Shown: one piece after another, positions 1 through 64,000 of the stretch | Position numbering within the stretch: position 1 is the stretch's first letter | Layout of the letters: each line of letters starts with the position of its first letter | Virus record (IMG/VR): IMGVR_UViG_3300014204_000179 | Location: 5,325 to 69,324 of that record | Strand: one strand, 5' to 3' | DNA: 64,000 nucleotides | Origin: a virus | Lineage: Duplodnaviria > Caudoviricetes | The notes under the pieces: model-generated | Told to the model about the DNA's origin: nothing | The model's input: only the letters and a program-made list of their open reading frames with translations | The model's database searches: none | Made by a program: the position numbers and the translations under genes

Positions 1-22
1 TTCTGCCATATTATTTTCTTTA

Positions 23-1087
23 TTAACTTGCTATTATGCAATATGTTCCAGTTATTCTACTATCTGATCTTGCAATATAATATTCATTACTATAATTATT
101 TGCATTAACAAATGTCATAGTAAATAATGTACCTATAGAAAGATTTCCCCAAGCATTATTAGGTAAACCATTTACTGTAAATGATGGTGTTCCTAAAACT
201 GCAGGATATGCATAATAAAAAAATTCATTATTTAATGTATATGAAGTATTAAACGCTAAACTTGTACTAACAAATGATTGATTAGCAACACACATTAATG
301 CATCTACACCAATACAATTACCACAATAATATGCGAGATTATTAATAAAACAATATGCTTTATTTCTCCATAAAATTGATGCAGAAGTACTGCTTAATTC
401 ATTAGTTGTTGAAACAGCACTTAAACAATAATATGCTGTTGTTGAAGTACATGCAGATGCTGCCGGAACAGAACCACCAATAGAAGGATCAGCATATAAA
501 TATTCATTAAAAGTATATCCAATTGTTCCACCAGTACTAACATTTATTGTACCACCAGATAATAATGCTGTATCATAAATACCAGTACCATCAGTACTTA
601 TAATTATTCCACAAATATCGTTTGTGTTTTTAACTACACACCAACCTAAACAACCAAATGAAACATCACCAAATTGTCTAATACTTGCGCTTGTGCTACC
701 ACCACTATAATAATTAATAACACTTAAACTTGTTGATAATGGGATTGGTGGAACTAAAATACATTCAAGGATGCTTGTAATTGTACAACCAGTAATATTA
801 CTACCTGAAAGTAATCCACCAACAGTACATGTTGTAGGTGATGCACAATAATATCTACTTTCACCAGAAGTTGCCGATCCTTCTAAAGAAATTCTACCAC
901 CACGATAAGTTAAAACACTACCCGCAGTATTACCAGTAGCAATTATTGGAACAAATCCACCAATACCATTAGTCAAAGTTAAACCACTTGTTGTAGCAAT
1001 TCTGGTCTGACCAGATAATGTTAATAAACTGTCAGGTAATTGTTTAAAACTAATATCACTCAGGTCAGGTCTTGCAAAAAATCCCAT
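23..1087 (-). CDS. Hypothetical, probably virion-associated Ser/Thr/Gly/Cys-rich protein
   Basis: 354-aa ORF with composition typical of beta-rich phage structural proteins; no catalytic motif recognised. Confidence 0.6.
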   Translation of the reverse strand: MGFFARPDLSDISFKQLPDSLLTLSGQTRIATTSGLTLTNGIGGFVPIIATGNTAGSVLTYRGGRISLEGSATSGESRYYCASPTTCTVGGLLSGSNITGCTITSILECILVPPIPLSTSLSVINYYSGGSTSASIRQFGDVSFGCLGWCVVKNTNDICGIIISTDGTGIYDTALLSGGTINVSTGGTIGYTFNEYLYADPSIGGSVPAASACTSTTAYYCLSAVSTTNELSSTSASILWRNKAYCFINNLAYYCGNCIGVDALMCVANQSFVSTSLAFNTSYTLNNEFFYYAYPAVLGTPSFTVNGLPNNAWGNLSIGTLFTMTFVNANNYSNEYYIARSDSRITGTYCIIAS

Positions 1088-1098
1088 ATACTTAATTA

Positions 1099-2064
1099 TT
1101 AGACACTTATATTATTTTTTAATATTTCAGAAATATTATTTCTTTCAGTATATTTTATACGTAATAATATTAAATCATTATTTATTGCATATTCTGTTTT
1201 TATTTTATCATTTTGTTGAATTTTATTAAGTTTTAAATTACCACCAAAATGTTCAAATGCATAATAATGTTGAATACCATCATACTCTATTAACGTTTTT
1301 TTTTCAGGTAAATAAAAATCAAAATATAATTTATGTTTATTGTTTTTACAATTATCAAATCCTTTTTGATATTCAAAAATTATATGATTTTTTTTCAAAA
1401 ATTGAGTAATTTTTTCTTCACCCTTTGAATTATTACAAAATGGACAACCTTGACCACATAAATGTGAATTCGGTTTTTGTGAAAATTCACCATGTTTTTT
1501 ACAAAAAATTTTTATTTTTTTATGTGCATTAATATATTTTACAAATGAATAGTCATATACATTATTATGAACATTATTTGCCTTTTTAATAAATTCTTCT
1601 GTTGTTAATTTTTTACTTGGATGTGAACATTTGGGACAACAATGTCCGTTCAAGTGATCAGAAGCAATTTGTTCAAATATTCCATGTTCGAAACAAATAA
1701 TTTCTACTTTATTTCTACTACTACTATAATTTGTTATCGAATAATCATATTTATTGTTATGAATTTTATTTGCTTTATATTTAAAATTTTTATTTGCTTT
1801 TAATATTTTATCATTTCCTCTTTTTATAATTCCACATTTTGGACATCCTTGACCATTTAAATGTGAATTAGGCGTTTGTTTAAAATCACCATGAATATTA
1901 CAAGAAATTATTAATTTATCTAAACATTTACAATAAATCGATTTTGAATAATCATACTTATTTCTATGATATTTTTTTGCTCTTTCAATAAATTCTATTG
2001 TTGTTAAATTTCCCATAATTTTTATAATTATATAACCGTACCCCCAATTAGCAAATTCAAACAT
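1099..2064 (-). CDS. Putative homing endonuclease (CxxHGxF..GxGCPxC repeats plus C-terminal PD-(D/E)XK/Vsr-like domain)
   Basis: Three repeats of KYDYS...C..HG.F.Q....HL.G..CP.C followed by FDFYLPEKKTLIEYDGIQH. True start may be the second Met (about 2016). Confidence 0.8.
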   Translation of the reverse strand: MFEFANWGYGYIIIKIMGNLTTIEFIERAKKYHRNKYDYSKSIYCKCLDKLIISCNIHGDFKQTPNSHLNGQGCPKCGIIKRGNDKILKANKNFKYKANKIHNNKYDYSITNYSSSRNKVEIICFEHGIFEQIASDHLNGHCCPKCSHPSKKLTTEEFIKKANNVHNNVYDYSFVKYINAHKKIKIFCKKHGEFSQKPNSHLCGQGCPFCNNSKGEEKITQFLKKNHIIFEYQKGFDNCKNNKHKLYFDFYLPEKKTLIEYDGIQHYYAFEHFGGNLKLNKIQQNDKIKTEYAINNDLILLRIKYTERNNISEILKNNISV

Positions 2065-2136
2065 TTTAGTTTGAATTTATTTAATATAAATACAGAAAAA
2101 AATATATTAAATTTAATTATCTATACTATATATTAT

Positions 2137-2176
2137 AAAAAAACCCCGCAAATGCTGTTGCGGGGTTTTTATTTTT
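2137..2176. terminator. Intrinsic terminator ending the ARPP-1/vWA operon
   Basis: AAAAACCCCGCAA-atgctg-TTGCGGGGTTTTT: 13-bp stem with A/T tracts on both sides, just past the stop of 2188..3294. Confidence 0.85.
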
Positions 2177-2187
2177 TAATCTTTATA

Positions 2188-3294
2188 TTATAAAGTAAAC
2201 CTATTTTGTTTTTGTGCTTTACGTTTTAATTCATTTACATTACGATATGCTTCAGGATTAAAATTCTCCCTTTTTACTATTGAAACTAAGAAATTAAATT
2301 CATTTTGACAAATAACTTGACCAATATAATCATTATTCTCTGTCTTAAGAACATAACTTTTTGGTGCTCTACTTGTAGAAGAAGGATTACCTTCAACATC
2401 AATTGTTGCATCGAAAGTAAGATCAAGAACTTCCTGAATTTTTTCCTGAACATTTGCAGTCATCTTTTCTTTAGTTCTAATTAATGCTTTTTCAAGTAAA
2501 TCAACAATACTATCTTGATGATTTTTTTTAATTTCTTCATATGCCTGAGTAAATTCAGTGTTTGAAGTTTTCTGCTTCAATTCACTTATAATTGCAAGTG
2601 CACCATAACAGTCACGAATCATTAAATCCCAAACTTGTTCAGCATAAGTAAATGAAGGAAATTTATCAATTGCAACAATTTCACCATCAATTAATATAAC
2701 AACACCAATAAGGTTTTTGGGACGTTCAAAGTGAGCAATAAATTGTTCAAGTTTCTTATCATATTTTTCAAAATATACATTAAGATAACGACCAGTACCT
2801 GAATCGGTTTCACGACCTAATTTTTCAATAGCCGGATAAATTCTACCAAGATCAGATGGTTTTCCGATAGTATCAAATACCATTTCACGCATAGTTATCG
2901 GAAGCATACGAAATTCCTGAGTACCTCTAAATGTTCCACCCTGAGAACCTTGAACACAACCAGCATCATGGTAAGTAATGTTTGATTTACTTGCCATATA
3001 ACCTGCTTTGGTCATACCATGATTCTGAGCACTTTGTTTAGTAATTACCGCCATTTGTGTTGGTAAAATAATTTCCTTATCTTCTTTATTGGTAAAACTA
3101 ATCTGACCATATGTAGAATTACCAGCAACTAATGAAGTCAATGGATTAGCAAAACGTTCATCCATAGAATATTCTTTATCAGTCGTTAAACATACAACTT
3201 GCATATTTAATATGCTTTGTATTACTATGTTACCGTTTTTATCTTTAATTGGACGACAACCTTTTAATAGTTCAGTAAAATCTCTTGTATTCAT
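2188..3294 (-). CDS. ARPP-1 (DUF6569)-like protein
   Basis: Motifs AQNH...AGCVQGSQGG and GVVILIDGEIVAIDKFPS...VW..M.RDCYG resemble the ARPP-1/DUF6569 family (recognised from memory, needs HMM confirmation). Confidence 0.6.
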   Translation of the reverse strand: MNTRDFTELLKGCRPIKDKNGNIVIQSILNMQVVCLTTDKEYSMDERFANPLTSLVAGNSTYGQISFTNKEDKEIILPTQMAVITKQSAQNHGMTKAGYMASKSNITYHDAGCVQGSQGGTFRGTQEFRMLPITMREMVFDTIGKPSDLGRIYPAIEKLGRETDSGTGRYLNVYFEKYDKKLEQFIAHFERPKNLIGVVILIDGEIVAIDKFPSFTYAEQVWDLMIRDCYGALAIISELKQKTSNTEFTQAYEEIKKNHQDSIVDLLEKALIRTKEKMTANVQEKIQEVLDLTFDATIDVEGNPSSTSRAPKSYVLKTENNDYIGQVICQNEFNFLVSIVKRENFNPEAYRNVNELKRKAQKQNRFTL

Positions 3295-3710
3295 AATAAA
3301 TTAATTTTAATATTTATTTTTTCACATGCTAAATTATATACTTCAAACGCTAATTCTTCTGTTTCAAATCTACCTAAAAATTTTGTTTTATTACAAATTG
3401 TTATTCTTGATATCCAAGGTTTTTGAGAATTTTGTTTATCTTGCGATACACCAACATATTTACTACTACTTTTCATTCTTCTTCTCGCATGATGAGTATT
3501 CTCTCTTGAAGTACACCATTCCAAATTTAATAAAAAATTATTTTTTCTATTTCTATCCTTATGATTTACTTCATTTAAATTATTTAAATAAGGAATAAAA
3601 GCTTCAGCAACTAATCTATGTATAGTATGTGACTTATTTATATTATTTTTTGATAAAGTTACTAAAACATAACCTTCACTTATAAAAGTATTTTTCAATG
3701 AACCTTTCAA
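3291..3710 (-). CDS. HNH homing endonuclease with C-terminal AP2-like domain; NUMOD4 segment continues upstream in frame to about 3812
   Basis: IHRLVAEAF...EVNHKDRNRKNN...NLEWCTSREN (HNH) and SKYVGVS...W.SRI...K.KFLGRFETEE.A..VYN (AP2). The same frame upstream reads KNIVGYEGYYQISNFGRVRS (NUMOD4). Confidence 0.85.
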   Translation of the reverse strand: MKGSLKNTFISEGYVLVTLSKNNINKSHTIHRLVAEAFIPYLNNLNEVNHKDRNRKNNFLLNLEWCTSRENTHHARRRMKSSSKYVGVSQDKQNSQKPWISRITICNKTKFLGRFETEELAFEVYNLACEKINIKINLL

Positions 3711-3838
3711 TTTTCTATTAATACCATTAATATTAATTTCATTCCTATTTAAACTTCTTACCCTTCCAAAATTACTAATTTGATAATATCCTTCATATCC
3801 AACAATATTCTTAGATAGTTGAACATATTAATTAATTT

Positions 3839-5467
3839 TTAAACGTTAATACTAATTTTTTTTGACCTTTTAATTGGTATAGATTCAAGAACCAATACCT
3901 GATTTTCAAGCCACTTTTTGGTATCAATTTCAAGCAACCTTGCGTTAATCTGTGGTTGTAATGCTACTGGATTGTTAATTGCCATTGTAATAACCTTTGA
4001 ACCCAATTTTCTCACATTACCACCCATTTCAGCACTGGTAATTGGTGAAATTTGAAACATTGGAATATTTCTACCACTTTCTGCTGTCCAAATACCTATA
4101 ACTTCATTTGTTAATCCATCATAAGCATTTTCATAACCATCAGTTAAAATGAAAATTGCATCATATGGTTTTAAAGGATTTTCCCTTTTTAATAAATCAA
4201 TAAATGAAGTAGCTAAATCAGTAACTTCACCTTCAGTTCCGATTATAACACCTGTTTTTGTAGACTTCAAAAGAACTTTTGCTGTAAATTCTGCAATAGC
4301 TTTTGGGGTGTTTTTAGATTCTTGTTTATGACCAGTCATTGAATTACTATTATCAACAATAATACCAATATTTTGATAAAAGAATCCATCAATCTTCTTC
4401 TTTTCTGCAAGTTTATCAATTGCAGTTTTAATTTCATTAGTAAAACCATTTTCATAACCAGTTTTGTAAAGTGCTAAGAAATCAGTTGCCTTTTCCAAGT
4501 CAACATTTTTTTCAACACCTAACTTAGCTGTCGATTTTGTTTGACGTACCTGCTGGTTAATAGAAGTAACTTCAACATTTTTCCTAATTAAAGCTTTTGT
4601 TGTTTCTTTCTGAAGTTTTGTTGCCCACATTGAATGATATTGTGGATGTTTTACACTTGAAATTAAACCCAAAAGAACTTCTTCCGGTACAGTTTTAATT
4701 CCAGTAACATCTACTTTTGCTTTTTGATATTCACTCAAAAGAGGAAATTCTGTTACATCATAAGTGATATTATCATCCCTTTTGTAAATAAAAAGTAATA
4801 GTTTAAATGCTTTAATTGCATCACCATTAAAATACTTCAAAATTAATTCATTTGCAATATTTCCTTCCTTTTCATTACTAATTCCAGTAGGATATGTTAT
4901 CTGCTTACTTGCTATTGAAAGCAATACTGATGTCATTTTATTTCCATAAATATGTTTTAAAACCTGAGCAATCTTATTACGATATTTCATCGTATAAAAT
5001 TCAAGATTTGATTGACCCCAAATAAAACCAAGTGCAATCTTTCTTGATCTTTCATTATTTACTTTAGCACTTTTCAATCCCACAAATAAACGAAGAACAT
5101 ATGGAATACCATTTTCACCAAGATTATTTAATGCAGACAAAACTGCTTTATCACTTAATCCATTATCATACCAGTCAAGTGGATTAACAATATTACATGC
5201 TCCACCCCTTAAAGTACTTTTAAATTCATTAAGTAATACCTCTGAAATAAACAGACCTGTAGCACCTTTTTGATTTGCTACAATTAAAGGTAATTCTTTC
5301 GAAAGCATATACAAATTCCTAATTTGAGTTTGAATAGCTTTTGTTTGATCTTCTTTCTTATGGTAATAAGTAGCACTGCTCTTAGCACCACTTGCAACAG
5401 TTAAACCATCAATTAATGATTGTTTTACTATACTGAGCATTTTTTGTGTTAATACCAAATCTTTCAT
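3839..5467 (-). CDS. vWA-domain protein with ~360-aa helical N-terminal region (Ro60/TROVE-like architecture)
   Basis: C-terminal MIDAS motif IIVDNSNSM...TDLA...IFILTDGYEN. The 542-aa size and helical-N/vWA-C layout match Ro60/Rsr. The TROVE assignment is an inference. Confidence 0.65.
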   Translation of the reverse strand: MKDLVLTQKMLSIVKQSLIDGLTVASGAKSSATYYHKKEDQTKAIQTQIRNLYMLSKELPLIVANQKGATGLFISEVLLNEFKSTLRGGACNIVNPLDWYDNGLSDKAVLSALNNLGENGIPYVLRLFVGLKSAKVNNERSRKIALGFIWGQSNLEFYTMKYRNKIAQVLKHIYGNKMTSVLLSIASKQITYPTGISNEKEGNIANELILKYFNGDAIKAFKLLLFIYKRDDNITYDVTEFPLLSEYQKAKVDVTGIKTVPEEVLLGLISSVKHPQYHSMWATKLQKETTKALIRKNVEVTSINQQVRQTKSTAKLGVEKNVDLEKATDFLALYKTGYENGFTNEIKTAIDKLAEKKKIDGFFYQNIGIIVDNSNSMTGHKQESKNTPKAIAEFTAKVLLKSTKTGVIIGTEGEVTDLATSFIDLLKRENPLKPYDAIFILTDGYENAYDGLTNEVIGIWTAESGRNIPMFQISPITSAEMGGNVRKLGSKVITMAINNPVALQPQINARLLEIDTKKWLENQVLVLESIPIKRSKKISINV

Positions 5468-5538
5468 TATATAAAAATTTATTTAAATGGTTATTTAAAA
5501 TTTCACTTGGTAAATATATATAAAATTATCTAAATAAA

Positions 5539-5594
5539 AAATAAAATGGGCAGAGTAGGCATATTTCTATGCCTTGTCCCCACCCATTTTATTT
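5539..5594 (-). terminator. Long hairpin with GAAA tetraloop and U-rich tail between the RNA array and the vWA gene (terminator or processing site)
   Basis: Minus strand ATAAAATGGG-TGGGGACA-AGGCATA-GAAA-TATGCCT-ACTCTG-CCCATTTTAT, followed by TTTTTATTT. Confidence 0.6.
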
Positions 5595-5622
5595 AAGGAA
5601 TAACTTATCTTCTCAATAAAGA

Positions 5623-5693
5623 GAAGAAGTTCGACTGTATTGTTTAATAATTATTATATTTCAAATATTTACTGAAAACACAATCAGTTCTTC
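5623..5693 (-). ncRNA. Array unit A: conserved module closing an AT-rich loop (no tRNA part)
   Basis: 5' GAAGAACTGATTGTGTTTTCAGTA pairs with 3' ACAATACAGTCGAACTTCTTC (GAAGAA/TTCTTC and ATTGT/ACAAT). Confidence 0.7.
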
Positions 5694-5815
5694 CAAATAT
5701 TTTTGAAAAATATCACACTTCTGTGATTTAAAATCATTTTTAACCTACGAACTAAAAAGAACGTTTCAAATGTTAGGCGGTAATTTTTATATTCTGATAC
5801 CGACAGAAATAATGT

Positions 5816-5960
5816 TTGGGAACATTTTAAAAGTATTTTTTGTTATAAATGCAAGTTTAAGAGACTTGTGCCTTATCCAGCTTGGCTAATCGTTCAATTT
5901 TTGAAGAACAATATCGGATTCGAACCGATGAATTACTGTAAACACTTTTCGTTTTCCCAA
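5816..5960 (-). ncRNA. Array unit B: circularly permuted tRNA-Lys(CTT)-like RNA joined to the conserved module at the variable loop
   Basis: Order on minus strand: module 5' strand, T arm ATCGG-TTCGAAT-CCGAT, acceptor 3' ATTGTTC, 10-nt linker, acceptor 5' GAACGAT, TA, D arm GCC-AAGCTGGATAA-GGC, anticodon arm CAAGT-CTCTTAA-ACTTG, module 3' strand. Confidence 0.85.
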
Positions 5961-5964
5961 TTTG

Positions 5965-6098
5965 CGGGGAGAGTTGGAGTCGAACCAACATAAACTGTTT
6001 TCACACAATTATTTTACCTTTTTTACTGAAAACACCATTAGTTTTCCCATTTAAGGGAATATTGAGATAGTATTATTTTTCGATATTTCTATCTCCCC
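5965..6098 (-). ncRNA. Array unit C: tRNA-like RNA with the module inserted in place of the D-loop; degenerate 6-nt anticodon loop
   Basis: Acceptor GGGGAGA/TCTCCCC is perfect. T arm GTTGG-TTCGACT-CCAAC. Anticodon-like arm ATTGT-GTGAAA-ACAGT. Insert AATACTAT..TTCCC-ttaaat-GGGAA-AACTA-ATGGTGTT-TTCAGTA. Confidence 0.8.
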
Positions 6099-6128
6099 AT
6101 TTTAATATTTTAAAGAACTTTAAAAATT

Positions 6129-6205
6129 AGAAGAAGTTTGTTAGTTTTTGTTTTGTAATGATTCGATTTACCGTCAAATTTACTGAAAAAACTATCAGTT
6201 CTTCT
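6129..6205 (-). ncRNA. Array unit D: conserved module closing a short insert with a T-loop-like remnant
   Basis: AGAAGAACTGATAGTTTTTTCAGTA ... AAAAACTAACAAACTTCTTCT; core TAGTTTTT pairs 8/8 with AAAAACTA; the insert contains TCGAATC. Confidence 0.7.
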
Positions 6206-6212
6206 TTTTTAG

Positions 6213-6286
6213 TAGCGGGAGTGGGATTTGAACCCACGAACTTGTGGTTATGAGCCACACGAGATGACCATCTTCTCCATCCCGCA
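6213..6286 (-). tRNA. tRNA-Met (CAT), initiator-like 1:72 mismatch, CCA not encoded
   Basis: Full cloverleaf: TGCGGGA/TCCCGCT, D arm GAGA/TCTC, TGTGG-CTCATAA-CCACA, GTGGG-TTCAAAT-CCCAC. Confidence 0.9.
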
Positions 6287-6295
6287 ATATATTTT

Positions 6296-6423
6296 AAAAA
6301 GGATATTGTGTTTGTTGTGTTTGTTTAAGAATATGGGAATTGAACCCACGACATTCTGCTTACGAAGCGGATGCTCTACCAATTGAGCTAATTCATACTG
6401 AAACAACAATCAGTTTCCTTTTT
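6296..6423 (-). ncRNA. Array unit E: conserved module clamped around a complete tRNA-Thr(CGT)-like cloverleaf
   Basis: AAAAGGAAACTGATTGTTGTTTCAG precedes the tRNA and AAACACAACAAACACAATATCCTTTT follows it (AAAAGGA/TCCTTTT and TTGTTGT/ACAACAA). Confidence 0.8.
6325..6397 (-). tRNA. tRNA-Thr (CGT)-like cloverleaf embedded in unit E
   Basis: TATGAAT/ATTCTTA (one mismatch), GCTC-AATTGGTA-GAGC, TCCGC-TTCGTAA-GCAGA (one mismatch), GTGGG-TTCAATT-CCCAT; no CCA. Confidence 0.7.
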
Positions 6424-6425
6424 TG

Positions 6426-6560
6426 TGGGGAAGGTAGGAATCGAACCTACAATCAACTGTTCTAAAGACAATTTGCTGTACCTTTTACTGAAATCACAAT
6501 CAGTTCTCCAGCAGGAGTATGACGATTATAATCTTGTTTTTTATATTTGCATACTTCCCC
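6426..6560 (-). ncRNA. Array unit F: tRNA-like RNA with the module inserted in the D-loop; anticodon position reads TTA
   Basis: Acceptor GGGGAAG/CTTCCCC, D-stem TGC/GCA around a long insert ending GGTACAGCA, ATTGT-CTTTAGA-ACAGT, T arm GTAGG-TTCGATT-CCTAC. Confidence 0.8.
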
Positions 6561-6612
6561 ATTAATTTACTTCACAATAAGTGAAAGAACTTTTTTTATT
6601 ATAAAGACGATG

Positions 6613-6643
6613 CAAATGTATTTTAAAAAAATTTACTATGCAA
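6613..6643 (-). promoter_or_regulatory. Bacteroidota housekeeping-sigma promoter driving the RNA array
   Basis: Minus strand TTG (6643-6641), 20-nt spacer, TACATTTG(CA) (6620-6613); matches the TTG-N19..21-TAnnTTTG consensus. Confidence 0.75.
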
Positions 6644-6689
6644 GCTTTTTTTAATATATTTTAAAATATATTTTTGAACGTCTGAAAAA

Positions 6690-6697
6690 ATAAATAC
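6690..6697 (-). promoter_or_regulatory. GTATTTAT putative late-promoter motif upstream of the RNA array
   Basis: Same octamer as found upstream of many structural genes in this window. Confidence 0.45.
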
Positions 6698-6743
6698 TAT
6701 CAAGTTTTAAAAAAGACTGAATTTCAAAATTTTTTTTATTATT

Positions 6744-6796
6744 TAAGATGATTTTTTAAAATTCCTTTCAATACTGTGGGGAAAGTGTGGGTAATT
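6744..6796. repeat. Left arm of perfect 53-bp inverted repeat
   Basis: TAAGATGATTTTTTAAAATTCCTTTCAATACTGTGGGGAAAGTGTGGGTAATT is the exact reverse complement of 7098-7150. Confidence 0.95.
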
Positions 6797-7097
6797 ATTT
6801 TTAACCTTCAAAAATTTCAATCTTCTGAAAGTATTGATAAACCTCAAAAGTTGAAAAATCAATTCCTCTGAAAGTCAATACAGGTAACGTTTTAACACTT
6901 ATCATATTGAATATCAATAATTAGACCTTCATTTTTTTTTGTTTAAGCTAAAGTAAAATATAATATATTTTTTTATTATATAAAATTAATGATAGGGTAT
7001 TATTATTTTATTATTTATGCTAAGAGAAAAAAATTTTGATAGTCTAATTATTGATAATTAATGGATTAACTATAAAAACGTATTTCAGTAATTTGAA

Positions 7098-7150
7098 AAT
7101 TACCCACACTTTCCCCACAGTATTGAAAGGAATTTTAAAAAATCATCTTA
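7098..7150. repeat. Right arm of perfect 53-bp inverted repeat
   Basis: AATTACCCACACTTTCCCCACAGTATTGAAAGGAATTTTAAAAAATCATCTTA; 301-bp spacer to the left arm. Confidence 0.95.
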
Positions 7151-7167
7151 CTATTTTTTAAAAGTCT

Positions 7168-7455
7168 TTGAACTTAAATAAAACGACATTATATTTGTTA
7201 TTAATAATACAAACATTCATGAAAAAGAAAATATTGAGAAAATCTCGTGCTGTTAATATTCTTTTTACTGAAGAAGAATTTAAAATGATTGATGCAATTT
7301 CTAATATTTATGGTAACTCTTATTCTAAAATATTAAGAACATTAATAATTCCGAATTTACAAAAAGAATTTCAAAAATTATCTGATTTAGATTTATATAA
7401 TAAATATGAAGTTTGTAAGGCAATTAGTAAAGGTAATACTAATTTTTTAATATAA
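7168..7455 (+). CDS. Small ribbon-helix-helix-like DNA-binding protein (likely start ATG 7219)
   Basis: RKSRAVNILFTEEEFKMIDAISNIYGNSYSKILRTL fits the RHH/MobC/CopG pattern. Confidence 0.55.
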   Translation: MNLNKTTLYLLLIIQTFMKKKILRKSRAVNILFTEEEFKMIDAISNIYGNSYSKILRTLIIPNLQKEFQKLSDLDLYNKYEVCKAISKGNTNFLI

Positions 7456-7458
7456 AAT

Positions 7459-8835
7459 ATGAAAGATAATAATTTTCCAGTAAATGCATTTACTCCACAC
7501 ATTTCCGACTATATTCAATTACTTAGTAGAAATAATAAAATACATGAAAATGTTGTTGCAAGTTCAGTATTAAATGCTTGTGGTTTTGTTTTAAGTAATT
7601 TTTATGAAATTGAAATAAGTGGTGGATGGAAAGAAAGAAGTAATATATGGACAATTATTTCATTAAATTCAGGAATGGGTAAAAGTGTAATAATGCGAAC
7701 TGTTTATCAACCTATTATTGATTATCAAACAACGTTAATTAATGAAATAAAAAAAAGTAATAAATTAGTTTTTGAATGGAACTCATTAATTAAAGAAAAT
7801 AAAATTAAAATGGTTGGTAATTATTTAGATGATAATCCAATATTACGAAATTGGTTAAATAATCATAGTTTAAATAATACCCCACCGGAATTAAAAAAAC
7901 AAATAAATTTATTTAGTGATGATTTTACTTTTGAAAAATTATTAACAATGCTTGCTGATAATGATGGTCATTCATTTTTAATTCGTGCTGATGAAATTGG
8001 TGGTTTATTTAAAATGTTTAATCGTTATCGTCAAGGTAATGATGAAGAAACATTATTAAAATTATGGGGTTATGATGCTATTAAACGTGATAGAATAAGT
8101 AACGAAAGTGATTCATATATTACATTACCAATAGTTTCATTATTTGGTGCAACACAAAAACAAATGCTTTTTGATATGTACACTGATGATAGAATTTCAA
8201 ATGGTAATATATTTAGATTTTTATTTACTTTAGATGAAGATTTAAAAACTAAAAATGTCTTTGAACAAAAAGATATTTACAGTAATAAATTAATACCTTT
8301 TTTTGAACATTATTTATCAAAATTTAATGGTATTAAAGAAACTGAAACATTATTAATGGAAGAAGGTTGTAGAGAAACATTAGAAGAATGGCGAGAAAAT
8401 TGTAAAATAAAATATGTTGATATTAATAAAGTAAATATTGATAAATTTAATTCTATTATGGGTAAAATGGATTCATATATTTTCAGAATAGCTATTGTAT
8501 TAAATCGACTTGATTCATATTATAATAAACCTAATCAATTTATTAGAAATGAAGATATATTAAATTCTGCAAATATTATTGATTTTTATTTTAATGAAAT
8601 TATTAATGTATTAAATTTAACTTCAATTAAATATAGAAAATATTTAACAGATGAAAATGAAATAAATTTTTATGAAATGGAATTACAACCTCAACAACCA
8701 TATTTTGAGGTAATAAAATTAATGGAAAAAAAATTAAATATGACTACCATAAAAGCAAATAATTTATTATTAAAATGGTGTGAAATTGGTTTATTAAAAC
8801 GTAACGCTAAAGGTATACTTTATAAAAAAGTTTAA
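7459..8835 (+). CDS. DUF3987/YfjI-family P-loop protein (helicase-like)
   Basis: NIWTIISLNSGMGKS, DDFTFEKL, RADEIGGLF, LLKLW, VSLFGATQ and NGNIFRFLF match the DUF3987 pattern. Confidence 0.75.
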   Translation: MKDNNFPVNAFTPHISDYIQLLSRNNKIHENVVASSVLNACGFVLSNFYEIEISGGWKERSNIWTIISLNSGMGKSVIMRTVYQPIIDYQTTLINEIKKSNKLVFEWNSLIKENKIKMVGNYLDDNPILRNWLNNHSLNNTPPELKKQINLFSDDFTFEKLLTMLADNDGHSFLIRADEIGGLFKMFNRYRQGNDEETLLKLWGYDAIKRDRISNESDSYITLPIVSLFGATQKQMLFDMYTDDRISNGNIFRFLFTLDEDLKTKNVFEQKDIYSNKLIPFFEHYLSKFNGIKETETLLMEEGCRETLEEWRENCKIKYVDINKVNIDKFNSIMGKMDSYIFRIAIVLNRLDSYYNKPNQFIRNEDILNSANIIDFYFNEIINVLNLTSIKYRKYLTDENEINFYEMELQPQQPYFEVIKLMEKKLNMTTIKANNLLLKWCEIGLLKRNAKGILYKKV

Positions 8836-8836
8836 T

Positions 8837-9871
8837 GTGGGAAAATTTTTATATGAATTAGATTCAAAAGAAAAATTTGATTGTCCTTCTTGTGAACAAA
8901 ATAGTTGTTTTGTAAAATATAGAAACACAAGTACCGGAAGATACCTTGAAGGTGATTATGGTAGATGTGATAGGGAAAATCATTGTGGTTATCATAAAAG
9001 ACCAGAAAATAATAAAATCATAAATAATAAATTAGATATTGAAGAAGAATATTTAAGTATTCATGATTGTGATTTTATTCCTGATGGTTTTTATGAAACA
9101 ATGAGAAAAAATACATATAAGGCAGAAAATGTCTTATTAAGACAACTTGTTAAAATGTTTGGAAAAAAAAGAGTACTTGAAATATTTAATAAATATAAAC
9201 TTGGTACTTGGCATGATGGTGCAACTACTTTTCCTTATATTAGTTATGGTTTACATACTGCTAAAATTATTTGGTATGGAAATGATTTACATAGAATAAA
9301 AGAAGGACGAGGTAGTTATCCACAATGGTTACATAATTGTAGATATAAAGATAAAAACGATCAAGTACATACAATAGAATTTGAAGGTAGAAGACCAATA
9401 CCGTTTTTTGGTCATCATCTTCTTATGGAAGATTTTGATAAAGAAAATACTTTTATTTGTATTGTTGAAGCCGAAAAAACTGCTATTATAATGTCTATAT
9501 TATATCCACAATATATTTGGATTGCAACTGGTGGTTTGAGAAATTTAACTAAACGTAAATTTACATTTTTTCAACGTACTAAAATTCTTGTATTTGCTGA
9601 CATGGGAATTATAAAAGTCGAAAATATTAGTGTGAGAGATTTATGGTATCAAAAAATAACTGAAGCTGCACTTATAGTTGACATACGGTATGCTTTTGTA
9701 AATTATATTCCTTATTTTATGCCAACAATAATGAAAGAAAATTGGGAAGATCAAGGTAAAGATGTTCTTGATTTTATGTTTGATTTTAAACCTGATTGGA
9801 TGAATGATGGATATAATAATTATATGGAATATCTTAATGTAATGATAGAAGAAGCAAAAAAGAGAATATAA
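8837..9871 (+). CDS. DUF6371-like primase-type protein (Zn-binding N-terminus, Toprim-like domain)
   Basis: CPSC...YGRCDRENHCGYH N-terminus; IVEAEKTA...WIATGG...VFADMG...GKDVLD. Confidence 0.7.
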   Translation: MGKFLYELDSKEKFDCPSCEQNSCFVKYRNTSTGRYLEGDYGRCDRENHCGYHKRPENNKIINNKLDIEEEYLSIHDCDFIPDGFYETMRKNTYKAENVLLRQLVKMFGKKRVLEIFNKYKLGTWHDGATTFPYISYGLHTAKIIWYGNDLHRIKEGRGSYPQWLHNCRYKDKNDQVHTIEFEGRRPIPFFGHHLLMEDFDKENTFICIVEAEKTAIIMSILYPQYIWIATGGLRNLTKRKFTFFQRTKILVFADMGIIKVENISVRDLWYQKITEAALIVDIRYAFVNYIPYFMPTIMKENWEDQGKDVLDFMFDFKPDWMNDGYNNYMEYLNVMIEEAKKRI

Positions 9872-9897
9872 AAATGGGAGTTAACTCCCATTTTTTA
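9870..9897. terminator. Bidirectional intrinsic terminator between convergent genes
   Basis: AAAAATGGGAG-TTAA-CTCCCATTTTT. Confidence 0.85.
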
Positions 9898-10530
9898 TTT
9901 ATTTTTTTTTAATAATTCTTCTCTTCTTGCAGGAGAGAATTCTCTAATTTGGTTAATAGTATAACCTTTATTATTAATCAAATCATAATCATCCCACATA
10001 TTTTTCACATCAACAGTTTTTATTTTATTAAAAATAAGGTCAGCAATATCAGTAACCGCATTTATTAAATCTGTTGACCATCTTGCAACCGGATTAAAAC
10101 CATCAACATAAAATAATCTTTCAACTATTGGATTATCATTAATATAAAAACCAATTTTACACTCAACACCTTTAATAATTTTATCTTCAATTTGTTGGAT
10201 AATAGGTTGTGAATTATATTGTAAACCATTCCACAATTCCTTTGGATTTGAATGAAGAACTTCCTGATGGTATTGATAAAGATTTATAATACTATTTACA
10301 GAAACTGACATTGAAGTATCTTTTCTACCTGTTTCAACAATTACTTCATAACTTTTTTTTGAAAGTGTTTTTTGAAGTTTTGTTATTGCTTTGGGTAATA
10401 TGTCTCTAATATCAATCGAATATCTTGTATATGGATTGAATTGATCAGCATCAAATACTTTTTCACCTAACAAAATATTTTCTTGATAAAGTGAAAATTT
10501 AAATGCGTTTGAATATTCCTTTTCATTCAT
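9895..10530 (-). CDS. Hypothetical protein
   Basis: 211-aa ORF in the replication/recombination block; no motif recognised. Confidence 0.7.
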   Translation of the reverse strand: MNEKEYSNAFKFSLYQENILLGEKVFDADQFNPYTRYSIDIRDILPKAITKLQKTLSKKSYEVIVETGRKDTSMSVSVNSIINLYQYHQEVLHSNPKELWNGLQYNSQPIIQQIEDKIIKGVECKIGFYINDNPIVERLFYVDGFNPVARWSTDLINAVTDIADLIFNKIKTVDVKNMWDDYDLINNKGYTINQIREFSPARREELLKKNK

Positions 10531-10603
10531 AATATTTGGAAATTTAAATATTAATATTGTTCAATACAAATATACTTACAAGCACACAAAAATGAAAGGT
10601 TTT

Positions 10604-11656
10604 TTATAAATTACCTTTATTATTTTTTTTATATTCTTCAAATAAATTTTTTTCATTCATTATTACAGTATAAAAGGGTTCACAATAATTTGGAAAGGTA
10701 CTTTTATATATAGTTAAAAATTCATCTTCCATCATCATTTTATATAAATTTTTACTACCTCTATTGTTCGGTGATAACGGTATTTCTAATTGTAATAATT
10801 CTTCTCTGGCTTGATCATTTAAAATGGGTTTTTTTAAATTAATTAATTGATAATTTGTTTTTAAAATTTCTTTACCATTTATTAAATTTTCAAAAATTTT
10901 TAATGGTTTTTGTTTGTTTAGAATTCTTTCTTTATTAATTTCTTTTGCTTTATGATAAATCTCATTAACTGTAAATTGTTTAAATTGCATTTCAGGAAAA
11001 TGTTCTAATAATATTTTTTCTTTAATACCAGCAATTCCTTTAATATTATCAGAAACATCACCGCCAATTATTTTCATTATCAATGCATTTCCATAATGAT
11101 AATTAAATTGAAAAAAATAATTGTTTTTTGTTATTGGTTGTTCAATATTTGAAAAAATTATTGTAATATTTAAATCCAATAATTGTGCAAAATCTCTATC
11201 GTTGGAATATATAAAAATCTCTTCTTTATTATTATATTGTATACAATATGCTGCAATTAAATCATCACCTTCAATTTCATCAACTTCAATTTGTCTTAAA
11301 AATAATTCCTCTGCATATGCCTGTATTCTTTTTCTTTGTTTTAAAATGGATTCTTCTTTCATTTTTTCTTTCCGAATTTCCGCTTCGGTCATTTCAATTT
11401 TTTTATGCCACTCTTTTGATTTACGATTAGCTTTATATGCATTATCAATTCTATATCGATAGATACCACTATTCTGACCATCCCAAACCAACACAACTTT
11501 ATTGATCATATGATTCTTAATCATTTTACGAATAGTCGTTAAAAACGAATATAATGCACCACAATAACCAAAAGAATTAGTATAAATATCTTTTGCTCCA
11601 TGATATGATCTTTCTAATAAATAACTTGAATCAACTAATAACGTTCTTATTTTCAT
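10604..11656 (-). CDS. rnh: 5'-3' exonuclease / T4 RNase H-like flap nuclease
   Basis: LLVDSSYL, VWDG, YKANR, EGDDLIA, SNDRDFAQL, GGDVSDNIKGI.GI.EK (H3TH). Confidence 0.9.
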   Translation of the reverse strand: MKIRTLLVDSSYLLERSYHGAKDIYTNSFGYCGALYSFLTTIRKMIKNHMINKVVLVWDGQNSGIYRYRIDNAYKANRKSKEWHKKIEMTEAEIRKEKMKEESILKQRKRIQAYAEELFLRQIEVDEIEGDDLIAAYCIQYNNKEEIFIYSNDRDFAQLLDLNITIIFSNIEQPITKNNYFFQFNYHYGNALIMKIIGGDVSDNIKGIAGIKEKILLEHFPEMQFKQFTVNEIYHKAKEINKERILNKQKPLKIFENLINGKEILKTNYQLINLKKPILNDQAREELLQLEIPLSPNNRGSKNLYKMMMEDEFLTIYKSTFPNYCEPFYTVIMNEKNLFEEYKKNNKGNL

Positions 11657-11687
11657 TTTATTCTATGTTGAAGTAAACATCATTTAA

Positions 11688-11938
11688 TCATTTATTTCTT
11701 TCTTCAAAATTATATGTTAATCCAACATATACCGAATTATCTGTAAATTCATAAGCGTAGACACATTTATTATACCAATTCTTAACATGTGTGAACATAT
11801 TTCATCTAACCATTTATTTTTTCTTGCTATTTGATATCCTCGATTACAATTTTTACTAAATGAAGATATTGTTTGATATTTAAATGTTTCATATTTACAA
11901 TTTTCTTTATCTGACCAATATCGATATGGTTTTCTCAT
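11688..11938 (-). pseudogene. Frameshifted and truncated GIY-YIG homing endonuclease remnant
   Basis: ORF 11717..11938 encodes W..E.C...KY...GY..A.KNKWLDEICSHM. An alternative frame continues NKCVYAYEFTDNSVYVGLTYNFEERNK then TGA. Confidence 0.75.
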
Positions 11939-11994
11939 AACTAAATATTAAAATAAATAGAGGTGATTGAAATATATCACCTCTATAATTTTCA

Positions 11995-13155
11995 TTATTC
12001 ACTTTCAATTGTAAGAATATCAACAACTCCATTTATTACATTTCCATCATTATTCATTTCTTTTTCCTCCATTGAAATATCTTCGGGAGTTAATGTATCA
12101 TCTTCGAAAATATTACGAAAATGTAAAATATGTTTCTTTTTATATATATTAATACTTGCATCATCACCAAAAACAAAACCATGTGGTGTTGAAGCAATTT
12201 TTCCTTCTAATGAAATACCACCCTTTTCACCATCAATATGATTTTTGGCAATATTAACTTTATTACTAAATCCAAAATTAACATCACGACCTTTACTTGT
12301 AAAGGTTACTCTTGCTGTTCCGTGAGTAAGAATACCACCAAAATGATAAATAAGTCTTGCTCCAAAAAAATAAGTTTCACCACCTTTATGTTTAATAACT
12401 TTATTCATACTATCGTACCATATTTTTTGAACTGCACTAATAGTATTAGTGTATGGACTATCAATTCTTCTACTATTTGGAATCGTATTATTTAATATTG
12501 ACATAAATGATTTTTCATAAGCACCTGCATTCCACATGTTGTTATCACTGTCATTCTTTTCAAGAGCATTGATTGTTTTAATACAATTTAATGTACCAAT
12601 TGAATCAATCGCAAAATGTAAATCAAATGGTAGGTTACCAGCATCTTGTTGATCAAGAAAATAATATACAGCTTTAGCCATATCCTCAATACTTGCTTCT
12701 TTTCTTTCTTTATCTTGTTTTTTACCAAAATTATCAAGAAGAAATTTATTTTTAACCAGAATATAATCACCATTCCAATCAAAACCCATTAATGTTAGTC
12801 TTTCATTACCTTCATCAATATTATTCTCGGTATCAATAATAATCGGTAAAATTCCCATTTTTTGTGAATTAACTATTCCACGCATAAGTGCAGTTGATTT
12901 ACCAGTATTTGAATATCCACGAAAAAGTGTTACATATCCTTTAGGTATTCCGGGCATACCTGTTGCTTCTTCTAAAGCATCGTCAATTGGAATCCATATG
13001 AGTGGTTTTGATGGTATTTTTTCTGCACCTACCTTTTTTTTAAAATTATCAAGACTGAAATTTTTCTTTGGTGTTGGTTTTCTTACTGCAGGACTTGAAG
13101 GTGTATTATCAATAACTGCTTCAGTTTTTTCAATATTTTTATTATCTTTTGCCAT
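11995..13155 (-). CDS. uvsX: RecA/UvsX-like recombinase
   Basis: Walker A GYSNTGKST, IIIDTEN, FAIDSIG, HKGGETYFF.ARL. Confidence 0.9.
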   Translation of the reverse strand: MAKDNKNIEKTEAVIDNTPSSPAVRKPTPKKNFSLDNFKKKVGAEKIPSKPLIWIPIDDALEEATGMPGIPKGYVTLFRGYSNTGKSTALMRGIVNSQKMGILPIIIDTENNIDEGNERLTLMGFDWNGDYILVKNKFLLDNFGKKQDKERKEASIEDMAKAVYYFLDQQDAGNLPFDLHFAIDSIGTLNCIKTINALEKNDSDNNMWNAGAYEKSFMSILNNTIPNSRRIDSPYTNTISAVQKIWYDSMNKVIKHKGGETYFFGARLIYHFGGILTHGTARVTFTSKGRDVNFGFSNKVNIAKNHIDGEKGGISLEGKIASTPHGFVFGDDASINIYKKKHILHFRNIFEDDTLTPEDISMEEKEMNNDGNVINGVVDILTIESE

Positions 13156-13173
13156 AATATGATAAAGTTTAAG

Positions 13174-13202
13174 AAAAAAAAAGGGAAATAAATTCCCTTT
13201 TT
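13174..13202 (-). terminator. Intrinsic terminator after SSB gene
   Basis: AAGGGAA-ATAAA-TTCCCTT with a 9-nt A tract (U tract on the minus strand). Confidence 0.6.
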
Positions 13203-13220
13203 AATATATTTTATTAATTA

Positions 13221-14432
13221 TTAGAACGGAAGATCGTCTACTTCAGTATCATCTTCAATAGGATTTGAAGATACAACAGGAGTATCCTGTGTACTTGTAG
13301 GAGTAGATTCAGTCACATTTGTTACTTGTGATTGAATGTTTTGAGCAACAAAATTATTTGTTACTTGTGGAGTTTCATCATCTTCTAAATCTGAAGCATA
13401 TTCGAAATTTTCATCTGTATCTGCATCAAGATCACGATTACGAGTGTTTGCTGCTAATTCTAAATCAGGATGACCCGGAAATACCCAATGTTTTTTACTT
13501 GCATCAGTATCTTCCCAATAAGGACTATTACCTTCAACTATTAATTCAAGAAATTGATGAGAAGAAATTCCGGGAGCATTTTTTGGTTTAAAAACATTTC
13601 TCCAAGTAGTATTATCATTAATCCAATCATTTGCAATAACCTGATCAGCATGTAGTACTGATTTTCCTTTGGCAATAATAGCAGTAATAGCTTTATAAAC
13701 TCTATTATTAAAGCCTTTAGTATCAACCATTGTGATTTCAAGATCAGTACCGTTTATTGGGTCAGCAAAACTTACTTTATTTTGAGAAACAAAATTACTA
13801 AGAACAGGATATAATTGATCAAGAGTTCCTTGATTTTTAAAATTATGTTTAAATCTCCAAAATTTTACACCATCTTTTTCAGCACCTTTATCAATACCTT
13901 TAACGATGTAGAATTTTTTTGCTTCCCATTTATTTGCATCAATGAAAATTAATTTATTTTTTTCATTAATAATTTTTTGATTCTCATCCATATTTTCCTT
14001 CTTAATATATTTTATTGAAGAGTCTTGTGTTGCAAGAATTTTTTTATATTTATCACACAAAGGACAATGAGCAGGAATCATTACTTGTTTACCGTTTGCA
14101 TCAAAAACCGGATTACCAGTTTCATCCAATTTTGGAACTTTTGGATCATTGTGTGCAGGACAATAAATAATTGAATTGTGTTTTTTTAAACCACCAGCAA
14201 TGTTAGTAGTTACTACATGAAAGAATGCATCTGCATGAAATTTTTCAGTTTTGTAAGGTAAAATTCTAAATATTTCTTTAGAATTGCGAGGAACGAAATA
14301 TTTTGCTAATATTTCTGACTTAGATTGACGTTGACCTTTGTTTTGATTGTTTTGATAATCTTTAAACGCTTTGTTAAAGTTTAACAAATCACCACCTTGG
14401 GGATTTGTTTGTGTTACATTTTGATTTTCCAT
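13221..14432 (-). CDS. Single-stranded DNA-binding protein (T4 gp32-like)
   Basis: FRILP...FH, YCPAHND...CPLC, GVKFWRF...NGTDLEI, acidic tail ending DDLPF; adjacent to UvsX. Confidence 0.8.
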   Translation of the reverse strand: MENQNVTQTNPQGGDLLNFNKAFKDYQNNQNKGQRQSKSEILAKYFVPRNSKEIFRILPYKTEKFHADAFFHVVTTNIAGGLKKHNSIIYCPAHNDPKVPKLDETGNPVFDANGKQVMIPAHCPLCDKYKKILATQDSSIKYIKKENMDENQKIINEKNKLIFIDANKWEAKKFYIVKGIDKGAEKDGVKFWRFKHNFKNQGTLDQLYPVLSNFVSQNKVSFADPINGTDLEITMVDTKGFNNRVYKAITAIIAKGKSVLHADQVIANDWINDNTTWRNVFKPKNAPGISSHQFLELIVEGNSPYWEDTDASKKHWVFPGHPDLELAANTRNRDLDADTDENFEYASDLEDDETPQVTNNFVAQNIQSQVTNVTESTPTSTQDTPVVSSNPIEDDTEVDDLPF

Positions 14433-14552
14433 TGTTATTAAATTTACAGTTAAAATTATTTTTCAATATATAAATTTGCAATAATAAAATTACAATACAT
14501 TTCATATAAATACAAGACTTTTTAAAAATAAACATACTGTTTTAAAATATTT

Positions 14553-16019
14553 TTAAACATTTATAATATTTTCAGAAACAACCGTAAATGATAATGTTTG
14601 TTTATTTTCATAATAATCTCCATTTTTCAATCTTATTTGTAGATAATAGTCTTGTGGGATTAACCACGAAGTATCAAGATTAAATTCATATCCACTATTT
14701 GTACGATTTACTAATGTAAATGGAATAACATCAACTTCATATTTTTTACCTATTGTAGTAAATAATCGATATTCAATATTTAATGGTAAAAAATTATTTT
14801 GATTGGCATATAATTCTTTTATTGTTAATTTTATTTTTCTTATATTACCCGATCTAATATTTTCTTTTTCACTAATACCCCAAAAATAAAAGAAATAATT
14901 ATCTAAATTAATTTGACTTGAATTATCAAACGTATAATAATTATCTTGTGATATTAAATAAAATTCACCTGCATATTCAATATTTCTTCCATTAATTGTA
15001 ACTTTCCACACATCTTTAAATAAAACTGCATCAGGATAATCATCGGAACTAATATTTAATGTGATTTTATATATTCCTTTACCTACATTAATTATTGAAT
15101 CACCACTTAATATATCAAGTAATTTATCTTCATAGTCAAATATATCTACATTGTTTACTGTTATGTCTTGTGCAATCCCGCCAACATTAACATATAAATA
15201 AAGATCATTATTTTTATTTAAATAAAAATAATTTCTATCATCACTTATAATATCGTCAATAATTGTTTCAATATATGGTTCATACCATGTATTTGTATAT
15301 TTTGTGTGAAATGCAACTGCTTGTCTAAATTCAGTTTCAAGCTCTTCATATATTTCTGCAAACTTAATTCCTAAACCAAAAGAATTTCCAGTATAAACAG
15401 TTGTACCAGTATATTCTTCACTAAATAATCGTTGATTTATATAATTAGTAATATCAATATCAATATTTTCATTACCTTTTTCAAAAATTTGTGAATCTAT
15501 AATTTGTGTGATACCACTTTGATATGAACCACCACTATTATTCCAAGGAATGTTTGTTTTTCGATAATACCAATTAGAAGCTTGTTCATCATAATTTTGT
15601 AAAGGTGAACCATCACCATAAAAAAAGTCATAACCACCACCTTCGTCCCAATCTTCATTAATATTATATAAATCCAATTGAAAACTTGTTGCTCTATCAA
15701 TACTTAAAGAATATGATTTTTTACCTATATATTCTGATGAATAACTAATTGTATTAGTTAAGTGTAATACATGTTTAACAATTCTATTAGGATTAATAAA
15801 ACCCATTGAAATTCTATTTTGTAATTCACTTAGGTCAATATCAAATATAAATCTACTCGGTTGTTTATTGAAAGTACCATATGATACCTCAGTAACCGGA
15901 TTCTGAGAATTGTTATATAGATTATTATCTATTAACGTATTATTCTTGAGAAAATATGATCTAAATATTGACATATTAATTTTAATATAAATACCCCAAT
16001 AACAAAAAAGGACTTTCAA
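14553..16019 (-). CDS. Probable virion structural protein (likely start ATG 15974)
   Basis: Long beta-rich ORF; GTATTTAT motif at 15987-15994 sits just upstream of the MSIFRSYF start. Confidence 0.6.
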   Translation of the reverse strand: MKVLFCYWGIYIKINMSIFRSYFLKNNTLIDNNLYNNSQNPVTEVSYGTFNKQPSRFIFDIDLSELQNRISMGFINPNRIVKHVLHLTNTISYSSEYIGKKSYSLSIDRATSFQLDLYNINEDWDEGGGYDFFYGDGSPLQNYDEQASNWYYRKTNIPWNNSGGSYQSGITQIIDSQIFEKGNENIDIDITNYINQRLFSEEYTGTTVYTGNSFGLGIKFAEIYEELETEFRQAVAFHTKYTNTWYEPYIETIIDDIISDDRNYFYLNKNNDLYLYVNVGGIAQDITVNNVDIFDYEDKLLDILSGDSIINVGKGIYKITLNISSDDYPDAVLFKDVWKVTINGRNIEYAGEFYLISQDNYYTFDNSSQINLDNYFFYFWGISEKENIRSGNIRKIKLTIKELYANQNNFLPLNIEYRLFTTIGKKYEVDVIPFTLVNRTNSGYEFNLDTSWLIPQDYYLQIRLKNGDYYENKQTLSFTVVSENIINV

Positions 16020-16034
16020 TCGATAGTCCTTTTT
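16004..16034. terminator. Intrinsic terminator
   Basis: AAAAAGGACT-ttcaatcgat-AGTCCTTTTT. Confidence 0.7.
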
Positions 16035-16060
16035 ATAATTAATATTTAAAAATTAAATTA

Positions 16061-18259
16061 TTATTTTTTTAATAAATTTGATTTAAGATTATTTATTGTT
16101 TCAGTGAATTCATTGAGTTTTTTCATTAAACCTAAACTACTTGTGGCAATTTCTTTTTCACCGCCTTGACCTTTTAATGTTATTCCACCTTTTACTTTAT
16201 TTCTCACAGCAAATTCATTACCGTCAGCATCAGCATATCTATCACCAATATTACCATTATATTCTTCATAACCAATTTCTTCATCAACTTCATCACCAAC
16301 ATTTTTTGGTTGATAACCAAGTAAACGATCAGTTGTATCTTTATCACTATAACCCATTTTTTTAGCATGTTCTACTGGTGAACCCATATTTTTATCGGGA
16401 TTTGCGGGATTATATTCATCTTTTTTATCACCTTCTTCAGATTTTGCTTGATCTTCCATTGCTTTTAAACGAGTATAATAATCCGGAAATTCTGCAAGAT
16501 GATCCATAGCAATTTCAAATGCTATTAATGGATCATCAGTATGTTCATTTTCAACATCAACACCCATTGATAATTGTTCTAAATCAAATTCTAATGGTGA
16601 TTTATCATCAGCTTTTCCACCGGGAATCATATCACCAGCTTCTTCTTTTTCTTTTGCGAGTTGTTCAATATTATTCGATTGTTTTGTTGATGAATCCAGA
16701 TTAACATTGGTTAATTCTTCTTCATTTTCACCCAAATTAAAAACTTTTTCAGTATAATATTTTTTACCGTATTCATTAAATGATGGGTCGGCTTCGTGTC
16801 TTTTAAACACATAATATTTATTACCTTTAATATTTTTAATACCTAAAAATGTTCCTTTATTTTCATAAAATTCACCTTTTTTATATTTTACATTAATTTG
16901 ATTATCTAAATCATTTACTTGTTGATGAATTGAAGACATTGTTGTTTGTTGACTTGGTAATTCATCATAATTATTTTCTTTAATTTTAATTTTTTTAGAA
17001 TATTTTTTAGGTTTTTTATTATATTGTTTTTGAGGACTAAATTCCTTACCCAATTCTTTTGGATATGCACTTTTTTCTTCTTCTTCTTCAATGAATCTAT
17101 CAGCAAATTCGGGATACGTTCTTTGTCCAACCATATGTTGTCCCGGTTTATCTTCTTGTGATGGTTTAACAACACCAGTTAATTTTTTAATTTCTGCTTG
17201 TATTTGATCCATTGTTGGTGATTGATTACCACTGGTAATAAGATTATCATATGCCTGATTAATTATTTGTTTTTTTTCTTCAGGTACTTCTTCAATTGGT
17301 TCATCGTCAACTGGAAGTGGATCATGAATTCCCGGTAAAGTGTTAACATCATCATTATTATCTAAAACTGTTGATATTTCAGTATCATCATATTCTTGTG
17401 GTAATTCAAAATTATCTTCATTTACTTTTGCCATTTTTTCTATAAAAAATGCATTAGCAATTTTAGAAATTAAATTAATATATTCTTCTGAACCCATTGA
17501 TGTTATTTCATTACCAAAAAAATTTTTAATTTCATTTATTGCCAATTCAATATATTCCCTTTTACTCTCAGGAGAAAGTGATTTCAAATGTCCATCTTGT
17601 GCTTTTTGTATAATAATATCAGCAATTTTACTGATGTCAATAGTTTCATTAACTACCTTTTTCAATTCAGGGGCATTTACTCTAAGTTTAGGATTTGTTG
17701 GTTTTTCATCAGCATACTGAATTGGTTTTATCATTCCAACCCTATCTTTAGCACCATATGGGTATGAATCAATTTTTTTTATTGAATCTTCATATAATTC
17801 ATCAAATTCCGGTTCACCGTCTTCCACATCCATATATTTATCAATAACATCAAAAAATTCATTTTTATGTTTAGTGTTGAATTCTTTAAGTTCATTTTCA
17901 TCAACTTCTACCGATTCACCATCAGATGCGGAATCAAAACTAAATGTTATTAATGCCACATCTTGAATATCATAAACACCATCTTGATTATCTTCATTTA
18001 AAATTACTTTAAATGTAAATGTTATATTATTATTTTGTTTATCAAGACAAGTTAATTCAACAAAAGATTCATTATCACCAGTTTGAGTATTTGATCTTTC
18101 AATATTTAAAAGACCTGTTTTAAGATTATTAAAAGCTACTTCAAGAACACCAGATTTAGAATAATTCTGCATAATTCCTTCATTTAATTTAATTTTATTA
18201 ATACCCTGAAATATTTCAAGAAATCTTTCTTTACTACCAACTTTGTTATATATTTTCAT
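16061..18259 (-). CDS. Acidic multidomain protein with DUF5661-like domain; possible internal head protein
   Basis: LSMGVDVENEHTDDPLIAFEIAMDHLAEFPDYYTRL. The N-terminal 27 aa are shared with the neighbouring ORF. Confidence 0.6.
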   Translation of the reverse strand: MKIYNKVGSKERFLEIFQGINKIKLNEGIMQNYSKSGVLEVAFNNLKTGLLNIERSNTQTGDNESFVELTCLDKQNNNITFTFKVILNEDNQDGVYDIQDVALITFSFDSASDGESVEVDENELKEFNTKHKNEFFDVIDKYMDVEDGEPEFDELYEDSIKKIDSYPYGAKDRVGMIKPIQYADEKPTNPKLRVNAPELKKVVNETIDISKIADIIIQKAQDGHLKSLSPESKREYIELAINEIKNFFGNEITSMGSEEYINLISKIANAFFIEKMAKVNEDNFELPQEYDDTEISTVLDNNDDVNTLPGIHDPLPVDDEPIEEVPEEKKQIINQAYDNLITSGNQSPTMDQIQAEIKKLTGVVKPSQEDKPGQHMVGQRTYPEFADRFIEEEEEKSAYPKELGKEFSPQKQYNKKPKKYSKKIKIKENNYDELPSQQTTMSSIHQQVNDLDNQINVKYKKGEFYENKGTFLGIKNIKGNKYYVFKRHEADPSFNEYGKKYYTEKVFNLGENEEELTNVNLDSSTKQSNNIEQLAKEKEEAGDMIPGGKADDKSPLEFDLEQLSMGVDVENEHTDDPLIAFEIAMDHLAEFPDYYTRLKAMEDQAKSEEGDKKDEYNPANPDKNMGSPVEHAKKMGYSDKDTTDRLLGYQPKNVGDEVDEEIGYEEYNGNIGDRYADADGNEFAVRNKVKGGITLKGQGGEKEIATSSLGLMKKLNEFTETINNLKSNLLKK

Positions 18260-18270
18260 GTTATTTATTT

Positions 18271-18723
18271 TTATTCAAATATTATTGGATATAAATTACC
18301 AAATTCTCTCATAACTATACCTGCAAATGCATTAGCTTCATTTTCTACTTCACTGCCAGTTTCGTTTGAATTTTGATCTAACTTTCCTTTTTTATTTTGT
18401 TCATGATGTTTTAATTCATGTACTATTGTTCTACAACCATCAGCCAAATTTCTATTAGCTAATACAACCCTTAATTCATTTTTTTCTGGTGTATATTTAC
18501 CAAAAGATTTCATATTTGAAGCTTCTTTTTCATCATATGAAATTATTATTTTTGGTATATCATTTTCCAAATCAAGTTTTTTATTAACAAATTGAATTAA
18601 TTTCTCAATAATTTCTTCTTTTTTTTCTTTAGGTAACAAAGCTTCAGTTAAAACAACATTATTAATTTTTTGAAACATCTCTAAAAGTCGTTCCTTTGAA
18701 CCATATTGATGAAATATTTTCAT
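18271..18723 (-). CDS. Small HExxH zincin-like metallopeptidase
   Basis: SFGKY..EKNELRV...RTIVHELKHHEQ...EVENEANAFAG. Confidence 0.6.
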   Translation of the reverse strand: MKIFHQYGSKERLLEMFQKINNVVLTEALLPKEKKEEIIEKLIQFVNKKLDLENDIPKIIISYDEKEASNMKSFGKYTPEKNELRVVLANRNLADGCRTIVHELKHHEQNKKGKLDQNSNETGSEVENEANAFAGIVMREFGNLYPIIFE

Positions 18724-18757
18724 AATTAATCTTGTTGTTCTTCTCTACCTCTTAATT

Positions 18758-19492
18758 TTAAACTAAATCATTAAAACTATCAAGAACATCTGATTTAGAT
18801 TTTTGTGGTAAATCATCAAAATCCGCTATAAATGTTCCATCTGGTAATTCATTTATTCCTTTTTCTTTCTGTTCTTCTCTTTTTTCGTTAAACCAATTAC
18901 CTGACCAAAAATCATTAAGATTGAAATAGTATGGATATGACACATTGGTTTTACTCATCAATTTTTCAGAATTAGTTGGTTCACGAACTTCTTCAACTTC
19001 CGCATTCAATTTGGACATTTTATCGTTTAAACCATTAACAGTATTATTTAATGATTCCAATTCAGTATGAATACTTTTCATAGCTTCAATATTATGTTTA
19101 ATAATATCATTTTGAATATCATTAACTTCAGTACCAGTTCCCGGAGGTGGCGTTTCTCCACCCATAGATACAGGTGGTATATTAGTATCTTCAGCACCAG
19201 TTCCCGGAGGTGGCATTTCTCCACTCTGATCAAATGCTGGTGTAGGTGCTTCAGGAGTATCCATGCCAATTGGTTGATCATTACTTGGTGCAGGTGGTGT
19301 TTGACCTTCTGGTTTCGGAGCATCTTCTTGTTCACCAGCTTCATTTGTTAGCACAGGAACTTGATCAAATTCTTCAGAATCACCAATTAATGGTTGATAC
19401 CTTGGAGATTCATTTATTTGGTAATCAAAACGATGTTTAATTTTCCTTAAATGTTCTTCAAGGAGAACACCTTTTTTTTTATCATTTTTCAT
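18758..19492 (-). CDS. Pro-rich and coiled-coil protein (scaffold-like)
   Basis: Pro/Gly-rich middle containing a 36-nt duplication (19126-19161 and 19189-19224), followed by a heptad region. Confidence 0.6.
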   Translation of the reverse strand: MKNDKKKGVLLEEHLRKIKHRFDYQINESPRYQPLIGDSEEFDQVPVLTNEAGEQEDAPKPEGQTPPAPSNDQPIGMDTPEAPTPAFDQSGEMPPPGTGAEDTNIPPVSMGGETPPPGTGTEVNDIQNDIIKHNIEAMKSIHTELESLNNTVNGLNDKMSKLNAEVEEVREPTNSEKLMSKTNVSYPYYFNLNDFWSGNWFNEKREEQKEKGINELPDGTFIADFDDLPQKSKSDVLDSFNDLV

Positions 19493-19505
19493 TGAATGAA
19501 TGTTA

Positions 19506-19697
19506 TTAATATACTTCTCTTAATAATTGTTTACCATCTTTTGTAATAAGAATTTTATCAACACGCTCAATTATGCCTTCTCTTTCATCAAGAATAACTT
19601 TTTTTGTCGTATTAATTTTTTCTTTTTCTTCCAATTCTTCTATGGTTTCGGAAGTTCCTACAAAATCATTAAGGATTTTTTCTACATTTGTTTCCAT
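19506..19697 (-). CDS. Small hypothetical protein
   Basis: 63-aa ORF with GTATTTAT at 19719-19726 upstream. Confidence 0.65.
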   Translation of the reverse strand: METNVEKILNDFVGTSETIEELEEKEKINTTKKVILDEREGIIERVDKILITKDGKQLLREVY

Positions 19698-19813
19698 AGT
19701 ACTTATAATTTATTTCTTATAAATACTATGCAACATTCATTTTGACATTATGATAACCAGATATCTTTTAAGGTAGTAAAATTGAGGAAATTATTTATAT
19801 AAAATATAAATAA

Positions 19814-20245
19814 TTATAATGCTTTAATTTTGTTAATTATATTTGTTGTTGATCGTCCATCAGTTGGATAATAAATAACTCCACTTTTAGTATATTCAGC
19901 ACCAACTATAATTTTATCTTTATATTGATCACCAATTACCATATAATCAATTTTAAATTTATTTATAAAATATATAAGTTCTTTATCATCATGAAATGAA
20001 ACGACACTATCAACCATTTTAAGATTAGCAACCATTTTTACTCTGGAATAAATATCATTAATTGGTCGTTTATTTCCTTTTAACATTTTAACTCGATCAT
20101 CAGTATCAATACCAACATATAAATGATTCACAGTAACAGCATAATTCCGTGAATATCCTTTAGTATTATATAATTTAGCATACCAGAGCAAATCCATATG
20201 TCCTGTATGTAAAATATCAAAACATCCATTTACCCAAATATTCAT
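19814..20245 (-). CDS. Cytidylyl/adenylyltransferase (RfaE-bis/TagD-like)
   Basis: NGCFDILHTGH (HxGH), VGIDTDDRVK.LKG.KRPIN, STTNII.KI. Confidence 0.85.
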   Translation of the reverse strand: MNIWVNGCFDILHTGHMDLLWYAKLYNTKGYSRNYAVTVNHLYVGIDTDDRVKMLKGNKRPINDIYSRVKMVANLKMVDSVVSFHDDKELIYFINKFKIDYMVIGDQYKDKIIVGAEYTKSGVIYYPTDGRSTTNIINKIKAL

Positions 20246-20249
20246 AAAA

Positions 20250-20825
20250 TTATTTTTTTATAATATAATAACAATCATTATCTATTAATATTTTTTCTTC
20301 TTTTTTTTGAAGAAATTCATCAACTGCAATAGTTGCACCTTTACAATAATCTGAATTATAGTCATCTAATATTATATATCCACCAACAATCATTTTATCA
20401 TAAAAAAATTCTAATGCTAATTTATGTGACAAATATTGATCAACATCTAAATGAACTAAATTGAATTTAATATTTATAATATGTTTTCCAGTTTCTTCAG
20501 GAAAAATACCTTTAAATATTAGAACATTAATGTCAGGAAATAATTTACAAGTTTCATCATATGATGTATCGTAAAAATCACCAAGATTATGCCAATTATC
20601 ACAATCAGATTTATAAGGCATACCATTAAATGTATCAAATAAATATAAATTACTATTTTTATTCATTACATCATATATTACTTTTGCACTACCACCTTTA
20701 TAAACACCAACTTCAGCAATATTTGCTTCAATATCACCCAATTCAATTATTTTATTTTTAATAAAATTAATTTTTTTCTTTAAAACAATAGTTTCACCAA
20801 ATTTTAATGTATCGCATTTTTTCAT
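20250..20825 (-). CDS. TylF/MycF-family O-methyltransferase
   Basis: IAEVGVYKGGS, LFDTFNGMP, KGIFPET, VHLDVD.Y, GGYIILDDY. Confidence 0.85.
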   Translation of the reverse strand: MKKCDTLKFGETIVLKKKINFIKNKIIELGDIEANIAEVGVYKGGSAKVIYDVMNKNSNLYLFDTFNGMPYKSDCDNWHNLGDFYDTSYDETCKLFPDINVLIFKGIFPEETGKHIINIKFNLVHLDVDQYLSHKLALEFFYDKMIVGGYIILDDYNSDYCKGATIAVDEFLQKKEEKILIDNDCYYIIKK

Positions 20826-22495
20826 GTAAATTTTTCAATAATATTATAAATTCTTTCTGCAGCATGTCCATCACCAAACGGACAATCGTAATTAATTTCA
20901 TAATCATTAATATGTTTCAAAAATTCACCAAGTAATAATTCTGGTGATTCTATCATAAATGTACTCTGTCCTATTGCTTCAGGTCGTTCAGTAATAATTC
21001 TGCAAGTTAAACATTTTTTATTAAAAAAACTACATTCTTCTTGTAATCCACCACTATCAGTAATTACAAGTCTTGTTTTTATTAATAAATTAAGCATATC
21101 CTCATATGATAACGGATCAATTACTTTAACATATTTTAATAAATGTTTATGTTTTTGAACATTTGGATTTGGATGTATAGGCAAAATAAATTCATATTGA
21201 GGATATAACTTTGCAAGTGTGTTGATTACAGTAAACCACTGGTCAAGCCAGTGATGATTTTCACGTCTATGTAGAGTTATTAATATCTTATTTGTATATT
21301 CACATTTTTCCTTATACGGTAAAAGATTATCTATTACAGTATTTCCAACTACGAAAAATTCACCAAAACATCTTTCTCTTGTAAGATTTTTTAATGCTTC
21401 TTCAGTTGGACATAAATGAATATCGGCAATTTGCGAAATAAGTCTACGATTAATTTCTTCAGGATATGGATTTTGTTTATTGTATGTACGAAGTCCTGCT
21501 TCTAAATGAATTATTTTAATATTATTATGAAAAGCTGTTAATGCTACTGCAAATGCTGAAGTAGTATCCCCTTGAACCATAACATGAGTAATATATGGAT
21601 GTTTATTTAAAAATTTTCCAAAATTATTAATGTTTCCAACTACAATCGAATCTAATCTGTTTGATTCTTTATTTTCTTTAATGTTGAATGAAAAATCATA
21701 TTTGTTCCTATTTACTATATTTTTATGTTGTCCAGTAAATGCATATAAAACTGGAATAAAATTTTTTTCGAGGGTTTGTACTAACTTAAATGTTTTTAAT
21801 TCCTCTGGACGAGTTCCCGCAACTATTAATATACATTTTGTATAATCAACCGAATTCTTGAATTCATTTTTATATTCGATAGTTAATAATTTTCTTAATT
21901 TTTTTAAAAATCCATATGGTATTCTTATTAATCTAATATTATTCTCATTACAATATTTAGTTTTAATTATTTCATTTTCTTTTATTTTTTTCAATTTGTT
22001 TTGAAAAATACCCGTTTCCCTATAAATAAAATGTTGCTCACCATCATATTCAATACAGCAATTATAATCAGGTAAATAAAAATCAAATGGAAGGGGTCGC
22101 CTTTCACCCCTGCAATTATTAAATAAATATTCTTTAATAAAATTTATATTTAGTTCATTCAATATTCTTGAAATTTCCTTTTCTCCCTTAGATTCTTTAT
22201 TGCACACGGGACACCATGTACCATTTGATATATGTTTTGTTGTTGCAAGCCAAGTATGATTATTTTGACATTCCCATTCGTATTTATGATTAACTGATTG
22301 ATATCTTGATGATAGACAAATACCATTATTCTTTTTTGCTAAATTATTTAAATATTCAACACCAAAATATTCTTTCGATAAGAAATTTCCTCCCTTTTCT
22401 TTAATTATTTTCAGTAATTTATTATATATATTTACTTTTTTTAAACGCATATTATATATTTTATTGTTCCGTATACTAATATTATCATAATTCAA
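20822..22495 (-). CDS. wecB: Fusion of a PD-(D/E)XK homing-endonuclease-like module (N-terminal) and UDP-GlcNAc 2-epimerase (C-terminal)
   Basis: N-terminus WECQNNH.W...GTWCPVC...PFDFYLPDYNCCIEYDGEQH. C-terminus GTRPE, TGQH, VQGDTTSA, HLEAGLRT, PYPEEINR, TLHRREN, TDSGGLQEE, PFGDGHAAERI. Confidence 0.85.
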   Translation of the reverse strand: MNYDNISIRNNKIYNMRLKKVNIYNKLLKIIKEKGGNFLSKEYFGVEYLNNLAKKNNGICLSSRYQSVNHKYEWECQNNHTWLATTKHISNGTWCPVCNKESKGEKEISRILNELNINFIKEYLFNNCRGERRPLPFDFYLPDYNCCIEYDGEQHFIYRETGIFQNKLKKIKENEIIKTKYCNENNIRLIRIPYGFLKKLRKLLTIEYKNEFKNSVDYTKCILIVAGTRPEELKTFKLVQTLEKNFIPVLYAFTGQHKNIVNRNKYDFSFNIKENKESNRLDSIVVGNINNFGKFLNKHPYITHVMVQGDTTSAFAVALTAFHNNIKIIHLEAGLRTYNKQNPYPEEINRRLISQIADIHLCPTEEALKNLTRERCFGEFFVVGNTVIDNLLPYKEKCEYTNKILITLHRRENHHWLDQWFTVINTLAKLYPQYEFILPIHPNPNVQKHKHLLKYVKVIDPLSYEDMLNLLIKTRLVITDSGGLQEECSFFNKKCLTCRIITERPEAIGQSTFMIESPELLLGEFLKHINDYEINYDCPFGDGHAAERIYNIIEKFT

Positions 22496-23255
22496 ATTCT
22501 TTTAATACTTCAGGTAATTTTTCGGTATATTTAATTGCTTTATACCATGCAGTTGGGTATACTGGATGTAAATTTAACATTTCGGGTGTCCATTTTAACC
22601 AAATATTATCATACCATATATCAATATTAAAGTCATTATGATGACCCCATGTTTTTAATTTTTCTTTAAGTTCATTATCAGTTAAAACATATGAGGCGTG
22701 ATAACAAATAATATTAGGAATATTTATGATCTGACTTCCAGTTGGTTTTCTTTTTCTTTCAAATTTTACTCCTTTTTTTAAATTAATAACTATTTGTGGA
22801 TGACCAACCATTTTATTTGAAAGATTTGCAACAGTTATATATTTAAATGTTTTCCAGAAACTAATCCACCCACAAGTATAAATATCATAACTTGGTTGAT
22901 TAAAAATAAAATTTTTAATTTTTTCGAAATCATCATGAAAATAAAATTCGTCTGCATCATGTATCATTAGATAATCCATTCCATCTTCATTTGCTTTATT
23001 TACACAGGCATTTCTTTGAGCCTCTTCGGTTAACCAATCACCTTCAATAATACTTATTTTATTAATAAATTTTGATTGTTTTATAATATTTAAATTAAAC
23101 GAATTTTTATAAATATTTCTTGCATTTGGATTATAACCCCAAGGTTTTTCACTATATGCAATATAAATTTTATCAACATGTGGAAATGCATTTTCAATAT
23201 TTTTCATTATCCAATTATCTTGACCAAATAATACGATGTGTGTTGCTATTTTCAT
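22485..23255 (-). CDS. GT-A/GT2-like glycosyltransferase
   Basis: HVDKIYIAYSE...QRN...DYLMIHDADEFY (DxD). Confidence 0.7.
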   Translation of the reverse strand: MKIATHIVLFGQDNWIMKNIENAFPHVDKIYIAYSEKPWGYNPNARNIYKNSFNLNIIKQSKFINKISIIEGDWLTEEAQRNACVNKANEDGMDYLMIHDADEFYFHDDFEKIKNFIFNQPSYDIYTCGWISFWKTFKYITVANLSNKMVGHPQIVINLKKGVKFERKRKPTGSQIINIPNIICYHASYVLTDNELKEKLKTWGHHNDFNIDIWYDNIWLKWTPEMLNLHPVYPTAWYKAIKYTEKLPEVLKEFEL

Positions 23256-24193
23256 GTTAAAAATACTTCTTTGAATTTATTCATTACAATTTCGGGAACA
23301 TAATCTCGATATGCATTCCAATCAATCTCTGGTTTAGGTGTAAAATCATTAATAATTTTCTTTAAATCCTTATCATAAAAGTATTTTATTGCTTTATTAC
23401 CCAACATTTGAAGATGAGCTGATTCTCTTTGTAAACCACCAAATGTTATTATCGGTTTATTTCTTATTGAGAATTCTGCAACTGCCAAACCAAAAGTTTC
23501 ACCAGCAGTTCTTGCATGTAACATAGCATCACAAGTGTTAATAAATCTTGTTTTATATTCTAAATCCTGATTACCATCCAAATGAATTACTTTTGATGAA
23601 TCTACGAACTTATTAGTATACATGAAAAGAAAATAAATATCATTTCGAGTCTTAATAATTTCTTTGACGACATTTTTTACAAATAAAATATCAAAAGTTT
23701 CAGCACCACCATGACGACCAAAAACAATAGCATTTTCAGGTATTCCAAGTTCTTGTCTTAAATTTCCTTCAATATTTGGCAAGTCTAACATATATGGTAC
23801 ATAAGGAATATTAAATCTATTACCTAACCATTTAGATATTGCTGCATATACATCACCATGTGGTTGATAATTTTGAAAAACCATATGTATTACTGTTTTT
23901 CTACCTAATGAAACAATTCCATCATTTATTCCTGTTTTTTGGGCATAAAAAACATCCACTTGCTCTTTATTTAAAAATGGTTCTACATCTAAAAAATTTT
24001 TATATTGTAAAACCTTAAATCTATCTTTAAATTTTTTTTCTGCAAGAGGATGTGAATAGTTCCAAATTGAAGGGTCTTTTGAAATTATAATACTTTCATT
24101 TTTAAGAATTTCTTCATTATATTTAGCATAGTCATACATTGCTACTTCAGTACCACGTAAACTAAGTTGATTTGTGTGAAACGCTATTTTCAT
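23252..24193 (-). CDS. GT-B (GT4-like) glycosyltransferase
   Basis: RGTEVAMYDYA...FGRHGG.ETF...CDAMLHAR..GETFGLAVAEF...KPIIT. Confidence 0.8.
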   Translation of the reverse strand: MKIAFHTNQLSLRGTEVAMYDYAKYNEEILKNESIIISKDPSIWNYSHPLAEKKFKDRFKVLQYKNFLDVEPFLNKEQVDVFYAQKTGINDGIVSLGRKTVIHMVFQNYQPHGDVYAAISKWLGNRFNIPYVPYMLDLPNIEGNLRQELGIPENAIVFGRHGGAETFDILFVKNVVKEIIKTRNDIYFLFMYTNKFVDSSKVIHLDGNQDLEYKTRFINTCDAMLHARTAGETFGLAVAEFSIRNKPIITFGGLQRESAHLQMLGNKAIKYFYDKDLKKIINDFTPKPEIDWNAYRDYVPEIVMNKFKEVFLT

Positions 24194-24810
24194 TATTTGT
24201 GTGCATAAATTATTTGAAATTTATAATTATCATAAAATAATATAATTTCATCAACTAATAATGGATAAAATTGTTTTTCCAGCCATTTCATATTTGGATT
24301 AATTACATGTTGTCCACCATCAATTATTTCATTTTCACTCTTTTGTATTATTTCGTGTCCAAAATAAAAACCATCTTTTGTTAATATCCTTTTAAATTCA
24401 TTAATTGCTTTAATTTTATCATCTACAGGTAAATGCATTAATACTGCACCAGTATAAATTACATCAAAAAATGAATCATCATACGGTAAATTTTTTAAAT
24501 CCCCAATTTGAAAATTAATATTATTTCCATATTTATCAATACAATATTTTATACGATGTTCTTGAAAATCAATACCATAATATTCATCCCAAAGTCCAGT
24601 ATTTTTAAATTCATTAATACAATAACCTGAACCACAACCAGCATCTAAAATATTTCCACCAGCAGTCTTTTTTAATTCAGTAATTTTAGGAATTACTACT
24701 GTTTTAATTCTAACTATGGATTTAAAAATATTAATTGATGTATTAGCATCATGTTTCCACAAATCAACACCACCCAATTCATTTTTCCAATATTCTTTTG
24801 GATTATACAT
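24193..24810 (-). CDS. Class I SAM-dependent methyltransferase
   Basis: ILDAGCGSG, GIDF, GDLKNLPY.DSFFDVI...VLMH. Confidence 0.85.
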   Translation of the reverse strand: MYNPKEYWKNELGGVDLWKHDANTSINIFKSIVRIKTVVIPKITELKKTAGGNILDAGCGSGYCINEFKNTGLWDEYYGIDFQEHRIKYCIDKYGNNINFQIGDLKNLPYDDSFFDVIYTGAVLMHLPVDDKIKAINEFKRILTKDGFYFGHEIIQKSENEIIDGGQHVINPNMKWLEKQFYPLLVDEIILFYDNYKFQIIYAHK

Positions 24811-25438
24811 ATTTATCTTTTTTAACTATTGAACATCCACAATCACTTATTGAGTCTTTAAAATCTTCAAATTTATCAAATTTATGTTTCATTTCATCCC
24901 ATGCAATCCAAACACTGCATACTTTAGGTTTACTTCTTTGCCAATAATCATGTGCCCAAATACAATAACTATTTAAAAGATTGTTTTGTAATATTAATTC
25001 AATTTCATTTTTTACATGTTGATAAGTATGATCACCATCTTGAATTATTAAATCAAATTCAAATGATTTAGATAAATAAATTAAAGAATCTTGAAGTATT
25101 CTTGTAAAAATTTTTGAATGTAATTTATTATATTCAAGTCTTTCTTGAATATCTAATAAAGTTACTTCTCCAATTCTATTCATTTCAACTGCTTGTAAAA
25201 TATGATTAGAACTTTTACCTAAAAAATTACCAATTTCTAAAATTCTTTTTGGTTTTAAAATTCTAATTAATACATATATAGATTTCCCTTCACTTTCCCA
25301 TATACTACCTCCGGGTTCTTCCGGATAACCACCATATATTGACTCATTATAATAATTTGTAAAGTCTACTAAATTAACACCAGTTAGTTTTTGAAAACCA
25401 TCGTAATATGATTTTATAAAATCTTCTTTTTTATTCAT
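24803..25438 (-). CDS. Class I SAM-dependent methyltransferase (Methyltransf_24-like)
   Basis: KPKRILEIGNFLGKSS, FDLIIQDGDHTY, WAHD. Confidence 0.8.
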   Translation of the reverse strand: MNKKEDFIKSYYDGFQKLTGVNLVDFTNYYNESIYGGYPEEPGGSIWESEGKSIYVLIRILKPKRILEIGNFLGKSSNHILQAVEMNRIGEVTLLDIQERLEYNKLHSKIFTRILQDSLIYLSKSFEFDLIIQDGDHTYQHVKNEIELILQNNLLNSYCIWAHDYWQRSKPKVCSVWIAWDEMKHKFDKFEDFKDSISDCGCSIVKKDKYV

Positions 25439-25448
25439 TTTATTAATT

Positions 25449-26117
25449 TTAATCTGTCCATCCTCTTTTACCAGTATTTAAATGATGATATCCCAAATTT
25501 TCTGCTAATACTTTATTATAATTTCTTTTAATAGCTTCTTGGGCGTTTCTTATTTTAAGTGGAAATCTTATTTCATTAATTTTTAAATCGCTATTATTAA
25601 ATAAATTATATAACCATACTTCAGGAGAAATACTACCGTTAAGGTCTTTAGGTATTAAATTTTCATCTTTTAATGGTTCAATTTTAGAAAATAATTTCAT
25701 TGCTGCCTTTTTTGATAAATAAAATACTTCCATCATATAATAATTATCACCCCATTCTTCAGGCATTCTACAAATAATATCATATCTACCAGTTATAATA
25801 TCATTAATATGTCCTTGAACAGTTTTAATAAAATTTTCATTAATTCTAACATCATCATGAGAAAAAACAATAACATCAAAATCAGTATTTAATATTTCTT
25901 TTATTGATAAAATACATCCATTAATACATCCAATTTTATGTGATTTTTCACCAAATTCTATTATAGAAAAATTAGAAATTTCTTGAAAAATATTAATAAA
26001 TTTATCATTATATGCAACACTTATTATTGCATTTGGATAATATTTTTTTTCAATTAATATTGTATCTTTTAATGTTTTAAATCTATTATAAACATTATGT
26101 GTAAAAACAATTTTCAT
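25449..26117 (-). CDS. Putative GT-A-like glycosyltransferase
   Basis: VIVFSHDDV motif and position inside the glycosylation cluster. Confidence 0.5.
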   Translation of the reverse strand: MKIVFTHNVYNRFKTLKDTILIEKKYYPNAIISVAYNDKFINIFQEISNFSIIEFGEKSHKIGCINGCILSIKEILNTDFDVIVFSHDDVRINENFIKTVQGHINDIITGRYDIICRMPEEWGDNYYMMEVFYLSKKAAMKLFSKIEPLKDENLIPKDLNGSISPEVWLYNLFNNSDLKINEIRFPLKIRNAQEAIKRNYNKVLAENLGYHHLNTGKRGWTD

Positions 26118-26686
26118 ATATTCAATACTTTATATGCTGTTATATGTTGGAAATCTACCCTATCTTTTACTACAATAGTTTTATACCCTAAAAATTCCCA
26201 ATCTATTGGTTGCCATTCAGATAAATGAATTTCATATTTATTATTATATACAATATTTTGTGGTTCAAAACCTAATGGCATTCCAAATATTATTAATTTA
26301 TTAACCTTTTTTTCTATTTTTGAAAGCGTGTTTATAAAAACATCTTTTTTTATGTGTTCAGGACCGTGCCAAAATAACATACAATCTGTAGTTGGATAAT
26401 TATTTATATCTAAAATATTACCCAAAATTATTTTATCTTCTGGACATCCCTTTTGAATTGCATCTAAAATATTTGGTTTGAAAATTTCAAGAATTTTCCA
26501 ATTTACATTATTTTCATTACAAATTCTAATCCACCAATGTCTACGAAAATCTTCCCAATTATGAAAACCAACATTTAAAAATGATTTCAATTCTAAATTT
26601 TGATTTTCGGTTAATATATTAACGACCGATAATTCTCTTTCTGAATAATTGTGTGGGGGTATTTTAAAAATATTTACCATATACAA
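26114..26686 (-). CDS. Putative methyltransferase-fold protein
   Basis: FLNVG, ILEIF.PN, GNILD, WHGPEH, H.S.W motifs; cluster context. Confidence 0.45.
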   Translation of the reverse strand: MYMVNIFKIPPHNYSERELSVVNILTENQNLELKSFLNVGFHNWEDFRRHWWIRICNENNVNWKILEIFKPNILDAIQKGCPEDKIILGNILDINNYPTTDCMLFWHGPEHIKKDVFINTLSKIEKKVNKLIIFGMPLGFEPQNIVYNNKYEIHLSEWQPIDWEFLGYKTIVVKDRVDFQHITAYKVLNI

Positions 26687-27399
26687 ACTTTATTTAATGT
26701 TGAAGCACCTAAATGATATCCTCTTGTTAATTTTAATTGTAAATATGGGTCTAAAATTGATCCAATATCTATATATGTATTTTCTTTACTACAAAATTCC
26801 CATAACTCAAATGTAAGTACGTTTGCAAGAGGACCTGCAGCAAAAAGAAATAATTCATTTTTTATTTTTTTAGATAAAATATATTTTGCAATTTCAATAA
26901 ATAATAAATAATTTTCATACCATGCATCTGTACCAACATACCATACTTTATTAGGTATAATAGGTAATTTATCAAGTTTTGAATTTTCATTAATAACTAA
27001 ATTAACAACATTATTGTTTAATTCAGGTATTAATTCGGAAATTGTTTTAATATAATTAGCATTAACAAAAATATTTGCCCATGTTAAATGTTCTTCATCC
27101 TGACCAGATTTTTCTTTCATATATAAATATTTTTCCTGTCCAACACAACATGGGCATGCAATTCCAATATAATAATTATTATCAATATGTGTATATGATG
27201 TTTTTAATCTATTTTTTACTTGATCATATTGTGATAAATTAGGGTCATATCTAAATTCACCATTACCTTTTGAACGAATGTCAATATATTTACCTTCAAG
27301 TATTGATAATTCACCATCACCCCAACGAGATAAAGAAAAATGTTCACCAGACTTAATCTTATTTAAAAATTTATAAAAATCACCTTCAAATGTTTTCAT
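26674..27399 (-). CDS. GT-D-fold (DUF1792)-like glycosyltransferase
   Basis: FSLSRWGDGE...LFAAGPLAN...YIDIGSILD. Confidence 0.65.
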   Translation of the reverse strand: MKTFEGDFYKFLNKIKSGEHFSLSRWGDGELSILEGKYIDIRSKGNGEFRYDPNLSQYDQVKNRLKTSYTHIDNNYYIGIACPCCVGQEKYLYMKEKSGQDEEHLTWANIFVNANYIKTISELIPELNNNVVNLVINENSKLDKLPIIPNKVWYVGTDAWYENYLLFIEIAKYILSKKIKNELFLFAAGPLANVLTFELWEFCSKENTYIDIGSILDPYLQLKLTRGYHLGASTLNKVCIW

Positions 27400-27400
27400 A

Positions 27401-28135
27401 TTATTTTAGATCATTAACTGTTTTCCAACCATTATCTATACAATATTTACATACATTTCCTCTTTCTTCATAATGTGATCCTTTTTTCCATGAAGCATTT
27501 ATATCGTTACCAATTTCATTTCCGGTTTTAAAATCTGAACTCCATAAATCTTTATTATTTTCAGGGTGTGGGGGAACAAACGTATTAATATTTCCATATT
27601 TTTGTGTGAGAAATGAAAACATAATATCTTCACCATTGTCCCAAGTAAATGGTTTTTCATACCATAAATATTTTATCCATTCTTGTCTAAAAAACCAAGC
27701 ATGACCGACTAAATCAACTCTTTTAGTATTTGGTAAATGTTGACCATTCCAACCAACCTTTTCAAAAGGTATATATGATTTTTCTTTAAGTATTACACCA
27801 CTACCCCCAAGAATACCATTTGTTTCTGATTTTTCAATTGTTTCCATACAATTTTTAAACCAGTCTTTTTGTGGAATAGTATCATCATCAAATATTGCAA
27901 TAAATGGGGTTTTAATTAAAAGTGGTATAGTAAATCTTCCAAAAAATTTAGTATTCCAATTACAAGCATATGTTTTAATTTCTTTATCAATTGGAAAATA
28001 TTGTGCAACATCACTTTTATTATACCAAACATGAATATTTTCACTTTTAATTAATATTGATTGATTTCTTATTGCCTCAATTTGTTTTTCAAGCATATGA
28101 GGTCTTTTATAGACATTTAATATTATACTTATCAT
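27401..28135 (-). CDS. GT2-family glycosyltransferase
   Basis: ILNVYKR, FIAIFDDD, VDLVGHAWFF, GEDI. Confidence 0.8.
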   Translation of the reverse strand: MISIILNVYKRPHMLEKQIEAIRNQSILIKSENIHVWYNKSDVAQYFPIDKEIKTYACNWNTKFFGRFTIPLLIKTPFIAIFDDDTIPQKDWFKNCMETIEKSETNGILGGSGVILKEKSYIPFEKVGWNGQHLPNTKRVDLVGHAWFFRQEWIKYLWYEKPFTWDNGEDIMFSFLTQKYGNINTFVPPHPENNKDLWSSDFKTGNEIGNDINASWKKGSHYEERGNVCKYCIDNGWKTVNDLK

Positions 28136-29097
28136 AATTTACCAATATATTTTTGAGTATAAACACCACCTTTACCGTTTTTTCTTACATCACAATGTAA
28201 TTTCGAATCATCATTTCCATCATGATAAACCAAAGATTTATCCGTTCTATATATTGAACCACACATGCTTTTAATCGCTGCACCTATTTGTGTCCATGCT
28301 TGAACAGGAGTTCCCGGTTTACTTACAATTTCAGCATCTACTGGTTTCATTTCATAATTCATAAATTTAATTACATTATCATCAATTAATGCAATTCCGT
28401 CTACAAAATCATTTCTTTTCCACCAACTTTCATATTCACTTTCTTTATTGAATGACCATAAATGTGGTGATATTACCATAACATATTCTTGGGTTTCTTT
28501 TATTTGAAAATATAAATCAACTATATTATCTAAAAAATTATCTGATAATATAAAATCATCATCCATTTGTAATACAGTATGACATTGGATGTTTTTTAAA
28601 TGTTCCCACATTTGATTATAACAATACCAATGTAATACTTTTCCATTTGGTTTATCATTACTTAAATAAATTATATTTGGAAATTCTTTTGTTAATGATT
28701 TATACTTTAGATTGGTAGAACCATCATTTAATAAAATAATTTTAAAGGTATATTTCGTTGGTTGTTGATAAAATTGTTTAATTAATCTTTTTACTTTTTC
28801 ATATCGATTAAAAGAAGGAATACAAATTACTACATCATAATCAACAAATGCCTTTTTTTGATAAATTATTGATTTATCTACACCATGTGAAATTCTAATA
28901 TTAACAATTTGTGGATTTTTACCATAAATTCGCAACCTTTCCCTATCAATATGATTCATATTATTAATTATTAAATTCTTATTTTGTTTAAATTTATTAA
29001 ACTTATTTATATTTTTTTCAAGAAAAATTTGTTTAGTTAATATAATTTCATTTCTTTTTTTTATTAATTTTTTTATGTCAATATTTTTTCTCTTCAT
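28132..29097 (-). CDS. GT2-family glycosyltransferase
   Basis: VVICIPSFNR, ILLNDGST, LQMDDDF. Confidence 0.8.
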   Translation of the reverse strand: MKRKNIDIKKLIKKRNEIILTKQIFLEKNINKFNKFKQNKNLIINNMNHIDRERLRIYGKNPQIVNIRISHGVDKSIIYQKKAFVDYDVVICIPSFNRYEKVKRLIKQFYQQPTKYTFKIILLNDGSTNLKYKSLTKEFPNIIYLSNDKPNGKVLHWYCYNQMWEHLKNIQCHTVLQMDDDFILSDNFLDNIVDLYFQIKETQEYVMVISPHLWSFNKESEYESWWKRNDFVDGIALIDDNVIKFMNYEMKPVDAEIVSKPGTPVQAWTQIGAAIKSMCGSIYRTDKSLVYHDGNDDSKLHCDVRKNGKGGVYTQKYIGKL

Positions 29098-29815
29098 ATT
29101 GATTGTAATTAGTTGTATTATAATTAACTTTATTTTTTCCGTCTTGTCTGTTTTGTGTATAATAAGAGTATTTTTTTGTTTGAAGATTTAAATTTAATTC
29201 AGGAAATATATCAATATGCACTACTCTAATATTTTCTATTTTTTTTAATTCATATCCACGTTCTCTCATTTTATTATTCAACATAAAATCCCAATATGTT
29301 GATTCATCTACTATCCAAAAATTAATGTCTTCAACTACTTTTCTTCTTTGCATATTTACACATGTTACTATATCACTATCACCAAATTTAATTCCCTCAA
29401 ATTCAATTATGTTTGAAATAGGTAATTTTCCACCAACACCGTTTCTTTTTAACATTAATTGACCAATTTTTGGAAATTTATCCATAATTTTAACCATGTC
29501 ACGCAAAAAAAATTCAGTAATTGGAGGACAATCATTATCAAGTTGAACTACGTATTCACAATCTTCGTCTAAATTTTCATATCCAAGTTTAGTTCCACCA
29601 AAATCACCAAGATTTATATCTGAATAAATTGGTTTAATTTTATAATAACCTTCTTTTACTAAAGATTTTATCCATTCTTTTGTTCCATCAGTTGATGCTT
29701 GATCAATCATAATTACTTTATAGTTATCATAACCTGCTAACCTATCTACTTCTCTTAATGTTAAAACGCTGTATTCCAGTCTGTTACAACACCTCATAAT
29801 AAAATTAACTCTCAT
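29078..29815 (-). CDS. GT2-family glycosyltransferase
   Basis: IMIDQASTDGT, NLG, VVQLDND. Confidence 0.8.
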   Translation of the reverse strand: MRVNFIMRCCNRLEYSVLTLREVDRLAGYDNYKVIMIDQASTDGTKEWIKSLVKEGYYKIKPIYSDINLGDFGGTKLGYENLDEDCEYVVQLDNDCPPITEFFLRDMVKIMDKFPKIGQLMLKRNGVGGKLPISNIIEFEGIKFGDSDIVTCVNMQRRKVVEDINFWIVDESTYWDFMLNNKMRERGYELKKIENIRVVHIDIFPELNLNLQTKKYSYYTQNRQDGKNKVNYNTTNYNQYEEKKY

Positions 29816-29828
29816 ATATTTTTATGTA

Positions 29829-30719
29829 TTAAATAATTATAATGTTTTTCAAATTTATTTTTTTGCGGGGTAATCCAATTCCATTCTTATTTAAATAGAT
29901 TAATTCATAAAAATTTTTTATTGATTTTTGTTTATTAATAGTTAAAATGGAACAATTACCTCTTTTACTTGTTTTATTCTTTATAATGTGTTCTATATTA
30001 TTTTTAGTTAAATATTTAACAAATGTTGACCAATCATAATTATATGTAGAACTAAATTCAATTCTTGCTTTAATATTTTTATTTGTTATATAATTTATAT
30101 TTATACAACCGTCACCGTCAAAATATCCCAAAATAAAAAAAGATTTTAAATGAGATGGAATAATATTAAAATTAGTTTTTGATTTAATATCATAATCCAT
30201 TTCTTTTAAAAAATTAAATAATTCAATTGAATATGATTTAATTAATTTTTGATTTTTAACTTGTTTTTTATTATTAAATTTATCAATAGAATAAACTGAA
30301 ATTGAATTACTTATTCTCCAAACATTACCTCTTATATTTTTAATGATGTTATTAAATAAATATTCTGCATCTTCTTCAACTAAAGATATTGATGATTTAT
30401 GTGTATTTCTTTTAATTATATTACCGTCTGCCCAAAAATATCCTAAAAAATATGCAACTTCAGGAGTATTAGGGTTTATATATTCAAATGGATTATAATT
30501 TTTTATGTTATTTTCTTGTTGTGATTTAGATTGTAATTCCCGTGATTTTTCCTTTGAAACTTTAAGTCCTAATGATTTTGCTTTTAAAAATGTTGAGCTT
30601 TTAGGTTTTTTTAACTTATTAAAAGAAAATTTCAATCCTTCATCAGAATAATTTTCTTTCAAAAAATCAATTTCCTTTTCAGTCCATATTTTTCCTTTGT
30701 TATTATCCATAAATAACAT
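29829..30719 (-). CDS. LAGLIDADG homing endonuclease
   Basis: Two motifs, AYFLGYFWADG and FILGYFDGDGC; N-terminal WTEKEIDFLKENY. Confidence 0.85.
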   Translation of the reverse strand: MLFMDNNKGKIWTEKEIDFLKENYSDEGLKFSFNKLKKPKSSTFLKAKSLGLKVSKEKSRELQSKSQQENNIKNYNPFEYINPNTPEVAYFLGYFWADGNIIKRNTHKSSISLVEEDAEYLFNNIIKNIRGNVWRISNSISVYSIDKFNNKKQVKNQKLIKSYSIELFNFLKEMDYDIKSKTNFNIIPSHLKSFFILGYFDGDGCININYITNKNIKARIEFSSTYNYDWSTFVKYLTKNNIEHIIKNKTSKRGNCSILTINKQKSIKNFYELIYLNKNGIGLPRKKINLKNIIII

Positions 30720-30732
30720 TTATTATATTTAC

Positions 30733-31365
30733 TTACAAATTATGTTTTATTCTTATTGCATTTATAGCGTCAATCTCGCTGTTTGTATTTGAAGTGATAC
30801 CAGAATCAAGGTAATATGCATAAAATGTCTGATTCTGCACCAAAATGCCCTTAGTGCCATTTTTTACAATAGTTAACCAAAGATCATAATCTTGAAGTCT
30901 TTTTAATTTTTCATCAAATCCGGGAAATAATTCTCTACGAATTAGACTCATTGTTGAAATATAATTTCCCCGCATTAATATACTTACATTAAAATCAACC
31001 GCAGGTATTTCAAAATTACCATGCATGGGATGTGATTCGGGATGTAAAACAATACCTCGATATCCCGTGTATGCAAAACCAATTCCCGGATTTTTAATTA
31101 AAACATTATATAGTGATTCAATATAATTTGCAGGAAGAAGAATATCATCATCACAGAAGAAAATAAATGGTTGTGTTGATTTTTTAAAACCAGCATTTCT
31201 TTTTTTAGGTGCACTACCTTCATCATCATTAATTATTATTTCATTAATATTATTTGCTTCGATTAATGGTAATACCATATTTTCAAAAAAATCTTTTCTG
31301 TTTTTACTTAACGGAATAATTACACTAATTGGTAATCCATCATCAATACTATCTATTTTTATCAT
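30733..31365 (-). CDS. GT2-family glycosyltransferase
   Basis: ISVIIP, APKKRNAG, FIFFCDDD, RLQDYDLWL. Confidence 0.85.
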   Translation of the reverse strand: MIKIDSIDDGLPISVIIPLSKNRKDFFENMVLPLIEANNINEIIINDDEGSAPKKRNAGFKKSTQPFIFFCDDDILLPANYIESLYNVLIKNPGIGFAYTGYRGIVLHPESHPMHGNFEIPAVDFNVSILMRGNYISTMSLIRRELFPGFDEKLKRLQDYDLWLTIVKNGTKGILVQNQTFYAYYLDSGITSNTNSEIDAINAIRIKHNL

Positions 31366-31366
31366 A

Positions 31367-32215
31367 TTAATAAAAAAATTTATCTTTTTCGGTTATTTTA
31401 TCTCTTAAATTCATTATTCTTTGACTAAAACATGAATTCCAAGATGGAATGAAACGTGTTGAATATATTAAATGATACATATCAATCAAAGCATCTGTTA
31501 TTACTTCATCTTTATTAATATTCCCATAATGTATGTTTGTTTTTCCTGTAGGTATTTTACAAGGTTTTGTGTATTGAATTATGTTAAATTTATTACTTAG
31601 TGCTCCATAAAATTTATCATAAGCATAATAATCATCAGTAGCTAAATAAACAGTATCGAATTTAGCAAATAGTTTTAATATTTCTGGAATAAAATTACAA
31701 AAATCATGTTTCATATCAGTATTTCTATAATGAACACCAATATAATTATAATAAATTTTATTTTTCGAAATCATATTAACAATATTTTCATTTACTTTTA
31801 TATACCAAGGAGCATATAATCCATCCCAAACCCAACTACCACCATTATCAATCCAACTACAATATATTATTTTTTTATTACTTTTTAATATATTATTGTC
31901 ACAGGCATTAATATTAATTATTTTATCATTTAACCAATAACTGTCTTGAGAATCTGCATAGTTTTTACAATTTGCTTTAATATATGGTTCAAAAATATCT
32001 TTATTTAAAGTACTGTCTTGATATAAACAATCATAATTAGTCGAATAATTAAAATTTGGTATATTAATATATTTATTAAAATCATTTTCAAATGGAAAAT
32101 AATTACAATCAATAATAAGAAATCTATTTAATGTTTTACTTAAATGTATTGCATTATTAATTTGACCTAACATATGATTCAAACCACCTGAAACCTTATA
32201 AATTAAATATTTCAT
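31367..32215 (-). CDS. Fucosyltransferase-like (NodZ/GT23-like) glycosyltransferase
   Basis: SGGLNHML, IGVHYRNTD, VYLATDD, ALIDMY.L...S.FS. Confidence 0.65.
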   Translation of the reverse strand: MKYLIYKVSGGLNHMLGQINNAIHLSKTLNRFLIIDCNYFPFENDFNKYINIPNFNYSTNYDCLYQDSTLNKDIFEPYIKANCKNYADSQDSYWLNDKIININACDNNILKSNKKIIYCSWIDNGGSWVWDGLYAPWYIKVNENIVNMISKNKIYYNYIGVHYRNTDMKHDFCNFIPEILKLFAKFDTVYLATDDYYAYDKFYGALSNKFNIIQYTKPCKIPTGKTNIHYGNINKDEVITDALIDMYHLIYSTRFIPSWNSCFSQRIMNLRDKITEKDKFFY

Positions 32216-32898
32216 TCTTCAAACACAATAGGTAATTCTTCTTTATATTTTTCTGTAAATTGTTGTCGATTTAATTCCCATTCTTGATTTGTAATTCCAA
32301 CCGATTTATGTAAAATTCTAAAATCAGTAGTGACACCAATATTACAACCAGCTAAATAATTTGGAACACAAAAACTTAAATCATAAAAATGAAATCCTTT
32401 AAATTCTTCATCGAATTGTGTTTCAATATTATTACAATCAACTGCCATGAATACTCCATCCACCAAAACTACAGGTACAATAAATCCTTTTTTTGGTTTT
32501 GAATATTCATTTACCCAAGTATTATAACCATCTGTGTGTTCTACAATACCAAACATTTTTAATCTATCATGCCACCAACAACCATTTTCATGAAGAAATG
32601 TTGTTCCCGCAACACCAATTATACTATAATTAGTATTATTAAATTTTGTTAATAATAATTTACCCCAATTTTTAGTTCTGAAAATAATATCATTATGGCA
32701 AAACACCATAATTGAATTAGTATCATTATGTTCACGAATTGCTTGGTTATAAATTTGTGGAAGGCTGAATTGATTAAAATTCGTATAGAAAACTATTTTA
32801 TTTTTTACTCCAATAGTATCATTAACATGTTTAATGAATTTTTGATTTTCTTTTTCAGATAAATGTGAGGAAAAAACAACAATAATTTTATTTTTCAT
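32212..32898 (-). CDS. Glycosyltransferase-like family 2 protein
   Basis: YNQA, MVFCHNDI, IGVAG, VLVDGVFMA, FDE.FKGFHFYDLSFC. Confidence 0.8.
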   Translation of the reverse strand: MKNKIIVVFSSHLSEKENQKFIKHVNDTIGVKNKIVFYTNFNQFSLPQIYNQAIREHNDTNSIMVFCHNDIIFRTKNWGKLLLTKFNNTNYSIIGVAGTTFLHENGCWWHDRLKMFGIVEHTDGYNTWVNEYSKPKKGFIVPVVLVDGVFMAVDCNNIETQFDEEFKGFHFYDLSFCVPNYLAGCNIGVTTDFRILHKSVGITNQEWELNRQQFTEKYKEELPIVFEE

Positions 32899-32969
32899 TA
32901 ATTTAAAATTGGTATGTTTAGAATTTAAATAACTGTAAACATACCAATTTTAAATAAAAGATGCAAGGA

Positions 32970-33284
32970 TTATTGATTTTGGTAGTTAGTTAATTTTGCT
33001 TCATAGTCAGCTTTTGCTTTAGATATTGGAAAGGGAATTCTAATTACTGCACCGTCCGGAATATCAAATTCATTTAAATATTCTGGATTTGCATATAAAA
33101 TTATAAAATCATAAAATGGATTACCATAATATTTTTGTGAAAATTTATCCATTCTACTAAAATTTGTGTTCCAATTTTCAAATTTATCACTTGGATTAAT
33201 TGGTATTGAAACAAATGGCATCATACTCGATGTACCATCGTTATTTTTTAAAATTGTATATCTTTTATAATCAGTATATGGCAT
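32970..33284 (-). CDS. LysM-like baseplate wedge / tail X-type protein
   Basis: RMDKFSQKYYGNP....IILYANP....IPDGAVIRIP. Confidence 0.55.
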   Translation of the reverse strand: MPYTDYKRYTILKNNDGTSSMMPFVSIPINPSDKFENWNTNFSRMDKFSQKYYGNPFYDFIILYANPEYLNEFDIPDGAVIRIPFPISKAKADYEAKLTNYQNQ

Positions 33285-33296
33285 AATTTTTATGTT

Positions 33297-36200
33297 TTAT
33301 CTTTCAGGATTTTTCTTTTTATCTTCCACTTTTAATGTTGCAACTTTTGTTGCTAAAACACCTTCCATATATGCTGCTTGATTTTCAGCAGCTTTAGAAG
33401 GTAATGCGTAAACACCTTCATTTGAATAAGTTGAGTTTGCATAATAATTGTAAGATACTGCATTTTGTAGTGCATCAATAGGTCCTTTTAATGATTGACC
33501 ACCAATAATTTTAATATTTAAAGTAATATTTGCAAGCATTGGTTGCATACCAAAACCTTCAGGGTTCAAATCCCAAGTAGTATCAGTATAATCAATATTT
33601 AAAGTTTCAATTATAATTTTAGTATACATAAAATCAGCAATTCTTAAAATACAAATTGGTTGACGACCAAATACTGAATTTTTTGCTCTATATGTTCCAT
33701 TTTCTTCGATTGTACTATATTTTTTAGCTGCACCTTGTCTTAAACATTGATGTAAAAATGTTAATCTTTTATGAAAATCTTCTGGTGTTTGTGAATGAAA
33801 AGCGGATTGAAAATAATTACCACTTATTGCTTTAAAACCGTTTAATATTCCAGTATTAATTGTTTTTTCTTCATAAACTAATGAATTGTCATTTATAGAA
33901 TTTGTTTGAATCGGATTATTTTGTACAATAACTTCATCTTGATTAGTTTTTGGTAATTTTGGTGTATATGGTTTAGAATTTCTTTTAAAATGTATTGTTG
34001 CATATCTTTCTTCTTTAGTTACTTTTTCCGGAATTGCTGCTTTAGTTGCATTATCTATACTTGCTTCAGAACCCCCTTTACTTCCTTTAACAATAGTCCC
34101 ATTAGATTTTTTTGAGGTAATGGTATCATCAGCTTTAATAGTAATTTTATCTGCAATTGTTTGACCAAAAATTGCTGTTAATCTTTTTTTAACTAAAATT
34201 ATTGTAGCATCTACTCTACGTTTAGCAAGATCAATATTATAATCATTACCTGCAACAACATCTTTAGAATTTAATTCAGTATATAATTTTGATGTACCTG
34301 CCCAAACAGTAACATCATAATATTCTCTTGCTTCTTCATTATCATATAAATCTTTAAGAGAATTATTTAAAATATTTTTACCAAATTGATCTTCAATATT
34401 ACCAATATTATATTGTGAAATATATGTACTTGCACTTAATGTATATGGTGGATTATTTATTTCAGTTAATCCTGATATTATATAAATTAATTCATTAATA
34501 CCAAATGTTTTGTCTCCATTTTTTGGTATTACATCTTTAGCAATTTCATATGCCATATCATTATACATTCTATCAAAAATAGTGGCATCGTTATTTATTT
34601 TTGGTTCGTCATTCGGAAATGATATATTAATATCATTTTGTTTATTAAAATTAGGTTCAGGTGTTGATAATTCTGGATTTTTATTTTCAGTTTCTTTCTT
34701 TTTTAATGGAGGTTTAATATATGGATCACCACCAAAAGCAAAAAAATTAGCAATCTCTTTTTGTTTATTTGTTCCTTTAAATTTTTTATTTTTTAATTGT
34801 TCCGGATAATCAATAAGTAACGTGAAAGTAAGCGTAGCACTTCTTTCAGAATTCATATAATTATACATTGGTTCATTCCTACCAATCATAACCGTTGATT
34901 CGAATTTTGCAATTGCAGTTTCTTGAATATTAATACCATATGGTGGAAACCACATAACACGACCATTAAAAGCACCTAATTCACTTACTGGAATTTGTGT
35001 ACCATATTCATCATCCATTATTGCATAATCATCATTTGGATCATTTGCAAAAACACCTACAGCAAGATTTTCAATAGAGAACATTAAATTCCTATTATTA
35101 ATAATATTTTTATTTGATGTTGTATCTATTGTTGGATGAATTCTTGGTAAAACCGATTTATAAATTACGGAATTTTCATTACCATTATATAATTCATTTC
35201 CATTAAATCTAATTGCTTTAGCAAATCTATCATATTGATCTAAAGCACTGTGTTGACGTATACCTGATTTACCAGCATTATCACCAATATATTTACTATC
35301 ATTTGCTGTCCAAAGTGCAGAACCATTATAACCAACAAATTTATCCCCTTTTTTAAATGCTTTTTTTGTGATATCAATAGATTCACCACCAGATGCTGTT
35401 AATAAATTTCTTGTATATTCCAATAAACCCTTTCTTACGTCAAATTTAGTTGTTATATTTCTTTTTGTGGATTCAAAATTATTTTTAACTTCATCTGTAT
35501 CACCACGCAATTCTTTATTTGTTTTATCAATTAAATCATTAACCCCGGTAGAACCCCAAATAAATTTATCTAACAAATTATCATTACTAAATTCGGTTGT
35601 TGTATTTTCATCAACCCATTCATTAATTTCTGTTTTATTTTTTAGTGAAAAAGTTTTACCTAAATTTTTAATATAATCAACATCAGCAGCATATTCTTGT
35701 ATAGTATTACCATCTAAATTAAATGAATTATACATACCTTTATTTGCTCTATCAACAAAATTCGATAATGCAGTTGAATTATATAAGTAAGGATAGAATT
35801 TTTTGTTATCAAAAGTAAAAAATGTTGTTTTACCTAACGAAATTCTTGGTTTTATTGATTCATTAGCTTTGTCAGCATAAGTAATAAAAACATTATTTTC
35901 AGTATTATTATTAGGTTTAAATATATTTTTATTAACAGCTTGAAATAAAAAGCTTAATTGTCCAGTACCTGTTTTTTTAATATAATCATTGTTTGTTGAT
36001 TGACTATCAAAATCATTATCTTTTTTTGGATACCAAAATTTTAATCTATCAATAAAGTTACTAAATGTTCCAATATCTGCTCTGGTAGTTACCCGATAAT
36101 CTTTATTTGCTGTAAATAATTTAGTTTTTGGATTTCCATCAAATAAATTAGAAATTTTAATAACTGGAAGTGTTTGTTGGGAAATATGTGATGACGCATT

Positions 36201-36515
36201 ATATGCTAATTGTGTTCCCAACATTGCCAATCCAATTTTAGTTAATGGTGTTGGATTATCTATAAGTCTTCCATATACAGTATTTTCTAAATTAAATGAT
36301 TTAAATGGTGCAACAATTGTAGCAATACTATTAATTGAATCAACAATTTTTGATCCGGTTGTAGGATTTGAAAGATTATATTCTTTATCAAGATCATAAA
36401 GATTACGAGAAATCAATACTTCTCTAAAATCATTTGAATTAGTTAATAATCTTGAGTTTGTAACACCTTGAGTATTATTATTACCATTTACACTACCAGC
36501 AAATATTGTTGACAT
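33297..36515 (-). CDS. Large tail/baseplate structural protein
   Basis: 1072-aa ORF directly downstream of the tape measure gene and preceded by GTATTTAT (36532-36539). Confidence 0.55.
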   Translation of the reverse strand: MSTIFAGSVNGNNNTQGVTNSRLLTNSNDFREVLISRNLYDLDKEYNLSNPTTGSKIVDSINSIATIVAPFKSFNLENTVYGRLIDNPTPLTKIGLAMLGTQLAYNASSHISQQTLPVIKISNLFDGNPKTKLFTANKDYRVTTRADIGTFSNFIDRLKFWYPKKDNDFDSQSTNNDYIKKTGTGQLSFLFQAVNKNIFKPNNNTENNVFITYADKANESIKPRISLGKTTFFTFDNKKFYPYLYNSTALSNFVDRANKGMYNSFNLDGNTIQEYAADVDYIKNLGKTFSLKNKTEINEWVDENTTTEFSNDNLLDKFIWGSTGVNDLIDKTNKELRGDTDEVKNNFESTKRNITTKFDVRKGLLEYTRNLLTASGGESIDITKKAFKKGDKFVGYNGSALWTANDSKYIGDNAGKSGIRQHSALDQYDRFAKAIRFNGNELYNGNENSVIYKSVLPRIHPTIDTTSNKNIINNRNLMFSIENLAVGVFANDPNDDYAIMDDEYGTQIPVSELGAFNGRVMWFPPYGINIQETAIAKFESTVMIGRNEPMYNYMNSERSATLTFTLLIDYPEQLKNKKFKGTNKQKEIANFFAFGGDPYIKPPLKKKETENKNPELSTPEPNFNKQNDINISFPNDEPKINNDATIFDRMYNDMAYEIAKDVIPKNGDKTFGINELIYIISGLTEINNPPYTLSASTYISQYNIGNIEDQFGKNILNNSLKDLYDNEEAREYYDVTVWAGTSKLYTELNSKDVVAGNDYNIDLAKRRVDATIILVKKRLTAIFGQTIADKITIKADDTITSKKSNGTIVKGSKGGSEASIDNATKAAIPEKVTKEERYATIHFKRNSKPYTPKLPKTNQDEVIVQNNPIQTNSINDNSLVYEEKTINTGILNGFKAISGNYFQSAFHSQTPEDFHKRLTFLHQCLRQGAAKKYSTIEENGTYRAKNSVFGRQPICILRIADFMYTKIIIETLNIDYTDTTWDLNPEGFGMQPMLANITLNIKIIGGQSLKGPIDALQNAVSYNYYANSTYSNEGVYALPSKAAENQAAYMEGVLATKVATLKVEDKKKNPER

Positions 36516-36554
36516 TAATTAATCTTTTTAAATAAATACTTACGGAATAATTTT

Positions 36555-39071
36555 CTAAGTATTTTGATCACCTTTACCATGCATTAATGATTGGTGTTTT
36601 TGAATTGCTAAATTCACATTATATGATTTTTGCATAAATTTTTGTCCATCAAGTGTAAGAGTAATTTCATTTACCATCGCAACTCGACCTTGTGTAAATT
36701 CAACTTTTAATGGTTTACTTAAAATATTTGCTAATTCTGAAAACATGCCACCACCTTTAACATTTAGTTTTGATAAACTTGCAACTGTTTGTTGAACAGC
36801 AAGCAAATCTTCTTTAGCACCTGTCATTACTGTTCTAATTTCTTTAAAAGCATTACCAACAACTGCCATAGCTGGAGCATTTTTAGCAAGTGTTCTCATT
36901 ACTCCCGCAAAAACTAAAAATCCTGCAGCACCTGCTGTGAATCCCAACATTGAAGCTGCTATAAAACCAATACCAGCACCTACTTGTAACATCGCAGGAC
37001 CAGCATCTTTTGAGGATTCTACAAGTTTACCAAGTCCCATTCCCATTTGACCAATACCCCATGATGCAATACCAATAGCACCACCCATCATTAATAATGC
37101 AGCACCTAATGCTAATAATGGTACAGCAGCAGGTGCAGCAACTGCTGCAACGATACCAATACCAATAGCTGCAAGAGGAAATGTTATTGCAAGTGTCATT
37201 GCAATAGATTTTAATGTTTTTGCTTGTTCAGGTGTTAATTTTGACATTGAATCCGCAAGTTTACTAATACCTGTAGCAGCAAGTCCAACACCCTCACCCA
37301 TACCCACTGCTGCAAGACCTATACCTGCACCCGCACCTAAAGATTTCATTCCTGCACCCGCACCAGAACCAAAACTTGGAGCAGCACCCGCACCACCAGA
37401 AGTAGGAATCCTACCACTTGTACCACCACCTAATTTACTTCTAATTAATCCACCAAGACCAGCAGCACCTTTACTTGAACCAAAAATTTTAGCTCCAGCC
37501 ATAAATGCTTTATTAAGTATAAATCCACCAGCTAATATACCACCAGCCACTTTAAGACCAGTAGCCATCCATTCTTTTTGTGAAAATGCTTCAATTGCTT
37601 TAGTAACTGTTTCAGCAATTGGTCTAACTGATTTTAATACAGCATCAACCCCTCTAAGCATTGGTAATAGGACAGCTTTTAATTCATTTATTGTTGCTTT
37701 AAATGCTTCATCAAAGGTTTGTGCTTGTTTTGCACGTTCTTCTAAAGATTTTCTTTCTTCAATAAATTTATCTGCTTGTGCACTTGTTAATGTAGTAACA
37801 TCACGCATTTGTCCGGCAATCATTGCTTCAAAACGTCCAGTTTTTGCATTAAAAACAGCAGCACCTTCAATTAAGTCTTTTTGTTCGCTACTAAGACCCA
37901 TACCAGACATTTGTTGACGCATTCTTTGAATTTCTGCTTGTCGTAAACTCATTTCGGTTAATTGTTCATTACTCATACCTAATGATTTTGCTACAGAAGC
38001 AAGTCTATCACGATCAGCAGGACTTATAAATTTTTCAAATGAACCATCTGCCATTTTTCTAAAAGTAACTACACCTTTAGTCATATCTGCAATTTTTTCG
38101 GTAAATTTTGCAGGATCATTACGTGATAAGAAAAGCATTTGAAATGGATCAGTTTTTGCAAATTCTCCACCCATTACTTGTAATTGTGCAGCTAAATCAA
38201 TTGCACCTTCAAGACTTCTTGCAACAGTTGCAGAATCAAGAGCAGCACCAATATCAATTTTAAATTTTTCAGCATACATTGCCATCTGAGCAAAACCTTT
38301 AACACCTTGCTGAAAAGTATATGTTTGTAATTTTTTAAAATTATCTCCAATATTTTTTAATACTTTAGTGGTATTAACACCCATTCTTTCTGATGTATCA
38401 ACAACACCTTGAACATATTCCATTGTTGTTTTAGCATCATACCCCATTAATTCAAATTGTGCACCAAGTCTTGTTGCTGATTCAATACCCAATCCAGTAC
38501 CTTTTCCAATTAATTCAATATCTTTAACCATTTCGGCAGATAATGCACGTGCTCTACCTGTTTCATCTGCATATCCGGTCATTATAGTTTGAATGTCACC
38601 AAGATCACCACCCAATTTTGCAACAAAAACTGCAGATTGTTCAAATGATGATCGCATTATTTCAGCTTTAGCACCAGATATACCAAGATTAAGAATGGTA
38701 CTACGAATTATTTTATCATTTTGATTTAAATATGTCCATAAATTCTTAGCTAAACCACCAATTTCCTGATATAATTTTTTACTTTTAGCTAAATTATCAT
38801 TATATGATTTTTGTTCTTTTGTTAAATTTCTTAATGTAATATATTCTTCATTTTGCTGTTTAATAATATCATTTAAATAATCTTTTTGACTTTTAGTTAA
38901 TTCATTATAATTTCTTTGTAATTCATTAATAGTCATTTGCCTATCACTTCTAACTTGTTGTAATTCAGCAATTTGTTTTTCATTACTTAAATTGTCCCTA
39001 TATTGACCTTGCAAATCTTTCATCATATCGATAAGAGATTGCATATTTTTTTGTTTATCAGTTAAAGCCAT
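36555..39071 (-). CDS. Tail tape measure protein
   Basis: Long helical Ala/Gly-rich protein downstream of the tail chaperone pair. Confidence 0.8.
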   Translation of the reverse strand: MALTDKQKNMQSLIDMMKDLQGQYRDNLSNEKQIAELQQVRSDRQMTINELQRNYNELTKSQKDYLNDIIKQQNEEYITLRNLTKEQKSYNDNLAKSKKLYQEIGGLAKNLWTYLNQNDKIIRSTILNLGISGAKAEIMRSSFEQSAVFVAKLGGDLGDIQTIMTGYADETGRARALSAEMVKDIELIGKGTGLGIESATRLGAQFELMGYDAKTTMEYVQGVVDTSERMGVNTTKVLKNIGDNFKKLQTYTFQQGVKGFAQMAMYAEKFKIDIGAALDSATVARSLEGAIDLAAQLQVMGGEFAKTDPFQMLFLSRNDPAKFTEKIADMTKGVVTFRKMADGSFEKFISPADRDRLASVAKSLGMSNEQLTEMSLRQAEIQRMRQQMSGMGLSSEQKDLIEGAAVFNAKTGRFEAMIAGQMRDVTTLTSAQADKFIEERKSLEERAKQAQTFDEAFKATINELKAVLLPMLRGVDAVLKSVRPIAETVTKAIEAFSQKEWMATGLKVAGGILAGGFILNKAFMAGAKIFGSSKGAAGLGGLIRSKLGGGTSGRIPTSGGAGAAPSFGSGAGAGMKSLGAGAGIGLAAVGMGEGVGLAATGISKLADSMSKLTPEQAKTLKSIAMTLAITFPLAAIGIGIVAAVAAPAAVPLLALGAALLMMGGAIGIASWGIGQMGMGLGKLVESSKDAGPAMLQVGAGIGFIAASMLGFTAGAAGFLVFAGVMRTLAKNAPAMAVVGNAFKEIRTVMTGAKEDLLAVQQTVASLSKLNVKGGGMFSELANILSKPLKVEFTQGRVAMVNEITLTLDGQKFMQKSYNVNLAIQKHQSLMHGKGDQNT

Positions 39072-39116
39072 ATTAAATTATTATTCTATAGATATAAATA
39101 CAAAAGACCAAGAATT

Positions 39117-39296
39117 TTATCTTCTTGATCTCGAATTGTATTTATTTTTTGCTTGGTCTTGAAGTTTTTCTATTTCTTCATTTTCTTTTTGTAGTAAATA
39201 TAAATAATGTCGTCTTTTATAAATTGGTATTTTTTCAATATAATCAGCATCAAAGTTAGCATGTTTGGTTAGAATGAAGACTTCCTCATCAATCAT
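39117..39296 (-). CDS. Small ORF missed by the track; probable C-terminal extension of the tail assembly chaperone
   Basis: MIDEEVFILTKHANFDADYIEKIPIYKRRHYLYLLQKENEE... (59 aa). Its frame is open back to the T9 run at 39327-39335. Confidence 0.7.
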   Translation of the reverse strand: MIDEEVFILTKHANFDADYIEKIPIYKRRHYLYLLQKENEEIEKLQDQAKNKYNSRSRR

Positions 39297-39313
39297 TTTC
39301 TTATACTCACCTG

Positions 39314-40213
39314 CTAACTGTTTGGGAAAAAAAAATCTATTCCGATTGATAATGTTGCTTCAAAAGTATAACCATCTTTAGCATTAAATTGATATCTCAT
39401 ATCAATATCCGGGGAAACTTCCATAATTTTTTTACGAATGGTAAGTGCATCCAATGCTGGCATTGCATCTACAAATTTATCAATATATGATCGATCAGTT
39501 TTTTCATTAATTGAAACAATATGTGCTTTTATTTTTAATGTTGAATATTGACTAAATTCTTCACTATATGCTTCTTGAATTGCTTGTGCTTTTTTAAATA
39601 TTTGATTTTCTTCACCTGTTGTTAAAAGTCTTAGTTTTGCAATTTTTTTACGCATTGGTAATTCAACAACATAATAACCTTGTTCATCAGGCATTTCCGT
39701 AACTTCTTTATATTTTAATTTAGTTAAATCAACAGTGTTTTTAAAAGGTATATTAGTTCTTGGATCATTTACTTGAACAGTATAATCAGTACCATAACTT
39801 GAAGTACGTAAAAATAAAATAATTGCACTTCTATCACCAATTAATAAATCTTCAGGATTAACTCCCGGTGTTTTAATTTTTCTTTTTAATAAAACATCAA
39901 TAACAGTACCATTCTCAATTAAGGAAGGAGTAGTTAATAAATCTTCATCTCTGGAAGTCATATATTCAACATTGACTTCTGAAAGTTTATTTTCATAAAA
40001 AATTCCTTTTGATGGTAATTTAACTTCTTCATAAACTGTCATTAAATCGGGATCAGTTTCCCTTGACATAGTTTTTTCAAATTCATTTTGATTAAATGAT
40101 GTTGGTTTTGGAATTGCAGTTCCTGTAGCCATATTAGTTGATTCTTTATATTTTTTTAAAGCATCTGCTACTGATTCTTTTTGTGGAAATGATGTTTGTC
40201 CTTCGTTATCCAT
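39314..40213 (-). CDS. Tail assembly chaperone / baseplate hub assembly protein (T4 gp26-like)
   Basis: VKLPSKG.FY, EYMT.RDED.L, LL.GDR.AI..FLR..SYG, ends IDFFFPNS; upstream of the tape measure gene. Confidence 0.75.
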   Translation of the reverse strand: MDNEGQTSFPQKESVADALKKYKESTNMATGTAIPKPTSFNQNEFEKTMSRETDPDLMTVYEEVKLPSKGIFYENKLSEVNVEYMTSRDEDLLTTPSLIENGTVIDVLLKRKIKTPGVNPEDLLIGDRSAIILFLRTSSYGTDYTVQVNDPRTNIPFKNTVDLTKLKYKEVTEMPDEQGYYVVELPMRKKIAKLRLLTTGEENQIFKKAQAIQEAYSEEFSQYSTLKIKAHIVSINEKTDRSYIDKFVDAMPALDALTIRKKIMEVSPDIDMRYQFNAKDGYTFEATLSIGIDFFFPNS

Positions 40214-40364
40214 TTTATAAAAATTTATATTTTATTATTGTTTTTTGATAAATACTGTGAAAAATATTTTTTAAAAAATTCAAGATTTTTAATTTATTAA
40301 CGTATTAATATATATAACTAATTATATTTTTAAAAACAGTAACTAAATTAAAATTTTTTAAAAA

Positions 40365-40646
40365 ATGGAAAAAAAAATATTAGTAATGTATATTGGAGTA
40401 GCAGGTGTTCGATCAGAAGATATTGAAAATTTTGTACATAAACTTTTAAATAAGATAGCACCAACAACATTTGATGGTGAAGTAATTGTTATTCCAACAC
40501 AATCTTTAGATACAAGAGTTGAATGTATTGATCCTAAATATATTACTGAAGATGAATTAATTAAAGAGCACACAGAAATGATGAAAATTTTACAGAATGA
40601 ACTTCAATTTCAATTAGAAGAATTAAAAAAAGAAAATAATGAGTAA
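40365..40646 (+). CDS. Hypothetical protein
   Basis: 93-aa ORF, first of a plus-strand block. Confidence 0.65.
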   Translation: MEKKILVMYIGVAGVRSEDIENFVHKLLNKIAPTTFDGEVIVIPTQSLDTRVECIDPKYITEDELIKEHTEMMKILQNELQFQLEELKKENNE

Positions 40647-41379
40647 AATTAGAGTAGGAATCGACATAAATGAGATTTTAAGAGCAAAATGGTTACAATT
40701 TGATCGATTTTATTCTCAAGAATTTGGTGAAGAAGGTGCACCACAACCACAACCATATGTTTATGATTATTTTAAATATTATAGGTGGAATGATATGGTT
40801 GAAAAACAAAAAGAATTAAAAGAACCGGACGAAATACCAGAAAATATTAATCCAATCGAATATCAAATAGATGATAAAACAGGTGAATCACCTGCGGATG
40901 TTTTTTTATTTAAAAAGGATGAAGAAATAAAACTTACTGCAAGAGAAGTTTATAATCGTTTTATGTATGAAGATTATGTTTTTGAAATTCATGCAAGTGC
41001 TACAATGATGTATAAAGGCATGGATTTACATATTAATAAATTTCTTTTAAAATATAGTAATACTGCTGAATTTACTGCATTGTCAGTAGAAAATATATTT
41101 AGTATTCCACCAACATTATTTTTTTTAAGTAAAATAACAAGTCGTTTTAAAAATTATCGATTTGTTAATAAATCAATTGATATGTGGAAAGATGTTGATG
41201 TCCTAATCACTACTGATCCTGAAATATTAGAATTAGGTGTTCCTTGGGGTAAAAAACTAATAAAATTAATCAGACCATATAATGAAAAAATTAAATCTGG
41301 TTCATTAGAAGTATTACAAATTAATGATTTAAATGAAAATAAAGAATTTGAAAAAATAATTAAATATAAAAACAAATAA
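40639..41379 (+). CDS. HAD-like (5'-nucleotidase-fold) protein
   Basis: RVGIDINEILR N-terminus and DVLITTDP...KLIRPYN C-terminus resemble the NT5C/HAD layout. Confidence 0.4.
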   Translation: MSKIRVGIDINEILRAKWLQFDRFYSQEFGEEGAPQPQPYVYDYFKYYRWNDMVEKQKELKEPDEIPENINPIEYQIDDKTGESPADVFLFKKDEEIKLTAREVYNRFMYEDYVFEIHASATMMYKGMDLHINKFLLKYSNTAEFTALSVENIFSIPPTLFFLSKITSRFKNYRFVNKSIDMWKDVDVLITTDPEILELGVPWGKKLIKLIRPYNEKIKSGSLEVLQINDLNENKEFEKIIKYKNK

Positions 41380-41381
41380 AA

Positions 41382-42542
41382 ATGAGCGAAGAAATTTTAA
41401 ATAATGAAGCACGTGATGCTGAAATTCGTAAAGCAGAAGAAGAAAAAATTTTAAAAATAAAAACTTCTTTAAAAAACATCATAAATAAAAAATCAAAATT
41501 TATATTCTGTGTACCAGAATCCCAATCACCAGCAGCAAGTGTATATGAAATTTATTTTCATGCAACTGTTGTAAAAAATATGGGTTATGAAGTTGTTGTT
41601 ATGGTTGAAAAGGGTGATTATATTCCACCAATTTGGATTGAAAAAGAATTAACTGATCACAAACATATGGCATTTAGTGATTCTAAAATGACGGTAGGAC
41701 CTGAAGACATTATGATTATTCCTGAAGTATTTTCAAACATTATGGAACAAACAAAAAATCTTCCATGTATGAGAATTGGATTACTACAATCAGTAGATTA
41801 TATGGTTAATTCATTAATTCCGGGAACTGATTGGAGAAGTTTTGGGATTAGTGATATTATTACTACATCTAAAACGATTAAAGAATGGGTTGAAACATAT
41901 TACGGAAATAAATTTAATATTAAATTTTATAATATTGGAATTCCAGATTATTTTGCAAAATCAAATGTTCCACAAAAACCAATAATTTCAATAGTTGGTA
42001 GAAATCCAAATGAGATTTCAAAATTTGTAAAACTTTTTTTTAATCGACATCCTCAATACAATTGGATCACTTTTGATCCAATGCTTACAAAAAGTAAACC
42101 ACCACAACCAATGAGAAGAATTGATTTTGCAAAAAGATTACAAAATAATTTTGCTGCAGTTTGGATTGACAGAATTTCAAGTTTTGGTACTTTTCCACTT
42201 GAATGTATGAAATCTGGTGTTATACCAATTTGTTTAAAACCAGACATTATGCCAGATTTTATGCTTGAAAAAGATGAAGAAGGAAATACAATTAAAATTG
42301 TTGAAGGTGGTGGTGTTTGGACGGATAATTATTATGATCTTCCAATTATTACAAGTGAAGTATTAGTTAAATTTTTGGATGATAATATTTTACCTACACT
42401 ATATGAATCAATGGATAAAATCGTTGAAAAATATACACAAAAAAATGCTGAACTAATGTTAATTAATATTTATCAAGAATATATTAATCAGAGAATTAAT
42501 CTTTTAAATGCTGCATTAATTCCACAAACAGAACAAAAATAA
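41382..42542 (+). CDS. GT-B glycosyltransferase
   Basis: IMIIPE, VWIDRISSFGTFPLECMKSG. Confidence 0.7.
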   Translation: MSEEILNNEARDAEIRKAEEEKILKIKTSLKNIINKKSKFIFCVPESQSPAASVYEIYFHATVVKNMGYEVVVMVEKGDYIPPIWIEKELTDHKHMAFSDSKMTVGPEDIMIIPEVFSNIMEQTKNLPCMRIGLLQSVDYMVNSLIPGTDWRSFGISDIITTSKTIKEWVETYYGNKFNIKFYNIGIPDYFAKSNVPQKPIISIVGRNPNEISKFVKLFFNRHPQYNWITFDPMLTKSKPPQPMRRIDFAKRLQNNFAAVWIDRISSFGTFPLECMKSGVIPICLKPDIMPDFMLEKDEEGNTIKIVEGGGVWTDNYYDLPIITSEVLVKFLDDNILPTLYESMDKIVEKYTQKNAELMLINIYQEYINQRINLLNAALIPQTEQK

Positions 42543-42566
42543 TTTTTAAATTAATTTATATTAAAA

Positions 42567-43394
42567 ATGAACAACTTATCAATAATAATACCAATTCATG
42601 AATATAATGATAAATTATCAAGTTATTTAGATAAAGCTATTGAATCAATTATAGCACAAGAAGAAATTGTAAAAATACCAATGATAATTTTGGTGTTTCC
42701 GAATACGCTTGAAAATGAAATTAAAGGATTTGTTGAATCACAGATTCAAAAATATCAGGATAAAGGAATAACATATCAAAATTTTTATCTTGTTAATAAT
42801 TTTGATACTTCAGATTATCAAACACAAGTTAATCTTGCAGTCAAATCAATAAATACTGAATATTTCACTGTACTTGAATTCGATGATGAATTCAGTAAAA
42901 CTTTTATAAAAAATGCCGAAAATTATATTAATTCATATTCTGACATAGATGTGTTTTTAACTATGATGATTGAGGTAAATAATAAAAATGAAGGAATTAA
43001 ATTAACCAATGAAACTGTATGGGCACAACAATTTGTTGGTGAAAATGGCGAAATGGGTTATTTGAATCTCAACGCATTAAAGCAATATACTGATTTTAAA
43101 TTAAGTGGTGCGGTAATCAAAAAATCTGAATTTGAATTCCTTGGTGGTTATAAACCAAACATTAAATTAACTTTTATGTATGAATTTTTACTTAGAGCAT
43201 TAAATAATGCAAATAAAATATTCAGCATACCTAAAATCGGATATAAACATCTTATTGGAAGAGAAGAAAGTTTATTCGATACGTATCAAAAAATAATGTC
43301 AGTTAATGAAAGAAAATTCTGGTTCGAAACCGCAATTAAAGAATCTAACTTTTTAAATGATAGAGTAATTGATATGTCAATGTTAGAAAAATAA
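42567..43394 (+). CDS. GT2-family glycosyltransferase
   Basis: LSIIIPIH, YFTVLEFDD, FLLRA.N, GYKH. Confidence 0.75.
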   Translation: MNNLSIIIPIHEYNDKLSSYLDKAIESIIAQEEIVKIPMIILVFPNTLENEIKGFVESQIQKYQDKGITYQNFYLVNNFDTSDYQTQVNLAVKSINTEYFTVLEFDDEFSKTFIKNAENYINSYSDIDVFLTMMIEVNNKNEGIKLTNETVWAQQFVGENGEMGYLNLNALKQYTDFKLSGAVIKKSEFEFLGGYKPNIKLTFMYEFLLRALNNANKIFSIPKIGYKHLIGREESLFDTYQKIMSVNERKFWFETAIKESNFLNDRVIDMSMLEK

Positions 43395-43415
43395 TTTTAT
43401 GTTTTGTTATGAAAA

Positions 43416-44285
43416 ATGAAAGAAAATGAAATTAGTGCTCCGTATTTCGCTGAAAGGGAAGAAAAAGCCGTTATAGATTATATTAATTCAAATTCATTAG
43501 AAGAAAAAAATAAAATTTATAATCAAATTTTAATTGAACCCTTCCGAAAAATGATACAAAGTATTTTAAGAAGATATCCCATTCATATTGGTAATTATGA
43601 TATGAGTGAGATTGAATCCAATGCTCTTACTCATTTAATTGAACATATGATTAAATACAGACCGTTTATTATTGAATATAATAAAAGTGATTCAGATAAA
43701 TGGATTAAAATGGATGTTAATTATAAATTTTGGGATATTGAAGAAGCAAACGAAAAATTAAATTTTTTAATTAAAGAAAATAAAAATATTAATTATAGAA
43801 TATTTAATTCTAAAGCATTTAGTTATTGTCAAACAATTATTAGAAACTACTATAAAGATCATAGTAAGAAAAGTTATACTGAAAAGAAAATTAATTTATC
43901 TTTTGATGATTATATTGATGAAATTAATGAAAATATTGAATATTCGTATGAAATAGAAAGTGAAACTCAAAATAGTCTTGATAAACTTATTGATAATGTT
44001 GTTAATAAAATCGAAAATAAAATCGATCAAGACATATTAATGAAAAAAAATGAGATTATTGTTGGTGATGCAATTGCAAACGTATTAAAAAATTGGCATA
44101 TTTTATTTATGGAAGATACTCCAGATGGGAAATATAATAAAAGGATTACAAATAAATTTGCAAAAAATAAAATTTTATTGTTTTTAAAAGAACAAACTGG
44201 TCTATCAACAAAAGAAATTAGATTAGCTATTAAGCCATTTAAAGAAATATATTTTTTAGAAAAAATAACATTTATGGATGATTAA
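43416..44285 (+). CDS. Phage sigma factor (T4 gp55-like late sigma)
   Basis: YFAEREEKAV..Y, F.KMI.SI..RY, KAFSYCQTIIRNYY resemble the region-2 motif of phage late sigmas. Confidence 0.6.
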   Translation: MKENEISAPYFAEREEKAVIDYINSNSLEEKNKIYNQILIEPFRKMIQSILRRYPIHIGNYDMSEIESNALTHLIEHMIKYRPFIIEYNKSDSDKWIKMDVNYKFWDIEEANEKLNFLIKENKNINYRIFNSKAFSYCQTIIRNYYKDHSKKSYTEKKINLSFDDYIDEINENIEYSYEIESETQNSLDKLIDNVVNKIENKIDQDILMKKNEIIVGDAIANVLKNWHILFMEDTPDGKYNKRITNKFAKNKILLFLKEQTGLSTKEIRLAIKPFKEIYFLEKITFMDD

Positions 44286-44288
44286 ATT

Positions 44289-44498
44289 ATGTTATTTTTT
44301 TGTGATAATAATCGACATATTGTTTGTACACCATATTCAGAAGAGAATCTCCATAAAATGGCAAAAATATTAAAAATAAAAAAATATTGGTTTCATAAAA
44401 ATCATTATGATATCCCAAAAAAGAGAATTGAAGAAATTAAATCAAAATGTATAATTGTATCAAGTAGAGATATTGTTAATATCATAAAAAATGTATAA
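44289..44498 (+). CDS. Small protein with HYD motif (DUF4031-like)
   Basis: LHKMAK.L.IKKYWFHKNHYDI. Confidence 0.5.
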   Translation: MLFFCDNNRHIVCTPYSEENLHKMAKILKIKKYWFHKNHYDIPKKRIEEIKSKCIIVSSRDIVNIIKNV

Positions 44499-44985
44499 AA
44501 TATATCAAACCATTATTGATAAAGATTATGGTAATTGTATGCAAGCTGCGGTTGCCAGTTTATTTGAATTATCATTAAATGATGTTCCAAATTTTAATCT
44601 CTTAGGTCAAGATTGGTTTCGTGAATTTTATGCATTAATTAAAAAACATGGTTATGATTATGATGGTTGTCTTTATAATTATAATAAATATCGAATTATT
44701 AATAAAAGAAAAGGTTTATCAACTGTACATTTAAAAACCAGATTTAATAAAATAAAACAAATGAAAGGGGTTAAGGGTTATTTCTTTGCATCGGTTTATT
44801 CTCCAAAATATTATAATTCTAATGAAGACCCTGCGATAACACATGCAGTTATAATTGATAAAAATCTTAATATAGTACATGATGTTAATCCTAAAAATAC
44901 TAATATTATAAGTTATCCTGAAAGTAAATTACTTAAATATAATGGAATTCTTGATATATTTATGATAAATCCTATTTCTAATTAA
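44491..44985 (+). CDS. Hypothetical protein (possible papain-like C...H pair)
   Basis: GNCMQAAVASLF...VPNF and THAVI. Confidence 0.5.
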   Translation: MYKIYQTIIDKDYGNCMQAAVASLFELSLNDVPNFNLLGQDWFREFYALIKKHGYDYDGCLYNYNKYRIINKRKGLSTVHLKTRFNKIKQMKGVKGYFFASVYSPKYYNSNEDPAITHAVIIDKNLNIVHDVNPKNTNIISYPESKLLKYNGILDIFMINPISN

Positions 44986-45038
44986 TTTGTATTTACAAAA
45001 TAATAAATTTTTTGTAAAATTTAAGTATTTATGGGAGA

Positions 45039-46247
45039 ATGAAATTTATTTATAAATCATATAAATTTAAAATTATCCCCAATAATGAGCAAAAAGTTCT
45101 TTTTGCTAAACATTTTGGAGCTTGTAGATTTGTGTTTAACCATTATTTAAATCTTAGAAAAGAAACTTATTTAGAAGAAAAAAAATCACTTAACTATTAT
45201 GATAACGCAAATGACCTGACTATTTTAAAAAAGAATGAACAGTTTGTATGGCTAAAAGAAATTAACTCACAAAGTTTACAGTCATCACTTAGAAATTTAG
45301 ATACGGCATATAATAAATTTTTTAGAAGACAAACTCAATTTCCAAAATTTAAAAACAAATACAACAAACAAAGTTTTACCATACCACAGTCAGTATATAT
45401 CGAAAAAGATAAACTTTATATACCAAAATTTAAAAAAGGAATTAAAATAAATATTCACAAACAAATTAAAGGTAAAATTCTTTCTACAACAATATCTATG
45501 TCAACAACGGGTAAATACTATGTAAGTTTTACTTGTGAAGTTGAATATACCCCATTTGAAAAAACAAATTCAAATATTGGTATTGATACAGGTATAAAGG
45601 ATTTAGCAATACTTTCAGACGGTAAAGTCTATAAAAACATTAAGACACTTAAAACCAATTTAAAAAAGTTAAAATATAATCAAAGACAATTATCTAAAAA
45701 AGTAAAAGGAAGTAATTCCAAATTAAAACAAAAATCAAAACTTGCAATAGTACACGAAAAAATAAGTAATATTAGAAAAGACTATTTACATAAAGTCAGT
45801 ACAGAAATCATCAAAAACCACGATGTAATTTGTATTGAAGATTTGACAGTAAAAAATATGATGAAGAATCATAAGTTAGCACAAGCATTTTTGGATGTTT
45901 CGTTGGGAACTTTTTACACTATGCTTGAATATAAAGCTAATTGGAATGACAAAATAATCGTTAAGATTGATAGATTTTTTCCAAGTAGTAAAACATGTAA
46001 TGTTTGTAATTATATTAATCAAAACTTAACTCTAAAAGATAGAAAATGGACTTGTCCAAGTTGTAATACAATACACGATAGAGATTTTAATGCAAGTATA
46101 AATATTAAGAAACAAGGTTTAAAAATACTATCTGGTTCAGGAACTGAATCGGATATAAAACAAAAACATGATGAGGCATTATCAATTGATAAGTCAATGA
46201 AGCATGAAACCAATTTAATTGGTAGTTCATATGTACTAAAACTATAA
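45039..46247 (+). mobile_element. tnpB: IS200/IS605-family TnpB RNA-guided nuclease, no TnpA nearby
   Basis: FGACRFVFN, RuvC residues GIDTG / IEDL / HDRDFNA, Zn finger CNVC..CPSC; right-end-like hairpin ACCAATT-T-AATTGGT-AGTTCAT ending at 46230. Confidence 0.9.
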
Positions 46248-46287
46248 TTATATTTATTAATAAAAGTATTTATGTAAAAATAATAAT

Positions 46288-46677
46288 ATGAGACCAACCA
46301 GAAAAAAACTAAAATTTGATGAAGAAAGTGTAAATAATTTATTACAAGAAATTTACAACGAATCACATAACATCAAAGCTAAGATTACCAGATTGTTTAC
46401 AAAATGGGAACTTAAAGTAAAAGAAAATGCTGAAATTGCTGGAATTGGTGATCATATTGTTAAACTTATTGCTGCGGAAGCAAAAAATCAAGATCAAAAA
46501 ATTATGCTTCTTCGATATTTAAAAGAAGTTGTTTTTGATGAAAAAAATTCGAAAAATGTTCCAGAAGAAACAGGTATTAATTTTGGTGATAAAAAGAAAG
46601 TCACTGATGAAAGAAGAACCGAATTATTAAATTTAGTTCAGGAAGAATTGGATAAAAAGGATAAACTTAAAAACTAA
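46288..46677 (+). CDS. Hypothetical protein
   Basis: 129-aa ORF with GTATTTAT at 46266-46273. Confidence 0.7.
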   Translation: MRPTRKKLKFDEESVNNLLQEIYNESHNIKAKITRLFTKWELKVKENAEIAGIGDHIVKLIAAEAKNQDQKIMLLRYLKEVVFDEKNSKNVPEETGINFGDKKKVTDERRTELLNLVQEELDKKDKLKN

Positions 46678-46679
46678 AA

Positions 46680-47978
46680 ATGAATATTAAGGACAGTAAA
46701 AGAAACGTTTTTACTACAATTGGTGCATATACTTCATATATTCAAAACACGAATAATAAGTCACCAAAATCTATTGATACTTTTACTTCTATCAATAATA
46801 AAAATGATATTGTCCCTTTTTTACTCGATATTTTAAAATCACTTGTTGGATCGGTAGGGTTAAAAGATTTAATCGGTAATTTATTTACTGAATTTATTAA
46901 TAATGTTGAACCACAATTAAAAAATCTATTAAAAAAACAAATGATTCAATATAATTCCAGCGATCCATTACCTAATAATTTTAAAAGTACGGGTTCTGGA
47001 ATTATAATACCATTAAAAAAAATTGATATTTATGGAAAATTAAAAACAAGTCCAAATTCTGAAGTTGGTAAATTATTATACAATAATTCAAAACCAAATT
47101 TTGATAGCATTGTTTATAATGCCATTAAAAATGGTTCAACCGAAACATATTTAGGTTTTTTAGAAGTCAGATATGATTCATCAACTGATGGTGTTATATT
47201 AAAATCGTCTTCTACTGCTTCATCTAAAACAATTGGTAATTGGTATAATGATTATATTGATGACACATCAATAATTCATAAAAAAGAATTTATGACAAAT
47301 GTTATGAATTCAATTTATGGTACTACAACTAATATTCAAAAAAAATCTATTGATGAGGTATTTAAAGAATTACAAGTAGATAAAACTCTTGAAAATTTAA
47401 TTGATAATGATGATGATAGTTTTGATTTATCCCAAAAAGATATTGATGATTTATTACAGAAATCAAAAGAAATGGTTGAGGGAGTTGTTTATTATGATAT
47501 GGGGTGTGGATTAATAAGTGCATCTCTTCCAATGAGTGGAATGACAAACGTTATTAATCAAATATCTAATTCAAATGATCCATATGCTGTCGGAAATGCT
47601 GTTGATGCCACTGTTGATCAAAGTACTGCAAGTGATGCAGTAGCTAAAGAAAATAAACAAACAATTAAAGATGGTTTTTTTCAAAGATTAATTAAAATAA
47701 TCACTTTGATGTTAACTAAAATTATGACAACATCAATAGAAATTAAAACACTTATGATTATTAATTCAATTCTACAAGGTGGTGATGGTTCTGGTGATTT
47801 TAAAAACAATAAAGCCGTTATTAAATGTCTTGTTAAAGAAGCAATGAAATTAATTATTGAATATATATTTAAAATAGTTGTAACATTAATGGTAGCATTT
47901 CTTGTACCAATAGTTAAAAAAATAATAATAGAAAAAATAAATCAATATATTGGTGTAATTAAAAGTCTAATTGCGTAA
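46680..47978 (+). CDS. Hypothetical, probably virion protein
   Basis: 432-aa ORF in a block leading to the gp5-like gene. Confidence 0.6.
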   Translation: MNIKDSKRNVFTTIGAYTSYIQNTNNKSPKSIDTFTSINNKNDIVPFLLDILKSLVGSVGLKDLIGNLFTEFINNVEPQLKNLLKKQMIQYNSSDPLPNNFKSTGSGIIIPLKKIDIYGKLKTSPNSEVGKLLYNNSKPNFDSIVYNAIKNGSTETYLGFLEVRYDSSTDGVILKSSSTASSKTIGNWYNDYIDDTSIIHKKEFMTNVMNSIYGTTTNIQKKSIDEVFKELQVDKTLENLIDNDDDSFDLSQKDIDDLLQKSKEMVEGVVYYDMGCGLISASLPMSGMTNVINQISNSNDPYAVGNAVDATVDQSTASDAVAKENKQTIKDGFFQRLIKIITLMLTKIMTTSIEIKTLMIINSILQGGDGSGDFKNNKAVIKCLVKEAMKLIIEYIFKIVVTLMVAFLVPIVKKIIIEKINQYIGVIKSLIA

Positions 47979-48004
47979 TATTAAGAATAAAAAAATAGTT
48001 AATT

Positions 48005-48406
48005 ATGGATTATAGTAGTATTAATGCAATCATTGGTGGTTTTGATAAAATATTAAAACTATCTACAGTTGGAGGTACTCCAAAAGTTCCAACACCATTA
48101 ATTTTAATTGGTGCTCCAAGACGACCCGGATTATCACCAACAAAAATCGCATCACGTATAATTTCCAGAAAAAGTGAAGCAGGATTACCTGTTGGTGTTT
48201 TACCATCTGGTGAAGTTAATCCAGATGAAATAATGGAAAGAATAAGAATTGAAGAAATAGTAAAAGCAATTCAACAAGATATGATCATTAGTGTTGCTAT
48301 TCCTCCGGGAACTACACTTTCTGCTGCTGGTATATCACCAACAGGTCCTGTTTCGGTATTTGGTTCAACAATAATGTATTCAAGTGGATATGGAGTAGCA
48401 CAATAA
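48005..48406 (+). CDS. Hypothetical baseplate-region protein
   Basis: 133-aa Gly/Pro-rich ORF. Confidence 0.55.
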   Translation: MDYSSINAIIGGFDKILKLSTVGGTPKVPTPLILIGAPRRPGLSPTKIASRIISRKSEAGLPVGVLPSGEVNPDEIMERIRIEEIVKAIQQDMIISVAIPPGTTLSAAGISPTGPVSVFGSTIMYSSGYGVAQ

Positions 48407-48615
48407 TGGAAAATTTAACAGGACACACACCAACAGAATTGCTTAAAATGATTAATGATTCTAAATTAATACATGAAACATTAATACAAGAAATTATTGA
48501 TGATACTTTTATTATTGATAATCTTGAAAAGAAAATTAATGAAAAATTAGAAAATTTAATGAAAGTTGAAGCATCTTATGTTAATTTAATCGAAGAATTA
48601 AATAGTAGAAAATAA
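48406..48615 (+). CDS. Small coiled-coil hypothetical protein
   Basis: 69-aa ORF translationally coupled to both neighbours. Confidence 0.6.
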   Translation: MENLTGHTPTELLKMINDSKLIHETLIQEIIDDTFIIDNLEKKINEKLENLMKVEASYVNLIEELNSRK

Positions 48616-49505
48616 TGTCATACGATAAACCAATAATACAGACAAGTAATCCGTATAAAAAAACAGATACTTATCAAGTAACAAGAACAATTTATTACGG
48701 TGAAGTTATTTCAATTGATGATCCTACAGATGGTGGTAGAATTAAAGTTAGTATTCCCGATTTAGATCATAAAACAATAGGTAAAGATTTACCTTGGTGT
48801 TATCCAATGTTACCTAAATTTTTTCATGTCTATCCACAAGTTGGTGAAGTAGTTAGAATTTTTATTGAAGATATTAAACAACCACAAAGAAGTAGATTTT
48901 GGCTTGGGAATATAGTATCACAAATACAAAGAATTGAATATGATAATATTTATACTGCACTTTCAACTACAAATGTTGGATTAATACAACCAGAAAAATC
49001 GATTTCAACATATCCGGATGCAGAGGGTGTATTTCCAACAAAAAATGATATTGCAATAATTGGTAAAGTAAATACTGATGTTATTTTACGTTTAAATGAA
49101 GTACATATTCGTGCAGGTAAACATGAAAACGGTAATCCATTAAAGTTAAATAATAAAAATCCTGCAGAAATTAGTCTTATTTATGAATCAAAGGGTGCAG
49201 AATCAAAAGAATTTTATAGTAATACTATAATTGAAAGTGACAAAATTGGAATAATATCACATATTGGAAACCCTCAATTTAAACCAGCTAAATTAAATGC
49301 TGAAGATAGAAAAAGAATTTTTGATGAAGGTCATCCACTTGGTAGAGGGGATATTATTGTTCAAGTATTTGAAATTTTTCGTAAAGCAATAATTACACAT
49401 ATTCATGGTTATTCAGTATTACCAGCAGATAAAACTGCAATAATTAATGATTTAGAAAAAATTAATTTAGATGCAATTTTACAAAAAAATATTGTAATTA
49501 ATTAA
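48615..49505 (+). CDS. Baseplate hub/central spike protein (gp5/VgrG OB-fold N-terminus)
   Basis: YGEVISIDDPTDGGRIKV.IP...PWCYPM.P...PQVGEVV.I. Confidence 0.75.
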   Translation: MSYDKPIIQTSNPYKKTDTYQVTRTIYYGEVISIDDPTDGGRIKVSIPDLDHKTIGKDLPWCYPMLPKFFHVYPQVGEVVRIFIEDIKQPQRSRFWLGNIVSQIQRIEYDNIYTALSTTNVGLIQPEKSISTYPDAEGVFPTKNDIAIIGKVNTDVILRLNEVHIRAGKHENGNPLKLNNKNPAEISLIYESKGAESKEFYSNTIIESDKIGIISHIGNPQFKPAKLNAEDRKRIFDEGHPLGRGDIIVQVFEIFRKAIITHIHGYSVLPADKTAIINDLEKINLDAILQKNIVIN

Positions 49506-49528
49506 TTAAATCATTAGTTTTGTTATGA

Positions 49529-50317
49529 ATGAAACATCCACTAATAATACCGGGAGAACTTTTTACAACGTTTAACGATATTACGTTTTTCGATGAACCC
49601 CATAAATATTATTTACATAATAATGAATTAATTTCTGTTACTACATTAATTCATCGCTATCAGGAAGAATTTAACGAAGATTATTGGTCAAATTATAAAG
49701 CCGATCAATTTCATGTATCTCAAGATGAAATATTGGCTGCGTGGAAATTTATTAATAAAAAAGGAACAATTAAAGGTTCTGCAATTCATGATTATACCGA
49801 AAATCTTTTCCAAAATAAAAAATATGAATATCCAAAAGAATTAATATTAAAAGAATTTGGTTTTGATCCTGTTTATAATGAATATCAAATAACAAAAAAA
49901 CATGTAGATAATTTTTATAAAGATGTTCATAATAAATTAATTCCAATTCGTACTGAATTTGTGGCATATGATAAAGAATCTATGATTGCCGGAATGATGG
50001 ATATTTTATTTTATAATATTAAAATGAAAGAATTTCAAATTTGGGATTGGAAAACTAATAAAGATTTTACTTTTGAAATAATCAGTAGACATTTATTAAA
50101 TGATCTTTATCTATTGGAAGATTGTGATTTAGAAATATATTCATTACAATTGGAATTATATAAACAAATTATTGAAAAAAATATAAATATTAAACTTGGT
50201 AAATCATATATAGTATGGTTTTCACATAATAATGATAATTATCAAATAATTGAATGTAAAGATAGAAGTTTCTACGTGAAAAAAATTATTGAAAATAGAA
50301 TTGCTGAATTAAATTAA
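49529..50317 (+). CDS. PD-(D/E)XK exonuclease
   Basis: SVTTLI, GSAIH, IAGMMDIL, IWDWKTNK, YSLQL..Y. Confidence 0.85.
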   Translation: MKHPLIIPGELFTTFNDITFFDEPHKYYLHNNELISVTTLIHRYQEEFNEDYWSNYKADQFHVSQDEILAAWKFINKKGTIKGSAIHDYTENLFQNKKYEYPKELILKEFGFDPVYNEYQITKKHVDNFYKDVHNKLIPIRTEFVAYDKESMIAGMMDILFYNIKMKEFQIWDWKTNKDFTFEIISRHLLNDLYLLEDCDLEIYSLQLELYKQIIEKNINIKLGKSYIVWFSHNNDNYQIIECKDRSFYVKKIIENRIAELN

Positions 50318-50318
50318 T

Positions 50319-50377
50319 GGTGGTTCATTGGCTTGGAAGCAGCCATCTGATTAAAGTATACGTAACAGTTCGCCACC
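50319..50377 (+). ncRNA. Mimic of the 23S rRNA L11-binding domain / GTPase-associated centre (H43-H44)
   Basis: GGTGGTTCATTGGCTTGGAAGCAGCCATCTGATTAAAGTATACGTAACAGTTCGCCACC aligns to E. coli 23S nt 1051-1108; loops are conserved and stems are changed compensatorily. Confidence 0.8.
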
Positions 50378-50398
50378 TTTAAATAAAAATCGAATTAA

Positions 50399-51043
50399 TT
50401 AAACACATAACCAAGTTTTTCTTGTAATTATTTTATTTATTGTAGTATAACTTACATTATATTCTAATGCAATTTTAGGTTGTGAAATAAATTCATTAAA
50501 AAATTTATTACGAATATCAATAATATCTTCTTTACATAATTTAACGTTAGTTTGTCTATTTGTTGGAATTCCTTTATGACTTATAGACATTTTAAGTCTA
50601 CTTTCAATTGACATTTTTTTGTTAAATTTTGGGTGCTTTATTCCACACTTACCAAACATTGGATTTTTATTTCCTAATTTTTGGTATGATAATATTTGTT
50701 TTGTTTTTTCAGTATGTTTTCTATTTAAAAATTTATGTTCAGGATCATTAACATTATAACCATAATTTTTATTAAAAGAATTGTATTTTTTAATTTCTTC
50801 TTTTTCTAAAATTAATAATTGATCAACAGTACATTCTAATAATATTGAAAATTCAAATGAATTCTCTCCATATTTATTCCATGATGATTGTAAATGTAAA
50901 TTATGGTGTTTATTTTTTTTAAGATACCATTTATGGTCTCGCCATCTTTTTTTAATGTCAATAGCACTACCAATATATATTTTATTGTTGATAGTGTTTA
51001 AAATTTTATAAATTCCAGTTTTCATATAAAAAATAAACCACAA
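50399..51043 (-). CDS. GIY-YIG homing endonuclease with NUMOD3-type repeats
   Basis: TGIYKI.N.INNKIYIGSA..IKKRW..H, HTEKTKQILS, KLCKEDI..IR. Confidence 0.9.
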   Translation of the reverse strand: MWFIFYMKTGIYKILNTINNKIYIGSAIDIKKRWRDHKWYLKKNKHHNLHLQSSWNKYGENSFEFSILLECTVDQLLILEKEEIKKYNSFNKNYGYNVNDPEHKFLNRKHTEKTKQILSYQKLGNKNPMFGKCGIKHPKFNKKMSIESRLKMSISHKGIPTNRQTNVKLCKEDIIDIRNKFFNEFISQPKIALEYNVSYTTINKIITRKTWLCV

Positions 51044-51092
51044 ATATATAAAATATTTGCGGTTTATAATTATTTTATTTGTAAGTAATTGA

Positions 51093-51584
51093 TTACATGT
51101 TAAGTATACACCTCCAAGGTTGGACCTCCAAGGTTATGTTGGTTAATTCGTCATTACCATAATCTTTATCACCAAAATCAATTGATGTGATCATACATTG
51201 TTCCAAAAACCATTTTTCAACCTCAATACCTGTAGGGTCTAATGCTTTTAATAAAATATTTTTCTTATATCCTGCAGCATAACCCATACGACCAGTAAGT
51301 GATTCTGCATGTAATCGAACCCATTCCATAAGTTGTTGTGATGTGGAAGGTCCGATTGGATCAATAAATGTAATCGACATTGTATCCCAAGTATATCGAC
51401 CAGCAACATAGTTCTGTTCATTCATATATGGAATAGGAACGCTATTAATTTTCATTGAAGGACTTTTAAATTTTAGAATTTTCCATACTTCAATTCCTAA
51501 TTCATCGGCAAATTCAGCAAAGAATCGATTAACTCTTTTTGGTTCGTATTCGAATGGGATACCCCTTATCATTTCTCCAGCCAT
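51093..51584 (-). CDS. Tail tube protein (T4 gp19-like)
   Basis: YVAGRYTWDTMSITFID...GYKK...L..LDP.G..VEKW.L. Confidence 0.85.
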   Translation of the reverse strand: MAGEMIRGIPFEYEPKRVNRFFAEFADELGIEVWKILKFKSPSMKINSVPIPYMNEQNYVAGRYTWDTMSITFIDPIGPSTSQQLMEWVRLHAESLTGRMGYAAGYKKNILLKALDPTGIEVEKWFLEQCMITSIDFGDKDYGNDELTNITLEVQPWRCILNM

Positions 51585-51703
51585 GTTCTGTTTTATTTAA
51601 TATTTAATTTTATTTTTATAATAAATACTCGTTTTTAAAAAAATATATTAAAGATTCGGTAAAATACTTATTCTTTGATATTCTCTTAATTTATGAATGT
51701 TAA

Positions 51704-54409
51704 TTACGCACCAACATCGGCAAATGATGCACCAGATGGTGTAATTGTAAATGTGATACCAATGAATTCAAGAGCACGTGTTGGTTTCAAGAATATTTCA
51801 CCAAATAATTCGTTTCTATCACGAGATTCATTAGAATTATTACTATCATCCATTTTAATATTAAATTCCTGTAAACCTCTTTCTCTTTTAATTGTATCAA
51901 GAATTGGTGTAGTTTTTGAAATAAATTGATCAATGGTTGCTTGATCATTTTGATCAAATACAAGTCTAATTGCAATATTTGCAATAAGAACTTTAATTTG
52001 AAGCAATAATCTACGAACATTAATTCTATCAAGTGCACTTTCTTTTACTTGAAGAGTTTTTTGTCCAAAAATTGCAGTTCCTGCATCAGCAAAATCTGCC
52101 ATTGGATTTATTCTACCAGCATAAAGAGCATCTCGTGCTTCAAGGCTTAATTTATATTTCGATTTCCTTGCATCTGTTACACCACGAGTTAAACCTGCAG
52201 GTGCAAACCAAGGGAATTTTGTATTATCTGTAAATGCCATTGCTTTTACAACTTCACCAGTTGGTGGAATGTAAATGTTAACATTATTTTGAGTATCCCT
52301 CATTTGAATCCAAGGAAAATATGTACAAGCATAGTTTGAATCAATATCTGCTGAATCAAGTAAGTCAACAATTTCATTTGCAGCTAAAACATCAGATTTT
52401 GATTCACCAATTACAACCGGAATATTACTATCTGGAGAATCAATAATGTATAAAGTATCGGTTCTTTGGTCTTCAAGCATTTCAATTGTTTCTTTAACTA
52501 AAGTATTTTGATCACTCCAATTAATACCCGGAGTTGCAAATAAGTTAATTGTAACTTCTTCTGGATTTGAAAAAGTATTGATTGCTGTTTGCCATGCTTG
52601 ATAATCATTTACTGGACTTCCGTTAGGACTAACACCATCATATATTTTATTAAGTGAATATAAATCACCATATGAACGTGATAATCTATTAACGTCCCAA
52701 CCATCAAAACCACCAGAAGGAACTAAAGTAAATTTCCTTGTTATCATTTCATAATAAGGATTGGTTGGATCAACAACGTCTTCAATGGTTCTGAATTTAC
52801 CAGCACCAACTTCAAACATATAACCATCATAAGTTCCAGTAGCACCAGAATCCATATGGAAACCATCGGTTTTAATATGTGTACCTGTACTAATTTGACC
52901 ATTAAAATTAAACATGTTTTGATTTACGCCAGTTCCAATTAAACCAGTTGCATCATATGCATTTTCAGAAACACCCAAATAAACTTTTTTAGGTCTTTCA
53001 TCATCATTATATTCGGTTTTGTAATAAATTTTTGGTGCAACACCAGTAAATCCACTATATTGATTGAAAAAATATCCTTCAAAACCAGCAGGAAATACAT
53101 CTGGAGCAATTTCACCCACCATTTCAATCATAATATATTTACTTTGGAGATCGTATTCACCATCAGATGTACCAATACGTTGCGCTATATAACCATTTGT
53201 TCCAAGAATTAAATTACATCTTGAGAACGTTTCAAGTATTCTTACATTATCATCTGAATCATTAAAATCACGAATAATAACATCAAATTCAAATGAAATA
53301 GGATTTATGTTAGTAATTGATATTTTAATTTCCTGATTTGCAGCATTACCGTCTGATATACTAATAAATTTGAACAATTTATCTACTTTATTACCTTTTA
53401 ATTGAGATACAATCCAAGGAGTCTCAGGAGTTTTAAATTGTGTTTTATAATTAGTGAAAGCATCAGAAGTACAATTAAGTATAGTGGTATTAACACCATA
53501 ACCAATTCCTTCAGCATCTAATTTTTTAATTAAGTCTGGATAAACTGCTTCTACCCAAATTTTAGTAGCTTTGTCTTTTGGTTCTAAACCAACAACACTT
53601 GTAATAAAACTACTTGCATTTGGATTTAATGTCACAGTATATGTTTCAGTACTTGCAGTACTATATGTCCTTAATATAAATTGACCGAACATATCACCAG
53701 TATCAATTATTGTAGTATTTCCACTCATTGTAAGTGATGTTGTGTCAAATATGGTTGTTGCAGGAGCATTTACATTATCTTTAACATAACCCCTACTTCT
53801 TATTACAGCAAGTACCATACCTTCATATTCACTATATGACTCACCACTTAATGTGGTTGCAATCACATTAACAGTACCACTTGTACCTGTCATGGTTATA
53901 GCACTAAATGCGTAAGAAATTCCTTCAAATTCAGTTGCACTTATTTTAGTATAACCACTAAACGAAACACCAGTATCTCCAACTAAATTTAATGAAACAC
54001 CTAAATACGACCCACCACTAAAACTTGCAGTAAATGCACTTACTGTAGTCGTACCAGTTGTTTCAGGATCAACACCAGCACTTAAAGTAAGTGCCCATGC
54101 AGTACCTGCATCATATCCCGATAAACCTAAAACTCTGGTTACCCATAACTGATTAGTTTCTTCCAAATATGCATTTGCTACATATGGTAATTGATATTGA
54201 AGTAAACCACTTGAAAATCTTTTTGTGCTTTGAGTACCAAATCTTGATGAAAATTGTCCTTTATCTTCAATGAATACAGGTTCAAAAGCTGCACCTTTTA
54301 ATGTTTCACCAACAAGACCCAAAGTTGTTATACCTACATTACGTGTAACGAATGTTAAATCACGTTCTCTAAATTTATAACCCGGAGAGGTAAATACAAA
54401 TTCTGCCAT
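51704..54409 (-). CDS. Tail sheath protein (T4 gp18-like)
   Basis: FTSPGYKFRERD N-terminus; PWFAPAG..RG, RINPM, FGQKTLQ..SALDRINVRRLL, I.LKPTRALEFI. Confidence 0.95.
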   Translation of the reverse strand: MAEFVFTSPGYKFRERDLTFVTRNVGITTLGLVGETLKGAAFEPVFIEDKGQFSSRFGTQSTKRFSSGLLQYQLPYVANAYLEETNQLWVTRVLGLSGYDAGTAWALTLSAGVDPETTGTTTVSAFTASFSGGSYLGVSLNLVGDTGVSFSGYTKISATEFEGISYAFSAITMTGTSGTVNVIATTLSGESYSEYEGMVLAVIRSRGYVKDNVNAPATTIFDTTSLTMSGNTTIIDTGDMFGQFILRTYSTASTETYTVTLNPNASSFITSVVGLEPKDKATKIWVEAVYPDLIKKLDAEGIGYGVNTTILNCTSDAFTNYKTQFKTPETPWIVSQLKGNKVDKLFKFISISDGNAANQEIKISITNINPISFEFDVIIRDFNDSDDNVRILETFSRCNLILGTNGYIAQRIGTSDGEYDLQSKYIMIEMVGEIAPDVFPAGFEGYFFNQYSGFTGVAPKIYYKTEYNDDERPKKVYLGVSENAYDATGLIGTGVNQNMFNFNGQISTGTHIKTDGFHMDSGATGTYDGYMFEVGAGKFRTIEDVVDPTNPYYEMITRKFTLVPSGGFDGWDVNRLSRSYGDLYSLNKIYDGVSPNGSPVNDYQAWQTAINTFSNPEEVTINLFATPGINWSDQNTLVKETIEMLEDQRTDTLYIIDSPDSNIPVVIGESKSDVLAANEIVDLLDSADIDSNYACTYFPWIQMRDTQNNVNIYIPPTGEVVKAMAFTDNTKFPWFAPAGLTRGVTDARKSKYKLSLEARDALYAGRINPMADFADAGTAIFGQKTLQVKESALDRINVRRLLLQIKVLIANIAIRLVFDQNDQATIDQFISKTTPILDTIKRERGLQEFNIKMDDSNNSNESRDRNELFGEIFLKPTRALEFIGITFTITPSGASFADVGA

Positions 54410-54546
54410 TTTATTAATTATTTAAATTTTTTATTATTTTTTCTATTCAATAAGCAATGCTTAATCTTTTTCAATAAATACTAAAAAAATATCGAAAAGG
54501 CGTTTTAGTTTAATTAATATCAAGCTGTAATTCTTAGTCATAAAAT

Positions 54547-54627
54547 CAAATTTTCAATTTTTTTCAATTTTTTGATCTGGATTTTTTCAAATTTTCAATT
54601 TTTTTCAATTTTTTGATCTGGATTTTT
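54547..54627. repeat. Tandem 41-bp direct repeat (two copies) with internal TTTTCAATTT subrepeats
   Basis: CAAATTTTCAATTTTTTTCAATTTTTTGATCTGGATTTTT(T) at 54547 and 54588, in a divergent intergenic region. Confidence 0.9.
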
Positions 54628-54708
54628 CGAAAAAAATTTTTAATAATTTTCAATTTTTTTAAATTAATATGTATTTCTGAGTTTTAGTATTTATAAAAAA
54701 ACTTTTTT

Positions 54709-56850
54709 ATGAATAGTTCACAACAAATTTATTTAAATACGAATGATGTAAATACCGATAAATACGTAAAGGTTAGACTTGAACAAAACATCGATACATT
54801 AGAATTTCTTTCAATGAGTATTGATGTTAAAGACATTTATAATAATTTTAATGCAGATTATGGTGTTTTGGTTGGTAGAGTTACTGCTAATGATAGTATT
54901 GGTATACCTAATGCCAAAATAAGTGTTTTTATTCCAATTAGTGATGAAGATGCAACAAATGGTGAAATATATGGAATATATCCTTATCGAACACCAAGAG
55001 ATAAAAATTTTGAAGGTAAAAGATATAATTTATTACCACGTGTTAGTAAGAAAGACCCTATAACAAAAATTATTAGTCCAAAACAACCATTTGGTTCATT
55101 TCCAATTAAAGAAGAAATTGTTACAAATGAAATATATTTAAACATATATAAAAAATATTATAAACATATCGCAATAACAAATAATAGTGGTGATTATATG
55201 ATATATGGTGTTCCAATTGGGACACAAACTATACATTTAAGTGTGGATATAACAGATATTGGAAAATATAGTATGTCACCTGCTGCTATGGTAACTAATT
55301 TAGGATATTCACCCAATTTTTTTACCGATAATAATACGAAAATAAAATCAAGTGATGATTTAAATGATTTACCACATATAGAAACTCAAGAAATTAGCGT
55401 AGAAATAATACCTTTTTGGGGTGATTCAGAAAATTTTGAAATTGGTATAACACAACAAAACTTTAGAATTCGTTCTGTATTAAAAAATACTTTTATTATT
55501 TTTGGGAGTGCTTTTACTGATGGTGCAGAATCTATGTGGGGAAGTGTGTATGATACAGCAAGAAATTTTAGAGAATTATATCATATAACCGGAACAAATC
55601 CCAATGACTATATTAATAGGGGTATTCAATCAAAAAGACTCGCAAAAGTGACGGAAAAAATTTATTATTATCCATCAACAATATCGGATAATCAGATAAT
55701 TTCTGGAAATGTTGATCCAGATAAAGATATGTTAGTATTAGATTCAACAGAATATTCTTCATATAAAAGAGACGGTGATTTTGTTTTTATTATTAATTGT
55801 AATAGAAATAAAGTAATTATTGATGAGGGGGGTAATGAAATAGCCGTACCAGATTCATCTTCAAACGGAATTTACACTAAATTTAGAGGATTTATGACTC
55901 TTGAAATTTCTGAAGATGACCTTCCATTAAATAATATTAGTCCAATAGATAACGATAAAAATTTTAAACAATTAAGATATAAATTTAAATTTCCACAACA
56001 TGGTGATTATTATGGTTTATCAAATAATTATAATATTTTAAATTTATATGATCTTGGAAATGTTTTTTGGAAAAATCAACATTTTATTTTTAGCGGTGGT
56101 GGATTATATAGTATTTCAAGATTTCATGGGGTTTTATATAATAATGGTGATGCACCAAGAATACCACGTAACCCAACAGAAGGATTTTATTTCAATCCTC
56201 AAGATAATATTAATGATGTTTTTGGTATTATTGATAATAATGTTGGTCTCATTGAGACATCTAATACTTATATTACTGGAAATACTAAATATGGATTAGT
56301 TCCTAATGTTTTATATGGTGGTAGTAAACAACACTTTGGTGCGAATTGGTTAAATTTATCTGTTTATTTTCCACAAATTAGTTATGTTAATAGAATCAAT
56401 CCAAGTGGAACATTAATATATGGTGGAGCATATTCTAACTATAATTTTACACCATCACCATATTTTATTAATATGTATGTTGATAATAATGATCCTATTG
56501 CTGCTGGTCAAGTTAATACAAAATGGTATGCCCGTTCTGATTTACATTGGACTGATTTTATTAACGTACCTAAAGAAGATATAAAAGAAATGAATAATAT
56601 TGAATCTAAAGGTTTCACTAATAATTATTTTGATATTCCATTAAAAGGTATATATCGTAATGGTATTAATATACCACAAAATGGCTTAAATAATAATTTA
56701 TATATTAATATTTGGTCAAAACCATGTCCTGACAATGGTGGAAAGGAAGGTGGATATGGTCTTGCTGAACCAGATACTCAAACATATTTTTATAAGGGAT
56801 TTGATACTGCAAATTGTATTGAATATTTAATTTCTTTGGGATTAGTATAA
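54709..56850 (+). CDS. Probable virion structural protein with N-terminal carboxypeptidase-regulatory/prealbumin-like Ig fold
   Basis: GVLVGRV..N..IGIPNAKISVF...TNNSGDYMI.GVP.G; GTATTTAT at 54687-54694. Confidence 0.6.
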   Translation: MNSSQQIYLNTNDVNTDKYVKVRLEQNIDTLEFLSMSIDVKDIYNNFNADYGVLVGRVTANDSIGIPNAKISVFIPISDEDATNGEIYGIYPYRTPRDKNFEGKRYNLLPRVSKKDPITKIISPKQPFGSFPIKEEIVTNEIYLNIYKKYYKHIAITNNSGDYMIYGVPIGTQTIHLSVDITDIGKYSMSPAAMVTNLGYSPNFFTDNNTKIKSSDDLNDLPHIETQEISVEIIPFWGDSENFEIGITQQNFRIRSVLKNTFIIFGSAFTDGAESMWGSVYDTARNFRELYHITGTNPNDYINRGIQSKRLAKVTEKIYYYPSTISDNQIISGNVDPDKDMLVLDSTEYSSYKRDGDFVFIINCNRNKVIIDEGGNEIAVPDSSSNGIYTKFRGFMTLEISEDDLPLNNISPIDNDKNFKQLRYKFKFPQHGDYYGLSNNYNILNLYDLGNVFWKNQHFIFSGGGLYSISRFHGVLYNNGDAPRIPRNPTEGFYFNPQDNINDVFGIIDNNVGLIETSNTYITGNTKYGLVPNVLYGGSKQHFGANWLNLSVYFPQISYVNRINPSGTLIYGGAYSNYNFTPSPYFINMYVDNNDPIAAGQVNTKWYARSDLHWTDFINVPKEDIKEMNNIESKGFTNNYFDIPLKGIYRNGINIPQNGLNNNLYINIWSKPCPDNGGKEGGYGLAEPDTQTYFYKGFDTANCIEYLISLGLV

Positions 56851-56853
56851 CAT

Positions 56854-56885
56854 AAAAAAACCCGTTCAATTGAACGGGTTTTTTT
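56854..56885. terminator. Bidirectional intrinsic terminator
   Basis: AAAAAAACCCGTTCA-AT-TGAACGGGTTTTTTT between convergent genes. Confidence 0.85.
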
Positions 56886-56897
56886 ATTTTTTTATTA

Positions 56898-57419
56898 TTA
56901 TTTTCGAAGGGTATATGTTCCACCAACCGGATATTTTGAATTAATACCTTCAGTAAGTTTCAATTTTAATTCTGCTCCATTAAAAACATTCGCATTAATA
57001 ATTTCAAATTTCATTTGTACTATACCAACAAGACTAAGTGTAATTGTGTTATTTGCTACAGTAAAATCACATTCTTTTTTCAAATTTTTCGAAGGATCAC
57101 CACTATATGTACAATCACTAAATGTTGTAATAATATCATTGGTTATATTCAAATTAAGTGTAATATATAAATAACCACCATTTGGATTTTGTGCATCATA
57201 ACAAAGACTTTGATTACACTCAGTAATTATATCACCATTAAAATCAAGTGATACAAAATTCCAATCACCAACTAAATCAGCAGCAGTTATTCCATGTGCA
57301 ACTGTAGTTGTATCAACAGGCACATCAGGAGTTCCAATTTCTTCTTTTTCACATGATGTATTTAAAAACATCAGAGAAAATAATAATACTATTAAATAAT
57401 TTACTTTTTTCATATTCAT
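56898..57419 (-). CDS. Lipoprotein with lipocalin-like domain
   Basis: Signal MKKVNYLIVLLFSLMFLNTS-C, then EKEE, then LVGDWNFVS. Confidence 0.8.
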   Translation of the reverse strand: MNMKKVNYLIVLLFSLMFLNTSCEKEEIGTPDVPVDTTTVAHGITAADLVGDWNFVSLDFNGDIITECNQSLCYDAQNPNGGYLYITLNLNITNDIITTFSDCTYSGDPSKNLKKECDFTVANNTITLSLVGIVQMKFEIINANVFNGAELKLKLTEGINSKYPVGGTYTLRK

Positions 57420-57507
57420 AATTTTTTAGTTAAACATATTTGATAATACGAACAAAAAATAAAATGGTTACAAATTTTATAAAAAAAATTTAAGGTATTT
57501 ATATTAT

Positions 57508-58677
57508 ATGGATAATTCAGTTAAAATATTACTTAACAGTCATAAAAATATCAATAGTGTTGATATTGATAATTACGAAAAAGTGGAATTGTTAAATAAA
57601 AGTTCCAATATTATTGAATATGATATTAAAAATGTATTAAGTGCTACTGAAATATTTGATGCTGAAAGAGAAGCAAATCCAATATATAGAATCTATGGTG
57701 GTTTTGAATATTTATCATTATTAAATGGTTTAAGTTTAAATTATCAATATTTTGAAGATTTTTTTATTCCCTTATCAGGTAATTGTAAAACCATTGAAAA
57801 TTCATTTAGGTTTTATTTATTAAAACCAGCAACTGGATATACAAAAATTACCACAAAATCAACACAATATATCAGATATTATGAAGTAATTGCAGTTCCA
57901 AGCCAATTTGAATTATATCCTGCAGGTTTTTCTAAAAATATATATGGTGAACAAACATATGCATTTAATTTTCTTACTGACATTGATGTTTCAAATTATT
58001 TTGACGCTTTTGGATTTCCAATAACAGAATTATTTCTATATGCACAATATGTACCAACAATTGGAAAGGATGAATCACTTCAAATCAAATCATTTAATAG
58101 TATATATGGTGATTCTGCAGTAACTACAAGAAGTACTTTAAATAATGATATTTTAAATATTGGTGATTTAATTTATGGGGATTTAATTGAATATTCTAAA
58201 TCTGATTATTATCAAACACAATTAATAGAACAAACATATTATATTATAACAAAAGTAAAAATAAAGACCAATTTATCGATAACAAAAACTATAGTTTGGA
58301 AATATAATCCATTTATTCCATTTAAATTAAGATATTTAAGTGATAATTTAAGTAAAGCAAATAGCAGTAACACTTCATATGAAATAGCTTCAAATATTCC
58401 AATCTATGCAACAAATTTAGATAATAATGGTAATTTTGTTTGGAGAGAAATATTAGAACAGGGATATATTGATCCATTATCTGGAATTGGTGTTAATTAT
58501 CCTTTTGTTAATAAACGAAGATATTTATTTTCTAATATAATATTAGATGTTGCACCTGATTTAGAAAGTGGTGATACTTATGAGATGTTTAATACAATTA
58601 ATTTTACAATAAACTCAGAATCTATTAAAATTACACCATTGAGTGATCCAAATAATATAGGAAGTCCATGTCAATAA
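57508..58677 (+). CDS. Probable virion structural protein
   Basis: 389-aa ORF with GTATTTAT at 57495-57502. Confidence 0.6.
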   Translation: MDNSVKILLNSHKNINSVDIDNYEKVELLNKSSNIIEYDIKNVLSATEIFDAEREANPIYRIYGGFEYLSLLNGLSLNYQYFEDFFIPLSGNCKTIENSFRFYLLKPATGYTKITTKSTQYIRYYEVIAVPSQFELYPAGFSKNIYGEQTYAFNFLTDIDVSNYFDAFGFPITELFLYAQYVPTIGKDESLQIKSFNSIYGDSAVTTRSTLNNDILNIGDLIYGDLIEYSKSDYYQTQLIEQTYYIITKVKIKTNLSITKTIVWKYNPFIPFKLRYLSDNLSKANSSNTSYEIASNIPIYATNLDNNGNFVWREILEQGYIDPLSGIGVNYPFVNKRRYLFSNIILDVAPDLESGDTYEMFNTINFTINSESIKITPLSDPNNIGSPCQ

Positions 58678-59498
58678 TTAAACAAAGAATTAAATTTAAT
58701 GAACAAGATTTGTTTATTAAATTCCCATTAAATATTTATGATAGTTTTGTTGGATATCAACAAGAAATTGATAGTTTAACACAAGTAACTGGAATTGATT
58801 TAATTAATCCTGTTATTGATGGTGAAATTTATAGATTTATATATAATAAAAGTATTAGTGATACTACAATACAATTTTATTTTTTACAAAATGATTTATT
58901 ACAATTAAATTTTTTTACAAATCTTGTAAGTAACATAAATAATACCACATATAATGATATGACATTAAATAGTTTTTTTATTTTAGATTTTTACGACACT
59001 TATGATATAAATAAACAAAGAAAAATATTTACAACATATTTAACAAAAATATTGGAAGGGGAAAAATCGGGTATTGTGCCATTACCAAAATATATAATAT
59101 CACCAACGAAAAAAAATCAACTATATTATTGGAATGTACCTTTATCATATATTAATTCAATTACGGGTTCTTCAATAGTAAATTGTTATGTTAAATTTAG
59201 TTTTTATAGTGCTGCTGAAGGAAAAGTATTACTTTATTATAATTATGATAATAGAATGCTAAAAACACCTGAAAAACTATTTGTAAAAGCCGAATTAAAT
59301 CTATCAAATAGAATGTGGCGATTTTTAACCCCAACATATACAATTAAATTATATCAATTGAATGAAACTACAGATAATATGTTTGAAGAAAAGGTTAATA
59401 ATGCAATTGAGAAATTTGATCTAAAAAAACAAATATTTCCACCTAATAATGTTTTTGATTATCAAACTGGTGTATATATTAGTGGTGCAACAACTTAA
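58668..59498 (+). CDS. Probable virion structural protein
   Basis: 276-aa ORF coupled to the upstream gene. Confidence 0.6.
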   Translation: MSIIKQRIKFNEQDLFIKFPLNIYDSFVGYQQEIDSLTQVTGIDLINPVIDGEIYRFIYNKSISDTTIQFYFLQNDLLQLNFFTNLVSNINNTTYNDMTLNSFFILDFYDTYDINKQRKIFTTYLTKILEGEKSGIVPLPKYIISPTKKNQLYYWNVPLSYINSITGSSIVNCYVKFSFYSAAEGKVLLYYNYDNRMLKTPEKLFVKAELNLSNRMWRFLTPTYTIKLYQLNETTDNMFEEKVNNAIEKFDLKKQIFPPNNVFDYQTGVYISGATT

Positions 59499-60358
59499 AT
59501 TAAATTATAACCAATTTTTGGTTTTCTAATAGTTTTAACTATTTCAAATTCTTTTTCATCTTGAATGAAAGCTAATGCTTTTAATGCATATTTAGAAACA
59601 AAAAATCTATCACCATCAATATTTTCAATAGGATTTGATTCAGCAAAACCTTCAAAATGTAAAGGTATTGGATTTCCTTTAATATTCAAATAGTCTTGAC
59701 GTGAAGCAAAATTTTTAAGTACTTGTTCATCATATTGATTCACATCAACTCTATATTTTGTAAATAAAACTGCTTCATATGTTAAATCAACATTTACAGG
59801 TTCGGGCATTCTAAATTGTAAATATATTATTTCTCCCTCATCAAGAATTGGAACATTCATATATCTAAATTTACGTGGTTGCGGAATACGATATTTTGAT
59901 CCAAGACGAGTTCCGGGTTGTTTATCAATACGTCTAACAGTAATATATGGAGTTGGAACATTATTATCATTATCCATAAATTTCCATGTTTTACTAAATT
60001 CACCCCAACGATCATTATCAAGATAAAATGTTGGTACAATTCTTCCATCAATAACTGCTTTCATATTATCTTGATTAACATAATCAAAAACTGCTTGATC
60101 AATATCTTCAAGTATAATAGTTCTTGGTAGATATTTTGTTTTACTATCTGTCAAACGCATTAATTCTTCAATTCTTTCCATACCATATTTGAGATATTCC
60201 GTCCCAACCTTTGGTGGATTAACATCAAGAGTAAGTTTTACTTTTTTTGGAAGTGCCATTAAAATGTTTTTATATAAATACTCTTGCAGTTTAATTGTTA
60301 AATTATTACATTTGTGTGTTAATAACATTTTTATATGATAGTTGAAAGGAAAGAACAC
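59495..60358 (-). CDS. Probable neck/tail-terminator-type protein (likely start ATG 60259)
   Basis: MALPKK start follows GTATTTAT at 60274-60281; P.P.I.V.R...PEPVNVDLTY pattern. Confidence 0.5.
   Translation of the reverse strand: MFFPFNYHIKMLLTHKCNNLTIKLQEYLYKNILMALPKKVKLTLDVNPPKVGTEYLKYGMERIEELMRLTDSKTKYLPRTIILEDIDQAVFDYVNQDNMKAVIDGRIVPTFYLDNDRWGEFSKTWKFMDNDNNVPTPYITVRRIDKQPGTRLGSKYRIPQPRKFRYMNVPILDEGEIIYLQFRMPEPVNVDLTYEAVLFTKYRVDVNQYDEQVLKNFASRQDYLNIKGNPIPLHFEGFAESNPIENIDGDRFFVSKYALKALAFIQDEKEFEIVKTIRKPKIGYNLI
60284..60314 (+). promoter_or_regulatory. Bacteroidota housekeeping-sigma promoter
   Basis: TTG (60284-60286), 20-nt spacer, TACATTTG (60307-60314), upstream of the KTSC gene. Confidence 0.65.
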
Positions 60359-60679
60359 AAAGAAAATGACAATAATGTTGGTTACATTGAATGTGTGTTT
60401 GAGTCAGAGAATATTTTAAAAACCACTTATTTTCCTAATATTCAAAGACTCTACATTGCTTTTAGTAGAGGACACACATATTCATATGGTAATGTTTCTC
60501 TCGAAAAATACAAAGAATTTGAAGAAGCAGATTCTCAAGGAAAATTTTTTCACCAACAAATAAATAATAAAACTAAATATCCTGTCCGTAAAGAATTTAC
60601 TTTATATCCAAATGAAATAAATGATTTAAAAATTATTATTGAAAATAATAAATTAGATAATGACGAAGACGATGAATGA
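60335..60679 (+). CDS. KTSC-domain protein
   Basis: SENI....Y....QRLYIAFSRG.TYSY.NV....Y.EF..ADSQGKFFH..I. Confidence 0.8.
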   Translation: MIVERKEHKENDNNVGYIECVFESENILKTTYFPNIQRLYIAFSRGHTYSYGNVSLEKYKEFEEADSQGKFFHQQINNKTKYPVRKEFTLYPNEINDLKIIIENNKLDNDEDDE

Positions 60680-60983
60680 TATTAATCAATATAAAAATGT
60701 TGTTGAATTATTAAAACAAGCTCTTTTATTCTATGGAAATAAAAATAATTATTTTGGTGAAATGAAAAATGCTTCAATGATTGATTTAGATGAACATGGT
60801 TCACAAGCCAGATTTGCTCTTGATCAATTAAAAAAGTTAGAAGATTTAAATGAAAAAATGGAAAATAATTATGAAAACATTATTAATAGTTTTGATGAAA
60901 CTAAAAATCAAGAAGAATTATTAAAAACCATAGATAATTTAAAAAATTTTACCACTAAAATTATAATTGAAACACAAAAGTAG
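60660..60983 (+). CDS. Hypothetical protein
   Basis: 107-aa ORF; LKQALLFYG...D.HG..AR.AL. Confidence 0.6.
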   Translation: MTKTMNDINQYKNVVELLKQALLFYGNKNNYFGEMKNASMIDLDEHGSQARFALDQLKKLEDLNEKMENNYENIINSFDETKNQEELLKTIDNLKNFTTKIIIETQK

Positions 60984-61046
60984 TATTGGTTATAACATAG
61001 AGTATATCACATGGAGTAATTAAAAAATTATTTATTAAAATATAAT

Positions 61047-62162
61047 ATGAAATCATATCAAACACAATATGCAGAAATATTGGAAAACCTAATAAGATTT
61101 CCGCATAAACAAAGACCATCACGTATTGGTACAACACGTAGCCGATTTGTTGAAGTTATTAGAATTGATTTACAAAAAGAATTTCCTTTAATGGAAATCA
61201 AAAAAATTCAATTTAGTAATATATTACATGAATTATTATGGTTTATTCATGGTAATACTTGTAATAAATATTTAATTGATAACAGATGTAACATTTGGAC
61301 TGATGATTCTTGGAGATATTATAATGAAAAATATGTGTCATTGGGGGCTCCTAAAATTAGTAAAGATGAATTTATTGAAAATACAAAAAATAGTAAAAGT
61401 ATTTCCATTTTTGATCCAACAAATTCACAACATTCACAACTATATTATCATTATGGTGATTTAGACCGTGTTTATGGTAAACAATGGAGAAATTTTAATG
61501 GAAAAACTGACCAACTTCAAAATTGTATTAATTTATTAATAAAAAATCCAGATGACCGTAGAATAATTGTAACCGCACATAATTCTTCAGATATTGAAGA
61601 TAATGTAGTTGGTCTACCATCTTGTCACAATATGTTTCAATTTTATACAATTCCATTAACACGTAAAGAAAGAATTAATCTTCTTACTATTGACGATCTT
61701 TCAATTTCGGATATTGTAGATGATAGTGATGAAAATATTGAAAAATATTTAGATAATGCAGAAATACCGAAATTTTATTTAAATATTTGGTTTAATATTA
61801 GAAGTAATGATTTTTTTCTTGGAAATCCTTATAACATTGCAAGTTATGCTTTATTAAATCATATAATTGCAAACATTGTTAATATGATACCCAATGAATT
61901 AGTTTGTACAGCAATTGATTGTCATTTATATGAAGCACACATACTTGCAGCAGAAGAATGGGTTAATAGATATATAAAAATTATTGAAGAAAATTATATT
62001 GGTGAAACTGGTGTTGAAGAATCTCCTAATGATGTTACATTTTGTCAATCAAAAATTAAGATTAATAGAAATTTAACATCTATTGATAATATTGAAGCTG
62101 ATGATTTTGAATTAATTAATTATAATCCACAGTCATATATTAAAGCACCATTATTAACATAA
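61047..62162 (+). CDS. thyA: Thymidylate synthase
   Basis: ELLWFI.G, IW, VYGKQWR, DRRIIV, LPSCH (catalytic Cys), RSND.FLGNPYNIASYA, DCHLYE.H. Confidence 0.95.
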   Translation: MKSYQTQYAEILENLIRFPHKQRPSRIGTTRSRFVEVIRIDLQKEFPLMEIKKIQFSNILHELLWFIHGNTCNKYLIDNRCNIWTDDSWRYYNEKYVSLGAPKISKDEFIENTKNSKSISIFDPTNSQHSQLYYHYGDLDRVYGKQWRNFNGKTDQLQNCINLLIKNPDDRRIIVTAHNSSDIEDNVVGLPSCHNMFQFYTIPLTRKERINLLTIDDLSISDIVDDSDENIEKYLDNAEIPKFYLNIWFNIRSNDFFLGNPYNIASYALLNHIIANIVNMIPNELVCTAIDCHLYEAHILAAEEWVNRYIKIIEENYIGETGVEESPNDVTFCQSKIKINRNLTSIDNIEADDFELINYNPQSYIKAPLLT

Positions 62163-62205
62163 AACTAATATTCTTGAATGATATTTATATATATTAATAG
62201 TATTA

Positions 62206-62448
62206 TTGATAATAATTATTTTAATATTATTGTCGGTAATATATCGTATGAGAAAAAAATATTTCAATGATTTTGAGAAAAATCTTATCATTTTTATAAT
62301 TAACATGTATTTAGATTATGGAGAAAGTATCGATATTTTTCCGAATAAAGAAAAAAAAGAAATATTACTTCATAAAATAATTGAATTAAAAAATAAAATT
62401 GAAAATGATAAGACACACAGAAAAGTGCATAAAAAGAATAAACCCTGA
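62206..62448 (+). CDS. Hypothetical protein
   Basis: 80-aa ORF; start uncertain (ATG near 62248 is plausible). Confidence 0.4.
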   Translation: MIIIILILLSVIYRMRKKYFNDFEKNLIIFIINMYLDYGESIDIFPNKEKKEILLHKIIELKNKIENDKTHRKVHKKNKP

Positions 62449-63727
62449 ATTATATTTAGGAATATTAAAATTTTCAACAAACATTAATTTAAAAAATTTT
62501 ACTCAAAAATATTATAATTATATTAATAACTTAAAAGAAATTCCTAAATGTTTAAATTGTGATAATGATTGTAATTTTTCGGGAAACCTAAAAAAAGGAT
62601 ATTATACATATTGTTCAGTAAAATGTATGTCAAATTCTATTATAGAAAAAAATAAAATAAAGGAAACTAATCTTAAAAAATATGGTGTTGAACATCATTT
62701 AAAATTAAAATCTCAAAAAAATAAAATAAAGGAAACTAATCTTAAAAAATATGGTGTTGAATGTGTTTCGCAGGTTGATGAATTTAAAGAAAAAACAAAA
62801 CAAACTAATTTAAAAAAATATGGAGTTAATTCATATACTCAAACTAAAGAATATGATAAAAAAGCTAAAGAAACCAATTTAAAAAAATATGGAGTTGAAC
62901 ATCATTTAAAATTAAAATCTCAGGTAAATAAACAGAAAGAAACTAATTTAAAGAAATATGGTGTTGATTCATTTTTAAAAACAACCGAAGGAAAGAATAA
63001 TTTAAAAGAAAAAATATTAGAAAAATATGGATATGAATATTCATCTCAATGTCCAGAAATTAAAGAAAAAATAAAACAAACCAACATAAAAAAATATGGA
63101 GTTAATAGTCATAATCAATCAGAAGAAATAAAAAAAAAGAAGAAAAAAACATCATTAGAACATTATGGTGTTGAAAATCCTTCACAATGTTTAGATATTA
63201 TAAAAAAAATAAAAAGAACTAAATTTGAAAAATATGGTGATGAAAATTATAATAACAGAAAAAAATCTAAAGAAACGACATTAAAAAATTATGGTGTTGA
63301 AAACCCAACCCAAAATAAAGAAATAATGAAAAATATTATAAATACCATGATAGAAAGATATGGAGAGGTTTGGTTAAAACATATTCCAGCTTATAATCCA
63401 AATTCAATCATATATTTAGATTTAATTTCAAATAAAATGGGATTATCAATACAACATGCATTAAATGGTGGTGAGAAAAAATTTGTTAGATATTGGGTTG
63501 ATGGTTATATTGAAAAATATAACATTTGTATTGAATGGGACGAAAATAAACACAATAATAAAAAACAAAAAGAAAAGGATTTAAAACGAGAACTTTTTAT
63601 AAAGGAAAATTTTAATTGCCATATTATTAGAATTTTTGAAAAAGATTTTTTTAATAATATTAGTAATAATATTGATATCATTTGCAATAAAATTAATTTA
63701 ATTATAAAACAAAATTTTAATAACTAA
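62399..63727 (+). CDS. Putative homing endonuclease with KETNLKKYGV repeats and C-terminal PD-(D/E)XK domain
   Basis: About ten K.TNLKKYGV..-type repeats; YWVDGY...NICIEWDE..H...RE..I. Confidence 0.8.
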   Translation: MKMIRHTEKCIKRINPELYLGILKFSTNINLKNFTQKYYNYINNLKEIPKCLNCDNDCNFSGNLKKGYYTYCSVKCMSNSIIEKNKIKETNLKKYGVEHHLKLKSQKNKIKETNLKKYGVECVSQVDEFKEKTKQTNLKKYGVNSYTQTKEYDKKAKETNLKKYGVEHHLKLKSQVNKQKETNLKKYGVDSFLKTTEGKNNLKEKILEKYGYEYSSQCPEIKEKIKQTNIKKYGVNSHNQSEEIKKKKKKTSLEHYGVENPSQCLDIIKKIKRTKFEKYGDENYNNRKKSKETTLKNYGVENPTQNKEIMKNIINTMIERYGEVWLKHIPAYNPNSIIYLDLISNKMGLSIQHALNGGEKKFVRYWVDGYIEKYNICIEWDENKHNNKKQKEKDLKRELFIKENFNCHIIRIFEKDFFNNISNNIDIICNKINLIIKQNFNN

Positions 63728-63733
63728 AAATAT

Positions 63734-64000
63734 ATGAGTTGGGGGACAAATTTTCAAACTAATATTTATTTATCAAGACAAACATTTTTTTCAAAATATG
63801 AAATTGAAGAAAAAATAAATGAATATAATAAAACTATTAATAATATTGAAGCAACATTTAAAATGTTTGCATCTTCTACACCAAAAGATATTATACCTAC
63901 TGAATGGTGTGAAGAACCAATGAGTTGGTTAAATAATAACCTTGATGAATTGTATGAAATTTATCAAGAAACATTGATTGAACGATATAAACTTTATTTA
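63734..64000 (+). CDS. Hypothetical protein, truncated by window end
   Basis: Open frame MSWGTNFQTNIYLSRQ... of 89 codons with no stop; absent from the ORF track. Confidence 0.65.
   Translation, partial: MSWGTNFQTNIYLSRQTFFSKYEIEEKINEYNKTINNIEATFKMFASSTPKDIIPTEWCEEPMSWLNNNLDELYEIYQETLIERYKLYL

What the first reader, a model, noticed from the sequence alone, without database searches (positions are those of the whole stretch)
6296..6423. Whole tRNA-Thr(CGT) clamped at its acceptor end by the handle
The module's terminal TA is also the first two nucleotides of the tRNA, and the module's partner strand follows the discriminator. Leader and trailer therefore pair and extend the acceptor stem. 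The tRNA has one mismatch in the acceptor stem, one in the anticodon stem, lacks the C2-G71 pair typical of bacterial tRNA-Thr, and has no CCA. Inference: it is either a permanently blocked tRNA mimic or a caged pre-tRNA whose release by RNase P/Z is controlled by the handle-binding protein.
Basis: partly seen in the sequence, partly recalled or inferred. Interest (0 to 1): 0.7.

Follow-up and report, generated by a model that had tools for sequence, protein, structure and literature searches.

The report
tRNA look-alike on a Ro60 handle
The "threonine tRNA" in this giant-phage fragment is most likely not a working tRNA but the tRNA-shaped end of a small RNA whose leader and trailer pair into a conserved handle, next to a very diverged Ro60-type RNA-binding protein; in related phages the same RNA carries 13 different anticodons.

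Summary
On the minus strand, 6423-6296 is one unit: an 8-bp outer helix (P1), a small internal loop, a 7-9-bp inner helix (P2), a conserved UUCAGUA junction, and a complete cloverleaf (6397-6325, 62 bits, anticodon CGU). Both leader-trailer helices covary across 37 distinct orthologues and in distant loci whose helix letters are entirely different. So the roughly 130-nt RNA is under selection, not just a 73-nt tRNA.

Three results argue against a dedicated tRNA-Thr:
- Orthologues carry 13 anticodons, with at least 22 changes on a 36-tip tree. That is the rate of the unconstrained flanks.
- None keeps seven uninterrupted acceptor pairs.
- Seven have C33, and one clade has lost the D-loop GG and the normal T-loop.

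The tRNA-Met 38 nt downstream keeps CAU wherever it is detected.

The 542-aa neighbour has no Pfam hit but folds as Ro60 (Z 18.3). An ARPP-1 gene follows it in 66 of 68 loci; in the other two the contig ends first.

Best reading: a Y-RNA-like tRNA mimic, a new variant of Ro60/Y-RNA particles. Protein binding, RNA ends and function are untested. The scan has already reported this system in at least 19 other genomes. New here are the acceptor-end attachment of a whole cloverleaf and its freely changing anticodon.

The parts
6416..6423 (-). P1 5' strand (AAAAAGGA), the outer helix of the handle
   Evidence: Pairs 8/8 with 6303-6296. Alignment columns 14-20/143-149 are 98% paired. Compensatory variants include GAGA/UCUC, UGGA/UCCA and GGAGA/UCUCC.
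6412..6415 (-). 5' side of the internal loop (AACU). AAC is invariant in all 37 orthologues, and GAAC is present in every distant locus examined.
   Evidence: (0 changes on the tree for A, A, C).
6403..6411 (-). P2 5' strand (G, A, then UUGUUGU), the inner helix of the handle
   Evidence: UUGUUGU pairs 7/7 with 6318-6312, and G6411 pairs with C6310. The window's G-C at column 33/129 replaces A-U of most orthologues. G25-C136 becomes A-U in L057 and L001.
6396..6402 (-). Junction UUCAGUA. CAG is invariant. The final UA doubles as tRNA positions 1-2 in this copy.
   Evidence: 0 changes on the tree for C, A, G.
6325..6397 (-). Complete cloverleaf (called tRNA-Thr, anticodon CGU) = the tRNA-shaped cargo domain
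   Evidence: ARAGORN; Infernal 62.2 bits. D, anticodon and T stems and the acceptor core all covary. The anticodon is hypervariable among orthologues.
6319..6324 (-). 3' side of the junction (ACAAAC), A/C-rich in all orthologues
   Evidence: columns 119-127.
6310..6318 (-). P2 3' strand (ACAACAA, then A and C)
6304..6309 (-). 3' side of the internal loop (ACAAUA). 15 of 37 orthologues read CGAA here, the motif named for Y RNAs.
   Evidence: motif as described in PMC4201824 and PMC12135203.
6296..6303 (-). P1 3' strand (UCCUUUUU)
6212..6286 (-). Neighbouring tRNA-Met(CAU). It serves as an internal control and is a likely 3' processing landmark for the unit.
   Evidence: CAT is kept in every locus where ARAGORN finds it.
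6426..6560 (-). Upstream unit F: a tRNA-like RNA with the same handle, permuted and inserted in its D-loop. It ends 2 nt before P1 of this unit.
   Evidence: (25-bit partial tRNA match).
3839..5467 (-). 542-aa Ro60-like protein (helical ring plus vWA domain with a DxSxS MIDAS motif), the presumed handle binder
   Evidence: No Pfam hit. AF2 pLDDT 93. The top 13 Foldseek hits are all Ro60/TROVE. Z 18.3 to Xenopus Ro60, 14.9 to phage phiLo Ro60, 12.5 to D. radiodurans Rsr.
2188..3294 (-). ARPP-1 family protein, the near-constant partner gene of the Ro60-like gene
   Evidence: Pfam PF20208, E 3e-13. Found downstream of the Ro60-like gene in 66 of 68 fetched loci; the other two contigs end at that point.

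Best explanation
Window 6423-6296 (minus strand) encodes one small non-coding RNA of about 130-140 nt, of the Y-RNA kind.

Anatomy. Its 5' leader and 3' trailer pair into a two-helix 'handle': P1, an internal loop with invariant AAC, then P2. An invariant CAG junction joins the handle to the acceptor end of a complete tRNA-shaped domain.

Proposed mechanism.
- The handle is the docking site for the Ro60-like ring protein encoded 830 nt downstream. All six RNA units of the array share it.
- The tRNA-shaped domain is displayed as a mimic that engages tRNA-recognising proteins. These could be host tRNA-cutting defence nucleases (as bait) or tRNA-processing and repair enzymes (as tether).
- It is not a dedicated threonine tRNA. 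The CGU triplet is one of many interchangeable states and is not used for decoding.
- The RNA is probably cut out of the array transcript when the flanking tRNA-like unit F and tRNA-Met are processed.

Shown: the RNA anatomy, the covariation of both handle helices and all four tRNA stems, the free evolution of the anticodon, the Ro60 fold of the neighbour, and the near-constant gene pairing.

Inferred: protein-handle binding, the RNA ends, non-aminoacylation, and the bait/tether role.
For: - P1 and P2 are kept by compensatory changes in 37 orthologues (98% and 89.5% paired; 0/500 shuffles; slid controls 42-54%).
- They are also kept in loci whose Ro-like protein is only 26-38% identical and whose helix letters are entirely different, while GAAC and (U/A)CAG stay fixed.
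- Each of the six units in the window has its own complementary P1 and P2.
- Anticodon: 13 triplets in 37 sequences. Parsimony gives 11, 14 and 13 changes at positions 34-36 on a 36-tip protein tree, against 11.5 and 10.1 per column in the flanks, 1.5 at positions 37-38, 1.3 in P1 and 1.9 in P2. The triplet changes at least 22 times.
- The window's sister loci L003 and L004 carry UGA and UCA.
- tRNA-Met, 38 nt away, keeps CAU in every locus where it is found.
- No orthologue has 7 uninterrupted acceptor pairs; 5 or 6 is usual.
- Seven orthologues have C33. Eleven lack the D-loop GG, and nine of these also have a 6-nt T-loop.
- ARAGORN accepts only 19 of 37.
- The Leu- and Ser-type anticodons sit on a short variable loop.
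- Loci with UCA or UUA still end genes with TGA and TAA.
- The neighbouring protein folds as Ro60 over 410 residues. Its gene and ARPP-1 are adjacent, or nearly so, in 66 of 68 loci.
- Known Ro60 proteins bind a stem-internal loop-stem formed by Y RNA ends, and bacterial Y RNAs carry tRNA-like domains (PMC4201824, PMC12135203).
Against: - No RNA data exist for this phage, so neither the long species nor its ends have been seen.
- Binding of the Ro60-like protein to the handle is untested.
- The handle's invariant letters (GAAC, CAG) are not those of the classical Ro-binding helix. The CGAA motif is absent from this copy (ACAAUA) and present in only 15 of 37 orthologues.
- Rfam's YrlA model scores 23 bits against a cut-off of 69, and that match straddles two units.
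- The window's own copy is a very good tRNA: 62 bits, canonical U8, G18G19, T54-Psi55-C56 positions and a 7-nt loop with U33. It could in principle be processed and charged.
- Lack of an encoded CCA is common in phage and many bacterial tRNA genes and says little.
- An anticodon rate equal to the flank rate fits neutrality as well as diversifying selection, so the bait role is not demonstrated.
Confidence: 0.6

Rival explanations
1. Caged or slow-release real tRNA. The handle is a processing and stability module. RNase P and a 3' nuclease free a 73-nt tRNA, CCA is added, and it decodes. Anticodon switching between phages adjusts the supply of different tRNAs, including suppressors.
For: The window copy scores as a full tRNA with canonical tertiary positions. 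M. smegmatis YrlA is cleaved by RNase P and gains CCA in vivo (PMC4201824). Jumbo phages often carry tRNAs to offset host attacks on tRNA (PMC7824862). The anticodon loop keeps 7 nt and A37/A38.
Against: - Compensatory maintenance of 15-17 leader-trailer pairs is not expected for flanks that are discarded.
- One scaffold with a weak A/U acceptor stem of 5-6 pairs would have to serve about 11 amino-acid identities plus two stop-reading triplets. These include Leu and Ser types without a long variable arm, and Thr without G1-C72/C2-G71 (the identity rules are from my own knowledge).
- C33 occurs in 7 orthologues, and the elbow is degenerate in one clade.
- UCA and UUA triplets occur in loci that still stop at TGA and TAA.
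- The anticodon evolves at the flank rate, while tRNA-Met next door is fixed.
Confidence: 0.15
2. Adaptive bait or sensor. This is a sharper form of the mimic reading. The anticodon loop is the working part. Each phage lineage retunes three bases so that the Ro60-like particle presents the loop that its host's anticodon nuclease, or another anticodon-reading factor, attacks. The particle either soaks up the enzyme or reports the attack to the ring and ARPP-1.
For: - The triplet changes at least 22 times while positions 37-38, the stem and loop length stay fixed.
- Sister loci almost always differ in triplet.
- Several triplets (UUU, UUC, GUC, GUU, UCU) match tRNAs known, from my own knowledge, as targets of PrrC, gamma-toxin-type nucleases and colicins E5 and D.
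- The window and L032 share an identical anticodon arm although their proteins fall in different clades.
Against: The rate does not exceed that of the flanks, which may be saturated, so selection cannot be told from drift. The commonest triplet, UCA (10 of 37), and UUA match no ordinary tRNA of a standard-code host except tRNA-Sec. No nuclease partner is identified. ARPP-1 has no recognisable fold.
Confidence: 0.2
3. Decaying tRNA gene beside a repeated processing or terminator element. The handle would be only an RNase III-type or punctuation signal for the array transcript, and the tRNA a pseudogene drifting at its anticodon.
For: The anticodon changes at the neutral rate. There are mismatches in two stems. 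Nearly half the orthologues are not recognised as tRNA.
Against: D, anticodon, T and acceptor-core stems all keep pairing through double changes (90-99% paired). Positions 8-9, 37-38 and most of the loops are nearly fixed, which a pseudogene would not show. The unit is kept with the Ro60-like/ARPP-1 pair down to 26-30% protein identity. P1 and P2 are short and interrupted, unlike about 20-bp RNase III stems (my own knowledge).
Confidence: 0.05

Closest known systems
YrlA Y RNAs with bacterial and mycobacteriophage Ro60 (Rsr) (Chen et al. 2014, PMC4201824; Rfam RF02553)
   Same: A small RNA encoded beside a Ro60-type gene. [quoted passage not shown] Several different RNAs occur per locus.
   Different: In YrlA the tRNA-like domain is circularly permuted: the acceptor stem is closed by a loop and the Ro-binding stem replaces the anticodon arm. 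Here the whole cloverleaf is present, anticodon arm included, and the stem is joined at the acceptor end. The conserved letters differ (GAAC, CAG instead of GNCGAAN0-1G). The Rfam model does not reach threshold (23 against 69 bits). The protein has no TROVE Pfam hit, is about 13% identical to known Ro60, and is paired with ARPP-1 rather than RtcB/RtcA.
M. smegmatis YrlA, nicked by RNase P and CCA-tailed (PMC4201824)
   Same: A Y RNA whose tRNA-like domain is good enough to be a substrate of tRNA enzymes. It shows that a mimic and partial processing can coexist.
   Different: That RNA has a 7-bp acceptor stem closed by a loop, and cleavage opens the loop. Here the acceptor end runs into the handle, 7 pairs are not conserved, and cleavage would leave the leader held by 15-17 pairs. 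No processing data exist here.
Thermus phage phiLo Ro60 with Yrl1/Yrl2 (PMC12135203; PDB 9KOP, 9L5Y)
   Same: A phage-encoded Ro60 with Y-like RNAs encoded just upstream. The RNAs have a 5'-3' stem around an internal bulge. The protein model here aligns to it at Z 14.9.
   Different: The phiLo RNAs were picked by a CGAA bulge and are not described as carrying a cloverleaf. No ARPP-1 partner is reported. A link to PNPase is shown there and is untested here.
D. radiodurans Yrn1 (PMC4201824)
   Same: A Y RNA that can be drawn with a possible anticodon arm as well as T-arm features.
   Different: Its loop has 6 nt, its D arm is doubtful, and its orientation relative to the RNA ends differs. Here the cloverleaf is complete and covaries.
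Ordinary phage-encoded tRNAs that offset host tRNA depletion (review in PMC7824862)
   Same: Located in a jumbo-phage tRNA region. The window copy passes tRNA detectors.
   Different: Orthologous phage tRNAs keep their anticodon, as tRNA-Met does here. They have 7-bp acceptor stems and no conserved leader-trailer helices.

Membership tests
tRNA (Rfam RF00005 / ARAGORN cloverleaf) | Sequence-structure score above the family cut-off | tested here: met
   62.2 bits against a cut-off of 29, model positions 1-71. ARAGORN calls tRNA-Thr(cgt). Only 19 of 37 orthologues pass ARAGORN.
Functional bacterial tRNA-Thr | G1-C72 and C2-G71 acceptor pairs used by ThrRS (identity rule from my own knowledge) | tested here: not met
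   U1-A72, A2-U71, U3.U70.
Functional bacterial tRNA-Thr | Anticodon conserved among orthologues | tested here: not met
   13 triplets in 37 orthologues, at least 22 changes on the tree. The sister loci carry UGA and UCA.
Functional bacterial tRNA-Thr | Seven-pair acceptor stem with a free 5' end and a 3' CCA end after processing | tested here: inconclusive
   The window copy has 6 of 7 pairs. Orthologues have 5-6 contiguous pairs and none has 7. No CCA is encoded. Processing could not be tested; no RNA runs were found.
Functional bacterial tRNA-Thr | Aminoacylation with threonine | not testable with these tools
   Needs a charging assay.
YrlA (Rfam RF02553) | Covariance-model score above the gathering cut-off | tested here: not met
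   23.0 bits against 69. The match (6479-6342) joins the T arm of unit F to the D arm of this unit, so it straddles two units.
YrlA (Rfam RF02553) | Permuted tRNA-like domain: acceptor closed by a loop, Ro-binding stem in place of the anticodon arm | tested here: not met
   This unit has normal 5'-3' cloverleaf order, a full anticodon arm, and the stem attached at the acceptor end. Another unit of the same array (about 5960-5818) is permuted.
YrlA (Rfam RF02553) | GNCGAAN0-1G / CGAA motif in the Ro-binding internal loop (PMC4201824, PMC12135203) | tested here: inconclusive
   The window copy reads ACAAUA. 15 of 37 orthologues read CGAA at the same place, on the 3' strand.
Y RNA in the broad sense (Ro60-bound small RNA) | 5' and 3' ends pair into a stem-internal loop-stem | tested here: met
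   P1, an internal loop (AACU / ACAAUA) and P2, with covariation.
Y RNA in the broad sense (Ro60-bound small RNA) | Encoded beside a Ro60 orthologue | tested here: met
   The unit lies 830 nt upstream of a protein with the Ro60 fold, in the same orientation. The linkage is kept in 45 of the 60 loci searched (L001-L060) and, by direct reading of the sequence, in 5 of the 8 distant loci fetched later (L061, L064, L066, L068 and, weakly, L067; L062, L063 and L065 were not found to carry a unit or were not inspected).
Y RNA in the broad sense (Ro60-bound small RNA) | Physically bound by the Ro60 protein | not testable with these tools
   Needs EMSA, RIP or a structure.
Ro60 / TROVE (for the 542-aa neighbour) | TROVE domain recognised by sequence profile | tested here: not met
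   No Pfam family even at E 10. A profile of 71 relatives finds only a weak vWA match in the PDB.
Ro60 / TROVE (for the 542-aa neighbour) | Helical-repeat ring closed by a vWA domain with a MIDAS motif (fold) | tested here: met
   AF2 pLDDT 93. The 10 best chains are all Ro60: Z 18.3, rmsd 4.3 A, 409 residues aligned to 2i91. The next hits are vWA-only at Z 9.8 or less. D372, S374 and S376 are invariant or nearly so in the family.

The most novel reading that the evidence does not exclude
The three anticodon bases are the programmable part of a phage ribonucleoprotein. The Ro60-like ring holds a tRNA look-alike by its acceptor end and presents its anticodon loop as bait or sensor for host anticodon-directed defence enzymes. 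Phage lineages retarget it simply by changing the triplet, which would explain at least 22 switches among 36 close relatives. If so, this would be a counter-defence device retuned by three bases and the first assigned role for a Y-RNA tRNA mimic.
Probability: 0.2. Interest if true: 0.85.

Novelty: new variant of a known kind. Interest (0 to 1): 0.62.

Why it matters
Why bacterial and phage Y RNAs imitate tRNA has been an open question since 2014. This family offers a cleaner test case. The mimic is a whole cloverleaf held by its acceptor end. Its handle is defined by covariation down to 26% protein identity. Its anticodon is the one part that changes freely while everything around it is fixed.

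That pattern gives direct experiments: swap the triplet, break and restore P1 or P2, pull down the Ro60-like protein. It also has a practical side. Genome annotation pipelines will call such units ordinary tRNA genes, including 'suppressor' and 'tRNA-Sec' calls, and so inflate phage tRNA counts and suggest recoding where there is none.

Tried and rejected
- **Local hairpin reading of the 20-nt repeat (ACUGA...UCAGU).** It is 87.8% paired, but only one pair covaries. G25 covaries with the trailer instead, and the hairpin cannot form in the GGAACUAG...UACAG clade. Rejected in favour of the long-range P2.
- **Rfam.** No family other than tRNA reaches threshold. The YrlA match (23 bits) and the permuted-tmRNA match (16 bits) are weak and cross unit borders.
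- **Sequence-level identification of the 542-aa protein.** Pfam, NCBIfam and the PDB, by phmmer and by profile, give nothing beyond a faint vWA signal. Only the fold comparison identified it.
- **Expression.** No RNA holder is listed for this DNA. Only DNA runs from a landfill and a groundwater metagenome hold it, and these may be its source.
- **ARPP-1 partner.** The AF2 model has pLDDT 84, but Foldseek (best E 0.009) and VIA-align against 48,161 chains (best Z 3.7) found no relative. No function could be proposed from the fold.
- **Papers.** A search for ARPP-1 returned only unrelated mammalian ARPP proteins. The Burroughs and Aravind 2016 paper is not held.
- **Stop-codon reassignment as an explanation for UCA/UUA triplets.** Long ORFs in those loci still end in TGA (8 of 55) and TAA.
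- **Promoter/terminator scan of 5300-6800.** Counts are no higher than in shuffles.
- **Not attempted.** Complex prediction for the Ro60-like protein with ARPP-1, because it lies outside this finding.
Full report
**What is in the sequence**

All features lie on the minus strand. ARAGORN and Infernal find two tRNAs in the window: tRNA-Thr(CGT) at 6397-6325 (62.2 bits) and tRNA-Met(CAT) at 6286-6212 (61 bits).

A 20-nt motif, AACTGATnGTnnTTTCAGTA, occurs five times within 840 nt on this strand, plus one degenerate copy. None of 100 shuffles gives as many. One copy (6415-6396) ends with the TA that ARAGORN takes as tRNA positions 1-2.

- U3.U70 is mismatched in the acceptor stem.
- C29.A41 is mismatched in the anticodon stem.
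- Pairs 1-72 and 2-71 are U-A and A-U instead of G-C and C-G.
- ACAAAC follows the discriminator, so there is no CCA.

**Leader and trailer pair**

AAAAAGGA (6423-6416) pairs 8/8 with UCCUUUUU (6303-6296); I call this helix P1. UUGUUGU (6409-6403) pairs 7/7 with ACAACAA (6318-6312), and G6411 pairs with C6310; this is P2. Both the single-sequence minimum-energy fold (-28.9 kcal/mol, z -2.7) and RNAalifold recover P1 and P2 without being told.

Between P2 and the acceptor stem lie UUCAG on the 5' side and A73 plus ACAAAC on the 3' side. The handle therefore joins the acceptor end through a junction and is not a seamless extension of the stem.

**Comparative evidence**

The 542-aa ORF downstream (5467-3839) has 59 relatives at 66-80% identity on IMG/VR contigs of up to 360 kb, and one at 27% in a 462-kb phage. 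The window itself is a 69-kb virus fragment, about 23% complete.

nhmmer finds the orthologue of this RNA unit in 45 of those 60 loci, giving 37 distinct sequences including the window. Counts on that alignment:
- P1 is 98% paired, with four pairs changed on both sides. Examples are AAGGA/UCCUU becoming GAGA/UCUC, UGGA/UCCA and GGAGA/UCUCC.
- P2 is 89.5% paired, with five such pairs. The window's own G-C replaces the usual A-U, and G25-C136 becomes A-U in two loci.
- The four tRNA stems also covary.
- For the whole structure, 0 of 500 shuffles reach the observed values. Partners slid by 1-3 columns pair 42-54% against 92.9%.

A local hairpin within the motif was my first idea. It has one covarying pair and conflicts with the G25-C136 covariation.

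I then fetched loci for protein relatives of only 26-41% identity. Five of these eight loci carry handle-type units in the gene-free stretch upstream of the gene. The P1 and P2 letters are wholly different but still complementary, for example GGGAGA/UCUCCC with GGUCUA/UAGACU, and GCCGG/CCGGC with ACGUUGU/ACAACGU. GAAC after P1 and (U/A)CAG after P2 remain fixed. In three of these loci (L061, L064, L066) a unit carries a tRNA-like cargo.

All six units in the window have their own complementary P1 and P2. In two of them the handle is permuted and inserted in a D-loop, and in one the cargo is a permuted tRNA.

The handle is therefore a conserved structural module, and the long RNA is what selection sees.

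**The cargo is tRNA-shaped but not a dedicated tRNA-Thr**

- *Anticodon.* The 37 orthologues carry 13 anticodons: UCA 10, GUC 6, UUC 4, CAA 4, CGU 2, UAA 2, UAU 2, UUA 2, and UCU, UUU, UGA, AUC, GUU once each.
- *Rate.* On a maximum-likelihood tree of the neighbouring protein, the window is sister to L003 and L004 (support 100/98), which carry UGA and UCA. L032, the only other CGU, lies in a different clade. Parsimony gives 11, 14 and 13 changes at positions 34-36. That equals the rate of the flanks outside the unit (means 11.5 and 10.1). Positions 37-38 change 1.5 times, P1 1.3, P2 1.9 and CAG 0. The triplet as a whole changes at least 22 times on 36 tips.
- *Control.* tRNA-Met, 38 nt downstream, keeps CAU in every locus where ARAGORN finds it.
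- *Acceptor stem.* No orthologue has seven uninterrupted acceptor pairs; 5 or 6 is usual.
- *Loops.* Seven orthologues have C33. Eleven lack the D-loop GG, and nine of these also have a 6-nt T-loop. The C29.A41 mismatch is shared by 17 of 37.
- *Detection.* ARAGORN of 37 a tRNA.
- *Identity.* The Leu- and Ser-type triplets sit on a short variable loop.
- *Stops.* Loci with opal- or ochre-reading triplets still end long ORFs with TGA (8 of 55) and TAA.

A decoding tRNA would not behave like this. A structural mimic would: its stems, elbow, loop length and A37/A38 matter, and its triplet does not, or else the triplet is under changing selection.

**The neighbouring proteins**

The 542-aa protein has no Pfam, NCBIfam or PDB sequence match beyond a faint vWA signal. 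It does have a DxSxS motif that is conserved across 71 relatives.

Its AlphaFold model, built on that alignment, has pLDDT 93. The top 13 Foldseek hits are all Ro60/TROVE proteins. VIA-align gives Z 18.3 (409 residues, rmsd 4.3 A, 12% identity) to Xenopus Ro60, 14.9 to Thermus phage phiLo Ro60 and 12.5 to D. radiodurans Rsr. The next hits are vWA domains alone, at Z 9.8 or less. The family has 294 cluster representatives at E <= 0.001.

An ARPP-1 gene (PF20208) follows the Ro60-like gene in 66 of 68 fetched loci, and in the other two the contig ends before it. In the window an HNH_3 gene is inserted between the two. The ARPP-1 model finds no relative in the PDB.

**Comparison with what is known**

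Ro60 proteins bind Y RNAs through a stem-internal loop-stem formed by the RNA ends. Bacterial and mycobacteriophage YrlA RNAs add a tRNA-like domain that is modified by tRNA enzymes. M. smegmatis YrlA, the one with a 7-bp acceptor stem, is cut by RNase P and gains CCA (PMC4201824). Phage phiLo encodes Ro60 and two upstream Y-like RNAs with a CGAA bulge (PMC12135203). A review of jumbo phages notes TROVE proteins with a tRNA-like partner in a few of them (PMC7824862).

The present unit works like these but differs in several ways:
- The cloverleaf is complete and not permuted.
- The stem is attached at the acceptor end instead of replacing the anticodon arm.
- The conserved letters differ.
- The Rfam YrlA model fails (23 against 69 bits).
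- The protein is far outside the TROVE profile.
- The partner gene is ARPP-1.

I therefore class it as a new variant of the Ro60/Y-RNA kind, not as a YrlA member.

**Mechanism**

Most likely (0.6): the unit is a stable RNA of about 130-140 nt. Its handle docks on the Ro60-like ring, and its tRNA-shaped domain is displayed to tRNA-recognising proteins. Its ends are probably set by processing of the abutting unit F, which has a G/C-rich 7-bp acceptor ending 2 nt upstream, and of tRNA-Met downstream.

Whether the display is bait for host anticodon nucleases or a tether for processing or repair enzymes is open. The bait version with an adaptive triplet gets 0.2, included within the 0.6, because the turnover rate cannot be told apart from drift. 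A caged real tRNA gets 0.15 and a decaying gene 0.05; the remaining 0.2 is unassigned.

Binding, RNA ends and function are all inferred. No RNA runs hold this DNA.

**Relation to earlier notes of this scan**

My counts agree with them.

The same Ro60-like/ARPP/handle-RNA system has already been followed up in at least 19 other genomes. One note reports an acceptor-less tRNA mimic on such a handle and suggests the bait idea.

New in this report:
- the acceptor-end attachment of a whole cloverleaf;
- formal covariation for this unit across near and distant clades;
- the measurement that its anticodon evolves as fast as the flanks while the neighbouring tRNA-Met is fixed.

Noticed in passing
window 6212-6286 (-), and loci L016, L028, L038, L040, L042, L057: The conserved tRNA-Met(CAU) has a U1.U72 mismatch at the top of its acceptor stem. 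In several related loci it carries a 10-16-nt insertion in the variable region, giving 83-89 nt. The next handle unit starts about 10 nt after its 3' end.
   Followed up: partly
window 3291-3710 (-): An HNH_3 endonuclease ORF sits between the Ro60-like and ARPP-1 genes only in this window. In most related loci the two genes are adjacent. In L008-L011, L024, L025 and L055 there is a gap of about 575 nt instead, possibly another insertion.
   Followed up: partly
window 6354-6370 (-) and L032:3138-3285: The window and L032 share an identical 17-nt anticodon arm (UCCGC UUCGUAA GCAGA), although their Ro60-like proteins fall in different clades. The window's sister loci have a different arm. This points to either convergence or exchange of RNA cassettes between phages.
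   Followed up: partly
loci L021, L025, L026, L029, L030, L033, L035, L036, L039, L040, L060 (unit E orthologues): These 11 orthologues have lost the D-loop GG. Nine of them (all except L021 and L060) also have a 6-nt T-loop (GUCGAA, GUCAAA or AGUCAA type). The joint loss fits the two loops contacting each other in the tRNA elbow.
   Followed up: no
window 6424-6426 (-): Unit F ends (CUUCCCC plus A at 6426) two bases before P1 of unit E begins. The same F-E abutment recurs in about half of the related loci. This suggests that tRNA-type processing of the neighbours sets the ends of each unit.
   Followed up: no
window 5545-5600 (-): A GC-containing hairpin (AGGCAUA...UAUGCCU inside AAAAUGGG...CCCAUUUU) followed by a U run lies between the last RNA unit and the Ro60-like start codon. 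It looks like a terminator or attenuator, but the consensus scan did not flag it.
   Followed up: no
L062:1414-5635 and L063: In a 41%-identity relative, the Ro60-like/ARPP-1 pair lies about 100 nt from a divergently transcribed terminase large-subunit gene. No tRNA was detected and I saw no handle-type unit in the parts I read, so the RNAs may be encoded elsewhere in that phage.
   Followed up: partly
window 2188-3294 (-): The ARPP-1 partner gives a confident model (pLDDT 84) with beta-rich N- and C-terminal parts around a helical core, but it has no structural relative in the PDB (best Z 3.7).
   Followed up: yes
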